64,000 nt of DNA from Halocafeteria seosinensis (Eukaryota), in assembly GCA_001687465.1 (NCBI GenBank), contig LVLI01000117.1, positions 1 to 64,000 on the forward strand. Reading direction: 5' to 3'. The translations under genes were made by a program, and so were the position numbers. Shown here piece by piece: positions 1 through 64,000 of this stretch; the stretch's first letter is position 1; each line of letters begins with the position of its first letter. The notes beneath the pieces were generated by a model. The model was not told the origin of the DNA. It ran no database searches and worked only from the letters and a program-made list of their open reading frames with translations.

Positions 1-65
<65 letters not shown>
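1..65. repeat. Compound microsatellite (CA)n(TA)n, truncated by the window start
   Basis: CA repeat 1-46 followed directly by TA repeat 47-65. Confidence 0.98.
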
Positions 66-384
66 TCCGAAGACGCGACGCCTCCATACAATGCGACTTC
101 CACAATGATCATTCTACGTGCAACGCAAACGTAAAGAGCAAGGGGATACAACTCGGAAAGAGGACAGAGTGTCCATAGGAAGAACGAAGAGCTTAATGTT
201 GCGATTGTTAGACATGCTACAGGATACTCTAAGTTCCAATTTTCACAAGTGCTGGGAAGCAGAATCGGCGGATACCATGTATCCAGTCTGACCACATCTT
301 ACAGAGTATGACGTACTAGGGTGGCCAACTCCCGTTGGCGCGTGGTAGAGAATCCCCAGGTTTTACACTTCTTCCTCATATGAA

Positions 385-2321
385 TCAGATGCTGAGCGAC
401 CGGGCAGAGAATCCCCAAACTGCAGCTATAACGACGAAGGATACAACAAAGCTTCCGACGCATCGTACTTCGAGGTACTTGGGACGGGCAACTCCGGTGT
501 ATTCAAAGAACGCATTCGTTGAGGGGAATCCGAGCACCGCCGACTGCAAACCCCATCCCATAGCGAATTTCCGCTCTCTGTAAGCAATTACCCCAATTGC
601 AACACCCTGAATGATGTGCGCAGCAATCGCTGCAAGGAAGATTGCGAGTAGCAGTAGGCGTATGCTGACATGTGCAGCAAAACCGTTGTAAACGACAAAT
701 TGAAAGCCAGAGCCTGGAGAGAGCTGAGAACTAACTAGCGAAAGTGTACTGGTGAGTAGACCGAGAGTGTCAAAGCCCAAAAAAGCTGTCAGGAGCGTTC
801 CACCAACCACTCCGACCCACCATGCCCAATGAGGGTGCTGGACTGTACCATCGAAACCAATTCTGCGGTAGTACTGTATAAAATAAAGCATTGCTTCAGT
901 TGGCTTGATTATATGTTCGTATCCAATTTCGCGGCGAGCAGCCTCGCTGGAGCAGTAGTTGTCGACCGTAGCTTTGTGAAAATCGGGAATGCTCATCAAG
1001 GGTTCAGCTTTGATTACAGGTTGTAGGAGTTTGTAGATAAGTTGCGTCATTAAAATGAACGGCAAAACTAGAAAATCCGGAATCGAGAGAGTGGGAGGAG
1101 CCGTTGCTAGACGTAAGTTTTTCCACTTCTTGGGGTCAGACAATTCTCCTTCCGTAGCAGGTTGCGCCTTTGAGGTAAGATACTGCACGTAGTAAGGATA
1201 CGGAAAGTTGAGACCCTTCAGTAAGGGCGAAAAGAATTCCACGGTTGCACATGGCCATTCGTCGGTTACAAAAAACGCTCTTCCATTTACTCTTCTCCTC
1301 TTACTGTCGTCTCGCAGTGTTTCCAAACCACATATGAAGGCGTGCGCCAAATTATCTCGGTGAGTAAAGTCCATTGCGCCTCTTCCAAAGGCTGCAATAG
1401 TTCCACCCAACCTTGCAACTTTCAGGATCTTGGGAGTGTGATGCATTTCACCCGGGGCCCAAATCCCTGAACGAATACAAAAGGAACCCGAGATTAGTGA
1501 CACTCCTTGACAAGAAGGGGCAAGCAAGTTTTCTTACCGTTAGGCCGAATGGATAGCGTATGAAAGTTATCTGTAGTCTCATCGCGAACACTGAGTTCGG
1601 CGAAAGCTTTGGACTTCGAATACGCGTCATTCCATCTCGTAGGCATCTCACGGCTCTCATCCACTTCTTGTAAATTGTTCTTCCCATCAAATACTACACC
1701 GGTAGATGAACAGTACAGGAATCGCCTCACCCCAAATGTCTTCGCAAAGTGAATGAGAGACGTAGTGGTATTCACGTTCGCTTTTATCAACTCGTTCTCG
1801 GAGTACATGCGAGTATGGTTATAAGGGACCAACGCCGCAAAATGAAAAATCGCCTCGATAGTTCCCACAAGCTCCCTCTCCAGCAAATGTTGGATTTGTT
1901 TGCTATCAGCCAAATCACACTGCAGCGGAAAGCCACGGTTCCACTCCAGGAGCGTCAGCATATGGCGGGAACCAGAACTACTCACCTGGACAAATTCGAC
2001 GTTCGTGGGAGGTAAGGGCATGCTATGCAAACAAATTCCAGCCTTGAAATTGGAACTCTGCTTCCTCGTCTTCGGTGACGTCAGCGCAAGGTACTCCTCC
2101 GAGTGTTTCAAGATCTCCTCGTGCTGCGCAATCTCTTCAGGGTATCGTACATCCGTCGCAATGATTTTAGCGCCGGGATACTGTTCCCAAAGGGACCAAA
2201 CCATCCCAGAGCCTCCACAGCCGAAACATCCGGTCACTAGAAACACTGCATCCGGTTCTAACGGGATTGGAGCCGGAGAGCTCCGGCTCCGGCTACTGCG
2301 TCGACGCTGTGGCGACGACAT
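385..2321 (-). CDS. 3-beta-hydroxysteroid dehydrogenase-type extended SDR with C-terminal membrane domain (SDR42E1/NSDHL-like), 3 exons
   Basis: Rossmann TGCFGCGG, FHFAA, YCSSTGV, catalytic YSKSK, spliced RPNG|IWAPGE. C-terminal hydrophobic AH..QG...GWGLQSAVLGFPS segment. Introns 1920-1985 and ~1467-1537. Confidence 0.85.
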
Positions 2322-2594
2322 ATATGCACATAAGAAAGGTTTACACCCAAAAAAGATAGAAAATTTTCAACTAAAACTAAACGCATTGATTACCTAGGTT
2401 ACACGGACAATTCTAACGTATGTGTCAACACTGCTGCTCGCATTCCACCTCGCCCAAAGCTGACTCAGCGAGTGAAAACTGGGTAACAGTGTCATGTGAC
2501 ATACATATAAATGTGTGTATACCTACGTAGTTTTGTATTTAATTTCGGAACAGCCAAATTGCAGGTGGTCCTGAAGTATACAATTGGATGCACC

Positions 2595-5500
2595 TTAAAG
2601 TGCTTCAACGCTAGCGGAAGATGGTTTTTCAGCTTTTCTGGCTCGCTTGCCTCCTTTACCTGTAGCTGATCGTTGCTCCTCCTCTTCCTGGTCAACTTCT
2701 CCATCAGCTTCATTCCGAAGGCTTAGCTGACCCTTATCTTGACTGTGACCATGCGTGACAGTCCTCGTTACTGTAGAAACGCCGTTGACAAACTTCGTCC
2801 TGAAAACAACGTTCGCGTTCCCAAACATTCCTTGCTTTAGGGAAACTATAATGAACTGACTGTTCTTGAAATGAGACCGCAGCATCTTTCCAATATTCTG
2901 GGTATGGCTTGGGTCCAATGCAGCATCAATCTCATCCAATATATACATGGGCGCTGGTTTAAATAGTAGTAATGCGAGAATCAAGGACAGCGCCAACAAG
3001 CTCCGCTGGCCTCCAGACAATTCACTGAGTGATTCCTTCCACACGGTCCCAAAGGCTACCTTGACCTCGAGCCCGTCTAGTACAGTTTGCCCTTCCGGTG
3101 GATCCAGACGAGCAGTGGCTCCCGGTAAGACAGTTGAGTACATAGACCCGAAGTCGCGGTTCACTTTTTCCCAAGTGGTCTTGAGAGCTTCTTTCTTCTT
3201 TTCATCTAGTTCATCAATCACTTTCTCTATTTTTGCCTTATCATTTTCAATGATCTTCCTCTTATTCATGAGATCTTTGTACTCCTGCTCGGCGGTTTCA
3301 ATCATTCCAAGTACCTTCTTATTCACTTGCTTACCCAATTGCTCTTGTTCACGCTCCAGCTTCTTCAGTTTCTTGGACGCCTCCTTGGGGTCGATTGCAT
3401 CGAAGTCATAGTCGGACGCTGGTTTGCCAAAGTACTTTTTGTCGTTTGCTATCCATTCATGCTTCTGTTCTAACTGCTGAACTTTCTTCCTTGCGGCATT
3501 AACTTCAGAGTCATGCTTGTTGGCTTTATGCTGAGCTCTTTTCAACTCGTTTTCTGCTTCTTGCTTCCTCCCTTCAATTTCATCCTTTTCCGCGACAAGT
3601 TGCTTCAAGGACGCATCCGCCTCGGACATAGCCTCGCGCTGTTTATCGAGGTCGTATTTGATGTCTTCGTACTTCTCATTGGCTGTATCTGCATCCTTTC
3701 GTAATTTTTCTTCTTCTTGCTCAAGCTTCTCCTTAGATTGCTTTGCTTGTTCAAGAGTGTCCTCGGCAGACTTGACATCCTTTTCCGCTTGTTCGAGCTC
3801 AAGACGAAGTTCATCAATCTTATCCTTCAACTTCTGCGCCGCTTCTTGCGAACGAGATGCATTCTTCTTCGCTGTTTCTATTTCTTTTTCGAGTCGTTTG
3901 ATAACATCGTCCCGATTTTCAGTACTTTCGTTAACCCGTTTCTGAAGTTTGGCAGCTTTGTCGCTGGCCTCCTTCTCGCGCTTCCTTGCATCTTCCAACT
4001 GACTCTCCGTTTCTTCTTTTTGCTGGTGGAGATCTTTGACCTTCTGTTGAGCGACACCATGACTGCTTGTCTCAACTCGTTGCTGAGCTAGCGCCAAATT
4101 ATGCTTAGCTAGATCCAATTTGTCTTCAGCGTCATCCACCGCCTTCTTCTGTTGTTGTAAGTCTTGGAGTTTGCCTTCAATTCCTTCCAGCTCTTCGGAC
4201 AGCTTTGCTTTTTGAGAACTCAGTTCATTGATTCTCTGTAACTTCAAGAGTGTAGAGGTGCCGTTGGTGTCTCTCCCCGAACCACCTTCCAGCGTCCCCG
4301 CAGGATCGAATGTGTCACCCGCTAGTGTCACACAAGGGGCCTTTATATTTGGATCAAACGCCACTTTCTTAGCAGTCTCGAGGTCATCACAGACGAAGTG
4401 CTTGCCAAACGTATAGCTCATCGCTTTAGCCACATTCTTGTCATAGTTAATGAGAGACAATGCAGGACGCGCTTTATTGCCAGCGATCTCCTTTGCCTTC
4501 TTAATTTGCTGGTCGCTTAGAGACGATGCCACGACCTTGTTGAGGGGAATAACTGTGGTTCGGCGTTTGAGATTACCGTGCTTCAACAAAGCTTCACCGG
4601 TTTTCTCGCTGTCTACAACGACCTGGAACAATTTTCCTCCTGCGACTACTTCGAGAGCAGTGGCTGCGTTGGAATCTTCGACACTGAGAAGCCGCGCAAC
4701 TAAACCTTTAACGTTGGAATTCGAGAACCCCCGGGGCATGTTAGAGTCATCGTAGCTAAAGTGAAATCGACCACCCAAAGCCTGATCCTTCGAAGTTATA
4801 TCGTGAGAAAACTTTTCAATTTGCCTACCCAACTTTTCTTTGTGCTCCTTCAAGTCTCTTGCAGAAGATTCATCATAAGTCTGTTTTGCCTGTTCAAGTT
4901 CTTTCTCAGCATCTTCTACTTCCTTCTCTGCCCGGCGAACAGATTCCAAGAGATCCTTACCATCTTTTTCTCCTTGTTTTTCGGAGTACTTGGCTTCTTT
5001 TAGCTGTTTCTCAAGCTGCTTAACCTTTTGCTCTGCGTTAGAGGCTTCAGCTGCTGCTGCGGAGGCTGTCTTCTTGGCCGTCATCAGCTGTCCTTGAAGT
5101 GTTGAATTTCCATCCTCATCCTCAGAACCACCAACCCCGGCTGTTACCGCCTGATATTGAGTCTGAAGATCTTTCAACTCTTTTTCGGCATCTTCGGCCT
5201 CCTTGAGTTGACTTTGAGCACTGCGTTCTTGCTCCTCCAATTGTTGACGGAGAGATTCGGCATTCTTCTTATTTTCTTCAACTGCAGATATCCATGGAAT
5301 AACCGCAGACAAGTAGAATCAAAGAGCATGTTTTGTTTTAGTACGACCACAGGCGATGCTTACGTTGAGCTTCGTGTCGTTGGTACGTTTTCTTCTCATC
5401 TTCCAATGCACGCTTCTTGTTCTCCCAAGTAGTCTTGGCCTTGACAACCTCTACCGAAGATTTTTCCTCGTTTTTCACGGCTTCGTTGAACTCCGCACTC

Positions 5501-6539
5501 ATGTTCTTTTCCTTTTGATTCTCTAGTTCTTTCATTTCTTTCTCCTTTCTTGAGACTTCGTTTGTATAATCCTTCACTTTCTCCTGTAGATTTTCGGTAT
5601 CGCGTTTTAGCTGTTCCATGGTTTCAACGCTTTGATCAGCCATCTTCTGGGCCTCAACATATTCGTAAGCAACGCAAAATCGATAGAGTCGTTCAATTTC
5701 TTCACCATTTGATGACCATTTAAGATATTGACTTCTTTCCTTCCTTAGCTTTTCCAACGTAGGAGTGATATCCTCGGCGAGAATCTGGAACAGTGGAGAG
5801 CCTTGTTAGTGAGCAAAGGTAATAAATATGGGGAGATAAGACTTACTCGATTGATCTCTTCAACTTTACTCTGCTTTTTCTCAATGGTTTTGAGGGCTGC
5901 TTGCTTCTTATTTTCGAACATTCGCGTTCCAGCGGCTTCCTCGATCATGGATAGGATCTCCGGGGGCTTCATGTTGAGGACCTTTGTTATTCTCCCTTGC
6001 ATAATCAAAAAGTGCGGATTGTTCACGTTGAGCTGAACTGAATGAAAGAGATTTTGAACCCTAGAAACAGTAGCAGCATGGCCGTTGATGAGGTACTTGC
6101 TGCGGCCGCCAATGACAACCTGCGCTCAGAGTCGGGACAAGAAAGTTCAACGAGGAGACGTTGCTTCCCATTTCGTACGCTCTTCACTCCCATGGGGACG
6201 AGCAAGTGTGGCTGCACATACCTGTCTAGTGATAGTAATTTTCTCATACTGTTCGTATCCTACAGGACTGTTGGCTGTATCCATGTTGTTGAAGACTAAA
6301 GTCACGGAGGCCTTCGTCACGCCGGCTTGTCCCTTTTTGTATACCAATTCTTGTAGAGATCCCACACGAACTTGAGACAAGTTCGTTATTCCCAGAACGA
6401 AGCAGATACCATCGAGAACATTGCTTTTTCCTGAACCATTGAGCCCTGTGATGGCATTAAACTGCGAATCGAAGCCCGAAATAACGGTTCGACGCGCGTA
6501 GCTTTTAAAGCCATCAAGCACGACTTCCTCGAGATACAT
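2595..6539 (-). CDS. SMC2: Condensin SMC subunit SMC2, 4 exons
   Basis: Walker [20 protein letters not shown], hinge ([11 protein letters not shown]...GTLEGG), signature LSGGQRS, Walker [12 protein letters not shown]. Introns 6120-6221, 5785-5846 and 5282-5363 splice in frame. Confidence 0.97.
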
Positions 6540-6827
6540 TGTAAGATTGCAGGTTGTTTGCCTTGGGTTTATTCCTTCTACTTTCCACGCATCCAATGGT
6601 TGTAACTGTATCGGGAATCCACTGCATCAAACAACCCTTGTAAAGATTTCGCAATTAGTGACTTCACAACAGCTCCACGGCCGTTAAGCCCGTGTTCAAA
6701 CAACAAAAAGGGTTTTCCCGGGGAGTCCGGCGGCATCGTGCCACCGGCACTGGGTGACCAGTCTGGGTCTTAGCGGGCCGCACTTGCAGGAAGTGAACAA
6801 CGGTCACAATGATGGTATGTATACACT

Positions 6828-7127
6828 CAATAATTGATTTTCGCTTTCAATCCGTATAATACGGCGTATATGTACCTTGAGTTACTATCAGTGAAATCGT
6901 TCCTCAGGTGCTGCTGCTGATCGCCATAACTGCCCAATTTAATGTGCCGACAACAATGGTGTCCCCAAGAAGAGCGCCTAGATAGCTTGTCAGGTAGACA
7001 AGTTGTTGCATGGGCATCATGTAAGGCCATGGCAGACCCAATGATCGACTTTCGCTTCAATCCGCATATGTTTCCTCAGTTACTCTCAGCGAAATCGTGC
7101 TTTCAACTGCAACTGATAGAAATAACT
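6828..7127. repeat. Degenerate tandem duplication, two ~90-100 bp cores about 200 bp apart, each with a terminal stem
   Basis: caataattgattttcgctttcaatccg...gttactatcagtgaaatcgt...ctgat..ataact (6828-6931) vs caatgatcgactttcgcttcaatccg...gttactctcagcgaaatcgt...ctgat..ataact (7039-7127). Confidence 0.75.
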
Positions 7128-7925
7128 CATGTGGCCACGTCCTCGTGGTGACTACTAGTACCCTCGAGCTTACGGGAAGCAAGAACTACTGAGACAAACG
7201 TGTGCATGGCCCGCAAACTGAGGATACATGTAAGCTTTCCAGATGAGCAGCGGTGAGTTATTGGAATAATTTTCCGCCTCAATGTCGTCATCGTCGACCA
7301 CATGCAACCACTGTGGCACGTTCCCAGTCTGCATACCCAGCAACTCGCTCCCAATACGAGACAGTCTACTTCAAGGTTCCGTCCAGTAGAAATCGATCGT
7401 ATGGATCGAGTGCTCCCTCACGAGTGTCTTTGGCTTCTTGTCAGAGCAGCAGTACCATTGATACCATCGGCGTTGCCCATTGTGCCAGGAAGTCAAAACA
7501 ATGTGCATTCACACACAGCAACTGCTGCAGCGACTTTGGCTCAATGCTCCTCAAAGAAAAAGACAATACCACAGGTGAACAACACGGTTGTGCAGAAGTG
7601 GACAATTGATGGTCCCCAACTGTGGCCGGATCACTTGAGTCACCCATGCGGCATGCCGTAACAAGTTGCTACTACCCTGTAACTACAGTAACGGTTTATT
7701 GCAGTTTGAGCGTCGATGTGAGACTCACTGTGGGTATGACACTACGAGAACACGCTCGAAAAAGTTCTCAATTTCCATGAAAATACTCTTTTGTCTGCAC
7801 TTCAGGTGGGGTACGAACTGTCGATACGGTACAAAGCACCCAAGAATATATACAGGGGATGTGCGTGTGTATTTATCCTACGAAAAAGAGTGCATGGCTT
7901 CAGCCTTTTGATTGAGCGAAGAGTT

Positions 7926-10515
7926 TCACGCGTTTTGGATTATTCCCAGGATAAATACATATAACATGGCTGCGAGAGCTACGATGATCATTGTTGGTAC
8001 AGCAATTGAGAAGGTGCTAAATCGTCGAGTCCAAGCACTGTCAAGTATAGCCTCTACAACATCAGCTTCATCACTCTCTGGAGGAAGAATACCAGAGCGG
8101 ATTGTCCTTTGAAACCTCATCTTGTCTTGGAACGCCGATTCACGTTGGTCAGCGTCCAACAAAGACGCCTTTTCTTCATTCTCCTTTCCTTTTCTCAAGC
8201 TAGGCCTGACTCTAGAGCTTTCCTGCCATGTATAGCTCTCTTTGCTCTCTGGTAGCGTCACTTTCAAGTCCGCCTCTATGGGAGACGCTCCCTTCAGAGA
8301 TGCTAGCTCTTTGACTAGGTATTCTGCCGCGATATATGGGTTCTGACTTTGGATTCCAGCTTCATCTTTTCCAAACGGGTAACGCATCATCCCAACGAGG
8401 CTGTTCCAAAAGAGTCGTCTTGTACTAATTGGCATGTGTTCCTTGCCAGACGGGTAGACGGAAACTCCGTTCTGTTGTAAGATCTTTTTCCCGAGCTGAA
8501 CGCAGAAAATTGTGCTTTGCACATGCAATAGCACGGGAATAAGTAGCGCTATTGCTACACCAATAACACCTGTGAATTGCAAAATCGTATCTAAATTGTG
8601 CATAAAACACGCTGCAATTATAGGAGGTATAGCTGCACACAGCCTGTAAAATATCTTCCAGTAATCGAACCGCGAGTTTAAAGGCTTTGTCTCTTCTCCT
8701 CGACAAACGCTGATCAGATTATTCCCGAGGGTGATGGCATTCAAAGGGTAAGCTGAAAGAACATCCAGTGCTGGAAAAATAAGAATGATGATTGCTGCTA
8801 CTTCAGCCGCGATGCTTTTCTGGAGAGCAAAACCCATATTTAAGGAAGGCATTAGTAGCATTTTCCCACTGCGGTACTTACATCCAAATGATACGGTGGA
8901 CCTGACGAATTCGCCTTTTTGCAGCCAACGTAATCAGACCAATTTAAGTTTACCTGGAGACAAGCCGGCTATATCAGGTCACCGGTATCCCATATCAAGC
9001 TTTGGACCACAACTTACTTGTGACTTTGTTTCTTTCCCGAAGTACAGAGGTAACGATACGCCCAGAAATACATAAAACGTCCCCATAAGAACGAACGCCG
9101 CCAAGAATATCTTTTTCAAGATAGACTTGTCTCTCACGGGCTCCGCCAGGACAGGTATAGAGTGATGGTAGATCTGAGCATATAGAGCAACCGGAATTAT
9201 CAACGAGAGCCCATCAGCACTAGCCAGAGGAACAGACGAGGTTACTGTAAGACAAACCAACAAGCATGATGAATCTTCAACGACACGGTTACACGCTGTC
9301 CAACTTACCTCTGCCATTCGGTATGTTGTTGAAAGCAACATGCTCACACGTCATTGCGCCGTATACCGTTCCACAGAGAAGGAAAATTACAACTACTCTA
9401 GCCAGAAACATTCCGACTTGGAGGATAACCTGATCCTTCAGTTCACAACATGCCAGTGGGACTGCTATTAGTGCGTAGACCGCCAGCCAGATGATCAAAT
9501 TCGCGGTACACGCTGGGTCACCGGAATCCTCAACGTTGCATGTTCCATTCCAAAGAGGAACGTTAGCACTGCGTCAACTCAGAATAAGACAGATACAGCA
9601 TAGTTCCATATCGGAATAATGACTTCTTACCTCAAGCTTGTCGAAAACACAGAGGCGTACGACCATAGAGCACCGTACATGTAGAGCGAAAACGTAACTA
9701 TATACATACTCCTTGACGTATTTCCCGCAAAGAACGCACAGAGGTCGGGCATTTCGAATTTATGCCACTTGCCTGTTATGATATCTAATACTCTGCTAGA
9801 GTTACGTAAGCCAAAAGAAGTATCGTTTTTAACGTTTGGACTGGAGAATGAAGTCGAAGAAACTAGTTCCTCACTGGGATCCTCGTTATAACCCACTGCC
9901 TCGATCGTTGTCTTCCTTCTCGAATCATCTGGCTCGCGCTCTGTTGAAATTCTTCTCTCAGCTTTCTTGAATTGCCCCCTATCAAAAAAGGGGATTACTT
10001 CTTCTATAGCTTCAAGAAGGTGTTCGTGTTGCCAAACTGATGATGCTCGGTTCTGCACTCTCAAATAGTGAATCAAGAGCGGCGTTAACTCTGGCAAAAA
10101 GCCAAAAACGTACCATCACCTCGACAATTAAGTCTTTGGTCAAGTTACACAACACAGAAGTCAAAACCACGAAGGCCAGTCCTAAAACGAGTCCGCTTCG
10201 ATAAAAGGCATCTGGCGAAGCGGCAAAACAATAACCCACAGGTCAGTCAGAACTAGAACAAAGCAAGGACAACTTCCAACAACACGTACTCGGAATCCCA
10301 AGGAATCCAGCACCTAAGCAATAGTCTACTGTCATGCCCATGGCGACAAAGAAGCCGAATTGATGCTCATCATTACCAGACTTGTTCTCCTCCTGTTCTC
10401 CTTCCGCTCCCGCGGTTTTCTTTCGGTCCTCATTTCCGTCTTTCTCCTCGTGTAGCACAGAGAAGGAGCTACGATCTTTGTCTCCTCCTCTCCAAGAACC
10501 TACTGCGGCAGCCAT
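7926..10515 (-). CDS. Amino acid transporter family protein (TMEM104-like), multi-exon
   Basis: TVDYCLGAGFLGIP, FEMPDLC..F, YMYGALWSYASVF, YHHSIPVLAEPV, FPALDVLSAYPLNAITLGNNL; many TM segments spread over consecutive minus-strand ORFs. Confidence 0.85.
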
Positions 10516-11031
10516 AATGACGGGAAATGAAGCACTATACGGTCTGGCAACCCCAAAAAACCCTTCCGGAGGAACCTCAGCTCGGCTGCGGTGGAGTTTT
10601 ATATATAAACTACACACAATCCCATCCTACCATGGACGCCAATCTAATTAAGGAACAAATTGTGTATTCACGGCTGACTTGATCTATCAAAATCGTTTTG
10701 AATAGGTCGTATCTCGGGCCAACAGCATCCAAAGGTTGCCTTGTGAAGTTAAAGGTTACCTCCAGTTAGAGAGGGATACACTTTAGGCTCCACAACTCGT
10801 CGCTGAGACAACTTCATGAGGATATGTCGGCAAATCGCATATTCTAAAGAAATAAGTGAAAATAACGGCTCAAAAGTGGTGGAAATTCACTCGTTGAACG
10901 CATAGTCAATGCTCATGCCCTTTATGTCGTCGTCCGAGGCTTGGTTGGTTGACACTTAGGGGACATATTGTATCTGGAGCATTCTCTCCGTACATTCAAT
11001 CGCACAACGTTGTACCGATGTGATACATTCA

Positions 11032-12023
11032 TCAAGAATGGTCGAGCTGTAGAGCACGGCGACATTCTTCACGATTTGTCATTTCTGCCGGTGTTTTATG
11101 TTCCTGGGTACAATATATATGCCAGCATCGTAGATAATTGCAGTCGATTTCGTATGGAAGGAGATGATTTAACCGTAGCTTACCTTGTTCCTAGCGTTTT
11201 TATCCACTCGAGGGTCGTCCACAAGTAGCTCTAATACTTTACTATTTGCTTTGCGTGCCGCCACGTGAAGGGGTGTATCATGGAAGTCCTGCAGCTCATA
11301 AAACCGGTAATTTCTAAGGCAGGATTCGTTCTTTTAGTCAATGATGGAATACTTACATTGCTCTTTATCATCGGGTCACAGCTTTCATGTGCTAAGAGCA
11401 TTTGTACTATGTTATCATGTCCGTTAGCCGCAGCGAAATGTAATGGAGTCCATCCTCTCTGCAACGTTGTCGTTTCCAGTCCTGGCTTGCATACATACGC
11501 TTACCCTCGAGCTGCATACTGCCATAGCCATACCTTATTCTTAACATTAATCATCGCATTGTATCGGTTCAGGAGTAGCTCTACACACTCCCTCTGTCCG
11601 AGAAAACATGCTCGATGGAGAGCAGTATCTCCAAGCTGCAAGGCATTCACGTTCGTCAAGGTGATTCAATATGTGCCCCGCACGCTTCTTTGTTACCTCG
11701 CTTGTGCTATTCACAGGCACATTGTAATTGTCTATGAGGATCGGTATGAGCTCACTGTATCCATCCAAAACAGCGCGGTGGAGCAGGGTATAGCCTAACT
11801 GTATTGGCAGCAGACGTTCAACATGATTATACAGCCACTACAGAGACATAAAGTTACAATCGTTACCTACCCCATCGATGAGCGATGCTGGGTCCTTTTC
11901 AACAGCCACTGGTTCGTTTCCTTCCTTGATTAAACAGTCGTATAAGCTAGAAAGACTGGGCTTGGCAGGTTCCATCGCTGCCAGGATCCTCTCATGAAGA
12001 GGCTTCGATGTCCGGGGAGGCAT
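11032..12023 (-). CDS. Small ankyrin-repeat protein, multi-exon
   Basis: LLHRAVLDG, GDTALHRAC, GWTPLHFAAANGH and DTPLHVAA repeats, one per exon; last exon EHKTPAEMT...LDHS*. Confidence 0.85.
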
Positions 12024-12314
12024 TTCTGGCAGAATGTGCTGACCATTTACAGATAAAAATGAATGCTATCAGTATGTCATGTGGTATTGTATCAATACAC
12101 TATGTGCGACAGTAAATGTCAGCGGGCACTTCGCCAACTAAGAAGTTTCTCCGACGTTTCAACTACAGTAGGGGCGTATAAGTTCCGTGACTTAGTTCAT
12201 CCACATTAACCTATTGATTCCTCTTCAGTGTTAGCATCGCAAAACGAGGAGAGAGAAATCGACGGTTTAGTTTTGTTTCCCTCGTCTTCGGGAGAAACCA
12301 ATTGATGTTCGATG

Positions 12315-15300
12315 TCACGAGCCATGGGCCTTGCGAAGCAATAGTTGGTGAACAGATTGAAGAGTAACTAGCGTGTATCCATCCTCGCTACCTAGTCTCC
12401 ATTGCGGAAGGAACGTTTCAAGGTAGCGCAAATATATAGGGAGCTCATACAGGTTTCCCTGAACTATAGCGAAACTCAGTAAAGGCAGGAGGTCTTCCGA
12501 TGCTCTGCGAAGCCAGGAAGGGCTTGTGGAGACCGTGCTCGTCATCAGAGGAGCGAAAAAAAGACAACTTACATAGCAATATCTGAGTATTCTAATTCCC
12601 CAGACTGAAGCTCGGCCACATAAAACCAACTGGGCATCTCAGCTAACTCTTGTAGCGCTTTCGTTCCGGCGATCGCCATTTCAGTAGGCGTCTTGTACTG
12701 CTTCATTGACTTCAGCAAATATATGCAGTTTTGAAGAGCGTTATACGCAAAGCTTTTATCTTTTTTCCCTTTATCACACGTCACCCGCACCACGTGGCTC
12801 ACTCTTTCTGACATTCCAAAGTCCTGTGGAGGAATCTGGCGCAAACCCTTAAGGCAACTGCGTCGAGCAATAACATGGTATGTAAATCACACAAAGCGTC
12901 ACGTCAGAAGCCATTGTTGTACATACTCTTGAAAGGCATCCACGGAGCTTTTCATGGTTGTTTCACAAATGGCTAAGACAATGTCGTGCACATGACACAT
13001 CGCCGCAGTATAAATTGCAGACCTAATTTTCCACTGAATGCGTTGTACGAGAGACATCATGATGTCCTCTGTGTCCTTGAAAATAGACTTTTTATTGGAC
13101 GCGTTCTTGTAGTTCCTTCGAATCACGAGATTCTTTTCCACTTTCGAGGAAATATCTTCGGAATATGCCTCCGGTAGGTCGACAATCCAAGTGGCATAGT
13201 CGTTCGGACAGGCGCACTTGATGTTCCCTAACTGAGAACGAAGGCAGGCAAGTGCCCGCTTCGTTAAAGCGACAATAACTCGGTCTTTCCCGTCAACATC
13301 CTCCGAATCCTCCGTAGACGGCTCAAAAAGACATCGAGCCACTGTCCCTGTACGCGATGCGGTTCTTCTGCGATGCGAAGGAGTTGCTCCAGCGGGCGCA
13401 TCGAACCAATTAGAGAATACCTCTTCTGAAGATTCTCGAATACTGTCTCGCTGTCGAGTTGACATTGAGCCCCCGGCATCGTTCGTCTCATCCAAACCAT
13501 CAAGGGTGCTGGAACGATTCAGACTGAACTCCGCACTTGCTGTTGATTCTGCATCGGAGAATGTGTGGCAAACGCTGATACTGCATGTATCCGTCAGCAG
13601 CCGTCCGATTTGGTCAATCCCTACAACGTTAAGCTGCATCGGACTCATTACAAACGTTTCAGCACGACCTAGGAGGTCGTTGAACTGGTCCTTAGACACC
13701 GAAAATGCTCCAGGAAATTCCGAATCAGGAAGGTTATAGTTTTCGATGTCTGAAAGCATCGGCTGATAGAGATCCTTCATTGTCTCTTGAGTCAGAGGCA
13801 ACGAGCTTAAACGATCGATTATTCGACGATAGCATAGTGGAACAAAGTGCTTGATGTCTGCAGCGCAGCAATTCAACAGCTCTTTCGCATACGCTTCGGT
13901 ATCAACGCTATGTTCACTGCTTTCTCCATTATCGAAAGCAGCGACGCAGGAGCGCGTAGCTTCCTCTCCATTCCACAATGCTTGACGTCGGCCCAGAGGC
14001 GACGTAATTCTGCTTTTCCTCGAGGTATTTGAGCTATCTTCTCGCGGAGCAGAACTATCACCTTCCTTTCTATATGGTAGCTGCTGCAACGTAGACTCAG
14101 ACCTGGAGCTTCTTAAGCGGCTTCCTTCATTTAACTCAGCTAGGGCAAGAGCATATGCTTTCCTGAAAGCGCCGGCAAAGCAGGATATGGCTTCTCCAAT
14201 GGAATGGTGCTCCGCGGCGGGGAGCACATCATCTTCGCTTTCATCGGAGCGACACAGTCGAAAGTAGCGAATCAACACCTTTAGTAGCTTCGCATGGAAC
14301 TTGCTTTCTCCTGGAAGTTGGGAATTTACCGCGGATTCACTGTCAAAGTAATCTGTTTCCTCCGAAGGGGGATCATAGTATCGTCGATACGCTTTCTCAA
14401 TCCCTTTGACTACGAGTCTCTTTAATACTTGTTGTAAGGAGCGCATATATGATTGTTCCCTCAATTGAGTCGTTTTGTTCCTTTCCACCTCCATTATCAT
14501 ATCTAAAAAACCCAACCAGACGCGAGTTCGCATCTTTTCTAATGCTTTAGAGTCAATATGAGGACTATCATTGTTAACAAGCACATTCGCATGTTTGCTC
14601 TCCAGATTCCCCACGTTAGTTCCGGTCGAGAGAATTCTAGAGTGCAAAAATCCTTCCGATATGATACTAAGCAGCTTAGTGGCGCTTAATCGCGTACTGG
14701 GCGGCAGTTGCTTCAATGCTGGAATGCTCTTTATTGCATCGGTATCTTCAGCTCCCCCTTTCGAGCTGAATATCATTTGGTGTGGATTACGACGTCGTGT
14801 GCGAACCACTTCTCTCTCATTTCTAAGTTTGTGAAGACACGAGCACTGACTGTCGTGGGCGTTCATCAAAGTTCGGTTCACTCGTTCGTGATCACCGAAT
14901 AGTTCTCTGAGGAGTGTAAGTTGACTGTCCATGCGGGCGTACAAAAGTTGCTTCGAATTCATTGCCAGCGGAATGCATTGAATGGCCGCTGCAGCCATGA
15001 GAGAACTGTAAGCTTGTTCTGCTTGTATGTATTCTCTTGCGGCAGCAGCATTGGCCGATGCTTGTTTGGCGAAACGTTGCGACGTTTTCGAATAGCCGGG
15101 GGAACCAGATATCTGAGCACAGGAGAGTAATGGGAGGGTGGACAAGAACCAACGCAATACATATTGATTGCAATCAACATACCTCCAAATGTGCCTCTAC
15201 TTTTTTGGCAAGTTCATTGTTTAGTCTCTTTTGAAAGCATGTGTGGAATGTGTTGGGTGTCAATGGCACAGTGCAGCTCACTGCTGAATCTCCTCTACTG

Positions 15301-15656
15301 TCGCTTCCTGCCTTATTTTCCTCTTCCTCCTCCACGGCTTCGTCCGGATCGTTGGGATCTCGGAATAAAGCAAGCTCGAACATTCCTCCTGAATCATCTG
15401 TTTCCTCATCATCTTCTGTAAAACTGGAAGTGTTAATGCCGTTGCTGCCTTGATCTCCCGTTTTGTGTTTTCTGTGCTTCGTTGACGACTTAAAGCGACG
15501 GAATCCTCGTTTAAGTTTACTGGTCAATCCTCCTTTATCTTGGGCACTGACCACTTGCATGGAATCTCGGTGTCTAAAGTCCTCCCCGTGGTCATTTAAA
15601 TCACAACTTCCACGCCTAACAGCTGCTGCCGAGGCTTCCGGAGTCGATGACCACAT
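12315..15656 (-). CDS. Large protein with C-terminal VPS9 (Rab5-GEF-like) domain; start uncertain
   Basis: C-terminal KTP.EM, IASEDLLPLLSFAIVQGN...YLETF...GSEDGYTLVTLQS. ORFs 15174-15719, 12899-15157, 12569-12844 and 12315-12629 can be joined by GT-AG introns. Confidence 0.75.
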
Positions 15657-15938
15657 TTCCCTCTCTATAAACCGGGGACTGCTTTCTATTCCCTCCCAAG
15701 TATATTGCCCCTCCTCCACCAGGGACTTAAACTCTTCAAAACATGGTAGAAATCGACGTATAAAGGGCTTCGGAAGGTCTCAGGAAGCTCAACTTCAACT
15801 TATTCACTTCCACAACATTATACACCACTAGGATAGAAGTGTTAATAGTAGTGGTACTTGCAGTTTATTGAGTTTTTCTCTTGATGTTGGCACTGGATAA
15901 GGATTTATTGTCTGTGTGCTGTGAGAAGCAAAATAGGA

Positions 15939-17815
15939 ATGAAAGTGACGGTAGTATACGACGATAATGTCGCCGAGTTCGATGTTGATCACAATGAGAA
16001 GGTAAGTCCTCCTATTTTCTCTTTCTTGCTTACCTTCAAAAAAACACACGTTATTTGTACGCTTCGATTTGCGCTCAGATCGAAGATATCAAGGCGATTG
16101 CTGAAGTGGAAGTAAGGGGAAGCTGGTATGGAAGTGTTCACGACGATACGCATGACGTCCAACGAATTTGCAGTTCGGCATCCCTTACAATGAACTACGG
16201 CTCGAATACCAAGAGAAAGAGATGAAAGATAGTGAAACAGTATGTTGCAACTGGTGTTTCCACCGACGTTTGAGCGACACACTGGTACAATTCGTAGTCC
16301 CACTTCTCGTTCTTCAGATTGACCAGTATGGAATTCATGAGGGCGATTTGATAAACGCTAAGAAACAGAAACGCCAGGCATCTGGTGGAACGCAACAAGC
16401 TTCAGCTTCTGCTGCAGCAGGAGGAGGTCCTCCTTCTGGAATGATGAACGTCAAGTCCATGAGCGATGAGGACCTGAAGGCTCTAGACTGGAGTGATATT
16501 TCTGGTGATATCCCACCAGATGACTTGCACCGGATCTTGCGAGTAAATCGAAATCTTTTGACACAGATCCAACATTCGAATCCTCAGCTGTAAGTTTGTT
16601 GATTTACCACCATAGAGTGCTTGCTTTTCTGATATTGAGGTCTAGGTCTGCTCGGCAGTTACGAAGCGTTTGATGAAAATGACCCATCAAAGTTGAGAAT
16701 GTATTTAATGAAGCGCGCAATGGATAAGTCCCAAGTATGGGCCTTGTCGTGGTGATTGACTAGCCATAGTGTGAATACTCACTAAGTCACTTGGAAATGC
16801 AGACTATGCTAAAGGAGGAAGAAATGCGACGTCGTTTAGAAGAAGATCCCATGGATGAGGAAGCACAACGTCAGCTAGAGCAGACTATACACCAACGAAA
16901 CATTGATGCTAATTTAGAATTTGCGCATGTAGGTATATTAATGCTTTTTGAAGGTTTGGCTGCTAATAGAGTAATGTTTTGCGTTCGCAGGAGCACATGC
17001 CTGAGGCCTTCGCCCAAGTACCTATGTTGTATATCAATGTCGAAGTAAATGAGACTCCATTGAAAGCGTTTGTGGATTCGGGGGCACAGACAACAATTAT
17101 GTCGAAGAATTGTGCTGAACGTTGTGGTATTTGGCGCCTTGTTGATACACGGTTTGCTGGTACTGCTGCTGGAGTAGGGACTGCGAAGATCATCGGCCAA
17201 GTTCATATGGCACAGTTGAAGATTGGCGGTACATATTTTCCATGTAAATTTACTGGTAAGCTCCTGTACACTATGGGAACGACTTAATGATTACCCTATA
17301 TGTTAATCTTCCATTGCATTCAGTACTGGATCAAAACTCGGTGGATATGCTCTTCGGCCTCGATATGCTGAAGAGGCATCAATGCATGATCGATCTGAAG
17401 GTAAATGAAATCTACCACGGTAGCAACGACGCCTGATTTTGCAAGGTATTCGAAATTGTCTCTATTCTCACAGAACCATCGCCTACACTTAGAAGGAGCA
17501 CATGGGACAGAAACTGTGGAGTTTTTACCCGAGAACGAGATTCCAAAAGATAATTTCCCTCGAGCTGGTGGCGAGGGCGAGGCCAGTGCAGCCAGTAGTG
17601 CTCCTACGGGTAGTAATGCTCAGTCCGCATCGTCATCTTCACCAAGTCAACAGGGACAACAGCAGAGAGTCCAGGTAGATGCAAACAAACTGCAGCAGTT
17701 AGTTTCTCTAGGGTTCTCGAGAAATGAAGCTGCAGAAGCCCTAGTGGTTTGCCAAGGTGACGTAGATATGGCTGCCTCTTATTTGTTTCAGAACTCGGGC
17801 CAACCTCAGCAATAG
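15939..17815 (+). CDS. DDI1: DNA damage-inducible protein 1 (UBL - retroviral-type aspartic protease - UBA), 9 exons
   Basis: N-terminal [45 protein letters not shown]-terminal [16 protein letters not shown]...[10 protein letters not shown]. Confidence 0.96.
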
Positions 17816-18214
17816 GATGATTCTGTACAAGTCGTACGACAACTGCAAGAAATTCCCTTCTCGCTCGCTGAAATCGGAGAATGGTTTATTCCCCTCAAGA
17901 GCTGAGAGTTCTCAAATTATAGGTGTAGACCTTGAATGATCAATATAACCAGTGACACAGTGGAACTGTAACTGTGTAAGTTCGGAACTTGTGCAGCCTG
18001 AGTGCAAATGTGAACATATGTATTTAAAACCAAAAATCGCGTGGCGAGCATCCATCTGGAAGTATCAGACGCGTTTCTGAATATCCATACTAAATTTGTG
18101 CTGTTGCGTTCCATGTGGTCTGGAACAGGACGTTGGGGCGTGTCGGCCATCGTGCATGTGTATTATAGGTAGTTACAATCGGTTCGCTTTCGTCAGCGTG
18201 GTTTGAGTACCAAT

Positions 18215-18288
18215 GCCCGTGTAGCTCAGCTGGTTAGAGTACCAGACTCTTAATCTGGTAGTCCGGGGTTCGAGCCCCCGTACGGGTA
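18215..18288 (+). tRNA. tRNA-Lys(CTT), intronless
   Basis: Cloverleaf: acceptor GCCCGTG/TACGGGT, D arm GCTC/GAGT, anticodon stem CCAGA/TCTGG with loop CTCTTAA (CTT at 18249-18251), T arm CGGGG-TTCGAGC-CCCCG. Confidence 0.96.
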
Positions 18289-18292
18289 CTAA

Positions 18293-18299
18293 TTTTTTT
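18293..18299 (+). terminator. RNA polymerase III oligo-T terminator of tRNA-Lys
   Basis: T7 run 4 nt after the discriminator base. Confidence 0.85.
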
Positions 18300-18796
18300 G
18301 GCCAAGTCCATTGCTACAGAATCTTATGGATGAAGAGGATATAACATACGGGCCGCTGTGTGTCACCTGATGAAAACAGGTGAATGACTTAGAGTGCGCG
18401 CTGCACAGACTGAAAGTTGACAAGAAGTGTGTCAATTGTGGTGTTGAGTGACGTGTGTTGACCAGGTGCATGGAAGTTATTCGGTGTATTTTCGCCAACA
18501 TTGTCACTCATATCCAGTGCATCTCTCTTTCGTTTCTTTTAGTATAGGTTGATCAATAGAATAGTGAGCGTTAGACAGTGCTGCTTGAGTAGTTAGTATT
18601 AGTTCCCCCCTTCGGACGGAAAGGCGCCTCCGACTTCCCCCTGTTCCCCTGCCGCCACCAGCTGGCCTTTACAGAGGCTGTTTTCTCGGAATACACGAGG
18701 GCAATAGATGCCCAAGGGTAGTCGGAAGACTTTACAGTGAGGAATGGATGCCGGGAACCCTGTAATTCATCTGAAACAAGGAGACGAGGACCAAGA

Positions 18797-21700
18797 ATGA
18801 GGCCTCATTCGCTACGAGATGCCGCTTCCGGAGGCTTTCACATGCGCGTTTTTGGGTATATCACAGGGAGTAGGAGGAAGAGAGTCTCACAGTGGTTGCC
18901 TGCAGTGTTTCTCTCAGTACTGTTGGCAACGGCATCCGTGTGGAATGAGGGTGCAGGGAGCATAAGGGTTCCGACAGCGGCTGCGAGAAGCCCAACATCC
19001 TCTGGGCGAAGCTCGACAACTGCAACTGGAACCCCAAGCCCAGGAAGTCCCCGGAAGCACACTCACATACCCATGTCCACGATTTGGGAATGGAGGGAAG
19101 ATGTTCGCGATATGTTTTATCATGCATTTGACGCTTACATGGAACACGGTTTCCCCTGGGATGAGCTACAGCCACTGACATGTAAACCCAGAAAGTGGTT
19201 CATGCGCGAACGAGGAACTCTGGATGACACGTTGGGAGGATATATGCTCACATTGGTAGATGCTTTGGATACCCTTGCTGTGATTGGGGATTACGAGGAA
19301 TTTTCCAGGGCCGTGTCGTATGTTTCCGAGCACTTGACGTTTGATCGTAATGTGACCGTTTCCACTTTCGAAGCTAATATTCGCGTCCTAGGCGGACTTC
19401 TCTCTGCTCATTTACTCGCAACAAATCCGGAATTTTCGGATTTAATGCCAGCGTACAATGGTCGGCTGCTGACTTTGGCAGCGGATCTTGGAGAGCGGCT
19501 GCTTCCGGCATTTGATACTCCAACCGGCTTACCCTTTCACAAGGTCAACCTGGTATCAGGAGTAAAGGGGATTAGGGAGAGTGCTTCTTGTACAGCTGCT
19601 GCTGGTACATTTGGGGTCGAATTTTTTATTCTATCAAAATTGACAGGAGACATGCGCTTTATCAGCGTAGCGAAACACGCGATGGACTTTCTATGGGATA
19701 AACAGAGCACTATTGGATTAATTGGTAATTCCATCGATATTCGCAGGGGAATTTGGACACAGCATCATACCGGTATAGGCGCCGGAGTCGACAGTTATCT
19801 TGAGTACACGTTGAAGTATTATGTACTCACTGGAGATACCACGTATTGGTCGCGTTTTCAGAATCTGTCATATGCTGTGCACACACATATGGATTTTGCT
19901 GACTTGCACACAGAGGTTAGCTTTACCCAAGGTCGAAAGCAGCCGCATACTCCTTATGTATCGGCACTTCAAGCGTTTTGGCCTGGCATCCAAGTACTTG
20001 GAGGAAATATCGCTCTAGCTAGGAAGAGCTTTGCTCGATTATGGTCGATTTGGAAGAAATACGAGGCTCTCCCAGAGATTTTTGACGTAAGCTCTCAACA
20101 ACCTGTTAGCTTTGCAAAAGACTCCCCATTGCGCCCCGAGTTGGTAGAGAGTCTTTACCACCTATACACCGCCACGAGAGACCAAGTGTACCTCGAGTAC
20201 GCACGCAGACTCGCAATTGCTATGGAAAAGCAAAGCAAAGTCGATTGTGGCTACGCCTCAGTGGCAGACGTGAAGACCAAACGCCTTGATGATCGCATGG
20301 ATTCTTATTTTTTCAGTGAAACACTGAAGTACCTTTTCTTGATTTTTGACAGTGCTCTACAGAAGTCGAGCAAGTCGAGTGCGATGGAATGGAATGTCCA
20401 CGTTACTGCTTCTAACAAATCCTCAGATTGTAAGACTGTAAGTGGTGTCCGAAAGTATGAAATCTCGGCATTGTGTTCGGATCCCCAGCTCGCTTGTGGG
20501 AAAACATCCTGGTCATCTTGTGACAGTGAAGCATGTCTTCAACAGGAGAAAAAAGAATGCGGATTCGTCGCTCAGAGTAGCCAACAAAGAATTGATCAGC
20601 CTCTCCGTGAAGCGAGCAGAGATTCTAGGTGTTTGAGAGCTCGCCTACCGATTGATTACGGTCAAGTCCTTTTCAGTACCGAAGGTCATCCGTTCGTAAT
20701 CCAAGAAAACTGGACCGATAAGGAGCATGTTTCCTTAGGTGGGGAATGCTCAGTGAACAATGAAATAACTGAAGACTTCAAAACGCTTCCTGGAAAATCC
20801 GTTATAGTGGGCTCCGCAGACTACCAAAGGTACTTGAGGCAGTTTGAGCAGCATCTGAGGAAGATGGAGGAAGAATCGGTTACCAAACTTGCCAAGAAAG
20901 TAAAAGAGGAAATTTCCTTAGCGAAGAAGGTGGCTGGGAGCTCTAACAATAGCAGTGAAGGCGATGGAAACATGCAGCAACTTTTCATATCTACGTTTCA
21001 CCGAGAGCCGGCCTCTCATCAGTGGCATCAAGCTGGCGGACAAGTACCCCAGAATGCTAAAATTGAGAGGCTACTAGAAAACCTCTCACAGGAAAATTCA
21101 CCCTTTCCGCAACTAGGCATTAATAGGCTGCTGGTGAGATGTTTGTCAAGCTCGGATGCTTGTGGTTTTGGGATGACTCCTAGCAGCGGAAAGCGAGTAC
21201 GGTTGCATCTCGATGGAGAGGAGCGAGGCTTTTCGCTGCCTCTAGTAGGATCCGGAGCTGTCTTTGGTCCAATGCTGAGCCGAAAAGGACTATCTCGTAC
21301 ACCGGTAGCGTTAGCATCTCCTTTGGATGCGTGTTCCCCTAATGTCTCTGTACTTCGTCACAATGATACAGGCACATCCGATCCGGTTATTGCTGTTGCT
21401 ATCCGCGGGTTCTGCAGCTTTATGGATAAGGTGCGAAACTTAAATTTTCTCTCTGGTGTAGTTGGGGTCATAATTTTTGATGATCCACGGTATCCCAATT
21501 ATGAGACGGGCATCATGGGCGCTGATAACTCGGACAACAACATCACCGTTCCGTCAACCCTCGTAACACAGGCGGAGCCACAGTATGAAGCATTTTTACA
21601 GCTCTTGGGATTGAAAGGACAGAATGATTGGACAAGCTTCTATGTTGAACGCGCACGGTGCTGTAGTCAACGTCACAGTATACAACCTCCGAAAGTGTTC

Positions 21701-21931
21701 GTGTCCATGGCTGACGCTAGGTTGCCAGATGACCAGCAGGTCCAGGCGGAGAACGTCATGACTATTGCAGAATGGCCATCTACACCAAGTTTCAGTGTAT
21801 GGCCCACGAACACCGGTAAAATATTGGGTGAAGCTCTACAGAATGGTACGATGGAGCAGGGCATTGATTGGGATATATGGTGGCAGCAGGTGTTTGGTTT
21901 GAATGGTACGATGTATATCACTCTAACCTAA
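18797..21931 (+). CDS. EDEM-type GH47 alpha-1,2-mannosidase-like protein with C-terminal PA domain, intronless
   Basis: MFYHAFDAY..GFPWDELQPLTC, TLVDALDTL, FEANIRVLGGLLSAH, GAGVDSYLEY, LRPELVES, SYFFSETLKYLFL, STEGHP; PA domain PLDACS...RGFCSF..KVRN; N-terminal hydrophobic anchor. Confidence 0.93.
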   Translation: MRPHSLRDAASGGFHMRVFGYITGSRRKRVSQWLPAVFLSVLLATASVWNEGAGSIRVPTAAARSPTSSGRSSTTATGTPSPGSPRKHTHIPMSTIWEWREDVRDMFYHAFDAYMEHGFPWDELQPLTCKPRKWFMRERGTLDDTLGGYMLTLVDALDTLAVIGDYEEFSRAVSYVSEHLTFDRNVTVSTFEANIRVLGGLLSAHLLATNPEFSDLMPAYNGRLLTLAADLGERLLPAFDTPTGLPFHKVNLVSGVKGIRESASCTAAAGTFGVEFFILSKLTGDMRFISVAKHAMDFLWDKQSTIGLIGNSIDIRRGIWTQHHTGIGAGVDSYLEYTLKYYVLTGDTTYWSRFQNLSYAVHTHMDFADLHTEVSFTQGRKQPHTPYVSALQAFWPGIQVLGGNIALARKSFARLWSIWKKYEALPEIFDVSSQQPVSFAKDSPLRPELVESLYHLYTATRDQVYLEYARRLAIAMEKQSKVDCGYASVADVKTKRLDDRMDSYFFSETLKYLFLIFDSALQKSSKSSAMEWNVHVTASNKSSDCKTVSGVRKYEISALCSDPQLACGKTSWSSCDSEACLQQEKKECGFVAQSSQQRIDQPLREASRDSRCLRARLPIDYGQVLFSTEGHPFVIQENWTDKEHVSLGGECSVNNEITEDFKTLPGKSVIVGSADYQRYLRQFEQHLRKMEEESVTKLAKKVKEEISLAKKVAGSSNNSSEGDGNMQQLFISTFHREPASHQWHQAGGQVPQNAKIERLLENLSQENSPFPQLGINRLLVRCLSSSDACGFGMTPSSGKRVRLHLDGEERGFSLPLVGSGAVFGPMLSRKGLSRTPVALASPLDACSPNVSVLRHNDTGTSDPVIAVAIRGFCSFMDKVRNLNFLSGVVGVIIFDDPRYPNYETGIMGADNSDNNITVPSTLVTQAEPQYEAFLQLLGLKGQNDWTSFYVERARCCSQRHSIQPPKVFVSMADARLPDDQQVQAENVMTIAEWPSTPSFSVWPTNTGKILGEALQNGTMEQGIDWDIWWQQVFGLNGTMYITLT

Positions 21932-21973
21932 ATCGCGAAACATACATTCTTTCTGTGAGTCGCTTGACAATCT

Positions 21974-23201
21974 TTATGACGTTTGTTCGATCGCTAAATT
22001 AGCCAACTGGCGTTCTGATTCAGCTAGTTTCGGTTCATGTGGAGCAAGCTTTAAGTCCTGCAGAAGCTGCTGATAAACTTTCTTTGGCTCCCATTGTCCC
22101 TGTAACGTGGCACACCGAAAATGAAGAACACGAATGCATATAGAAACACTCCCTAACGTACCGCTTGTCCACCGGCCATTCCCATTTGTCTCTGCATGAG
22201 TTGAGTCTCGTCCATCATATCACCTGCAACATGGCCCATTGGAAACATGAGATTCCTCCAAACGTTAAAATTGCGGCCTTTGTACGTACCACCTTGCCCA
22301 CCTGCTAGCACTGATATGAAGCTCCTTGAACCAAATAATACTATCAGATACCACGAAAGCGAAGAGAGATAGGAAGGGTCTAATGTTGCGATATCAATAC
22401 CACGCTGAGTTACCACCTTGAATCTGTGAGTTAACCCAAAGGGTATTTTGCCTGCACCACCGGGTTCCATACGTCATCGAAACCATCTTTAGTGATGCAC
22501 CAACACGACACATGTACATACCCAAAATGAAACCACTAAAGAAATTATTCGTCCAACTACCCATGCCGGCATTTGTAACCTGAAATATGAGCTGATTTTT
22601 CATCGCTCCGCCTTGCATCATCTTCATCATAGGATTGCTAGTAGCAGGTGCTTTAACATCCTGCAGCAAGACTCCCTTCTTCTCGGCGGTAAAGTATTCC
22701 TGACACACATAGACACAAACGCGACCGATAATCCCCTCACCCAGGCAACATCAAGCTTCATGGTGCAACACCAACAAACGTACTTTACGTATCTGGTACC
22801 CTCGTCTGCTAATATATCCTCCGTAGTGGCGTAGAAGTGTCCCTCGTTTCACTAGATTTCTGGGTCACAAGTAGATCATAGCACAACCAAGTCCAGCCCA
22901 CCATCATTCACCGACTAATCTACACGCACACAGAGACATACTTTTGTTGGGCCTCCGTGGCATCCGTCTTTGTATCACTTCCCATGACTTTAAAGAGATC
23001 AGTCCGAATAATCAAGCACAATACAATGATGAATACCATCGGTAGCAGCACCCAATCGCGGATGAGAGGATCTAGCGTCAAGGACGCACTGTCTAGGGCC
23101 GCAGAGGAAATCTCATGGTCTCCCGTGTACCCGAAAACACATGTAAAAGACTGTAATAAGGCTCCAACAGAGACCCACCAAAGCCTGCCTGACACCCCCA
23201 T
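21974..23201 (-). CDS. EMC3: ER membrane protein complex subunit 3, multi-exon
   Basis: LDPLIRDWVLLPM, WTNNFFSGFILG|KIPFGLTHRFK..TQRGI, LDPSYLSSLSWY; last exon GQWEPKK...IEQTS*. Confidence 0.92.
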
Positions 23202-23480
23202 CTTCAACTTGCTCCGATTATACACTATCTACTCGAGCCTCCGATGAAGCACCCAGATTATTCTTTTTTTTTTGGGGGGGAGGGGTGGAGACATTAGGAT
23301 TATCTATACTGTACATCGACGAGCGCAGGTAGGTGAATAAATGAACGGAAGACGGAGTCGTCTCCGGGCCCGGCGCTCAGCCCGGAATCACGTCCAATGA
23401 ACAATATCATTTCATGTACCAGGAGGTTGTTTTACGGTGCTTTCTGTCCTAAATATATTTTCGTCTCCATATACGAGAGG

Positions 23481-24687
23481 ATGGCGTCTGCCGTTGAGGA
23501 CTCTGAGGGTGCTCCGGAAGTGGAGAATAACAAGGAGGAAATGGGTCAAGAGTAAGAAGATAATGAGTGGTAGGGCTCTTTCCCATTTATTTTCACTTAT
23601 ACAGCTTTTCCCACTCTTATTACAGTGCATCTGAAGTAGAAGGAGGGTTAGGTCAAGTCATCGTGCTCAACGGTGACGGCATGGAAGCCACAGAAGAAAA
23701 CATTAAGGAGGAAAGTAACCTGGCTGAGATTGAAGAAAGCCTCAAAGGCTCAGCCTTCTTTGTCCCCGAAAGCATTATCAGACGCGACCGACCGGAGCCC
23801 AAGGAGGACCGAGAAGAAGGTACGCCTTACCTATTTGACTTTGATGCGAGGAGACAGGGGGTCTGAACTGTGTCCCAATTTGTTTGCAGCCACCGACGAA
23901 TTGCAACAGGCTTCCGGAGGAGAAAACGAAGAGAGCACGGCGCAAGATGGGCCTACGCACGGTACAGAAGATGATGACTCGAAGAAAGAAGCAGGGGAAA
24001 AGGAGGATAGCAGCGCAGAGGAACAGGAGGAAACTACTGCAGAGGCTGATAAAGAGAAACAAGATCCTGACAACGAAGATTTGGAGGTAGTCATTGCTGG
24101 TCCCAGTACCACAGCTATCTGGCAGCGAAATCGTTTTACCTATAACAAGAACGAAGCAGTTCCGATTGCTACTCGAGGAGAGGATGGAGATATTCCTGTT
24201 ATGCTTGGTGAAACGGGTGACGACAATGAGGAAACAGAACAGAAAGAACCGGAGCAGGAGATTATGCCTACACAGCAACAAAACCCTGAGTTTGGACCGA
24301 ATATTCGCATAATTGATGAGAAGATGGAAAAGAGAGGACCTACAAAGAGGACTGATGGTACCTGGGTATCATCGATTGGCGTCGAGCTTCCAAAAGACCC
24401 AAAGCTACCACCTGACGACAAAAAAGTGATATTTGATTATGATCCCGAAGATTTTGAAGATAAATTATGGCGGAAAGCAGGAGCAGATATATCGGAGTGG
24501 TTTAATTTTGGACTGAATGAACAAACGTGGAGGATATACTGCCGCCAGCAACGGCTGTTACGGAAACAAATGAGGACGGCCCAGCTGCTGGATGCCCAGG
24601 TATGTGTATCACTTGTCTATGCTGCTACGTTTTGTATAACCGTCTTTGTGTTCTCCACAGCCTTCCCAACACAATAAGGGACAGTGA
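23481..24687 (+). CDS. FIP1: Fip1-motif pre-mRNA polyadenylation factor, 4 exons
   Basis: Acidic N-terminus, then IFDYDPEDFEDKLWRKAGADISEWFNFGLNEQTWRIYCRQQ (Fip1 motif). Confidence 0.8.
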
Positions 24688-24787
24688 AACCGAATAGACA
24701 ACACTTAGAATTAAATCAATCCAACGAACCAAATTAGTTAATTAATGATATGACATATGCTTGTTTATTTTTTTTAATGGGAGGGGG

Positions 24788-26050
24788 TTAGTCCTCCTCC
24801 GTATCGCGGTGCCTTGACATACATTTCGCAAACGTGTCAAAGCTAAGATACTGATTGGGCAAAGGCTGCGCATCGGAATCTACGTCCACGCCCATCTCGT
24901 GCAACAACAGCACAATATCCTCGTTGGTGGGCTCAAGCGACAAGTACGCTAAAACTTGACCGAGGATTCTCACGTCAGCCGGTAGGGTTTCGTCCATCGA
25001 TGTCTGTTGCGCAGCTTCAAGGCCTTGCTGCCAGGCTTCGTAGAGCTCGTTGATTTCATCCGAAGTCAAACCACATCTAGTCGCAAGATGCATAAGATGA
25101 GACTGTTGTATAGGTTGATTTTCCTCCTTCTCTGCTTGCTCTAGCGTATATTTCCTTGCATTCGTAATAGCTTCTTCCAAAACTGCATCGGCATTCTTCA
25201 ATTGTAAACTCGGCAGTGTGTCACCATCCTCAATGGAAGTATACATCCCAGCCTTTGGAATATCGTCAACCCATTCACCTTCGTAGTAGCATTGCTTGTC
25301 TGTATAAAAGTACCTCCCGGGACCGTTCTTCATATCGTGATGCCAATTCCCTTCGAATTGGTTACCGTTGGCTGCAAACAACACACGTAATATTAGAGAT
25401 GATTAGAGAGTCTAATAATACCGTGCAGACGTACCGAGTGTCAATATACCATAACCCTCTCTAGCCCCGTTCTTCCACTGCAGTCAACATTAAACAGAGC
25501 ATGCTGCACTTGAGAAAGCATTAATAAACAGCGCACAGCCATGACGTACATCGCCTTCATATTTGTCGCCCGAAGCGTAGTATAAAGCTCCTTTACCATG
25601 TTGCTGTCCGTGAGCGAATTCCCCTTCATATCTATCGCCTCCTTCAAAAAAGAACGTTCCATATCCATGCATCTCATTAAAACTCCATTCCCCATCATAG
25701 CGTTTCACGTAAGACCCGTCACTATCTTTGACAAACAGAGTTCCATGGCCGTGCCGTTTATCATCCTGCCACTGGCCTTCATATCGTTCTCCTGCTTTCT
25801 TCCGCTCTTCTTTGCCGAAGCCGTTGCGCCTGTTATTCTCCCATGCGCCTGTGTAAGTCCCCGTTTCATTGATTTTTGCGTGTTTGGGGTCATTTTCGGT
25901 GCCCGCAATGGCTCGATGTCCAGCTTTAGTTCGGCACCCAGCAGGGCGGCGCTGCTCCACAAAGTGGCAGGGATGACGCACACCGGACTTATTCGCGCTC
26001 TGATCACGCTCCTTTAGCCCTGTGTACCCTAAATGCCTCGAATAGTTCAT
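24788..26050 (-). CDS. MORN-repeat protein (MORN3-like) with degenerate EF-hand-like C-terminus
   Basis: Repeated Y.G.W....R.G.G units; YYEGEWVDDIPKAG...LPSLQLKNA; C-terminal LGQVLAYL..EPT...LSFDTF. Confidence 0.85.
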
Positions 26051-27180
26051 TTCCCGTGTAGGTACGTTGGGACGTCTGAACTTCACAGACAGAGAAAGTT
26101 TATCAATAAACCAATCCTTTGATATGCAACAGTGCACTGATACATTGCTAGACTAGGACACTAAACAACACACACGTATAAGAAGTTTCCGCTTGGTTTC
26201 AGATACACATCATTGCCTTTCAGCTTGTTAGATCTTTTGGCGCGCTTTTACCACCTTCACGTTGAAGTTTGGCGAGGTTGGAATCAAACACTCCTCCTTT
26301 ATGAATCTTTGTGGAACCTACGCGGGGTTTTCAAAGAAGATGGGCATTCCGTATTTTACACACACGATATGATACGAATCAAGCACTGTACAGTATCCAC
26401 CAACGATTTTTCTGCACTGACTACCGATCCTGTATCCATTCCCTTTCATTTCGCTACCTCAAGAGCCACCACACTCATAGACGAAGTTGCAGCGAGGCTG
26501 CGGGAATAGCGATCTCGTCTCTAACACGGGCACATACCGCTTGTCGTTAAAAGGATGCTGGGTTATCTGTCACATGTGTGAGTACAGATAGCCAACTCTT
26601 CCGAGTATCGAAAGATCACTACCTACAAATTTGTACTTGAGGAGTTGTGGAAGAGTCATTTGCTGCTTCTACTGAAGTCCATTGCGGTAAGAAACCTTCA
26701 TATCATGCGTAAGAATTTTTTTTTTGGGTTCATCCGTATTTAGATGTTACGCTCAATATCTTGGGTAACTATCTCGGTCGGTAGAAGCAATACAAAAACA
26801 CGCTCTCATTCCTAGACCAAGATGCGATTTTGGCTGGCACGACAGTAAGTCGACGGATCTATGTGGAACACCAATTTTTATGTCGATCATAGGGGTCATA
26901 CATACGTATGAAGCTAAGTGTCTCTCAAGTTTGGTCTCACTCCCACAACTCATCCACGTAATGTCTGGCCGATGGCTTTCTCGACGCGGTTCACAAAGCT
27001 CCAGGAGTAGCAACTTACCCTGCAGGGCCAGCGTTTTGGCTTCAACACTTCATCACGCGAATGACAGACACTAAATTGATTCTTGCTTGCATTCGCTATC
27101 GAAGGCTGAGTGAAAAGCGCCGTTGTTTCAAAACAAGACGACATGAAGACGACTGTGTAATGCAACTGTAGATAGAACAA

Positions 27181-30100
27181 CTACTGCTGGTGCTGATTGC
27201 GGAGCTTTTTCTTGAGACCGGCGCGGTCCACCTTCCCAGCAAGTCGGCCGTCCTTAAGCCAGCCAACGTGTACCGCTGCGCCCCGTTGACGATTGGCATG
27301 TTCTACAGACTTGTCATAATTGTAGTTAAAGAACAACTGCATTTCAGCAAAGTCATAACAGCCAGTAGGGTTCAGTAATATACAGGAAACTAATACGTAT
27401 TAACGTACTTCTTCATGAGCGTAAATGTGCTTTGCAGCAAAAATACCAATGGCACTCCTTCCGGAAACCGTGAGTTTCCGTGCGTAGCAGTTAGGCGACT
27501 TGCTGTGATTTGCAAAACGCATTTTGTTACCCTTTCTCGTTGCATCCAAACAAACATCGTCGTTTAAATCGAAAATGTAGCTCCGATTCAAGAAATCATA
27601 AATCGACCCCCGCCGTTCCGCCTCAATTTGACTGACTATCTCTCCTTGGTATTCCTCCACAAGCTCTCCTTTTTCAATGTCTTGGCCGGCAAATAATCCA
27701 AACCCGGCATTGGGGATGCTTGATTGGCCTACCAATAAGCGCTGTCAACATAACAAAGGGACAAAGGATTACACAGTAATAACGAGGAATGCAGGCAAAA
27801 TCATTGAGGAACGTACAACTTTTCTGCCAGTTCGCAGATTAACGTTTGAGCAATGCCGCAATAGCACTTTTACCTTCGCTGCATTCCTGTCTGCCGCTCG
27901 CGCGATTGACCTCCACTTTGTAAGGTCCGCAAGTAGTCCAACACCGGAAGAAAACGTTGTTGAGTATCTTTCTTTTTTGATGAGTTTTGCGTTTTCTCCC
28001 GTTGCTCCTTCCTCCTGGTATTCATCTTGTGCACTTCCTCCAGTGGTTGTTTCGAATGTGTTACCATAAGTTACTGGCGCAGCTTTTTTGATAACGTTTG
28101 CGTAGGGCAAACTCTCAACATGTGAGGCCCCACACGCAATCTCAATCGACGTGTGAGCCCCACACCGGTGACACATGTCCGGGTCACACTCCCTGACAGG
28201 CACGCGAATGGACGTTACAACGCTTGAACGAACGGAACGGAATGAGCTGGGGACTTACTTGTCTGAGGCGACGCAGGGACAGCCCTTCGTTCGACAGTTC
28301 GTACCGCATGCGCATCCATGCCATTTATTCAAGCACTCAATACTACACGAGCAAAACTTGCTGCAGAACTGCTGATTCAGCATACAAGCGCATTCGTTTT
28401 CCACAGAGCACGGGCCGACGTGATGGCAGACAACTTCGGCTGGGTATACGCGTTGTGAGATACGCTCATTCACTGCAGAATACTTCCAAAAGAGTACTGT
28501 AAAAGAAACTTTTGGATGAAACGACAAGCACAACTATCACTTACAATGTTTCTTAGCCACACTAGCTTGTCTCGTGCGCATTTTCATAATATCCTGCGGA
28601 GTGCCGAGCTGATAACTGCAAGACTTTATCACCGGAAGGATTGCGTCATCATTCAGGAACGTTTTACTTCCAGACTTAACGGATGGATCGACATGGGAGA
28701 GTACATCCATGGTCAATAGTACGTGGTCAATTGTTCTGCGTCGGACGTATTTAACTGTACGCTTGTCTCGCTGAGTATTAACGGATCCGCTGAAAGGTTC
28801 CGCTGAATTAACAAGCACATGATTGATACTGTTATAAACAAGCGCCCTGACATCCGCATTCAAACTCTCCGGTACGTCTTGCTCCAAATATTTCGAAAGC
28901 TCGGCTTTGTTATAAGGATCATCATCTTCTCCGTCAGTATCTTCATCCTTGGTAGCGCCAGTGTGCCGTTTTCCCTCGTTGGTATTTATTGCATACACAC
29001 TCAGCCCCATTCTTCGAAGCTGAAGGGCCACTTGCCAGCAAGGAATTCGCATTGCCTGCGAAATTGCACAACAGTAGCCTCTGAACATCGCGTGAAGTCT
29101 CCTTAATACTGCAGCCAAGCCAGGAGTCCAGATCAAAACGTTTTCAAGTCTTCTAGACTTTGCACTACGGCCATCCACATTGGGCAACTCGGCGCCAGAC
29201 CTTTTACCCGCGGTGCCTTTCTCCGAAGTCAAGCTCTCGTTACCTTGCCTACACTCCGGGCTATAAAGGAGCTCATCGTGAGTATAACAACTAGGTCCAC
29301 AGCCATTGCCCACGGAAAAGTTACCACTTTGCAGAATGTTTTCCATTGATTGTTGTAAGAGATTGCACGCGTCTCGGATATGCTTCGGATCGCTCGACTC
29401 TCGGATGAACTCATTCCACTTTTCTGCTGTTGGAAGTTGAGCATAGCGATATAATGAGAATTGGTCCCTTAGATCGTCGACTGGGAATGGGCCGTAAAGC
29501 GAGTCTGCGTACATGTACGACTGACGACAAATCTGGGCCTTGAAGACACTCATGGTCCGCCCGTCTGCACGACACCATTCTTCATCATCGAGTGCAATTG
29601 TCGGGTCAAACGTTTCGTCATTCAAATAGTTGCACAGTTGGGCATATCTTAATAAATCATGGTATTCTCTCGAGTTTTTATCGTATAATGCTCGCGAGCG
29701 CTTGTATCTTGCTCCACTAATGGGGACTTTATACGGCGCAGGAAAATCTATACGCATGCTAGGTACTTCTTTGAGGATATCCCATGTCGAAATCGGCAGT
29801 GAGTGGACTGTTTCGTCTAAGCCCTCACCAATTGCTTTTTCTGACCACTTTTTCAGATTCTCCCATTTAAGGTTCCAAAACGTTGCCTCCAAAGGACATT
29901 GGCTAACTGCAAAAATCCACACACCACATAACAAGATGTCAATACACAAGGTCGTGTGGTTTCGCTGATCAACTGCACCTTACAGTTATTGGCTCTGAGG
30001 TTCTGCTTACGCGAATCTACCCGTATGAAGTTCTGATGCTCGAAATTTGCAGACTCGATTAAGCGTTCACTATCAAATTCGATCAGGCTTCGAAGAGCTT

Positions 30101-31308
30101 GACTTCCCAGTTTAGAGGATAGACAGCCGATAAGTGACCGACTCACACCACGTCTAGTCAAGCAAGCGCACGCGATGTACGTCCGCTTGCGAAGAGAGAG
30201 CTGATTTTCCCTCTCGGAAACAAGGTCAGGGCGCAAACTGCACAGCCCCAATTCGTTATTCATTAATTTCATCTTACACAGAAGGAGAGAACAAAAGCTT
30301 ACTTAAGAATATAAACCTCTTCCAGTGGACGGACGTCCTCATTATCACCAAAGTAGGGACAGTACCGCAGTATCGGTTGCTCTCCACCCTGTAGTACCAA
30401 CAACTAGGATCGTCTGAAACGCTACAATCATATTGTGCAACGTCGGAACAGACACTTACCCGAACAGCCGACCCAAGTCGGACAAACGCTTGCATCGGCG
30501 GAGTAGGTGGAACGAAAGGAACCCTCGCTGCTTTCAGCCATACGGTCTCTGACGCACCTTTGTGGTTCGTAACTAATTTAACGGGCTTGGATTGCCTCGT
30601 TGTGGTGCGGTGGTAAGGAGGCATAGTAGGCCCTGCATCGTCCTCGCTCTCGTCAGCGTCATCAGACAAATAATCATCCTCAGAATCAGTAACAGAATCA
30701 GCCGGGGGCATCGGCGGAAACAATTTACTCATGAGTCTTTGTCCGGCCGTGTCTGCCCTTTGGTCAATCGTCTGCCAGGGTGTCGTCTTCTCTTTCTCGC
30801 CAGTGAGTTGCTCGGAAGTCAGCGTAGTTTGAATACTTGCTCTTCTTGAGTGTTTTTTCCCTTGCATCTGTTTCTTATAGTTCATCACTTTATGAAATTG
30901 GTCAATCTTTCTGGATTCAAACACTCTATTGGAGTAGAGCACTCGATTCGCCAACATGATCCTCTGCCAATACCAATGCGTTGTTAGTGGAGATACAAGG
31001 CTAAAACAAAATGCAGCCGAAACAGCCAAACTTACCCGAAGTCTGTCCACATATCTTTGGTCAAATGCATCCGCGTATTGGTTCAGTTCCTCATCCGTGG
31101 GCAGGCCCGGTAGTGAAGTACTTGCCGATACCTTCTCATTCGTCATGGAAACGTCGTCATCTTCCTCCATGCCATTGTAACTGTTCTTCAAGGAGCTATC
31201 ACTATCACCTTCATCTTGGTCTAGCTCAATCACTTCATGTTGTTCGGTATCCATGGTCGATACGCCTATTCCCCTTACTTTAAAGCCCTGAGAGCTCGTT
31301 GTATTCAT
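27181..31308 (-). CDS. EZH: Enhancer-of-zeste-like H3K27 methyltransferase (CXC + SET, PRC2 catalytic subunit), multi-exon
   Basis: Spliced ILRYCPYFGD; SANT-like WTPG...CCAISQ..CWQV; CXC CHHVGPC..C.C...FCSKFCSC...GCAC..CRT..CPC...ECDPDMC; SET EYQGEIVSQ.EAERRG, DATRKGNKMRFANHS..PNC, EE|LFFNY. Confidence 0.92.
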
Positions 31309-31775
31309 TCAAGAGATACACAGTCTCCCACAATACGAAAGGTAGCAACAAGAGACTAAAAACTCGTAATTGGCCCCGAGTAACCAAGGCAAACCTTGTA
31401 AACATCCTCTGTGCTCTTAGTAAATGGCCTGAATCCGACTCGTCCGAGATAAGTAGCAGTTTTGTTTGTTGCTTCTGTGACAGACCAGAGGAACTTCAAC
31501 TTGCCGTGGTGTATAAGGTAGTTCCATTCGATATACACTGCATCTGAATGATTCTCCTATAGTAAAAGTGTGCTGATTGTAGACTGGTACCGCTTAGTCA
31601 TTGATTGCGCACTCAACGTGGTGTGAGACACATTGAGGAGAGGAGAAAAGGCCTGGGTGTTCCCTGTTGAAGCAAGTTTTGCAAGCCCCTACTCGATCGT
31701 TTATATACAGTCGTCTACAGCAAGAGCTGTCGACGCGGCAGAGTGCGAATAATCAGATAATACAAGAAAGATATA

Positions 31776-32506
31776 ATGGCGACTTCTTCAGGTGCTAAAC
31801 AGAGGCTTATTCGGGACTTTAAGAAGCTCACAGCAGACCCTCCGACTGGTGTGAATGCTAGTCCAGTTTCGCAAGAGTAAGTGTATGATACCATAAGGAC
31901 GTCTCATGCTATCAATGATGTCTTATTCTTTCTTATTCAATGGTACCTGCAGTAATATAATGGAATGGCAAGCGGTCATCTTTGGGTAAGTGAGCTGGGA
32001 CAGGTGGTTGTACATTCAGTATACTGTGACGTTTATGATGCAGACCGGACGATACCCCATGGGAAGGCGGAACGTTTAATTTAAGCCTGAGTTTTACCGA
32101 TGACTACCCCAATTCTCCTCCTAAAGTGAAATTTGAGACGAAAATGTTCCATCCCAATAGTACGTACAGTCCACGGCGGGACTCTTGTGAGTAGGAGCTT
32201 CGTTCATATCACATTTTCGTCTCCCGTCATGCAGTATACCAAGATGGGAAAATTTGTTTAGATATATTGCAAAACAATTGGAGTCCTATATACGATGTTA
32301 CAGCTCTGCTCCAGAGCATACAAAGCCTGTTGAGTGACCCGAACACAAGCTCGCCTGCCAATCCTGAGGCGGCCAAGTTATTTGATGAAAATAGGAAAGC
32401 TTACGAGAATAAAGTCAAAGAAATTGTAGAGCAAAGTTGGGAGGAGCTAGAGGAGGAGGAAGAGGATGAAGAAGAAGGAGGAGCGGCCGGAGAAAACACT
32501 CAGTGA
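31776..32506 (+). CDS. RAD6: Ubiquitin-conjugating enzyme RAD6/UBC2 paralog A, 4 exons, acidic tail
   Basis: [59 protein letters not shown]. Confidence 0.93.
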
Positions 32507-33116
32507 AGTTCAGCAGCCGATAAAAGGATGGTTGCTACCTAGTATTTCACCGTATAATACTGCTCGGAAAGATTTCTGAGAAAGGGAAATTAAAGTATTT
32601 TCATATCAATGATGAAGGTATGCGTTGACACGAAAGTAAATGTTAACGAAGAATGCAAAGGCGAACAGGCAAAGACCCGCCTTGGACTGATGGAAGTGTA
32701 GATATGCATGGCAAGCTTGGATGCAGTCTTCTGTAATTGTAGGGTTTTTTCATTCACTCTAGAAAATTTTAAATGGACATAAGCCTGATATTCATTTCAC
32801 GTAGAATATCTTGCGGCACCGCTATGTCTGTATACCGAATCACCAGTCCACGACCTAGGGGCGGTAATTCCAACACCATTACTTCTTGTTGACACCTCAG
32901 CACGTTCACTCCAGGATATGTTAACCTGATCGTAGGTCTCAGACCATTTTCTGTCACGCATAAAACGGAGTTAACAGTATTTCGAGCCGTGCCGACGGAC
33001 AGTACCGTCGGCCAGGAAGGGGAGTGAAAATCCCAGCAGATAACAAGCATCTCATCGGTAAACATAGCTCAGTGAATACTCATGCTCCTGCTTTTTCTTT
33101 CATAAATTGCTGCATT

Positions 33117-33794
33117 TCATCCAGCTCCGTTAGCTACTTCGCTGTCACTAGTATCATTCCCTGCTTCTGAGTCGTCGTCGTCCACATAATCGTCGAGTAT
33201 TAACCAGCTATTCTCCACAATTTCCGCCACTCTCTTATTGTATGCCTGTCTATCAGCATCATATAGTTTCGCTGCCTCAGCGTTCGCGGGTGATCCCGTA
33301 TTAGGATCGCTAAGCAAGCTCTGTATGCTTTGCAACACTGCTGTCACATCGTAAATTGGACTCCACTTGTTCCCCAGGATGTCCAAGCATATTTTTCCAT
33401 CCTGATAAACTGCACACGGAGATTCAGGATCCGGTGAACGATGCGCAACCACTCAATGAACAATTGTAACATTTGTGCTTACTGTTCGGATGGAACATCT
33501 TAGTCACGAATTGTACATCTGGAGGCTTGTTCGGATAGTCTTCAGTGAATTGCATCGTCAATTTGAAGGTCCCTCCTTCCCAAGGCGTATCATCAGGTCT
33601 GACAGGAGGCAAGCATACTTAGTTCCAGTTCGATACTAGCCTAGACCGGCTGGAGTACCGTCTACTTACCCGAATATGACAGCCTGCCAGTCCATCACAT
33701 TGCTGTTGGCAGGAGCTGCATTTACTCCCGCCGGCGGATCGTGTTGTAGCTTCCTGAAATCCCGTAACAGTCTCCTTCGGGCAGCTGTAGACAT
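33117..33794 (-). CDS. RAD6: Ubiquitin-conjugating enzyme RAD6/UBC2 paralog B, 3 exons, acidic tail
   Basis: [67 protein letters not shown]. Confidence 0.95.
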
Positions 33795-34076
33795 TTTATT
33801 TCGGCTGTGTATTGATCAATAAACCCCATGCGTGAGCATGGAACCTGTAAACAATTCCAATCCTCAATTTGAATTTTTGCTGAACAGACATAACACTATG
33901 ATAACAGACGACGATACAATCACAAGTTGGTAGCAATGATGGTTTTGAGTAGTATGTACAGCGAAACGATAAATCTTAGATAAAAATTTATCAATCCTTC
34001 CAGCATCTACCACTTGTCTATGTTCAAAATCATCTGGTAGAATGAATGAATATTAGTGCTGTCTCCCTGAGGAGCC

Positions 34077-34883
34077 ATGGCGGCGCAGCATGTGCTCTAC
34101 GGGCGCTTCATCAAGGGGACCACGTTATCCCATGACTCCAGAGAGCAGAGTTCTTCCATTGCAGCTGAGAACGAGGACCAAGATGATACCGCTGCTCATT
34201 CGCGTGGAAAGGATCTGTATCAGCAGCTACAAGAAGCACAGAGCGCCAGAGGAGGAGCATTAGCTGAGGAGAATTCTGAACACCGCTATCGTGATGATGA
34301 TACAGCTTATACTCGTAGAGACAAGAGCGAGCAGCGGCATACTGAGGAGGGGGAGGAAGACGAAGAGGAAGTTATTGAGGAATCGCAAGGGTTTTACTGT
34401 AGTCTATGTGACGAAGTGATTCAGTCTTCATCAATGAGCTCCCATGCAGCCTCCACTGTGCACATGTTTAACCGCTCCCAGACAGATGGTGTTGCCAAGG
34501 ATAACAGTATCATGATCCCCAGGAGTAATAGAGGCCATGCGCTGCTGAACCGCATGGGTTGGACAGAGGACAGTGGAGAAGGCCTGGGGAAGGATAGACA
34601 GGGTAGACTACTTCCTGTTCCCACAGAGCGAAGACCAGATAACCGAGGAGTGGGAGCGAAACTACCACCAAACTGCAAGAAGCGGGTCACTCATACGCCT
34701 GCATACGTAGAAGGTGTAAACAAATGCGAACCGGAAGAATCTGCCGCCAATAATAAGAAACCGAGGAGACAGAAGAGGTCACAAAATGTGAGAGAGCAAG
34801 AGAAACGGAAGGAACGGAAGATAGCTCGAGAATTTGCTTGGGATTTCGAAGACCAATACGAGTCCATTCTCCGTGGTAGATGA
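34077..34883 (+). CDS. G-patch domain protein with zinc-finger-like motif (GPANK1-like, no ankyrin repeats)
   Basis: YCSLCD...H..STVH followed by NRGHALLNRMGW..GEGLGKDRQGRLLPV...RGVG. Confidence 0.85.
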   Translation: MAAQHVLYGRFIKGTTLSHDSREQSSSIAAENEDQDDTAAHSRGKDLYQQLQEAQSARGGALAEENSEHRYRDDDTAYTRRDKSEQRHTEEGEEDEEEVIEESQGFYCSLCDEVIQSSSMSSHAASTVHMFNRSQTDGVAKDNSIMIPRSNRGHALLNRMGWTEDSGEGLGKDRQGRLLPVPTERRPDNRGVGAKLPPNCKKRVTHTPAYVEGVNKCEPEESAANNKKPRRQKRSQNVREQEKRKERKIAREFAWDFEDQYESILRGR

Positions 34884-35029
34884 AATATGGAAGTATTGTG
34901 TTATGCTATAGTCTGAATACGCAAAAGGATGACACGGCTGACCGCAGTACCGCAGAACTAGACTACGGAGGGATACAATCTAGCGACCACAGATATGTCC
35001 GTCCGAATCAGATTTTGATGTACAGCGCT

Positions 35030-36759
35030 TTACTGTGACCACTTGTTATTCAAATAATTTTGGAAAAGTTCGAAACCACTCTGCGGCGTGAATTGTGGTA
35101 CCCTGCGAAGCTCAAAACATCAAGCTGAAATGCACGACCATTTTACGGCACCATAGGGTAATCTCTACGTACATGTGTCCCGCACCCTTGACAATGACAA
35201 AGTTAAAGTCCTGGGCATATTGAGTCAGATATCCGGCCACCTGCTGATCGTTTCCAGAGCCTGCAGTGTACCATGGGCTCCAACGCTGCACCACTGACAT
35301 GTTCATTCCAGAGGTCCAGGCTTCGTTGTCGGTGAAAGGAACGCATGCGTCAGCGTCACCATTATAAATCGTCACCCTGTAGTTCCCTATGAGGGTTGGG
35401 TAAATGTCGCGAGGCAAGTTTGGTTCCGTTGGAGTGTATGAAATGTTTGCTCCGCACATAGAAAAGTTACCAATTTCACCGGTTGGTTTGGCATGGATAG
35501 CGCTTCTGACTGCGGCGTCATCTAAATAGTTGACAACCTCTGGAGCCTCCATTCCACACTCCAAAGGACCAAATGGAGGTAAATTGGACCTTTCTTCGAT
35601 TCGTTTCTGAATCATTGCCTCCACTTGGCTGGAAGGACGTCGGGAGAATACGCCCGTCTTCCGCTGACGGCTTGCCAATGGAATTTCGCCGTTGATGCAT
35701 TTTCCCAACACCTGCACACAGAACCTCAAATTACATTTATCTTTGATAAATATTCAAACATCATCTGTTCAAAATATTCGTACGTTATAAATATCGATAG
35801 GACCGACTTCAAAAACCATGTCCACGAGCTTCTCAATGCAGTCGATGGTGAAGTTCTTGCACTCTTGCCCAATTTCAGCATGTAACCGAGAGCTGAAGAG
35901 CCCCATTCTGTAAAGATATTCAACATGGATTGGTAGTAGCTGAGTCAAAGAACAAGCCCCGACCTCGGTGCCAGTGCATCCATTTCCAACCATGATCCCT
36001 TTTAAGTTCAGTTTGACCTGACTGTCTGAGGTTTGAGCTTGATGGATCTGGTATGCAAGAGTTGGGATATAAACACCGGCATAGCTCTCTCCTGTAAGGA
36101 AGAGCTCGTTAGCCTGGAACTCGCTGAAGCCCTCGAAGAACTGTATTAGGGCATGGTAGTTGTCGATCGCTGTCGAGGTGTCGTTGTGCACGTATCCTTG
36201 AGAATTTGTTGCGTAACTTAGACCAACACCCGCAGGAGCATCCAACCAAATCATATTAGCAATCTTATTCCATCGCGTGGGCCGCAGCGATAGTTCTCCA
36301 GATTCCTTATCCACCACAAATGGCCCCTGCTCATGGAAGAAGCCATCCATGGATGAGCATCCGGGCCCTCCATTCAACCATAGCACCACTGGGTCAGAAC
36401 TGGGATCATTCTCGCTCTCCACGAACCAATAGTCTGTCCGAACATGAGAAAGCAATTTGTAGCTGTTCATACCACTGGCTCACATAGCTAACTACTGTAC
36501 TTACGCAAATATTTACCGTCACCGACCGCCAGATATCCGGCATACTGTTTGGAGGGTAGCGACTGTTTCCAACCTGTGCCACGTAGCTTGCCCAGAATAA
36601 GTTGTGAATGGAACGTGTATTTTTTGCCAACGTGGACGTACCTGGAAGACTGGAGACCCGATCATCTTCGATAGCACCCTCCGCAAACAAGTCCATGCAC
36701 AACACCACAGCAATGGTAGCTGCTAGAAGGGGTTTCACCATCCCTACTCGTTGCACCAT
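35030..36759 (-). CDS. Serine carboxypeptidase (S10 family), multi-exon, with signal peptide
   Basis: DRVSSLPG, WLNGGPGCSS, catalytic GESYAG, NGDADACVP, GAGHM|VPQ; start at 36759 or 36741. Confidence 0.95.
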
Positions 36760-37409
36760 TAGAATATGATTCCAAGGCAGACGAGGATCACGGCATAGAG
36801 TTGGAGGAAAATTCCAATCCAACACTGTATGTCACGTGCATGTTACGTATCCCGCTTCCAGAAGCGGGGAGTTGTGTGTGATTTTCAAAGCTTACATGCC
36901 GAAGGGACCGGCTCCGAGGAAACTTTGGCTAATTGACCAGAGAAGCTCTGAACTTGTCTTCAGATGTACTCGTGTTGGCCGATTACCCTTCGTAAATGCA
37001 TGATGGTCGATTTGACTCCTCGCATGTTGAAGTTTTCCTCCAGTTCAATGTGTTCAAGGCCCAGACTTCATACCTTCGAGGGACAGGCTAGTCTTGATGT
37101 ATTGTAGTAAAACTGTAGAGTATCGTTCACATGCTGGGAGTTCTGTACTGGTGGGTAGTGATTCTGTGTATGAAAGGGGGAGCAAGAACTTGGAAAACGC
37201 GCGCTGCGACGTGCTTGCGACTGGAGTCATTAAGCCGGAAGTCGTGCACAGAACTTCATACATAGATATTTTCAACGATGCAATCAGTGCACTAGGAGTG
37301 AGGGTCTGAGCTCAATGGATGGTGGAGAGTGAACACAGTGAGCAGGAATAAGCCGAGGCGACCTAATACTTCAAGAATTTACCGGCTATATAAGTGAAGC
37401 AAGCAAAAA

Positions 37410-38612
37410 ATGGAACGACGATCGACTACGTTAATGAATGCAGGTGGTCAAGGATTGCGAACCTGTGGTAGCAATGCCTCCGACAGGTCCAGTGTGGGCA
37501 GCACTAGCAAGGTCTCGGATCACAGTAGCTCGGTGACGGTTTTCGATACCGGACATCGTGAGAACTTCATAGAGTGGGACGAAAACAACAAACCGAGGTA
37601 CACACGCTACGTAAAATCAAAATATGTGAAAACGACACTTTTTACCGAAACGTTTTTCGACCACCAGAGCGGTGATGTAAAGTTGTTCACTGATACGACT
37701 CTTGGTTCCTTAGAGCGCAAAGCTGCGCAGGAAAAGCTCAGTGCTATCCGGGAACAGAAGCGCTTGCAGAAGCGTAGAGAGGTGGTTGAAAAAGTGAGAG
37801 AGCAGCAAGAGCAGTTTCTCCATCGCGAAAAGAGGAAACGACTTCGTGAAAGACGGGAGAAGAGGAAACTTAAGCGTGCTGTGGTTACCGTTCAACGACA
37901 CTTCAGAAAGTACGTACATCGGAAGTGGGAGAATGAACGCGAGCACAACAAAAGACGAGCGGCTAAAACCGTGATAGTTGATGCTTTTAGACGCACAAAG
38001 AGTAGATCTATTATGAAAGAGCGGTTGGCGCATTATCAGGAGCAGGCGAAACTGTTGCGAGCAGGTATGGAACTGGAGCAAGTCTTCCGCCGATGGATTG
38101 ATCGCAAGAGAGCTCAGGAGCAAGTAGAAAAGCTGCGCCGCGAAAGGGACCAAGAAAGGGAGGAATTTATGGAATCGATAAGACAAGATGCTTCCATTTG
38201 CATTCAGAGGATTTTCCGTGGTTTCTTGGTTCGCAAGTATATGGGCGACATACATGCCGCTAAGCGAATGCCGTATCTCATTGAAGAGACCGATGAAGAC
38301 ACTAACCAGCCGTTCTTCATTACGGAAACCGACAAAGAAGAGTACAGATTGCATGGAGGTGCAAGTAATGAGCATCACTCCAGTGTACCCACAATGTGCG
38401 ACGACCCAGACTTCCGATTGAATCCGAGCAGTAGTACTGCGTCGCAGCATCAACAGGCCCAGTCATCGACAACCACCGGTTCGACCGAGCACGCCATTGA
38501 CTCATCAAGCAGGGGTCCTAACGGTACAGGAAGTGATGTGCCTCACTTGGAACCAAGCATAAGTGGATCGACGTTCCTAAATTACGAAGATTCTGAACAA
38601 AGGGACTCATGA
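37410..38612 (+). CDS. Coiled-coil protein with IQ calmodulin-binding motifs
   Basis: AVVTVQRHFRKY, ASICIQRIFRGFLVRK; charged helical core; 5' end uncertain. Confidence 0.7.
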   Translation: MERRSTTLMNAGGQGLRTCGSNASDRSSVGSTSKVSDHSSSVTVFDTGHRENFIEWDENNKPRYTRYVKSKYVKTTLFTETFFDHQSGDVKLFTDTTLGSLERKAAQEKLSAIREQKRLQKRREVVEKVREQQEQFLHREKRKRLRERREKRKLKRAVVTVQRHFRKYVHRKWENEREHNKRRAAKTVIVDAFRRTKSRSIMKERLAHYQEQAKLLRAGMELEQVFRRWIDRKRAQEQVEKLRRERDQEREEFMESIRQDASICIQRIFRGFLVRKYMGDIHAAKRMPYLIEETDEDTNQPFFITETDKEEYRLHGGASNEHHSSVPTMCDDPDFRLNPSSSTASQHQQAQSSTTTGSTEHAIDSSSRGPNGTGSDVPHLEPSISGSTFLNYEDSEQRDS

Positions 38613-38616
38613 TAAA

Positions 38617-39108
38617 CTACTCCTCCTCTGTTTTTTGGGGAGCACCGTTTTCCTTAAAGACCTGATGAATTTCTGTCCAAGGAGCAGCTGCTTGCTCCAT
38701 AGATTTGCTCTGTAATGTCACATGTCTGCGCTGATGAAATGCTCCGAAACCAATTGAGATAACATCTAAATACGTACCGCTTCCAAAATGTGCCTCATAT
38801 CCTGATTTACCTGGCGAAATGTATAAGCGATGCTCTGTGTGGATGCTGCAATGTCGTCCAGCAGCTCCTCTCGCTGCTCCTCGTAGCTCTTTTCCTGCAT
38901 ACATGTTTCATTCCGGTGGCACATAGAAAATTAACCTTTGGACGACATGCTAAACGTACGTGAGAATCCAGTTCACTCATGGCTTTCTCTCTGTTCAAGC
39001 GTACCAGTCAACCAAGAACACATTGACACGTCAGTCAATATTATTTACTTATTAACAAACTGTGTATCATTTACCGCAGTTAACTTACCGCCCGCTGCCG
39101 AGCATCAT
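38617..39108 (-). CDS. DAD1: DASH/Dam1 complex subunit Dad1-like microprotein (~86 aa), 4 exons, not present as a single ORF in the track
   Basis: Exons 39108-39089, 38990-38960, 38894-38778 and 38709-38617, joined by GT-AG introns of 98, 65 and 68 nt. Product MMLGSGREKAMSELDSHEKSYEEQREELLDDIAASTQSIAYTFRQVNQDMRHILEASKSMEQAAAPWTEIHQVFKENGAPQKTEEE. Confidence 0.65.
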
Positions 39109-39288
39109 GCTGTGATAATTTAAAGCCGTTGTGAAGTTGAGCACACAGCAGCCGTTAACTGTCTATTTTGAAGGCTTTATACAGGGTTGTACAGGCCCCT
39201 CTCGTCCACTAGGGTCTCCTTAATGTGTGAATTGGAGACTGGACTACGCCATCAAGAGTTCACTGCAGTTGAGGAAAGGATTTAAACG

Positions 39289-42200
39289 ATGCCAATCGCA
39301 TCTGGAGCCCCTGGCTCCTATTCCACATCTTCATCCTCCTCTATAGGGCGCTCCAGAGGCGGTGGCGGTGGTCCCAAGTATGTCGCCAGGCCTTTATCCA
39401 AGCGCGATGAAAATACTAAAAGGCCCAAAAAGCGTAAAGGAGGAAAGAAGCATGGAGGTGGAACACTCGTGAAAAGGAGCTACAGAGGCATCGAGGTGGA
39501 AGCTCAGCCACTTCATCCCTCCCGGGAAGTGCCTATTTGGCCCTCTAGATCTTCTGCCAAGAAGTCGTTAGCTTCACTAGATAACAGGGGATTGATTGCG
39601 AAACTGCGCAATGCGCGACAAAGAGAGAATGAGGACTCGCCGGCCAATTTCACTTGCGTTGCCATCAACGCCTGGGGAGACGCCGCGGCAGCCGTTGATA
39701 CACGAGGAATGCTATATGGGGTCATGTTTAGAGAAAATCGGGTGCGAAAGCTCCATGCCTTTGGGTGTGCGGCCTCGAGCATCACGTTTTCACCCACACG
39801 AAGAGGAGAACTATACGTGGGGCTACATGATGGGAGAGCGTGTGTCTATGATATCGTGTTTGAAAAGTTGGTGGCCACATTAAGGACGCACAAACATGAA
39901 GTACATAGCATCAATGTCAATGATGAATGGTTGATGACGAGTGCCGTAGACGGTGCGGCACTGTACGAAACGGATACATTCGTAAGGAAACATTCTCTGG
40001 CGGGAGGGGCTGGTATTGTAGCTACGCACCTTACTCCTCTCTTTGTCTATAAGTCAACACCGGAAGAGGACCCAGTGGTGTTTAGACCAAGAATCGTCTG
40101 CGCATTTCGAGATGGTCATATAGCCGTGTGGGATGGGAAAGATTTTAGTCGTATCGCACAGCTTCATGTACCTCTAGATGAGGGTGATGTCATGTTCTCT
40201 TCTGTTTCTACATCCCCTGAGGGGTCATACTTAATTGCCGGTACTACGTCGAACACATTATTTGTCTGGCGGGTTGATGATGAGGTACGTCCAAGCCTTG
40301 ATGACAGTCCCACGATAAGTTTCGAATCATCTCTTGCTTGTACTGCTTGCAGCGTCTCTTACGCATACTAGATTTCACTGAGAGCTCATCAAAAATTGTT
40401 AAGGTACAATCGTTACATCTTGAACCTGTTACGGACCCGAAGCATATCACATGTTCCGTTCTGGGTGATGATGGTCGATTGCTTATCCTTCAAGTTTCCA
40501 CAACTGATTCCGAGACGGAAGAAGGGGACGAGAACGTCTGTCGAGCAATTGGCGAAATTTCGGTCCCCGCTGCCGCTATAACAAACTTCGAATTTGGGCG
40601 TCATCCTGTTACTCAGCAACCCGGGGCGAAGAAGTTGCAATCAATGTCGATGTTCAGTGTCGAGTGTACCTCTGATGGCCATTTGACTGCTCACGATGTG
40701 AAGGCTGCTCTCAGGATTGCGAAAAAGAGGCGGGAAGCCTATGAACGTCAGCAAGTGGCGACGGATGGAAGACAGTTTGCCGCAAGTCAGAAGACAATGG
40801 ATTTCGCACGAACTTCAGTAGCCACGACAAACGTGCAGAAGGTAACGTCAGTTCCTCAAACTTCGACAGCAGGGACTATGAATACGACTCAGCGAGAAAC
40901 TGAAGAGCAGGGACTGGCCAGTAATGAGGAACATGGTGTTGATACCGATTCCAAGGGGAGCGAAGCAGATCGAGCCGTTGAACAGGCATGGAAGCAAGAC
41001 ACTGAGTATCGTAATATCGAAGCATCAGACGTCGTAGATTCTGCCTTTCCGCGCAGGTATAAGAATGCGTCTGAACAGGCAGACTCCTCGAAACGCGATG
41101 CTGAGCGGCTTGAGTGGTACGACGAGAACGAGAATGCAACCGAAGGAAGCAGTGGTGCGGTGAACAGTGAAACACTAAAAGGAGAGTCCCTGCAGTACCT
41201 ATTATTCAAACTTCGTGTTCTATTACGGATGAAAGGAGCATTTCCTGGCGACAGGCGCAACACCGCTTGGAGCGCACTAATGCGTCTACCTGGTAATAGG
41301 CATGCGTACGAAGCACTAAAAGCCAAAGGAACGCATCCGAAAGTAGAAGGAATTCTGCGAGACTATGCATTGAGAAGTCACCGGTTATCTCAAAAACTGG
41401 AACACGTACTGAGTGCCGTCACTTGGTGGCTCCCTGGCTTGTGTGAACTGCAATGTTTGCCAAGCTTAGCTTTTCCGTTCATAATGCAGTTTGGCTCTGA
41501 TTTGCACATGGCCACAGAGTTCTTGATGAGCTTTTTCCTCAACTTCGGCAGCCATTGGCTAGAGTCCGTGCCATTGCCACCGTTGCCTTTGTTGTCTCAT
41601 GTAGACGTCTTGCTAGAGCACCATGATGCAAACCTTGCCGTGCATCTGGGAAAGCTGGGACTGAGCTCAATTAATTACGCTTGGCCTCTACTCAGATCAG
41701 CGTTTAGTGAGGTACTAAATAGGCAAGAGTGGGCAACTTTGTGGGACCATCTCATTGCGTACTCTGCGGACTCGTCGCTCATACTGCTCTGTGTCGTTGC
41801 TTATTTAATGTATAATCGCCACAGTTTAATGTCAATCAAGCCACAGCGATCGCCACACGGTGATGGTAACGACCTGGACACAGGAGTTGAAAAGGCCAAA
41901 GTAGAAAGCTTTTTGAGACAACAGAATCCTGTTCAGATAGGGACCCTGGTGAAGAAGTTGTTCAAGCTGCGGAGGAGTACACCGCGATACATGCTTCAGG
42001 CCATCCCTGCAGCAACCTCCAGGGGTGGTGAAGCGTCCTCCCAATCCTCTTGGCCGGGTTTAGGACCTGAGCCGATAGGCTACTATTACAGGACTGTTCA
42101 CGAGCCAGAACGGGCTGAGTTTGTGCATCTCACACCAAAAGATAGCCAGCAATTAAATATCGGTAGATCATCGGACATGTTCCAACATCCTCAATTTGGG

Positions 42201-44216
42201 GTATCTCTACCGTATCCCAACCCAGAACTATGCGGACCGCTTGCTGTGCTCCCCAGAAAGGAGGTGTCACTAACGTATTCAGTCCCATCTTCAGGTGGAG
42301 GACCTCTATCGCATGCGCATCCAAAAGTAAACGATGCGGCCATTAACTACCAAAAGGCTGAACGTGACCGTATAACAGAAGAAGAGAAACTCCTCAACGA
42401 GAGAAAGGCTGTCATAGATGAGCTGGAACGGCAGCGCAAAGAAGGGGAGCATCATCGAAAGCTGGCCGAACGAGAACAGGAACTTTTGTCTACCGCGGAG
42501 AAAAACCGGTTGCGGTGGGAAAAGAAGCGCGACAATACTTGGGCCGCGGCGAAGTCCGAATCGGATGCGACATTGCGCGACGCACGTCTGAGGACTATCG
42601 CTCAGAAAGATAAAGACACCTCTAACTTTATCCAAAACCAGCGAAAACAGAAAGAAGAGGGCCAGAAATTGCACCAAGAAACATCGGAGCAAATTCGTAA
42701 TGACATACATGAAAAGGCTGCTTCCCAGTTGGAACAAGAGGCTTTAGAAAACCTGGATAGTGAGGCAGATTTGCGGCGGCTTCGAGCATTGAGAGAATCG
42801 CAGCAAGAGAATGCCACTTTTACAAACCAACGCAACACGCAATACAGACAGAAGGCCGCCGAGTTGGAAACCAAACTGATTGGTGAAGCCTGGCGAACCG
42901 AAGACGAAGAAAGACGTCTTAAACGCCGAGTGAGGGCGGAGGAGGTGGAAAAAGAGACCCACGAAGAAGAAACGCGCAGACAGCAACGCGCCAAAGATGC
43001 GGAACAACTCATGGATCAACTCGAACGGGAGGCGACGCTCTCAGAAGCAGCCCGCGAACGACGGCTGCGCCACGCAGCTGAGGAAGAACAAGACCGAATG
43101 GATTCCAGAAGGCAGTGGGTACAGAGGCACCAGGATTCCCTACAACATGCGGAAACCGCTGGTATGAGAAGGATTCTTGAAGCTGAGAAAGAAGCTAGGC
43201 GTACTGCCGCAGCCCACGCTGAAAAGGTCCAAGAAGAAAGCAATCGTGATCATTGGAATCAATTCGATCACCATCGTACTCGAATGGCTGACATTGAAAG
43301 TTACGAGAACGTTGGCGCCTACGCTGAAGCTGCTCATGCTTCTGCCCGAATGGATACATCGAGAGCACAGCACGAGGTAAACCAAACCACAAGCAACAAA
43401 CTTGGTGCGCAACAAGAACAAGAGCGTGATACACGAATCGAGACTGATGTAGCTACAGACGCTGCAAATCGACGACGCTGGGCTGCAGCTAAGTCAAGAC
43501 TGCGTTCCGGTCTCAGTTCCAAGGATGACGAAGAGTCCGGGCAAACCAAACCTGCTACATCCAGTGGTCCGAAGATATCATCCCCGCCATCTCCCCCGAC
43601 AGCTCCACGCCGACCAAATCGCCCAGGATCGGGAAGCAATCTCGGAAAACATAAGCCATTGAGCAGTGGACCTGGAGGACTCGGCATCGGACGAGTAGTA
43701 GGGGGGAAAAAAGTCGGTTCCCCAGATGGAGAAGCAGCATGGACCGCGGTTTCACAATCGCAACGACAAAGCCCCCAAGAACCCGTCCGCCCATCTAGCG
43801 AGCAGGACTCCTATTCCGACTTCCTAGAGCACGAAAGCACTGATATGGATACGGAGGACACATTTTCTACAGAATCCGACCAGCGAACCCAGACTTTGGC
43901 AGACCTGGAAGTCCGCGTGGGCCCAGCAAGCCGCGTACGGGAGTACTCATCAAGCCAGTGGGGTATGAGTACCAGAGGATATGAAGCAAGTCAGAGCCGT
44001 AGTGCAACGGTTACCACTACGAGTGCTGCAGCTCCGAAAGAAACCGACAGCGATGACCTGGGATCTTCGAATACTGAGAGTACACTGTCAGAGGATAGTG
44101 ACACCGGAATGCGAACTCATCCACGCAGCCAGCAGGAATCCGCTGGATACAAAGTCACATACAATGACTATCGTGAGTCAGCGTCCACGCCATCATTGTC
44201 CGATAGCGATAAATAA
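39289..44216 (+). CDS. TBC1D31: WD40 + TBC + coiled-coil centrosomal protein (TBC1D31/WDR67-like), 2 exons
   Basis: N-terminal WD40 repeats; LR.KGAFP..RR..AW..LM.LPGN..AY..L..KGTHP; AWPLLRSAFSEVL..EW..LWDHL; long coiled coil; intron 40285-40352. Confidence 0.85.
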
Positions 44217-44269
44217 AACCGCATTTATCTTATATCCGAATTTCGACGTAACGCCTAGACTGTGTACTC

Positions 44270-46636
44270 TTATCGGGATGCTCGAGCTTTCCTGGAGAGG
44301 TTGTCGTCTTCTCTGGGGCGCCCTCGTTTTCCCGTAAGCGGTTGAGGTGAAGACGAGAATAACAACGGGAATAGATTCAACCGTCTGGTACTCACTTTGG
44401 ACAAATCCACAACAGATTTGTATGAATCTACAATAGTCTTTCCTTCCGGAACAAGGGACTCTGCACTAGAATTAGTAGCTAAGGGTGTTTCTCGATAATC
44501 TGCCTCGAAACCCTTTCCATTAGACAAGTAGCCATCCGCCATATTGTCCAAATCTGATCTCGTAAGAACAGCTAGCGGAGTCTCAGAGAGGAACGCGGAG
44601 CGCTGATCCTTGTTCACTGGTTTCTCCATCCGCTTTTTTCTCCCCTTCTTTTTCGTGTCTACTGAGGTTGCCCCTCTACGAGCCTTCGGCTCTAGCATTT
44701 GATGAAAGAGTGACTCATAAGAAGCACCTGAGTTTTTGGTTATATCGAACATCCCTCCTTTGAATCCTCTTTCAAAGCAAGCACTTACTCCGCTGATAGA
44801 AGGGCAATAATGTCTCCGTAAAGCTACGAGTTCCCACAGCTCACTTTCCAGAGCGTTAGTTCTGGAAGGATCATCAGTTACAGGATCAAACCCGTCCCTG
44901 CTGACGCTGGTGTTGGAAGAAGTCGAACGCCCTAGTAACGACTTCTGTCGAGGATCTAATTGGCTCTTGTGCACCATATGAGAGCAAGCAGGGTGTCGTT
45001 TAAGCAAATTATAGATGAAAGGAATTGCAAATGTGGAAAAACTTGGTGGGCTGATTAATGCCAGCCGTGCCATCCGCTTTGCAAAGGATGCGACTAGATA
45101 TGCAGGGAGAGTTGCCGCCGACATAAACAGGTTGAGCATCTTGTAAAATCTGACACGGTATTTGGCACGAACATTTTCTGGAGTCAGCAACCGATACAGC
45201 TTCGGGTAAAACTGGGGGTACTCAAAGCCGTGACTTTGTATCAGATACCACAAACCGCTTAATGCAAGAAGGGACGTCGCGTTTCCAACTTCATACGCAT
45301 TCGTTAGGAAGTCAGAGAGGAGCAGTGGATTCGCCATGTTTGGCGCTATGTCAGTCGAGATCACAAGAAGAACTCGGCGGTAAACCCTTTGAGACAGAGG
45401 AAGCGACAGAATTGCAAGCCATGCATTCTCAAATGCCTTCCGTTGCTGATGAAGATCACCAGCCTTTGACGTCCCACTATTGGCGGCACTCGCGGATTTG
45501 CGTTTCGAGTGACCCTTTGCTCTTTCTTTTCGTCTTGAAGTATCGTTCGCTCCTTCGGTACTCAAATAATGAGCAGATTCATAATCTGAACCGTCATCCG
45601 ATGATTCGCTGTCGTTCGCAGCCTCTTCGTTGTTTTGTGACGTACCCTGCGCTGGAGGTACTAGAAAGCTACGAGGGCCCCAAGACTCATTGTCCGGAGG
45701 AAGAGACACTAGGAGTTGTAACTCAGTCAGTGATTCAGAAAGGTCAGAGCCCTCCATTGCTTTCACCGTTTTCCAGTATGGTGTTTGGTTGTCGGCTTCC
45801 TTCTCTCCTGAAAGCTCCCGAGACTTCATCTCAGCTATTCGTTTTACTCCTCGAGAAACTGCTAGACGTATATCATCAAACTCTTCAATATACTCCTCTT
45901 GAAGGATAGAAAACAATGATACTGTGGCATGCCTATGGAACCTGAAGCACAAAGCAACTAGAACTCGGCAAACGAGTTCAAAATTCAGTTCAAACTTGCC
46001 ATAGTTTAAACCAGAGTTCCCAGAAGGAGATTTTCCAGTAAACTCCATGAGCGTTCGCAAACACAATGCTGCAAGTTTCTCGTCCTCTTGAGACAGCAGC
46101 GAGTCCAGAAGTATTTGGAAGTATTTCTCGAGCTGGTCCAACAACCAAGAGTTTGTCTTCCTGCGGGCTTCCGTCAGGGAATTACTGTTTGTCTGAGCAC
46201 CTCCTTTACCAGCCGTATTCCTTTCCATCTGACGCCGTGAAACTATAGTTCCTTCCTCCAAATAATGCAAAAACACCCTCCGTAGAGCATGAACGCATTG
46301 TACGGGAAGTGGCTGGCTGGTTCCACTTCCCAAATTCTGCGACGCATCCCACACAAAAACACCAACAAAGAGAGTGAACGACAACAAAAAGACGTCCTAC
46401 ATGCGCAGATAGAGCATGAAAATGCACTAGAAAAGAGCTCAATAAACAGCAGTGACTCTTACCGAAATATCGACTCGGGGAAGCGCTGAAGCTTCCCGAA
46501 TCAGCTTCAATAAGTCATTGACGTGCTTCAATGACGCCTTGCAGTCATCCTCAATGGATATAATATCATCTTGTGTGAGTTTAGAGCCTTTAGGATGCTG
46601 TGCAGATGCTGTATTATGGCTCCTTTTGGACGGCAT
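44270..46636 (-). CDS. NOC4: Nucleolar complex protein 4 (CBF/Mak21 family)
   Basis: NPLLLSDFLTNAY..G..SLLALSGL, EYPQFYPKLY, LPAYLVASFAKR.ARL, DP..TNALESELWEL..L..HY. Confidence 0.92.
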
Positions 46637-46912
46637 TTTGCTCTTCACATGGGCTATTTTCTCCCTCTACAAGCTCTATTACCGAGTGCCGCGCAGCCAC
46701 CAGCTTCGGGAAACATCAAAACTTTAATTTTGAATAGACACCAGAGCTGGGGACAACTTCACTAGGCCGAAAATAAGCATCAAATGCTGTGGGACAGGCG
46801 GTGGGGACTGTGGAGGCGTGTTGCCCGCCCTGAGTACGGCGGGATTGAGTCAAGTTAACATACAAAGCTGGTTTGACACGTAAACAGTGTTATTGTGGTC
46901 ATACTCAGTTTN

Positions 46913-47760
46913 GCGATAAATTTGCGAGCATGTTTGACTAATTTGTGCTCACTTTTTGCGGAACTATGGAAATCTATATTTTGTGGTCGCCGGTCAGCGG
47001 ACGGTGGGCTTCTTGGCTTCCAAGCCAGCGAGCTCGATGCGAATCGTTAATCCACCCATTTTCGTTTCTTCTTCAACGATGGGAATGCCCGATCTTTGAG
47101 ATAGTCAATGACTTCTTGGGATATGCTGATTTCTTCTTTCTCGCGACCAACATCTTCACGTGAACGTGGTCGACAGTTTGGCCGTCATCAGCTTGCCGAA
47201 GTTCCGCATCTCCCTTGTTTCCCAAGACCTTAGTGGTCTGGAGAAGAAGGATCTAATAGAGCGGACGACGAAGATGTGACTCCCAAGATGTGAGCCAATA
47301 CCATGCGGTCAGGAACCTCACATTTTCTCACATGTCAAGTACGAGTATTCTGTGATTTGCTCGTTGTCCGGGGAAAATCTGATACAGTATATGTAGTATC
47401 CTTCCGAAACGATTTGAGTGGGGTAGCATTAGCTCCTCTTCTGAGATAGAGGGTTACGGGTTGTCCACCTGTGCTGCCAAATTATTTTACACGGGTCTTC
47501 TTCCCCTTTCTGGCGATTCCCTACCTGGGAAAAACATTGAGCAGTTCCGGATAGGGTTTACCTCTTACACGATTACACGCCGTAGTGTAGCCTGTAGCCT
47601 ACTTGTCTTCCGGTAGGAGCAATACAAATTGTACTAATACACACACCAAAAGCTGATTTGCCGTGCGAATGGTGATTTTGTGGTCGCACGGGCATCGCGA
47701 TAATTTGCGATAATACTCGACTAGTTTGTGCTCACAAGTTGTGGAACTACGGAAATGATA
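46913..47760. repeat. Dispersed ~65 bp degenerate direct repeat (46913-46978 and ~47697-47760), starting next to an N base
   Basis: gcgataaatttgcga...gactaatttgtgctcac...gcggaactatggaaat vs gcgataatttgcga...gactagtttgtgctcac...gtggaactacggaaat; attttgtggtcgc also occurs beside both copies. Confidence 0.8.
47047..47523. pseudogene. Scrambled pseudogenic copy of the MUTYH 3' end
   Basis: 47047-47136 is a direct copy of 50342-50431 including the stop codon. 47229-47523 is an inverted copy of ~50445-50698 with two insertions and a 1-nt deletion. Confidence 0.92.
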
Positions 47761-48249
47761 CCCAAGTACCGGTAATATCATGCAGGATATCTATCTTACC
47801 CAGTTCGGCAAAACATGTACAGGTATCCGTCCGTGAGACTTGAGAGAGCCAACTTAGTGAACACTGTGGGATATTTGTTTGCAAAGAAGGTATCATTTTA
47901 TGCGCAGTCACGATTTCAGACTGTTCCTCACGCGCTAGTTTATCCTCGAGAATGCTTTTGTGTGAGCATCGCTTAATCCATATGTGGGATTGCTGCGGCA
48001 TCATGCCAGATTACATGCCTACACCAGTATCAAGATCCTTCTTTGAAGACCACAACGTGTTAACTTTTTTTGCGAGCATGGACGAAACACAACTGCCACG
48101 TCGAATCGTGGTGGGCCTTGACGGATGTAAAACGGTTCCATCAGCAACTCTAACAAGGGATGAATAATTCACACAGTCCCATGTCATGGTTTAAATCGTT
48201 CTATTTGACGACAACGTCAGGAGTCTAGAGAGCTAGCACTGTTTTTGTT

Positions 48250-49668
48250 TTACTTTTTCCCACCATTGTTCTTTTTTTTGTTCTTTTTTTTGTTCCTTTT
48301 CTTTTGCCCTTTCCCCGCTGTTCCACCATCCCCATCGCTTTCTTCCTTCTTCTTGACAGTGGATTCCTGTTCACTTTCTCGGAGCAAGCGGGATAGCTCT
48401 GCACCTGTGATATGTTCCTTGTAGTGGACCTCTGCAAATACCGACGACGCGGGTTGTCCATTAATATACTTGTCCCGGCCGGTATTGTCCTGGAGCACTA
48501 CACGGTTATAGTTGTCCCTTCGATTCTTCGCTGCGTCCAGTCGCAGAAGATTACGATGAGATGTCCAGCAATTGTTCCCCGTAAAATTTAAATACTCTCG
48601 TTCTTGAGCAATGGTATCCATAAAGTTGTCAAAGTCCGTGCGGATGTCATCTGCGCGGCACTTTCCAAGGCCCAAGTTCTTCATCTTGTCTTTCAATTTT
48701 CTGAAACAGTCTGCGTGTACAACAGAATCCACCAGTAGAGATTTCTCTAATTTGACAATATCTGAGTAGTAAAGCCGCTCCAATCCCGATTTGTCCGGAA
48801 ACTCAATGCGAAATGGCGTTTTTCCTTTTTCGAATTCCGTAAACAACTGAAGGGCATCCTGATAAATTTTCGTTTTCTTTCCAGAGCATTCCTCCTGAGT
48901 TCCCATCGCTCCCTCGCGCTTGGCCGCATCTTCCGCAATGAGAGCTTGACGAAGTTGCTCCAATTCAGCGAGAGGCTGTAGCGTGTGAACTTCCACTTCT
49001 GTTCCACATGTTTTACGCGCATATAGCACGCCGCATACATTGAACTTCCACGACACTCCCTTACCTACTGCTTCCACCCAGCATTCTATAACAGGAGCTC
49101 CGGAATCCCCTGGTTCCGGCGGAGTATTACCAGGAGCAACTCTGTAGACTTGATGTACCCGATGACTTAGCCATACAACTTTCCCATACCGGTTGATGAA
49201 AAAGGTTAAGGATTGAGTCTTGTAATCCCGGTGACTAAAATCAATAGCAGGCAAGCCAGAAGGTTTTGCTTCTACGGGGGTGAGGGTGCATTGAATCACC
49301 ACTGCGTCGGGGCAGGTTTCCAGCTTTTCATACGGGCGATAAAACCCGCGTATATAGTTAAAGGATACGGTTGTCGTGTCTTCCAGTTTTTTTAGTTCAA
49401 GATTTTCTCCAAAGAACGGACAAGGGACAACGTGTGCATTCGAAATCAGATACGTTTCAAACTGGAAATACCCCAGTCCTTGTCTGTTGTTTGGCGTAGT
49501 AACCAGCACCATGTTATTCTTTACTTCATTCACGACGTCTTCTTCAAAACCTTCCAATGCCGTAAACTTCTTTTCGGCGTTCTCTTTCCACTGCTTCTCA
49601 TGGCGTTCCTGCTGAATACGCAGCCGCTTTTCTGTTTCCTCTCTGTCAGTCTGAGTCTCAGCGGCCAT
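48250..49668 (-). CDS. Intronless trypsin-like (PA clan) serine protease with unknown C-terminal domain and Lys-rich tail
   Basis: Catalytic-triad motifs ISNAHVV (His), PDAVVI (Asp), PGDSGAPV (Ser), then VCGVLY; no signal peptide. Confidence 0.8.
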   Translation of the reverse strand: MAAETQTDREETEKRLRIQQERHEKQWKENAEKKFTALEGFEEDVVNEVKNNMVLVTTPNNRQGLGYFQFETYLISNAHVVPCPFFGENLELKKLEDTTTVSFNYIRGFYRPYEKLETCPDAVVIQCTLTPVEAKPSGLPAIDFSHRDYKTQSLTFFINRYGKVVWLSHRVHQVYRVAPGNTPPEPGDSGAPVIECWVEAVGKGVSWKFNVCGVLYARKTCGTEVEVHTLQPLAELEQLRQALIAEDAAKREGAMGTQEECSGKKTKIYQDALQLFTEFEKGKTPFRIEFPDKSGLERLYYSDIVKLEKSLLVDSVVHADCFRKLKDKMKNLGLGKCRADDIRTDFDNFMDTIAQEREYLNFTGNNCWTSHRNLLRLDAAKNRRDNYNRVVLQDNTGRDKYINGQPASSVFAEVHYKEHITGAELSRLLRESEQESTVKKKEESDGDGGTAGKGQKKRNKKKNKKKNNGGKK

Positions 49669-49794
49669 ACTTTCAGTCTATGATATGCCTCTTCTGGGTC
49701 CAAATACTGTAAAGGGAGCAAGAATGGCAGTATTATGCACAAAGAGTCTTATACTGAAAAGTCAAAACGCCACTCAGTAAATAATATCAAGCCT

Positions 49795-49903
49795 CTAAGT
49801 TCAACCAGGATCGGGCTCACTTAGAAGTCTTAGAGCCTCACTAAGTGACTTAGTCTAAGTCCGTAAGTTACTGTAACTTAGGGACCCAAAATAAGTGACT
49901 AAG
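49795..49903. promoter_or_regulatory. Array of CTAAG/CTTAG motifs forming overlapping palindromes upstream of the protease ORF
   Basis: ACTAAGT-G-ACTTAGT (49840-49854), GACTTAG-T-CTAAGTC (49847-49861), TAAGTTAC-T-GTAACTTA (49864-49880); function inferred only. Confidence 0.5.
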
Positions 49904-50341
49904 GAATGTAGACCTCCCGACGTTCATGTATTCGAGATGCTCGAAACATGTTCCGTGCGGTAGCCAGTCGCTGTAGCGCTGGAGGCGACGTGTGCAGCGA
50001 ATGCAGCGTGGAGGACAGGGCGACGCTGGGGCGTGAATATGGAGCAAATAGAGGGAGATAGGAAAGGTACGTGTTAGCATTGTTCCTACCGAGGACTGAC
50101 GAATTCCCAGCTTCAAGTCTGGACTCGCTATCAGCTACATACGACCACAGGAAGTCAAGTTTCCCAACACCTCTACGTGATCCGTTCGGATAGCGTCAAT
50201 GCTCGTAGTTTGTCGGTACAACTAGAGTCGAGCAGCTCCCGTGTCAACAGAATGCTAACGTGATGCATATCCACCAATTCACTTGGTTATCGGTGTGCCG
50301 GCAGTGCCCGACACTTGTAAATCGTTGTACGATGCAACTTC

Positions 50342-52097
50342 CTAGTTCACCCGTTTTCGTTTCTTCTGCAATGACGGAAATGCCCGACCTTTGAGATAGT
50401 CAGTGACTTCTTGGGATATGCTGATTCCTTCAACGCCGTTCCTATGTAGGAAATCTCCAGAAAGCGGAAGCAAACCAGTGTAAAACAATTTGGCAGCACA
50501 GGTGGACAACCCGTAACCCTCTATCTCAGAAGAGGAGCTAATGCGACCCCACTCAAATCCTTTCGGAAGGATACTATCAGATTTTCCCCGGACAACGAGC
50601 AAATCCACAGAATACTCGTGCTTCACATGTGAGAAAACGTGAGATTCCTGACCGCATGGTATGGACTCTATTAGATCCTTCTTCTCAAGACCACTAAGCT
50701 CTCCTAACTTCGAGAACAATTTCTTCTCTCGTTTACTGTTCTGACGAAAAAGAGTAGGTGGCTGCTGAGATGGACTCTCTTTAGAGTTACTGCTGTCCTC
50801 CGTTGGAAGGCACAATGGTTCCCAGTGCTCCGACAGCAGTCCACCCTCGGGGCGTTTTGAGAGCAAGACATTCAATTTGCCATCTTCACACTTACGGATA
50901 ACCACACCACAACAAAAGCACTTGACAGGAACAGCAGACTTTTTCTTTTTTACGGGAAAGAGCTCCGGAGTTCGATCTCGCTTGTTCAAGTCGTGTACCT
51001 GAACTTCTCCGGGTATTGCAACTGTGGCGTTGGAGTCTATTGACCAACGATAGGCGGTACAGTACTCTTTTAAAGGGCATTGCTCGCACTTAGGACTTTT
51101 CGGAGTACAGACGGTCGCGCCGAGTTCCATCAACGCCTGATTGAAGTCACCTGGCCTTCCTTTGGAGACCAACTGTTCGGAAATTTTCCTGAGGAAAAGA
51201 AGGCAACATAAAGCCTAAGGATGATACTCGTGCAGTTTCGTTCACGACTTACCAACAAAGATGATTTAAGTCCGAGCTCTTGGCATCCATACCCACACCA
51301 AAGATTCTGGAATACACGCGGATTACATTCCCGTCTACTACCGGTCTCGGCTTGCCAAATGCAATAGAGGATATGGCACCCGCCGTATAGGGACCTATAC
51401 CAGGAATTCGCAGTAAGTTTTCAACATCTTTGGGTAAACTTCCTCCTTCTTGTTGAACCTTCTTGGCTCCTTCATGCAAGGACTTTGCACGCCGATAGTA
51501 GCCTAAACCTGCCCACAACGAGTTCACATCCTCCAAGGGACTCTCCGCTAAATCTTTAATCGTAGGGAACTTCTCGATCCATTTCAGAAAGTATGATATC
51601 ACTGTCTCTACCCTTGTCTGCTGGAGCATTACCTCGGATACCCATACCTCGTAAGGAGTTGGCGCGCGACGCTTCTCCACCTCGGTCGAGGATTCCACAT
51701 CGTCGTCACCCTGATCCAGTACAATCGTTTCATTATTTTTCTGGGGGCTAGTCCCATTAGTGTCGGTCACTGAAGACAGAGATCTAGCATTGGTGCTTGA
51801 CGTCCTCTTTGAGCCGAAGAAATCGTCCAGCTTCTTGTGTCCCTTGGATGCTGTTGTCTTGGAGGCTTCAGCACTGTTGTGTCGGCTCAGGTTGCTGGCC
51901 TGGTCACTTCCATCGTAAGGCGGGGGGTCACCTCTCCACGGTAGTTTCCTTCGACATGCATCATACCACTCTAATAGCCTCTGCTGAAATTGCTCGCGAT
52001 TCTTTGCGGCTTCTGTATCGTCTCCTAAAAGACTACTGTGTTCCACTACGGCTGGATACAATTCAGTATCCACTACTTTTTTCGATTTCGCCGCCAT
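50342..52097 (-). CDS. MUTYH: Adenine DNA glycosylase MutY homolog, 2 exons
   Basis: RRKLPWR, YEVWVSEVMLQQT, WAGLGYYRRA, IPGIGPYTAGAI, VDGNVIRV, 4Fe-4S motif CTPKSPKCEQCPLKEYC, NUDIX-like KRPEGGLL...HVFSH. Confidence 0.97.
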
Positions 52098-53146
52098 GAT
52101 ATGTAGCTTTTCCCAAGCTCGAACCAGGTTGACAAGCAGAGTTATACCTCATGTTCGGTCCATCAAACGAAGCGTGTGTGGAGATTCTTGATACTATATA
52201 GTCGTACGCCCGGCAAATTCAAATTCACAAACCGCGTTAGAATGGAATTCAAAGTGTAATGGAACCAGCGAAGCCGACTTGCACCGGTTAATCTGATCGT
52301 TCATTCATCCCTCTATTGCACTCATGACTTTGACGCATGAAGGCACTCATGCAAAATATGGTGCTATAAATTGCTTTGGGGAGAGTCGAGCGCAAAAGCG
52401 GCGCTGTGTACTTCAGCAATTCACGAGCCGGCCCGCGTTTATGTACCCATTTTCATTTTGTAGTTTGAATGTTCACTCCAAATGATGATGAAAAACATGG
52501 TATCCATAGAGTCGTATGTGTATGTTATGGCACGTAACCGAAGGCTTCTTCCCCATCAGCGACGTTCGAAACATAGAAAATGGCTTGCTGCAGGGGGCTG
52601 GGGGACAATTATGTTGGTGGGAAAACGCTAGAGTTTTTCTAGCTTCTAGGCAATTATTGAAATTTCAGTGTTCGTTCCTGTTTACATTGACCCCCTGCAG
52701 AGTAGGATTCTCGGTCGTAGGTCGATTGCAAGCAATGTCAGTATTCATGTACAAAGCATCCGCCAAACTCTTGGCCCGACCTTATTATTCCAAGCATCAT
52801 TGTGTCCCTGAAACGTAAAGCGTCAACTAGTGCTGCAGCAACTGTATCGGCTGGAGTCTTTCAGCTGCAAGTCAAGTTGCTTAATAAACCAGCCCAAGTT
52901 TGTCCTCTTTCCAAACTACTTGATATGTCTGAGACGAAGCACAGCCTGCCAACTTCACAAGACAGTCTAGAATTCTGAATAGTGACTGCTTTTCAGGCCA
53001 CATAATGGCCTACATTTAACAGTTGTCGTCTCGAATTGTCACGGCCAAAAAAATGATGAAACAACTGTGGTGTTTATAGCATATGCTATGGCGCGTACAC
53101 AGAGCTTTCAGCGTCGATAATTGAAGTAGGGAGCTGCATACAAGTG

Positions 53147-55123
53147 ATGGCTTCTCGAGATCTATCTGCGAGTTCCATTGAGCCTCAAACGAGTACCATT
53201 CCCTGTTGTGTGGCATCCGCTGAATCTGTAGTTGCTGATCAATCCAGCAGCGGTGCCGCAAGAAGCTCAGAGGATGACCCGAACAGACGAACAGCTGGTG
53301 CTAGTCCCACGAGCAGCTGCCACTTGCCTCCATTATGGGACATCACAGAGGATAAGCCAAGGCTAATTGCAGGCGTGACGTTCATTCATTCCATCATTTT
53401 GCTTTCGTTACTTATGTACAAGCGACGTTTGCTCTACAGTTGCCCGAACACTGTGGCAGGAAGACTGATGTTGAGTGGAGGTGGAATTATATCGGTAGCA
53501 TTAGCGTTTTGGGTATACAAGAAGCATGGTGGTTTATTAGTACGGAAGTGGAGTTTATGGAAAAATGTTGCCAAACGGTCTCTTAGCGAACAAGCAAGTG
53601 AGCTCCAAGGACGTCTGTCCAGTGGACTTCATCACGGTAAATCCACGCTTAACAAAGGGATTGAAAGCGCGCAGAGCTACCTAAGTGGAAGCAGGCAACG
53701 ATTGGAATATAGCTTTCAGCAACAATTCCATGACAAGATATCCAAGGCCATAGATTTGGCGTCAGTATTTTTGAAGAAGTCAGCTATCGATAAAGATATG
53801 CCTGAGGTTATCAAACACTTACTCAATGACTCTATCGATGCTGTACTACCCGACTTAAAACAGCAGATGTTCCACCGAGCACAGTCGTGGCTTAGCCCTG
53901 CCCGGCATCTTGGTTTCCTGTCTGCAGCCTCTCCTCTGACGACTGCCATAAATCGCAGAATTAACTTTTCGGCTAATGCTCGCACACTAGCGAGCGCTCG
54001 CCATCGGTTGGCCCAACGGGCGAAAGCATTGGCTGTAACTGGTACGCCTGTGCTTGAAACCAATTATTCCTCCGAATTTTCCCATAACGGTTCAAACAGC
54101 AAGTTTATTCGCGACGCGAGGCGATGCGGACGTCTGGTAATATATCGGTACGATCGATTGAGGGCTCAGATTCTGTACTCGCTGGAACCGTTCGATAAAT
54201 CTACTTGGGCATGTCTGAAGTCCAAGAGATGGTGCGCTCTCAATGCGATCGGATTGGTACCTGGCTTTATTAGTCAGATCTGGTGGCTCCTACTGTTCTT
54301 GATGAAAGACAAGAGTGATGAATACCAGTTAGCGAATTTCATTGTTGGTTTTGAAACCGCGAAGTTCTTTTCGGTTGGCGTATGGTCATTTGTACAGGGG
54401 GCTCTTAGACTATTTGTGTGCGTCCACATTTTGCGGGGGGAAACTTCATTTGATTCGACCGACACCTGCGACACGTACGGTGCTAGAGTTGGATGGGACG
54501 ATTTCGCGTTCTTCATCCTTCAACTCACTTTGGTGTGGACCTGCTTTTTGTTGTTACCGTCTTCTCGACGACGGTATCGGCATGCTGCCCAAGCCCGGCC
54601 CAAAGAGGAACGAGAAATGGAGAGCGAAGAGAACAGGAGAAGGACGAAGGCTTCCCCTCTAAGCAGAAGTGGGGAGTGGATCAAAGCTATGTACAGCCAC
54701 TTGCCACTGCTTTCGACCAACGCTACTGATGATACGCCCGCTGCAACAACTGGTAACAGCAAATACCTCCGTGGAGGATACCTAACTTCGATGTATAAGT
54801 ACTATGTCTCAATAGTCTCCATTACCGTCCTGTCTAGCGTTGTAATTGTGTACTGTATGGCCGATGAGCCCCAATGGAAGCAGCTGGGAAGCCTATTCTG
54901 GATACGAGTTGCCTACGGTTTATTATCGTTTCCATTCGTTGTGTTCAAACTCCCTCTTGCGATGCAGCTCTTCGTTTGTTCAACTCCTACCGCGTATGAC
55001 CAGCATGGACGGACGGTACTTCGTTATGGAAACGCTGAATACCCGCGAGACCCTAGCAGTATCCCTGGAGACACTCCAGATATTTCCTCCCACTCGGTGA
55101 AGCGTCAACTGTTTACCAGATAA
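53147..55123 (+). CDS. Uncharacterised multi-pass membrane protein, intronless
   Basis: 658-codon ORF with about 7-8 hydrophobic segments; family not recognised. Confidence 0.75.
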   Translation: MASRDLSASSIEPQTSTIPCCVASAESVVADQSSSGAARSSEDDPNRRTAGASPTSSCHLPPLWDITEDKPRLIAGVTFIHSIILLSLLMYKRRLLYSCPNTVAGRLMLSGGGIISVALAFWVYKKHGGLLVRKWSLWKNVAKRSLSEQASELQGRLSSGLHHGKSTLNKGIESAQSYLSGSRQRLEYSFQQQFHDKISKAIDLASVFLKKSAIDKDMPEVIKHLLNDSIDAVLPDLKQQMFHRAQSWLSPARHLGFLSAASPLTTAINRRINFSANARTLASARHRLAQRAKALAVTGTPVLETNYSSEFSHNGSNSKFIRDARRCGRLVIYRYDRLRAQILYSLEPFDKSTWACLKSKRWCALNAIGLVPGFISQIWWLLLFLMKDKSDEYQLANFIVGFETAKFFSVGVWSFVQGALRLFVCVHILRGETSFDSTDTCDTYGARVGWDDFAFFILQLTLVWTCFLLLPSSRRRYRHAAQARPKEEREMESEENRRRTKASPLSRSGEWIKAMYSHLPLLSTNATDDTPAATTGNSKYLRGGYLTSMYKYYVSIVSITVLSSVVIVYCMADEPQWKQLGSLFWIRVAYGLLSFPFVVFKLPLAMQLFVCSTPTAYDQHGRTVLRYGNAEYPRDPSSIPGDTPDISSHSVKRQLFTR

Positions 55124-55247
55124 ACCAGGAAACCCATGATGTCAAGTTGTATATTGTTCACACAACTGTTCTAAAAAAGGGAAAATGTAAACAAGTATTG
55201 TTTGGATAGGATATTGCGCGGGACAGTGGATTGCACGACTATCACCT

Positions 55248-56095
55248 TTACTCGTCTTCGATCACTACGGTGCCGTTGTCAATCTCTTTGCAAACCTTGT
55301 GCGGATGTTTCTTATCAACCGTGCATCCGATAGAATGGCATGTTCCCAAGATTTCCTTTACTGTTCCGTAGAAGAAGCGAGCCATGGAGCGCTGCCTCAT
55401 TGTTCGGGCAATTTGCTTCACTTGTTCTAAAGTTAAGTTGCCGTCGTGCTTGACTGCAGGAATAAACATTAAAAAGTTCCTTACCCATCATAGTACGCGT
55501 AATCGAATATAATGACCACGTACTGTTCTTAGGTCCTTTCTTTCTATCACGAGGAGGTTCTTTCAACTCGCGGATAACCAATGACGAAGCACTGGGAACG
55601 ACCTCGACCTGTGTTGGCAAAAAAGACGAGTTGCTCCCAAAACCCCATCAACAGTGGCCTCAAGAACTTACAGTAGCCTGGCGGTTGACGACAGTAAGCT
55701 TGACAGTCACACGGAGTCCCTTCCAGTCCATTGTATTCTTCTGAATATCTTCACCTATCTTCTTGGGAGATAACCCAAGAGGACCGACCTTGGGGGCTAA
55801 GGTAGAGGCAGCTCCAACCTCACCACCTACTGTCCTCAAGTAGACTGCAAATACACACATAACACCATATAGTAACTGATCATGTCCCTATTGTCGACAT
55901 TTTCCCGGGAGAGGTGTCATCATACAGCACAGTAGACGGATTCCACCACTTCCCCTTGAGAGCAGACACCACCTCTGCTCCCCCGTCCCCTGTTCCTCGG
56001 CTACTGGCTGTACCCCATCCTTTTTGTAGTTCTTCGGCAGTGGAGCTTGAACACTTACTGATTTTGGCCTCCGAAGCATCAAATTTAGGCGGCAT
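55248..56095 (-). CDS. RPL12: 60S ribosomal protein L12 (uL11), 4 exons
   Basis: [61 protein letters not shown]; introns 55845-56058 (214 nt), 55609-55671 and 55454-55523. Confidence 0.98.
55905..56000 (-). promoter_or_regulatory. Putative structured intronic cis-element mimicking the LSU rRNA uL11-binding site (H42-H44)
   Basis: AGGGGACGG...GGAAGU..GGAAUCCG...UGUAUGA...CACCUCU matches rRNA GCAGGACGG...GGAAGUCGGAAUCCG...UGUAACA...CACCUGC (rRNA recalled from memory) with compensatory stem changes. Confidence 0.65.
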
Positions 56096-56564
56096 TTTGC
56101 TTTATATTTCTGTACCACACCAAAGAAGATACACGTGAAAATGATATGGAACGTCGAGATTTCGTCCAAATAGCGTGTATGAAGCGAAAAATGGGATACG
56201 GCCCATAAGCCTCCTCGGAGGGTTGCCAGCGTTCCAAAGCACTTACCAGAAGGATAATGAGCTATAATAGCTACTGTCCTTACAGAATACGGAGGATAAA
56301 CGTCTCTCCTTCTTTGGGTAAACACGGATTTCCTTATGGACACCGCGAACAATATCCTATCGTCCCTTGTATGTGATCGAGTCACTCAGCCAGGGAGCGA
56401 GGCGACAAACAAATGTTTCACTCACGAGAAGTGGATTTTTTGTGAAGTTCATGCGACATCGAGTCGATTGGGTCCAACAAAGCCTTAGAACGCCGTATTC
56501 TAGATCGAATTTTGCATTTTTTGGAAGCTGACACGCTGTGGAATAAGGCGTCGCATAGTGTATA

Positions 56565-59249
56565 ATGACGCAGAAATGTTACTGTCGCTTGGTCCTTATG
56601 GTCACGGGCGATGGGTACAGTGATCAGAGCCCACCCGGGTTTTTATTGAGTATACAGACAGCACAGGTTCCCAGACCCATGGATAGCCAGAAGGATGATT
56701 CGAGTTCTTCAGATGACTCCGACTCGTCCGATTCCGCTGGTGTGTCCCTCCCTGACTATGCGAAAGACAAGGCGAAGATTCCACTGCACAAGTGGACTGT
56801 GAAACATACAGTGCTATTTGGGTGTGGAGAGGGCTCTAGGCGATGTTTGAATGAGCAGCACGTCAAATTAAGGACTTTGCGGGCTATTTGCTTGACGAAT
56901 GACCATCTCAACTCGATTTCAGGGATCCCGAGTACGCTCTTCCACATGGGCGATACAGGATGTAAGGAAGTTACCGTATGTGGCCCGGGCGATATTCAGA
57001 ATACTATGAATGGGGTCAACGAGACATTCGGTCGGAAGTATCCGATAACAACAGTAGAAAAACCGGGCAGAGGGGAATGGAGAGGAATTCTATCGATGCC
57101 TTTATATGATGCTACGGAGAAAACAAAGGGTTGCCCCAATCAGCATGTCCGGTTGACTACTGTCGATCCGACTTCTCAGCCACTTGATACGCGCGAGCGA
57201 AGTACCAGTGACTCGAGTAGTCAATCAAGTGAAACATCTTCTGATACATCTTCATCGTCTTCTTGTTCATCCGATATAAATATTCCAGACCAGCAGAAAA
57301 GGAGGTCCGGTGACTTAGCAGGCGGTGATAGCAACACCACTGAAAGGGAGAAAGAGTTTATGAACTCGCTTAGATATAAAATTCGAAATGCAAAACGAAG
57401 CGCCGATGAACTGGTCTACAGCAAATCGATAGAAGACTGTTGCAAAGCTGCTCGGTCAAGCGAAGAAGCTAGCCACCCCATGCCCTATAGTGGACTGGAA
57501 GGCCCATCCACCCCTGCGCCTTCGTCGGTGTATTGTGTCCAACTGGTCTTAGATCCTTCAGAACGGAAGAGTGTCCCGCTTGCTTTAGTCATAGATATTG
57601 ACACTTTTCCTCAACTGAGCTCCTATGAACGTTTATTTGCACAAGTAAAGCACACATGTGTATCAAGGATTCACATTGTTCTGTTTTCGAGTGTGCGCAG
57701 TCACAAACAGAAATTTGACAAACATGCTTGTCAAATAGAGGAAGTTTTCAATGGTCTGACCGTGAACATTACGCGTATAGGACAAGCTACTGGGGCAAAA
57801 GCGGACAACCGTTATTTATTCACTTTCTGGAAAGCGGCAAACCTGCAAGCACAACTCTCTCTATTCGACAATGCGGTGTATCCCTTTCCGATGCTCGATA
57901 GGTTGTCGGTTGATCACGTAGAAAATTGTGAGCAAGGGCAATTTCTTCGAACTTTAGACACCGTCGAACTGTGGCCTTCGTTTTGTCACTTTAATCAGTC
58001 TACGGAACATGTTGCTCCGCAGAGCCACTTCGAAAACCTAGGTTGGAAAGATTTGGTATCGTCAAACGTTCAGGAACATACCCAAGTAAATGGAGAACTT
58101 AAGAAGCAAAAGATCGCAGAGACTATGGCTCAGACCAAGGCAGCAATTTCAAACGAGTCACTGGGGTCTGGGAAGACTTCCAATGAGGTGTTTACCTCTG
58201 CAGTTGCTACAATGTACATTCTAGGAACCGGCGCATCGACTCCTGGAAAGTATCGATCCAATACAGGTATCTACCTGTCACTAGATCCTCTAAAACTAGC
58301 ACATGTGCTAAAGTGCGGGTACAAAGCAGACGTTGCTCCGCAAGGCATTCTACTAGACTGCGGAGAAGGAGTGTTAGCAGGCTTTTCCCGGCTCTTCGAA
58401 AGTAAGAAAAAGGAAGTGGCTACAGATAACCCAATGGACTTAGTACTCAAAGGAATACAAATCATATGGATATCGCATCATCACACCGACCACCATTCCG
58501 GGCTGCTGTCATTATTGGGGAGGCGTCAAGAGGTTCTTCAACAGGGGGAGCCGCCAAATTTGTTACTAGTTTGCCCTCCGAAAGTACGAAAATCCATAGA
58601 GTACTATCGACAAGGAATAAGTTCTAGACTGAATCCGTTCTATTCGGTAACCATGGTAGACACTCAGGATTTCAATAACCCGCTGAATTCTCAACGTCAG
58701 GGTTTCTTTTCAGCAAGTCGTTGTAATGGAACCAAACTCTCTTGCGAGTCAACAGTTACCTCTTTTTTAAGTGTTCCTGTCGAACATTGCCCAGATGCAT
58801 ACGGTGTTGTGCTGATTTTGAACCGAAGGGATGGAGACACGATGGGAACGAAGATAGTTTTCTCTGGGGATACCAGGCCCTGTAAAAGGCTAATCGCGGC
58901 AGGCTCTGGAGCTTCGCTTCTGATCCATGAAGCTACGTTTGACGACTCGATGGGTTCTCATGCTGTAAGGAAGAGACATTGTACTATTAGCGAGGCCTTG
59001 GATGTTGGCGAGAAGATGCGTTCTCCGGCAATTGTGTTAACGCATTTTAGTCAGAGATACTCGAAAATAGGTCCGGAGTTGCCATCGGATTCTAACAGCA
59101 GGTCTTCCAGAAAGGCAGTCTTTTGTAATGCCTACGATGGAATGCAGTTAAACCTAAATAAAGACGGTAGCGCTATTCTAGACAGCTGTTCTCGTGCTAA
59201 TGCTGCAGAAAAGTTACTGCGCAGAGTTGACGAAGAACTTGCTGCATGA
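56565..59249 (+). CDS. Long-form ribonuclease Z (ELAC2/Trz1-like), intronless
   Basis: N-terminal pseudo-domain FGCGEG..R; C-terminal LGTGASTP..YRS, LLDCGEG, ISHHHTDHH, VEHC, SGDTRP, HEATF, HCT, LTHFSQRY, AYDG. Confidence 0.92.
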   Translation: MTQKCYCRLVLMVTGDGYSDQSPPGFLLSIQTAQVPRPMDSQKDDSSSSDDSDSSDSAGVSLPDYAKDKAKIPLHKWTVKHTVLFGCGEGSRRCLNEQHVKLRTLRAICLTNDHLNSISGIPSTLFHMGDTGCKEVTVCGPGDIQNTMNGVNETFGRKYPITTVEKPGRGEWRGILSMPLYDATEKTKGCPNQHVRLTTVDPTSQPLDTRERSTSDSSSQSSETSSDTSSSSSCSSDINIPDQQKRRSGDLAGGDSNTTEREKEFMNSLRYKIRNAKRSADELVYSKSIEDCCKAARSSEEASHPMPYSGLEGPSTPAPSSVYCVQLVLDPSERKSVPLALVIDIDTFPQLSSYERLFAQVKHTCVSRIHIVLFSSVRSHKQKFDKHACQIEEVFNGLTVNITRIGQATGAKADNRYLFTFWKAANLQAQLSLFDNAVYPFPMLDRLSVDHVENCEQGQFLRTLDTVELWPSFCHFNQSTEHVAPQSHFENLGWKDLVSSNVQEHTQVNGELKKQKIAETMAQTKAAISNESLGSGKTSNEVFTSAVATMYILGTGASTPGKYRSNTGIYLSLDPLKLAHVLKCGYKADVAPQGILLDCGEGVLAGFSRLFESKKKEVATDNPMDLVLKGIQIIWISHHHTDHHSGLLSLLGRRQEVLQQGEPPNLLLVCPPKVRKSIEYYRQGISSRLNPFYSVTMVDTQDFNNPLNSQRQGFFSASRCNGTKLSCESTVTSFLSVPVEHCPDAYGVVLILNRRDGDTMGTKIVFSGDTRPCKRLIAAGSGASLLIHEATFDDSMGSHAVRKRHCTISEALDVGEKMRSPAIVLTHFSQRYSKIGPELPSDSNSRSSRKAVFCNAYDGMQLNLNKDGSAILDSCSRANAAEKLLRRVDEELAA

Positions 59250-59328
59250 CAATACCTTTAGTTTTATAATAGTGTCGTACAGGTGCTTCTGTTCATTCGG
59301 GTATCACTTCGGCATAAGGCCTAGTATG

Positions 59329-60013
59329 CTATGCCGAACCCCAGTGCTCTAGTTCATCCGGCGTAATGGCTCTGCCTAAGGGTACCATTGCTTCTTTGTG
59401 TTCATCGCGTGGCATGGATTTCCTCATATCCAGGGCATCTTCCTCGCCCGAATAGTACCCTTTGACTCTTCGGTAGGTCGTGTAGCCTAGTTTCTCGTAC
59501 ATGGAGATGGCTAAATCGTTTGACTTTCGGACGAATAAATCCACATAGTACGTATCATATCTGTAATAACTCAAAAAATGCAAACCCCGTTGGTTAGAAG
59601 AACTTAACTTGGAGTAGTTGGACCTCTTACATATCTCTTGAAATCCGCTCTAACTTGTCCATGAGCTTCTTGGCCATTCCTAAGCGTCTGAAATCGGGAG
59701 CTACTGTGACGGCGGACACATGTCCATGCCATAATTTGCCCTCTCCTTCGGCTTTGCCAATCATGTAGCCCATGGGTTCATGATTCTGAGGACTTGTTAA
59801 AATGCTGAAATATTCCGGCCATCGAGCCATATAGTCATAATAAAAGCCTAGATTATACTGCAGGCGTCCCATTCATCCATATAGACTGTGTCAATGGCAT
59901 AATATAATATTCACGGTGTGGACTGCTGGACGTACCGTCTCCGTCCATACATCCATATTGATGTGGTTGAATGAAAAGAGGTCATCGCAGGTGAATCGCC
60001 GTACTGTCGTCAT
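59329..60013 (-). CDS. NAA20: NatB catalytic subunit N-alpha-acetyltransferase 20, 3 exons
   Basis: MTTVRRFTCDDLF...TET|YNLGFY..Y..RWPEY, GKAEG...WHGHVSAVTVAP, VDLFVR.SN, EEDALDMRK. Confidence 0.97.
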
Positions 60014-60090
60014 TGTATAGAAGCAAACAAGGTCATCAGTGGTGATATATAAAAATAGTACTTGTACAAACCAGAGAAGAGGAGAGGATT

Positions 60091-61008
60091 ATGTCTGCCC
60101 AGGCCAGGAAGAAGAAGAGGAGGTAAGTTAAACATACTTTGCTGCATGATGCATCACATACACATGACCTTCCTTCAAAAAAGAGTTCATTCGTTGCCGT
60201 CTGCAGGACTCACGGAATGGAAATGCTTTTGGAACAATTGGACTCCGAGTACGGCCAGACACCTCCGGAGAAGCGAAGCCGACCCACTGGAGGAGACGAA
60301 GATACAGGAGAACCCCTTACAGCGACTAGTGAGCATGCAAAAGCAACGAAAGATTCTACGAACGACCAGCAGGATAGCTCCGAGAAAGAAGCAGCGATGG
60401 GGCACATCCTGCATCGGTACTGGAAAGCTGTGAGCAGTAAGACAAAGTTTGAGGAAGTGTTACGCAGACTCTCTAGGCCGTGGCAACTAGATAATGCTCA
60501 GAGTCTATCCGTTCCTTCAGCGATACAAAGACAGCTCCAGTCGGTGAGCAAGTTTCACTTTAGAGGACACCCGAAGCAACTGCTGCGAGAACTACGACAG
60601 TCTCATATTCCAGCAGAGGTAATTCAAACGCTACACAACTCTTGGATAAACTACGCAAGAAAAATGCTGAACGAAGTGGTAGCAAATGCATCCACAACAG
60701 GAACAGTGGAGGGAGCACTCAGCGACGGTATGAAAGCGAAACTTTTTGCAGACCTCGCGCTGCGTATCGACCTTTCTTTTGCGCAAGTGACGATAAACCA
60801 GTCACCTGGGACTCGAGCGTACGAACATAAGAGTGCATTCATTTTGGTGGAGACAAAGGAGTGTATTATTGTCTCTATGAAGGGAACTGGCAGAGTCGTC
60901 ATGATGCTAAAGAGGTCGTTGGAGAAACTGGAGCTTCACCTTCCAGATAATATCACGGCAGTCCTCCATGGGTCTCGATTTTGGTCACAAAGAAGGCTCC
61001 TCTGTTGA
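60091..61008 (+). CDS. POP4: RNase P/MRP subunit POP4/Rpp29-like (divergent), 2 exons
   Basis: LHNSWINYARKML, RIDLSFAQVTINQS, ILVETK, VMMLK, LHGSRF follow the Rpp29 pattern; intron ~60123-60207. Confidence 0.7.
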
Positions 61009-61348
61009 AATCCTTGTTAAGAGTTCCTTTCGGGAACTCCCTGGACCGAATTGCCAATATCAGATGTGCATGTCAGTGAGAACAGGAATAGGTACTCGGT
61101 ATAGGCTCCGTTTCTGATGGATAACAATCAAGCTAACGTGGCTTAAGGAATGAAAGTTGCACCTCAGATGTGCGCTAATCCTTATCTTCCTCAGTTCGAT
61201 CGACTGGGTTTTGTTTCCTCTGCCATACAGAAGTACTTCATGCACTACTCTTACAGCGGAGTATACAATATTCTTGACCAGTGGCGCAAGAAACATAAGT
61301 TGCCGACACTTGGCTTCAGGATTAACCCAGGTTATCGTCAGCTCCTCG

Positions 61349-62936
61349 TTAGGATTTCCCCTCTTCTTGTTCTTCTTCCGATTGAGAGGCTTCACCGGAA
61401 CCACTCCATGTGCTAACGGTATCGGCATCGGATCCTCCGCGCTTGAGCAACTCAATTTTCTTTTCCCTCAATTCAGCCTCAGTACGCTCTACTTCCTTTC
61501 TTGTGTTTTTTATATTGTCAAAGATGGCCTGGAGAATCAGAAATACCCCACTTTAAGAGGAAGACCACTGCACCTAGGAGTACTGATACACTCACCTGGA
61601 ACAGAACAAGTTCGAAGGGCCATAGTTTTCGGACGTAGTCCAGGTTCCACACGTGGTCAATATAAGTATCGTAAGACCCCATTTCACAGCAGTGGATGAC
61701 GTCCTGCACTTGCGCGTTCCAAGGATTTTAAAATCGTATCCTGGAACTGCTAAGACCAACTCACCTGAATGAAACGATACTCCCTACTGCATGGTCAAAC
61801 CAAGAAGGGGTGATTTATGCACTGTCCACCTTATTGAAGCATGCACTACGGACCTGGCTAGGAAAATGGAGTTCTCCTCGAGCTTCCGCACAAATCGCTT
61901 GCATTTCTTGAGTTTTTTGTCTGCCAGATAACATATGGCGGCGTCTAGAGCATATCCATTTGACCGAGCTCTCAGAAGATTATGTTCAAGACTCCATTTA
62001 TACGCCCTAGAGTAAAATCGATGAGCATGTTCATATCTGTACCACGAGTATTTTATGCCGTTTTCAAATAATCTCGAAGCGTTCATTATCAAATTGCACG
62101 GGCTTACCTTCCAACACGAACGTATTCCATGCCCCCTAGAATGATAGCCTTTACAGCTTGTGCAATGAATGCATCCGTTTTGTAGTACAAGGCAGCATTT
62201 TCATAGGCTTTTCCCGCTTCTTCGTGGCTGAGGTCGTCATGGTGTAGTTTTGCGATTGACATTTCGATCTGGTTGAGATATGCAGCTAACATAATTTTCA
62301 AGTTTTTAGCAGCGTCGTTGTACAGTCGTCAATAATACTTACATTTGCGCACACAGCGTAATGCCCCAAGTTCTTCATATGCAATACGGCTTTCCGATAA
62401 ACGGTAACAGCTTGAAATGCGTCAAACTTGCTAAACGATTCCCCTGCCTGAATATAGTACGAAGCCGCCAAATGCTCTTGCCGAAGTCTCTTCTGCAGTC
62501 AACATTGTAGCTATTATCCGACGGGAGCTTAAACGAAGAAGAAAGACTTTACGTTAGAGTCTCCACAGGCCACATAGCACTCCCCAGCTCTTGTCCCTGG
62601 AGAACAAAACCAGAAGCATAACATAATGGCCAGGCTGATTGATCTATGTCACAACAGACTTACATTGCGATAGTATACAATACTGTTTCGCGGCTTCTTC
62701 AAAAATTACGCAAGCTTGCTGAAATTTGTCTTCTGCTGAGAGTTTGGCCACTTTTTTCAAGAGAGCATGACCCTGATGAAAAAGCATATATATCAAGGAT
62801 ATACATGATTTATAATTCTGCATTGCTACTGTGCTCATAGAGGGCATAATGGGCATCTTACCTTGTCTTCAAGAGATGTGGCCAGTTGCCACCTCTCTTG
62901 CCCTTGCTTGTTTTTATAATGAGCGCTGGAGGTCAT
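61349..62936 (-). CDS. Divergent alpha-SNAP-like (soluble NSF attachment protein fold) protein, multi-exon
   Basis: Spliced DKFQQACVIFEEAAKQY, W.RAGECY, AASYYIQAG, AYENAALYY, NLLR...GYALDAAICYLA, FLASREYRFI, LDYVRKL. Confidence 0.72.
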
Positions 62937-63210
62937 TGTCTTGTGTCAGCCAAAAGAATAATAGCGAATCTACGTATATAATACACTCAATCCTCTGAAA
63001 GTTCGGTAATACATGTGTAGAAAGAGCAAAGCGTAAAAAAAAAAGCAACTTGAACTCGCTTCAAGTTTAACGCATTAAAGCCTTATGCTACTTTAAATAA
63101 CGATTTTTGTGATGCTTCCGTATACGTTTCCCAGGGTAGCGTAGTTGTGTATATTCTAAATACTGAATACTACAATCTACGCGGAGAGTAGAAGTCATAC
63201 TGGGATTGAC

Positions 63211-64000
63211 TTACTCGTCCGTGTTCAAACACATTGCAACACCTTGCAGCACCCAATGGCTTTCATGGTGTTCAGTGTTTAGAAAAGCGTCAAATACAAG
63301 CCCTACACCCATTGCATTCCGACGCTGTTGTGTGACATAGACTGGGGTCTGGAAAGTACCGTGAAGTTTTAACTTGGAAGCTTCAATGGGAATGATCTGA
63401 ACTATTGGAAGTTCTTCTATCAAGACTTTCGGACGTTGCTCACGGAGAACATTGCGTTCGAAATCCCAACTGGCACCTTCCAGATAGATACCCGACACGT
63501 AGCATCCGTCCTCCGAAGGACCCGGTACGTCTTCAGAGGTGCGATAGTGAGTGACTTCGGTATATAGAGTAGACTTATCCAAGGGCCAATTACGTCGTCG
63601 ACAAGTAGATTGCACCAAAGCAGTGAGGTAAGATTCGGGAATATGCAACCCCGACAGCCAGATCACCGTGGGCTCCCCATGGTCTATCCAACTCTGATAC
63701 TGAAGATGTCTGGAACGGAAATGTTGCATCCATGAACCCAATGGTTTTTGAGTATCGGGAGCGAGGGACTTCCAGAGTCTTGGGATTCGTCCATCGAAGA
63801 TAGCATCTCCTATCTCTTCCAACTGATCGCTCATGCCGATTTCGCCTGCAAGAGCACGCTGAAGATCCAACAACGAGCGTTTCATGGAAGTAACGAGGAA
63901 ATTCCACCGTTCAAGTTCTTGAAACAAGACGACCTGCGTAGGGGTAGGTGCACTACCTTCGGGAACCAACCTTCGTCGGATATTGTGGGTGTCTTCGGGT
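63211..64000 (-). CDS. DNAH10: Axonemal inner-arm dynein heavy chain, C-terminal part (DNAH10-like); gene continues beyond the window
   Basis: PTQVVLFQELERWN, LAGEIGMS, WLSGLHIPESYLTALVQ..CR..WPLDKSTLYT, RRNAMGVGLVF, SHWVLQGV. Confidence 0.9.
   Translation of the reverse strand, partial: PEDTHNIRRRLVPEGSAPTPTQVVLFQELERWNFLVTSMKRSLLDLQRALAGEIGMSDQLEEIGDAIFDGRIPRLWKSLAPDTQKPLGSWMQHFRSRHLQYQSWIDHGEPTVIWLSGLHIPESYLTALVQSTCRRRNWPLDKSTLYTEVTHYRTSEDVPGPSEDGCYVSGIYLEGASWDFERNVLREQRPKVLIEELPIVQIIPIEASKLKLHGTFQTPVYVTQQRRNAMGVGLVFDAFLNTEHHESHWVLQGVAMCLNTDE

Follow-up and report, generated by a model that had tools for sequence, protein, structure and literature searches.

The RPL12 gene of Halocafeteria seosinensis raises the question of whether the RNA of a ribosomal protein gene imitates the rRNA site bound by its own product, uL11. 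The gene lies on the minus strand of contig LVLI01000117.1, of which we analysed the first 64,000 nucleotides (hereafter, the window). A sequence-only reading of this stretch had placed in one of its introns a mimic of helices 42 to 44 (H42-H44) of the large subunit (LSU) rRNA, the GTPase-associated centre (GAC), through which free uL11 would bind its own pre-mRNA. The general idea of imitation survives in a reduced form, as a small element resembling lower H43 in the leaders of other RPL12 genes, but not as a whole H42-H44 domain in the intron. We propose, with a confidence just short of even, that diatom and several animal-like RPL12 leaders repeat lower H43, where they are likely bound by uL11 for self-repression, and that the gene studied here likely has its copy in the leader, as a hairpin at 56345-56325, and not in the intron.

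The gene was identified as RPL12/uL11 by its Pfam domains (L11_N and L11), and translation of the coding exons (56095-56059, 55844-55672, 55608-55524 and 55453-55248, minus strand), bounded by splice joints, gives an intact product of 166 aa. Runs X2, X3 and X4 are cDNA-like, with contigs that bridge introns of 70, 63, 214 and 137 nt, and these joints across the RPL12 introns indicate that the G-rich first coding intron (55845-56058, minus strand; 214 nt) is real; the other two coding introns measure 63 and 70 nt. The length and splicing previously given for this intron are thus correct, but not its rank: a 137-nt intron in the 5' UTR (56110-56246, minus strand), overlooked at the time and evident from the joint 56109/56247 in X2 and X3, is also spliced, and the 214-nt intron is therefore the second of the transcript. 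The non-coding first exon (56247-56369, minus strand), with its far end under a single contig of lower depth, is covered by X2 contigs at 56247-56303 and 56274-56369 and by X3 at 56247-56325, with no contig of X2, X3 or X4 at 56370-56504. High-depth cover of the leader ends at 56303, that of X3 at 56325 and that of one X2 contig at 56369, where the latter has a loose end of 255 nt or more that is absent from the window. No contig of the three runs lies inside the 214-nt intron or represents a retained or alternative form of it, an absence that is uninformative because contigs drop rare forms.

Run X1 contains two haplotypes and small indels (56066-56175, 56392-56435, 55469 and 55514), with variants in the UTR, promoter and other introns but none in the coding exons or the 214-nt intron. 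Within the latter no variant occurs in 214 nt, versus six in the 270 nt that the remaining three introns make up (Fisher p 0.037, less secure because the variants are linked), which is a weak hint of constraint. In a quick tree, the protein groups with named diatoms and Triparma in a clade of 44 rows (support 91), which makes a stramenopile host likely; the genes of its closest relatives, P0005 (98%) and P0007 (96%), have introns at the same positions. Searches found no RPL12 in viral contigs, and the read-through frame of the intron, used as a query, retrieved one match, limited to the N-terminus. A long divergent ORF (56506-59249, plus strand), with a C-terminal part that presumably resembles a metallo-beta-lactamase or RNase Z-type fold, begins about 140-200 nt from the RPL12 leader, in the arrangement of a bidirectional promoter.

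Comparison with other RPL12 genes was based on metagenome loci, of which the best 80 of at least 234 confirmed ones were used, none of them closer than 88%. Many of these 80 contain, just 5' of the coding region, a short hairpin with the motif N-S-G-U-(A/C)-G, a variable stem-loop and C-A-U-C-S-N. Among the best 80 of at least 234 loci, a strict descriptor of this motif matched within 300 nt upstream in 19, equal to 19 of 62 non-redundant clusters, when 0.92 were expected from its 15 matches in 354 kb of the same loci; four near-matches read by eye bring the total to 23 copies. Its carriers fall into clusters with named diatoms, with a copepod and with oribatid mites, seven of the ten proteins looked up being without a name; the motif occurs in all 14 loci of the diatom/Triparma clade within the best 80, if the by-eye near-matches are counted. 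Within the same best 80, no strict motif was found in 12 plant/green-algal-like rows, 12 fungal-like rows (labels inferred) or ten non-diatom loci of the clade of the window gene, one of which has little upstream DNA.

The 23 copies vary in a manner expected of paired RNA at two positions (E. coli numbering): the pair 1058-1080 is C-G in 15 and G-C in 8, and 1057-1081 is U-A in 13, U.U in 5, A-U in 3 and G.U in 2, with G1062-C1076 present in every copy. This invariance is partly built in, because H43 was in view when the descriptor was derived from these loci. The covariation score of 19 aligned copies, 0.463, exceeds that of all 500 shuffles (0.162) and of every slid control (maximum 0.184), although it is inflated by relatedness and reflects few events, about two of them at 1058-1080. 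A model built from leaders only (R2; alignment A4, without the misaligned L075 and the long-looped L019, L032 and L070) placed the held-out copies, in a search of 97 kb, at ranks 1 (L070), 2 (L019), 3 (L075) and 10 (L032). We consider it very likely that the leader motif is a real structure. No Rfam 15 family matches the window region or any of 12 RPL12 loci, and position weight matrices derived from rRNA sequences are blind to the motif, with sense equal to antisense over 77 loci.

In the diatom clade, the copies (L013-L019, L021, L023, L028, L031, L032, L034 and L070) lie directly 5' of the ATG and end about 14 nt before the AUG. Most of them add a pair at 1056-1082 (G-C in nine, A-U in four and G.U in one), followed by UAAA and a GG/CC closing stem. 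Separately, L024, L026 and L029 share another hairpin, conserved and with changes that appear compensatory, which is located about 50-110 nt upstream of the match, before the AUG.

The letters of the leader motif are those of E. coli H43 at G1059, U1060, G1062, C1076, A1077, U1078 and C1079, along with the flanking pairs, whereas the motif lacks the H44, the A1067 loop and the three-way junction of the LSU GAC (Rfam RF02543; E. coli 23S 1051-1108). A descriptor of these letters matches only H43 in the 16S, 23S and 5S rRNAs of E. coli and, in eukaryotic rDNA contigs, again only H43, in one of four (L162); it finds two matches in 128 kb of the window. It misses H43 in three eukaryotic, one bacterial and one archaeal rRNA loci, which diverge at 1062-1078. 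Likewise, the only match of R2 in the E. coli operon is H43, with a weak score (12.5 bits, E 0.37), and R2 misses H43 in six rRNA loci and in L162. The rRNAs themselves vary at 1062-1076 (G.A, G-C, G.U and A-U), and an equivalent of A1088 is not evident in the motif outside the diatom copies. We predict that the leader motif is probably a uL11 site.

The corresponding element of the window gene was sought with a covariance model of the GAC (R1). The source sequences were one contig from a viral collection and at least 55 matches from a genome collection, all eukaryotic and three too short; 28 distinct sequences were kept, and the 25 without N were used for the model, which recovers true GACs from all three domains at 55-103 bits. 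Contaminating eukaryotic LSU rRNA fragments are present in at least 55 prokaryotic genome records (L095-L149). Near the RPL12 gene, the best internal R1 match (local, E 1.2) is a hairpin at 56345-56325 (minus strand) with arms CGGUGUCCAU and GAAAUCCG. It retains G1059, U1060, A1077, U1078 and C1079, pairs at 1057-1081 and 1058-1080 and has the inner stem, with U-A at 1062-1076, where the family has G1062-C1076. When the arms 1057-1066 and 1074-1081 are used as a model, this hairpin ranks first in the window (22.2 versus 16.1 bits), with a family-wise shuffle p of 0.002 and a score above all 154 control segments. It folds as H43, with a z of -2.6 when alone; its stem has a probability of 0.63 in the context of the exon but of 0.14 in that of the spliced mRNA, where the hairpin lies 92 nt before the AUG. 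Gap-free or loose models of the whole domain score it weakly (5-214 of 1000 shuffles reach it). Its presence in the transcript is suggested by one X2 contig that covers it; the deepest contig ends at 56303 and that of X3 at 56325, and contigs show neither transcript starts nor strand. We infer that it is the best candidate for the uL11 site of this gene; its membership in the leader family is likely at best, because it has U-A at 1062-1076, is not matched by R2 and has common look-alikes under lenient criteria.

An alternative that we judge unlikely, though far from negligible, is that the leader family is real, but the gene studied here has no functional copy, and both matches on it, in leader and intron, arose by chance. 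In its favour, R2 matches neither element, a lenient H43-like descriptor with good local folding occurs 92 times in 128 kb, clumps of three such matches within 600 nt exist elsewhere too, and the ten non-diatom loci of the same clade, among the best 80 of at least 234, lack the strict motif. Against chance, with each of two rRNA-arm models the highest-scoring match in the window lies in this single gene, in sense orientation, and its margin over the best of 154 control segments is about 6 bits or greater. Lenient criteria also pick out 56280-56251, with A at 1060, and comparable candidates in L020 and L025, all of which we rejected as being at chance level. The first of these coincides with a stable minus-strand hairpin (56280-56251) that stops 4 nt short of the UTR intron's 5' splice site and has an A1077-like bulge.

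The second of these matches concerns the 214-nt intron. Both window elements resemble the eukaryotic H43, and in two-arm models the intron arms do no worse than the leader hairpin, but the intron has neither U1060 nor A1088 and is without most pairs of H44. Its arms for lower H43 (1054-1062 and 1074-1081) are identical at 16 of 17 positions: the 5' arm (55980-55988, minus strand) at 8/9, with G in place of the invariant U1060 (55982) as the mismatch, and the 3' arm, GGAAUCCG, at 8/8 to 1074-1081, preceded by a GGAAGU like 1067-1072 (together, 55937-55953, minus strand). A 9-bp hairpin (55958-55982, minus strand) has pair probabilities of 0.98-1.0. None of 3000 shuffles equals the intron with the best of six two-arm models, giving a family-wise p of about 0.001, and the arms score 22.5 bits versus at most 16.4 in 154 control segments, with the caveat that these models were chosen post hoc, with the intron sequence already seen. 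In a set of 80 model variants, the expected count has a median of 0.077 with the intron and of 0.008 with the leader hairpin. The arms are present and able to pair, but they lack the U1060 and G1062-C1076 of the family.

It is improbable, in our estimation, that these arms form a partial uL11 site, with GGACGG paired to CCGUCU under the 9-bp hairpin cap, that would modulate splicing of this intron. Apart from the identity of the arms and its family-wise p, this would be consistent with the CGG/CCG stem of lower H43 lying just 1.6 kcal/mol above the ensemble, with the length of the intron and its freedom from variants (again, p 0.037 with linked variants), and with the report that C. elegans RPL-12 affects its own splicing (PMC4937301, as far as its relevant part goes). 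However, the intron has G at the position of U1060, which is present in all rRNAs seen and in 23/23 leader copies, its stem is interrupted by an 18-nt single strand, a register preserving U1060 costs 8.4 kcal/mol, and a search upstream of 77 other RPL12 matches gave no such element. We regard the intron match as due largely to chance in a G-rich sequence or, at best, as a degenerate second site, in any case not as an H42-H44 domain.

Ribosomal protein introns are often hosts of snoRNAs, and a long intron such as this one could contain a snoRNA or other small RNA to which any likeness to rRNA is incidental, an explanation that we find very improbable. It could account for a perfect C-box-like heptamer, AUGAUGA, at 55923-55917 (minus strand), for a 10-nt LSU rRNA complement overlapping the end of this heptamer, and for the stable helices of the intron. 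Nevertheless, a C/D snoRNA is contradicted by the presence of a C box only, with no CUGA D box in the intron, and an H/ACA snoRNA by H and ACA boxes that, by eye, do not flank two hairpins; Rfam has no match on the region, and about one 10-nt complement is expected by chance, other introns giving 10-12 nt. A 9-nt LSU complement followed by an imperfect D-like box, at 55900-55880 (minus strand), is likewise at chance level and falls short of the 10-nt threshold used for complements; its LSU target is what we take to be the region around yeast Um2347.

The proposal of a complete H42-H44 domain in the intron, folded and bound by uL11, is hardly credible after our analyses, despite its convincing look. 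The rRNA consensus on which it was based agrees with that of Rfam, and the blocks GGACGG, GGAAGU, GGAAUCCG and CACCU do occur in the claimed order, with a 3' register that is ungapped. Yet this 28-nt stretch (1079-1106), though alignable, is identical at just 14/28 positions, or 19/35 for 1074-1108, and R1, with its 25 eukaryotic GACs, does not match the intron element: its 19 matches in the window are noise, none of them on the element, and in a 701-nt region the sole match nearby is a 1.8-bit fragment by its 3' end. As a whole domain, the intron differs little from its shuffles (p about 0.03-0.9), whether in pairwise alignment (135-420 of 3000 shuffles reach its score), in chains of exact blocks (54-146 of 2000 as high) or in profiles that allow at most two free gaps (102-933 of 1000). 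The assertion that differences from rRNA keep pairing was true in part, but 1082-1086, 1087-1102 and 1092-1099 cannot pair in the intron, and 1091-1100 is flipped, which would break what we take to be the G1071 triple of the rRNA site. The 3' part proposed for H44 and H42 (55910-55936, minus strand), which includes the C-box-like heptamer, is identical at 11/27 positions, and G replaces A1088 (55930) as well as U1060; in rRNA, the pair U1060-A1088 contacts Gly130-Thr131 of L11, according to the pertinent portion of PMC2175356.

Folding predictions agree. The outer stem has a pair probability of 0.0, forcing H42 with the base of H43 costs 12.3 kcal/mol, and the predicted folding of the intron does not surpass that of shuffled sequences (z +0.56; 144 of 200 as good). 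The predicted ensemble consists instead of the 9-bp hairpin and a 13-bp helix (within 55922-56013, minus strand), in which the strand proposed for H44 pairs, as part of 55935-55922, with 56013-56001; 11 of the 13 pairs have probabilities of 0.86-0.95 and the two outermost 0.10 and 0.27. Together, these results indicate that the whole-domain mimic fails in statistics, thermodynamics and binding determinants, and they illustrate how deceptive the sharing of sequence blocks between rRNA and a G-rich intron can be. A run at about 56006-55992, which we presume to be similar to the sarcin-ricin loop, has no closing pair and was taken as chance.

Returning to the leader motif as a uL11 site, we envisage that free uL11 would bind the H43-like internal loop of the RPL12 leader and that the bound protein would hinder scanning or initiation, as the position of the diatom copies, about 14 nt before the AUG, suggests; uL11 would thereby repress its own synthesis. 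Binding of L11 to rRNA requires the tertiary fold, in the part of PMC6239185 that deals with it, so that a lone hairpin might be bound weakly, or only with the help of further contacts that are not apparent here; conversely, a leader motif of 25-40 nt that copies the uL11 face of H43 would test binding of L11 without the full tertiary domain, and offers a concrete, mutable target in tractable hosts. There is very little likelihood that the motif is bound instead by uL10/P0 or a P0-uL11 complex, as the UAAA after the stem in diatom copies, like E. coli 1083-1086, might suggest together with the bacterial L10 leader, which mimics the same rRNA region and needs two adenosines: the kink-turn critical for L10 binding (both points from the relevant part of PMC3616713) was not seen by eye, most non-diatom copies lack UAAA, and the conserved letters sit on the 1059-1062/1076-1079 face. 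Rfam gave no match to an L10(L12)4 leader on 12 of the loci.

A wider reading, which we hold as tentative, is that a minimal copy of H43, old and so far undescribed, is common to RPL12 mRNAs from diatoms to animals and would let free uL11 repress itself, that is, a eukaryote-wide leader for a protein without a known mRNA site, and that in the gene of the window the leader contains an rRNA-like copy and the intron perhaps a degenerate second one; this second copy, taken by itself, is doubtful. A motif of this type may also be present in the 5' UTR of human RPL12. A literature search found no mimic of the uL11 site, and the novelty of the motif is provisional, because subscription papers and the structure catalogues in supplements were outside its reach.

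Among fungi, a conserved 57-nt structure, proposed to be autoregulatory, is known from the 5' UTR of Pezizomycotina RPL12 (Gao, Jones and Rivas 2021, PMC8216456); it resembles the leader motif in its location at the 5' end of RPL12, and the section concerned with it makes no claim of rRNA mimicry. Six of our fungal-like loci (L035, L047, L057, L060, L068 and L072; alignment A6) contain a covarying two-helix structure that covers the AUG and the first 5' splice site, suggesting control of splicing. It has AUC on its 3' side, as in the leader motif, but no GU.G on its 5' side, and it is probably the published structure.

In animals, feedback of uL11 on splicing has been reported (PMC8047918, PMC4937301 and PMC8623629, in the parts relevant here). 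The level of uL11 feeds back on its own transcript in C. elegans rpl-12 and in mammalian RPL12, as we propose for the leader motif, although it does so through alternative splicing and nonsense-mediated decay, and the relevant parts of PMC4937301 and PMC8047918 name no rRNA-like element and state that the L10ARE is unlike its rRNA site. The self-feedback of uL11 is thus known in worms and mammals, in those parts without a named RNA element, and bacteria use uL1 for the L11 operon.

Leaders of ribosomal protein genes in prokaryotes and yeast are treated in PMC3616713, PMC10931766, PMC7247131 and PMC7732827, in the parts considered here, and the prokaryotic portions (including PMC7247131) describe no leader bound by uL11. 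Inspection by eye of two genomes did not reveal a putative haloarchaeal leader with an L11 site. In bacteria the L11 operon is under the control of uL1 (PMC10931766 and PMC3616713, same parts), whereas the RPL12 hosts studied here are eukaryotes. In its design, nevertheless, the leader motif is like the bacterial and archaeal leaders, including the L1 leader of rplK-rplA and those for L10(L12)4, S8, S15 and L20: in all of them, part of an rRNA binding site is copied in the 5' leader of an mRNA, presumably for feedback.

Follow-up and report, generated by a model that had tools for sequence, protein, structure and literature searches.

Results

The RPL12 gene and its relatives

The window, by which we mean the whole 64,000-nt stretch analysed (positions 1 to 64,000 of contig LVLI01000117.1), comes from Halocafeteria seosinensis; Halocafeteria is a bicosoecid stramenopile. 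Reading of the window revealed a compact eukaryotic genome around the gene for the cytosolic ribosomal protein uL11 (RPL12), which runs from 56095 to 55248 on the minus strand and encodes 166 amino acids in four exons. Its first intron is absent from the gene-finder predictions, and the boundaries of this intron were set by homology. The parts of the gene are listed below (L numbers denote other loci).

56059..56095, minus strand: exon 1, 37 nt coding, ending in phase 1; L003, L004, L009, L010, L016 and L025 share this intron position
55845..56058, minus strand: intron 1 (214 nt), with a canonical donor of 8.9 bits at 56058 and an acceptor of 9.6 bits; boundaries by homology
55672..55844, minus strand: exon 2
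55609..55671, minus strand: intron 2, 63 nt
55524..55608, minus strand: exon 3
55454..55523, minus strand: intron 3, 70 nt
55248..55453, minus strand: exon 4 up to the stop codon, giving 166 amino acids after splicing

Among the matches listed, the nearest named proteins were RPL12 of diatoms and Parmales, with 84–89% identity over exon 2. Close relatives are also known as the proteins P0005, P0007 and P0241, the first two at 96–98%, and the closest locus fetched, within the best 80 of 234 confirmed metagenome loci, reached 88%. A protein search with exon 1 read through into intron 1 gave no match, and no relative of the gene was found on viral contigs. The SMC2 protein encoded in the window is identical to the transcriptome-derived protein P0121. 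An Rfam search of the RPL12 locus returned only two irrelevant lncRNA matches with E above 4; the sole Rfam match at gathering score in the window was a tRNA gene at 18215–18288.

Intron 1 is unusually long

Intron 1 measures 214 nt, as compared with 56–102 nt (median 70) for 62 other predicted introns of the window. A simple gene finder had given 83 introns, from which seven in five doubtful genes and 15 further doubtful introns were dropped, and to which one SMC2 intron fixed by P0121 was added. Nine of the 15 dropped introns exceeded 120 nt, and one was refuted by P0121. At least one other, at 63214–62926 (289 nt, 37% GC), may be a real second long intron or a gene boundary, so the length of 214 nt is unusual rather than proven unique. 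First introns at the same position in other RPL12 loci are fairly long too, about 90–200 nt. The upstream 133 nt of intron 1 have a GC content of 56% and 36% G, against 44 ± 5% and 23% in other introns. The original prediction had divided the intron at position 55925 into a poison extension and an ordinary intron; the composition does not bear out this division, as the GC step is weak and falls near 55903 instead.

A weak candidate donor would lead to unproductive products

The alternative splicing event that had been proposed, from a GTATGA donor with its G at 55925 on the minus strand to the acceptor ending at 55845, reproduces in all its coordinates, and the following features were placed.

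55920..55925, minus strand: GTATGA, a weak (5.2 bits) candidate for an alternative 5′ splice site, in the register of rRNA 1093–1098
55926..56058, minus strand: putative poison extension, 133 nt
55845..55925, minus strand: 81-nt intron that would be left for splicing from the alternative donor
55880..55882, minus strand: stop codon on retention of intron 1, after 71 codons
55820..55822, minus strand: premature stop of the +133 isoform, after 64 codons
56077..56079, minus strand: second AUG of exon 1, not in frame with the normal coding sequence; in the +133 isoform it would open a frame of 205 amino acids

At 5.2 bits the candidate donor falls well below the canonical one (8.9 bits), and 3 of 62 real donors are this low or lower in a leave-one-out comparison. 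It is the best of nine internal GTs scored, the other eight reaching at most 1.9 bits. Decoy GTs match its score 93 times in 53 kb, and an equal donor at a usable distance arises in 16% of 5000 intron shuffles (a frameshifting one in 11%). The donor classes among the 62 predicted introns were GTAAG (32), GTACG (16) and GTATG (8), counts that partly reflect the prior given to the gene finder, with only three SMC2 introns supported by transcripts. The claim that GTATG donors serve other genes of the window was borne out, as this class is the third commonest (one of the eight is backed by a transcript-derived protein), and A at +6 occurs in none of the eight. A residual intron of 81 nt, described beforehand as typical, lies within the range but at its long end (7 of 62 introns are at least 80 nt). 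Because the loop of the rRNA itself starts with GUA, the donor is not independent evidence; given GTA, a score as high arises 22% of the time. Taken together, these data are compatible with use of the 55925 donor and by themselves argue for it weakly.

The 133-nt extension shifts the frame as claimed, to a TGA at 55822–55820 with two junctions downstream; the distance from this stop is 148 nt to the nearer junction and 233 nt to the farther, which agrees by sequence with the >50-nt rule for nonsense-mediated decay (NMD). The extension contains an AUG of its own, which lies in another frame and opens only 5 codons. Full retention of intron 1 would also stop early, at 55882–55880, again as predicted.

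Part of the intron resembles the uL11-binding site of 28S rRNA

The reference for the rRNA site was obtained with a gapped intron pattern, which gave 38 loci representing 11 near-identical 58-mers, one of them confirmed as eukaryotic 28S by Rfam, and its structure was taken from Rfam RF02543. Positions in the rRNA are given in what we take to be E. coli numbering. The spacing of the U1060–A1088 pair, which contacts the uL11 protein, agrees with this numbering (PMC2175356). We also noted 37 prokaryotic genome records (L082–L118) with eukaryotic 28S-type sequence, evidently contamination.

55910..55976, minus strand: partial look-alike of the 28S uL11 site (H42–H44), matching it at 33/58 positions; pairing is retained in H42 and H43, A1056 is deleted, and neither A1088 nor the stem of H44 is preserved
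55934..55974, minus strand: H43-like hairpin (state B) of 6 bp, a UG/AU internal loop and 6 bp; the best in the window
55948..55953, minus strand: six bases identical to the rRNA H43 loop 1067–1072, within an enlarged apical region

When identity and rRNA-defined pairs were scored together, with pairing imposed in H43 and H42 and no constraint on the apical loop, the element ranked first of 852 window tiles (33/58; next best 29), was equalled by none of 3000 shuffles and exceeded the maximum of 30 found in 252 kb of other RPL12 loci, the scoring freedoms (the A1056 deletion and the long loop) having been chosen after the element was seen. A descriptor of the H43 loop found 6 + 6 bp in intron 1, the best match in 128 kb; 13 of 10000 shuffles reach this match, and 794 of 10000 satisfy the loosest form of the descriptor. 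Since six of the 384 possible loop identities, that of H43 included, have their best or tied-best window match in intron 1, a fair chance level is about 1–2%. The best uL11-site match in 128 kb lies on the sense strand of the one long intron of the uL11 gene.

The H43 stems around the 1060–1061/1077–1078 internal loop are present with identical core bases, and an H42-like closing helix of 5 bp stands at the rRNA spacing with A1056 missing. Such a closure preceded by CA occurred in 7 of 10000 shuffles and 1 of 598 tiles. In the H44-like loop, 4 of 6 bases match. The rest of the site is poorly kept: position 1088 is G and no A is found at 1086–1090, leaving the element without the U1060–A1088 pair, the 1082–1086 pair is lost (U·C), one of three H44 pairs remains, and the apical region has 19 nt as against 9 nt in 28S H43. 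More general methods did not recover the likeness. A covariance model of the rRNA site scored the element at 2.9 bits (E 0.55 in a search of the intron), its window search returned six better chance matches and not the element, and over 39 RPL12 loci it yielded no useful match; Rfam found no match to the element. In plain local alignment to the rRNA site under six schemes, 229 to 3056 of 5000 shuffles reached the observed score, and when identity was counted without pairing, 86 of 3000 did. No full mimic was seen in the other RPL12 loci. As judged from these comparisons, the element is a partial, H43-centred likeness rather than a full uL11 site. Of the H42–H44 mimic that had been proposed, a statistically real partial likeness in H42 and H43 survives, whereas H44 does not; since H44 is hardly mimicked, the donor is probably not displayed in an H44 loop.

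H43-like hairpins occur in the leaders of other RPL12 genes

The metagenome scan used the best 80 of the 234 confirmed RPL12 loci; the start codon could be placed in 79, of which 54 were non-redundant. Of these 54 loci, 20 satisfied a strict H43-like descriptor, tuned on the same leaders, no more than 100 nt from the start codon (antisense 0/54; tiles 89/2286); a limit of 200 nt raised the count to 23 (antisense 4). By clade, the hairpin was present in 13 of 16 diatom/Parmales-type loci, nine of the 11 non-fungal loci that fall near an arachnid protein, none of 12 green-lineage and none of 10 fungal-type loci, counts in which bootstrap support is not settled, kin are not independent and lineages are inferred from few named references.

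L002:513–558, L003:569–610, L004:1273–1317, L005:1401–1442, L006:1418–1461: H43-like leader, diatom/Parmales-type
L007:1404–1464, L009:1222–1266, L011:194–229, L016:339–384, L019:380–427: H43-like leader, diatom/Parmales-type
L020:121–188, L022:1–48, L058:203–259, L001:1388–1431: H43-like leader, diatom/Parmales-type
L021, L024, L026:420–464, L029:826–867, L047:107–149: same internal loop in animal-like RPL12 leaders
L063:1424–1463, L073:890–934, L076:126–166, L077:25–66: same internal loop in animal-like RPL12 leaders

Most of the diatom/Parmales-type leaders end at the start codon. Among the features left free by the descriptor, 1057–1081 pairs in 18 of 23 leaders, and A stands at 1088 in 17 of 23, with the reservation that the leaders are rich in A. 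The 1058–1080 pair is C-G in 14 of the 23 and G-C in nine, the animal-like leaders mostly showing the flipped G-C form. In the 13 diatom-type leaders 81% of cells pair, against 18–54% when slid; these leaders read as H43 followed by the 1082–1088 strand and H42, H44 being deleted, and 12 of 13 keep A1088.

The H. seosinensis gene stands apart from this group. The descriptor found no match in its own 5′ leader, and the strict form found none in intron 1, which has U-A rather than G1062–C1076 at 1062–1076. A covariance model of the diatom leaders missed both intron 1 and the five rRNA loci given, so the link between leaders and rRNA rests on the loop descriptor rather than on the model; over 46 sources this model picked out L001 (E 0.024) and, weakly, L076 (E 1.1). 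Rfam gave no leader match over 20 RPL12 loci, four of them fungal-type. The leader family thus read from sequence raises the prior that uL11 recognizes H43-like RNA on its own transcript; it is not proof of homology with the intron 1 element, which neither descriptor nor model places in the family.

Other RPL12 leaders showed different structures. L012, L014 and L017 share another conserved leader about 60 nt upstream of the start, with a UU/AU loop and, by eye, apparent compensatory pairs. In the fungal-type L023, L035, L045, L048, L056, L060 and L061 the leader pairs with the first 5′ splice site of the same gene, and L060 shows a compensatory change. An H/ACA snoRNA (Rfam snR80, 54.8 bits; L056:2172–2315) adjoins RPL12 downstream in L056.

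Predicted folding suggests two competing states

55958..55982, minus strand: 9-bp hairpin of state A, with a pair probability of at least 0.97; it competes with the H43-like fold, and the two exclude each other
56001..56013, minus strand: predicted outer stem of state A, 5′ arm
55922..55935, minus strand: outer stem of state A, 3′ arm, predicted to bury the alternative donor

In six sequence contexts, opening the 55925 donor was predicted to cost 5.1–6.5 kcal/mol in the free fold and 0.8–1.0 kcal/mol when the H43-like hairpin was enforced, and access to the canonical donor shifted by at most 0.8 kcal/mol between the folds. The H43-like fold itself costs 7.4–8.9 kcal/mol, and the full three-way fold 14.0–16.4 kcal/mol. 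Intron 1 as a whole folds no better than shuffles (z +0.56). The segment 56014–55921, picked post hoc, folds with a z of −2.4 (12/500 shuffles), and a 9-bp hairpin is found in 203 of 1000 shuffles.

Discussion

In this study, we examined the long first intron of a protist RPL12 gene. Of the reading put forward originally, the long intron, the single plausible internal donor, both premature stops and the likeness to rRNA hold as far as they can be read from the sequence, while the mimicry of H44 and the independence of the donor do not. These parts may be joined in an explanation that we prefer tentatively, as possible though short of probable: intron 1 would be a two-state RNA switch through which surplus uL11 diverts its own pre-mRNA to the 55925 donor and to predicted NMD. 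As the partial look-alike overlaps a weak spare donor that would give a dead-end message, surplus uL11 would likely lower its own output.

Binding, refolding, donor use and decay are steps that we infer. Without the protein, the 9-bp hairpin and the long outer stem would hide the weak donor and loop away some 90 nt, with the result that the strong donor at 56058 is predicted to be used. Free nuclear uL11 would bind the H43-like hairpin (55974–55934), paying about 8 kcal/mol for refolding, and would thereby free the donor 9 nt downstream of the hairpin. The freed donor could win on intron length, 81 against 214 nt, or splicing could stall; either unproductive product would stop early. SMG1 is reported to be absent from 12 of 19 stramenopile genomes (PMC5709506). 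The sign of the feedback constrains the model. If uL11 sat on an H44-like loop, it would be expected to mask the donor and promote the productive route, opposite to what feedback requires. The required sign is obtained only when the protein binds further upstream, in the H43 part, and opens the stem that hides the donor. The imperfect site may not repay the predicted cost of refolding.

Several other explanations must be weighed against this switch. The rRNA likeness and the donor may both be accidents of a G-rich insertion in an intron that is simply long and constitutively spliced, which we consider unlikely but of real weight. Both covariance models miss the element, the plain alignments are not significant, the tests are partly post hoc, the mimic fold is 7–16 kcal/mol uphill, and same-position first introns of about 90–200 nt elsewhere lack a full mimic; yet accident would have to place the best uL11-site match of 128 kb on the sense strand of the uL11 gene's own long intron, and only 6 of 384 decoy loops do as well. 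Clearly unlikely, in our judgement, is a real uL11 sensor whose binding slows or blocks splicing of intron 1, causing retention (with the 55880 stop) or nuclear decay and leaving the 55925 GT as an unused by-product. The ease with which an rRNA-like loop supplying GTA yields such a donor score, the A at +6, foreign to the GTATG donors, and a GC step at the end of the element, away from the donor, all suit retention; but the distance of the donor is a usable one, no other internal GT scores higher, and its accessibility differs more from one fold to the other than that of any other site; with H44 otherwise degenerate, mimicry gives scant reason to keep its loop.

The remaining explanations are decidedly unlikely even when taken together. 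It is quite improbable that the ground-state fold is itself functional, as a hairpin that shortens the intron or binds a factor other than uL11, or that the intron carries a small RNA. The post hoc fold of 56014–55921 favours such a fold, the commonness of the 9-bp hairpin in shuffles speaks against it, and for a small RNA the snoRNA just downstream of the fungal-type gene in L056 and a C-box-like heptamer at 55923–55917 are countered by the lack of any Rfam snoRNA match in the RPL12 locus at E up to 10, of a downstream D box, and of an H-box/ACA layout that fits the intron. The literal form of the model, a full three-way rRNA mimic with uL11 acting on a donor shown in the H44-like loop, is very improbable: the H42-like closure with its CA agrees with it, as do the four matching loop bases, but the three-way fold costs 14–16 kcal/mol, H44 and A1088 are lost, and a protein on the loop would hide the donor, giving positive feedback. 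That the alternative donor gives a working product, either a 205-amino-acid uL11 from the second AUG or an in-frame 78-nt cassette exon (56003–55926), is hardly credible. The second-AUG frame is open across the whole extension into exon 2, but at −3 the first AUG has A where the second has a pyrimidine, the cassette would need a 1.4-bit acceptor (the 10th percentile of real acceptors being 3.8) after a 55-nt intron, and no 205-amino-acid variant appears among the 120 matches listed, which also lack the organism's normal spliced protein.

To our knowledge, RPL12 was the earliest metazoan ribosomal protein found to alter the splicing of its own transcript. Feedback by unproductive splicing has been reported for this gene in C. 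elegans and human (PMC4937301; PMC8047918), and autoregulation of rpl-12/RPL12 through splicing and NMD is attributed to Mitrovich and Anderson (2000) and Cuccurese et al. (2005), as cited in PMC4937301, PMC8047918 and PMC5765348. The candidate described here shares with these cases the protein, a premature-stop isoform from an intron and feedback as the proposed purpose, but it concerns a protist gene and an isoform predicted from sequence. It also has a candidate rRNA-like cis element, whereas none is named for C. elegans or human RPL12 in the accessible passages of PMC4937301, PMC8047918 and PMC5765348. The rRNA-mimic intron switch, as modelled, is a plausible variant of the known RPL12 splicing feedback.

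Its components have counterparts elsewhere. As with the L10ARE of rpl-1/RPL10A, a ribosomal protein would choose between two 5′ splice sites through an intervening element; L10ARE, however, is reported to be unrelated to the rRNA site in sequence and structure (PMC4937301), whereas the RPL12 element is similar to its rRNA site and spans the distal donor. Imperfect mRNA copies of an rRNA motif are described in the yeast RPL1B 5′ UTR and in bacterial ribosomal leaders, but the yeast protein is uL1 and its element lies in the leader rather than in an intron (PMC7732827). Compared with 28S H42–H44 (RF02543), the H. seosinensis element keeps the lower stems of H43, the UG/AU internal loop, six loop bases and the H42 spacing, and differs in the deletion of A1056, the apical size (19 against 9 nt) and the loss of A1088, the 1082–1086 pair and two of three H44 pairs. 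A conserved RNA fold on the RPL12 transcript, with autoregulation proposed, has also been described in Pezizomycotina, where it lies in the 5′ UTR (Gao et al., 2021; PMC8216456); the leader pairing in our fungal-type loci, a hairpin on the first 5′ splice site that falls outside the H43 descriptor, is probably this motif. The fungal motif may overlap the H43-like leader family. In the literature searched, with most subscription papers outside the search, we found no report of the H43-like diatom/Parmales leader, of a stramenopile RPL12 leader or of an rRNA mimic in RPL12 transcripts.

A wider picture, which for now we hold to be rather doubtful, is that eukaryotic uL11 controls itself across distant lineages through stripped-down copies of H43. 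In diatoms, Parmales and animal-like lineages the copy would be an undescribed leader next to the start codon, and in H. seosinensis an intronic, riboswitch-like version that couples binding to splice-site choice and decay. The resemblance of the candidate to the rRNA site of uL11 makes recognition of the pre-mRNA directly testable with a 70-nt RNA and, if true, would extend splicing-coupled feedback by ribosomal proteins to a protist lineage. Should the intron prove neutral, the leader family would remain a finding in its own right, suggesting that self-control by uL11 may be widespread and may have moved between translation and splicing.
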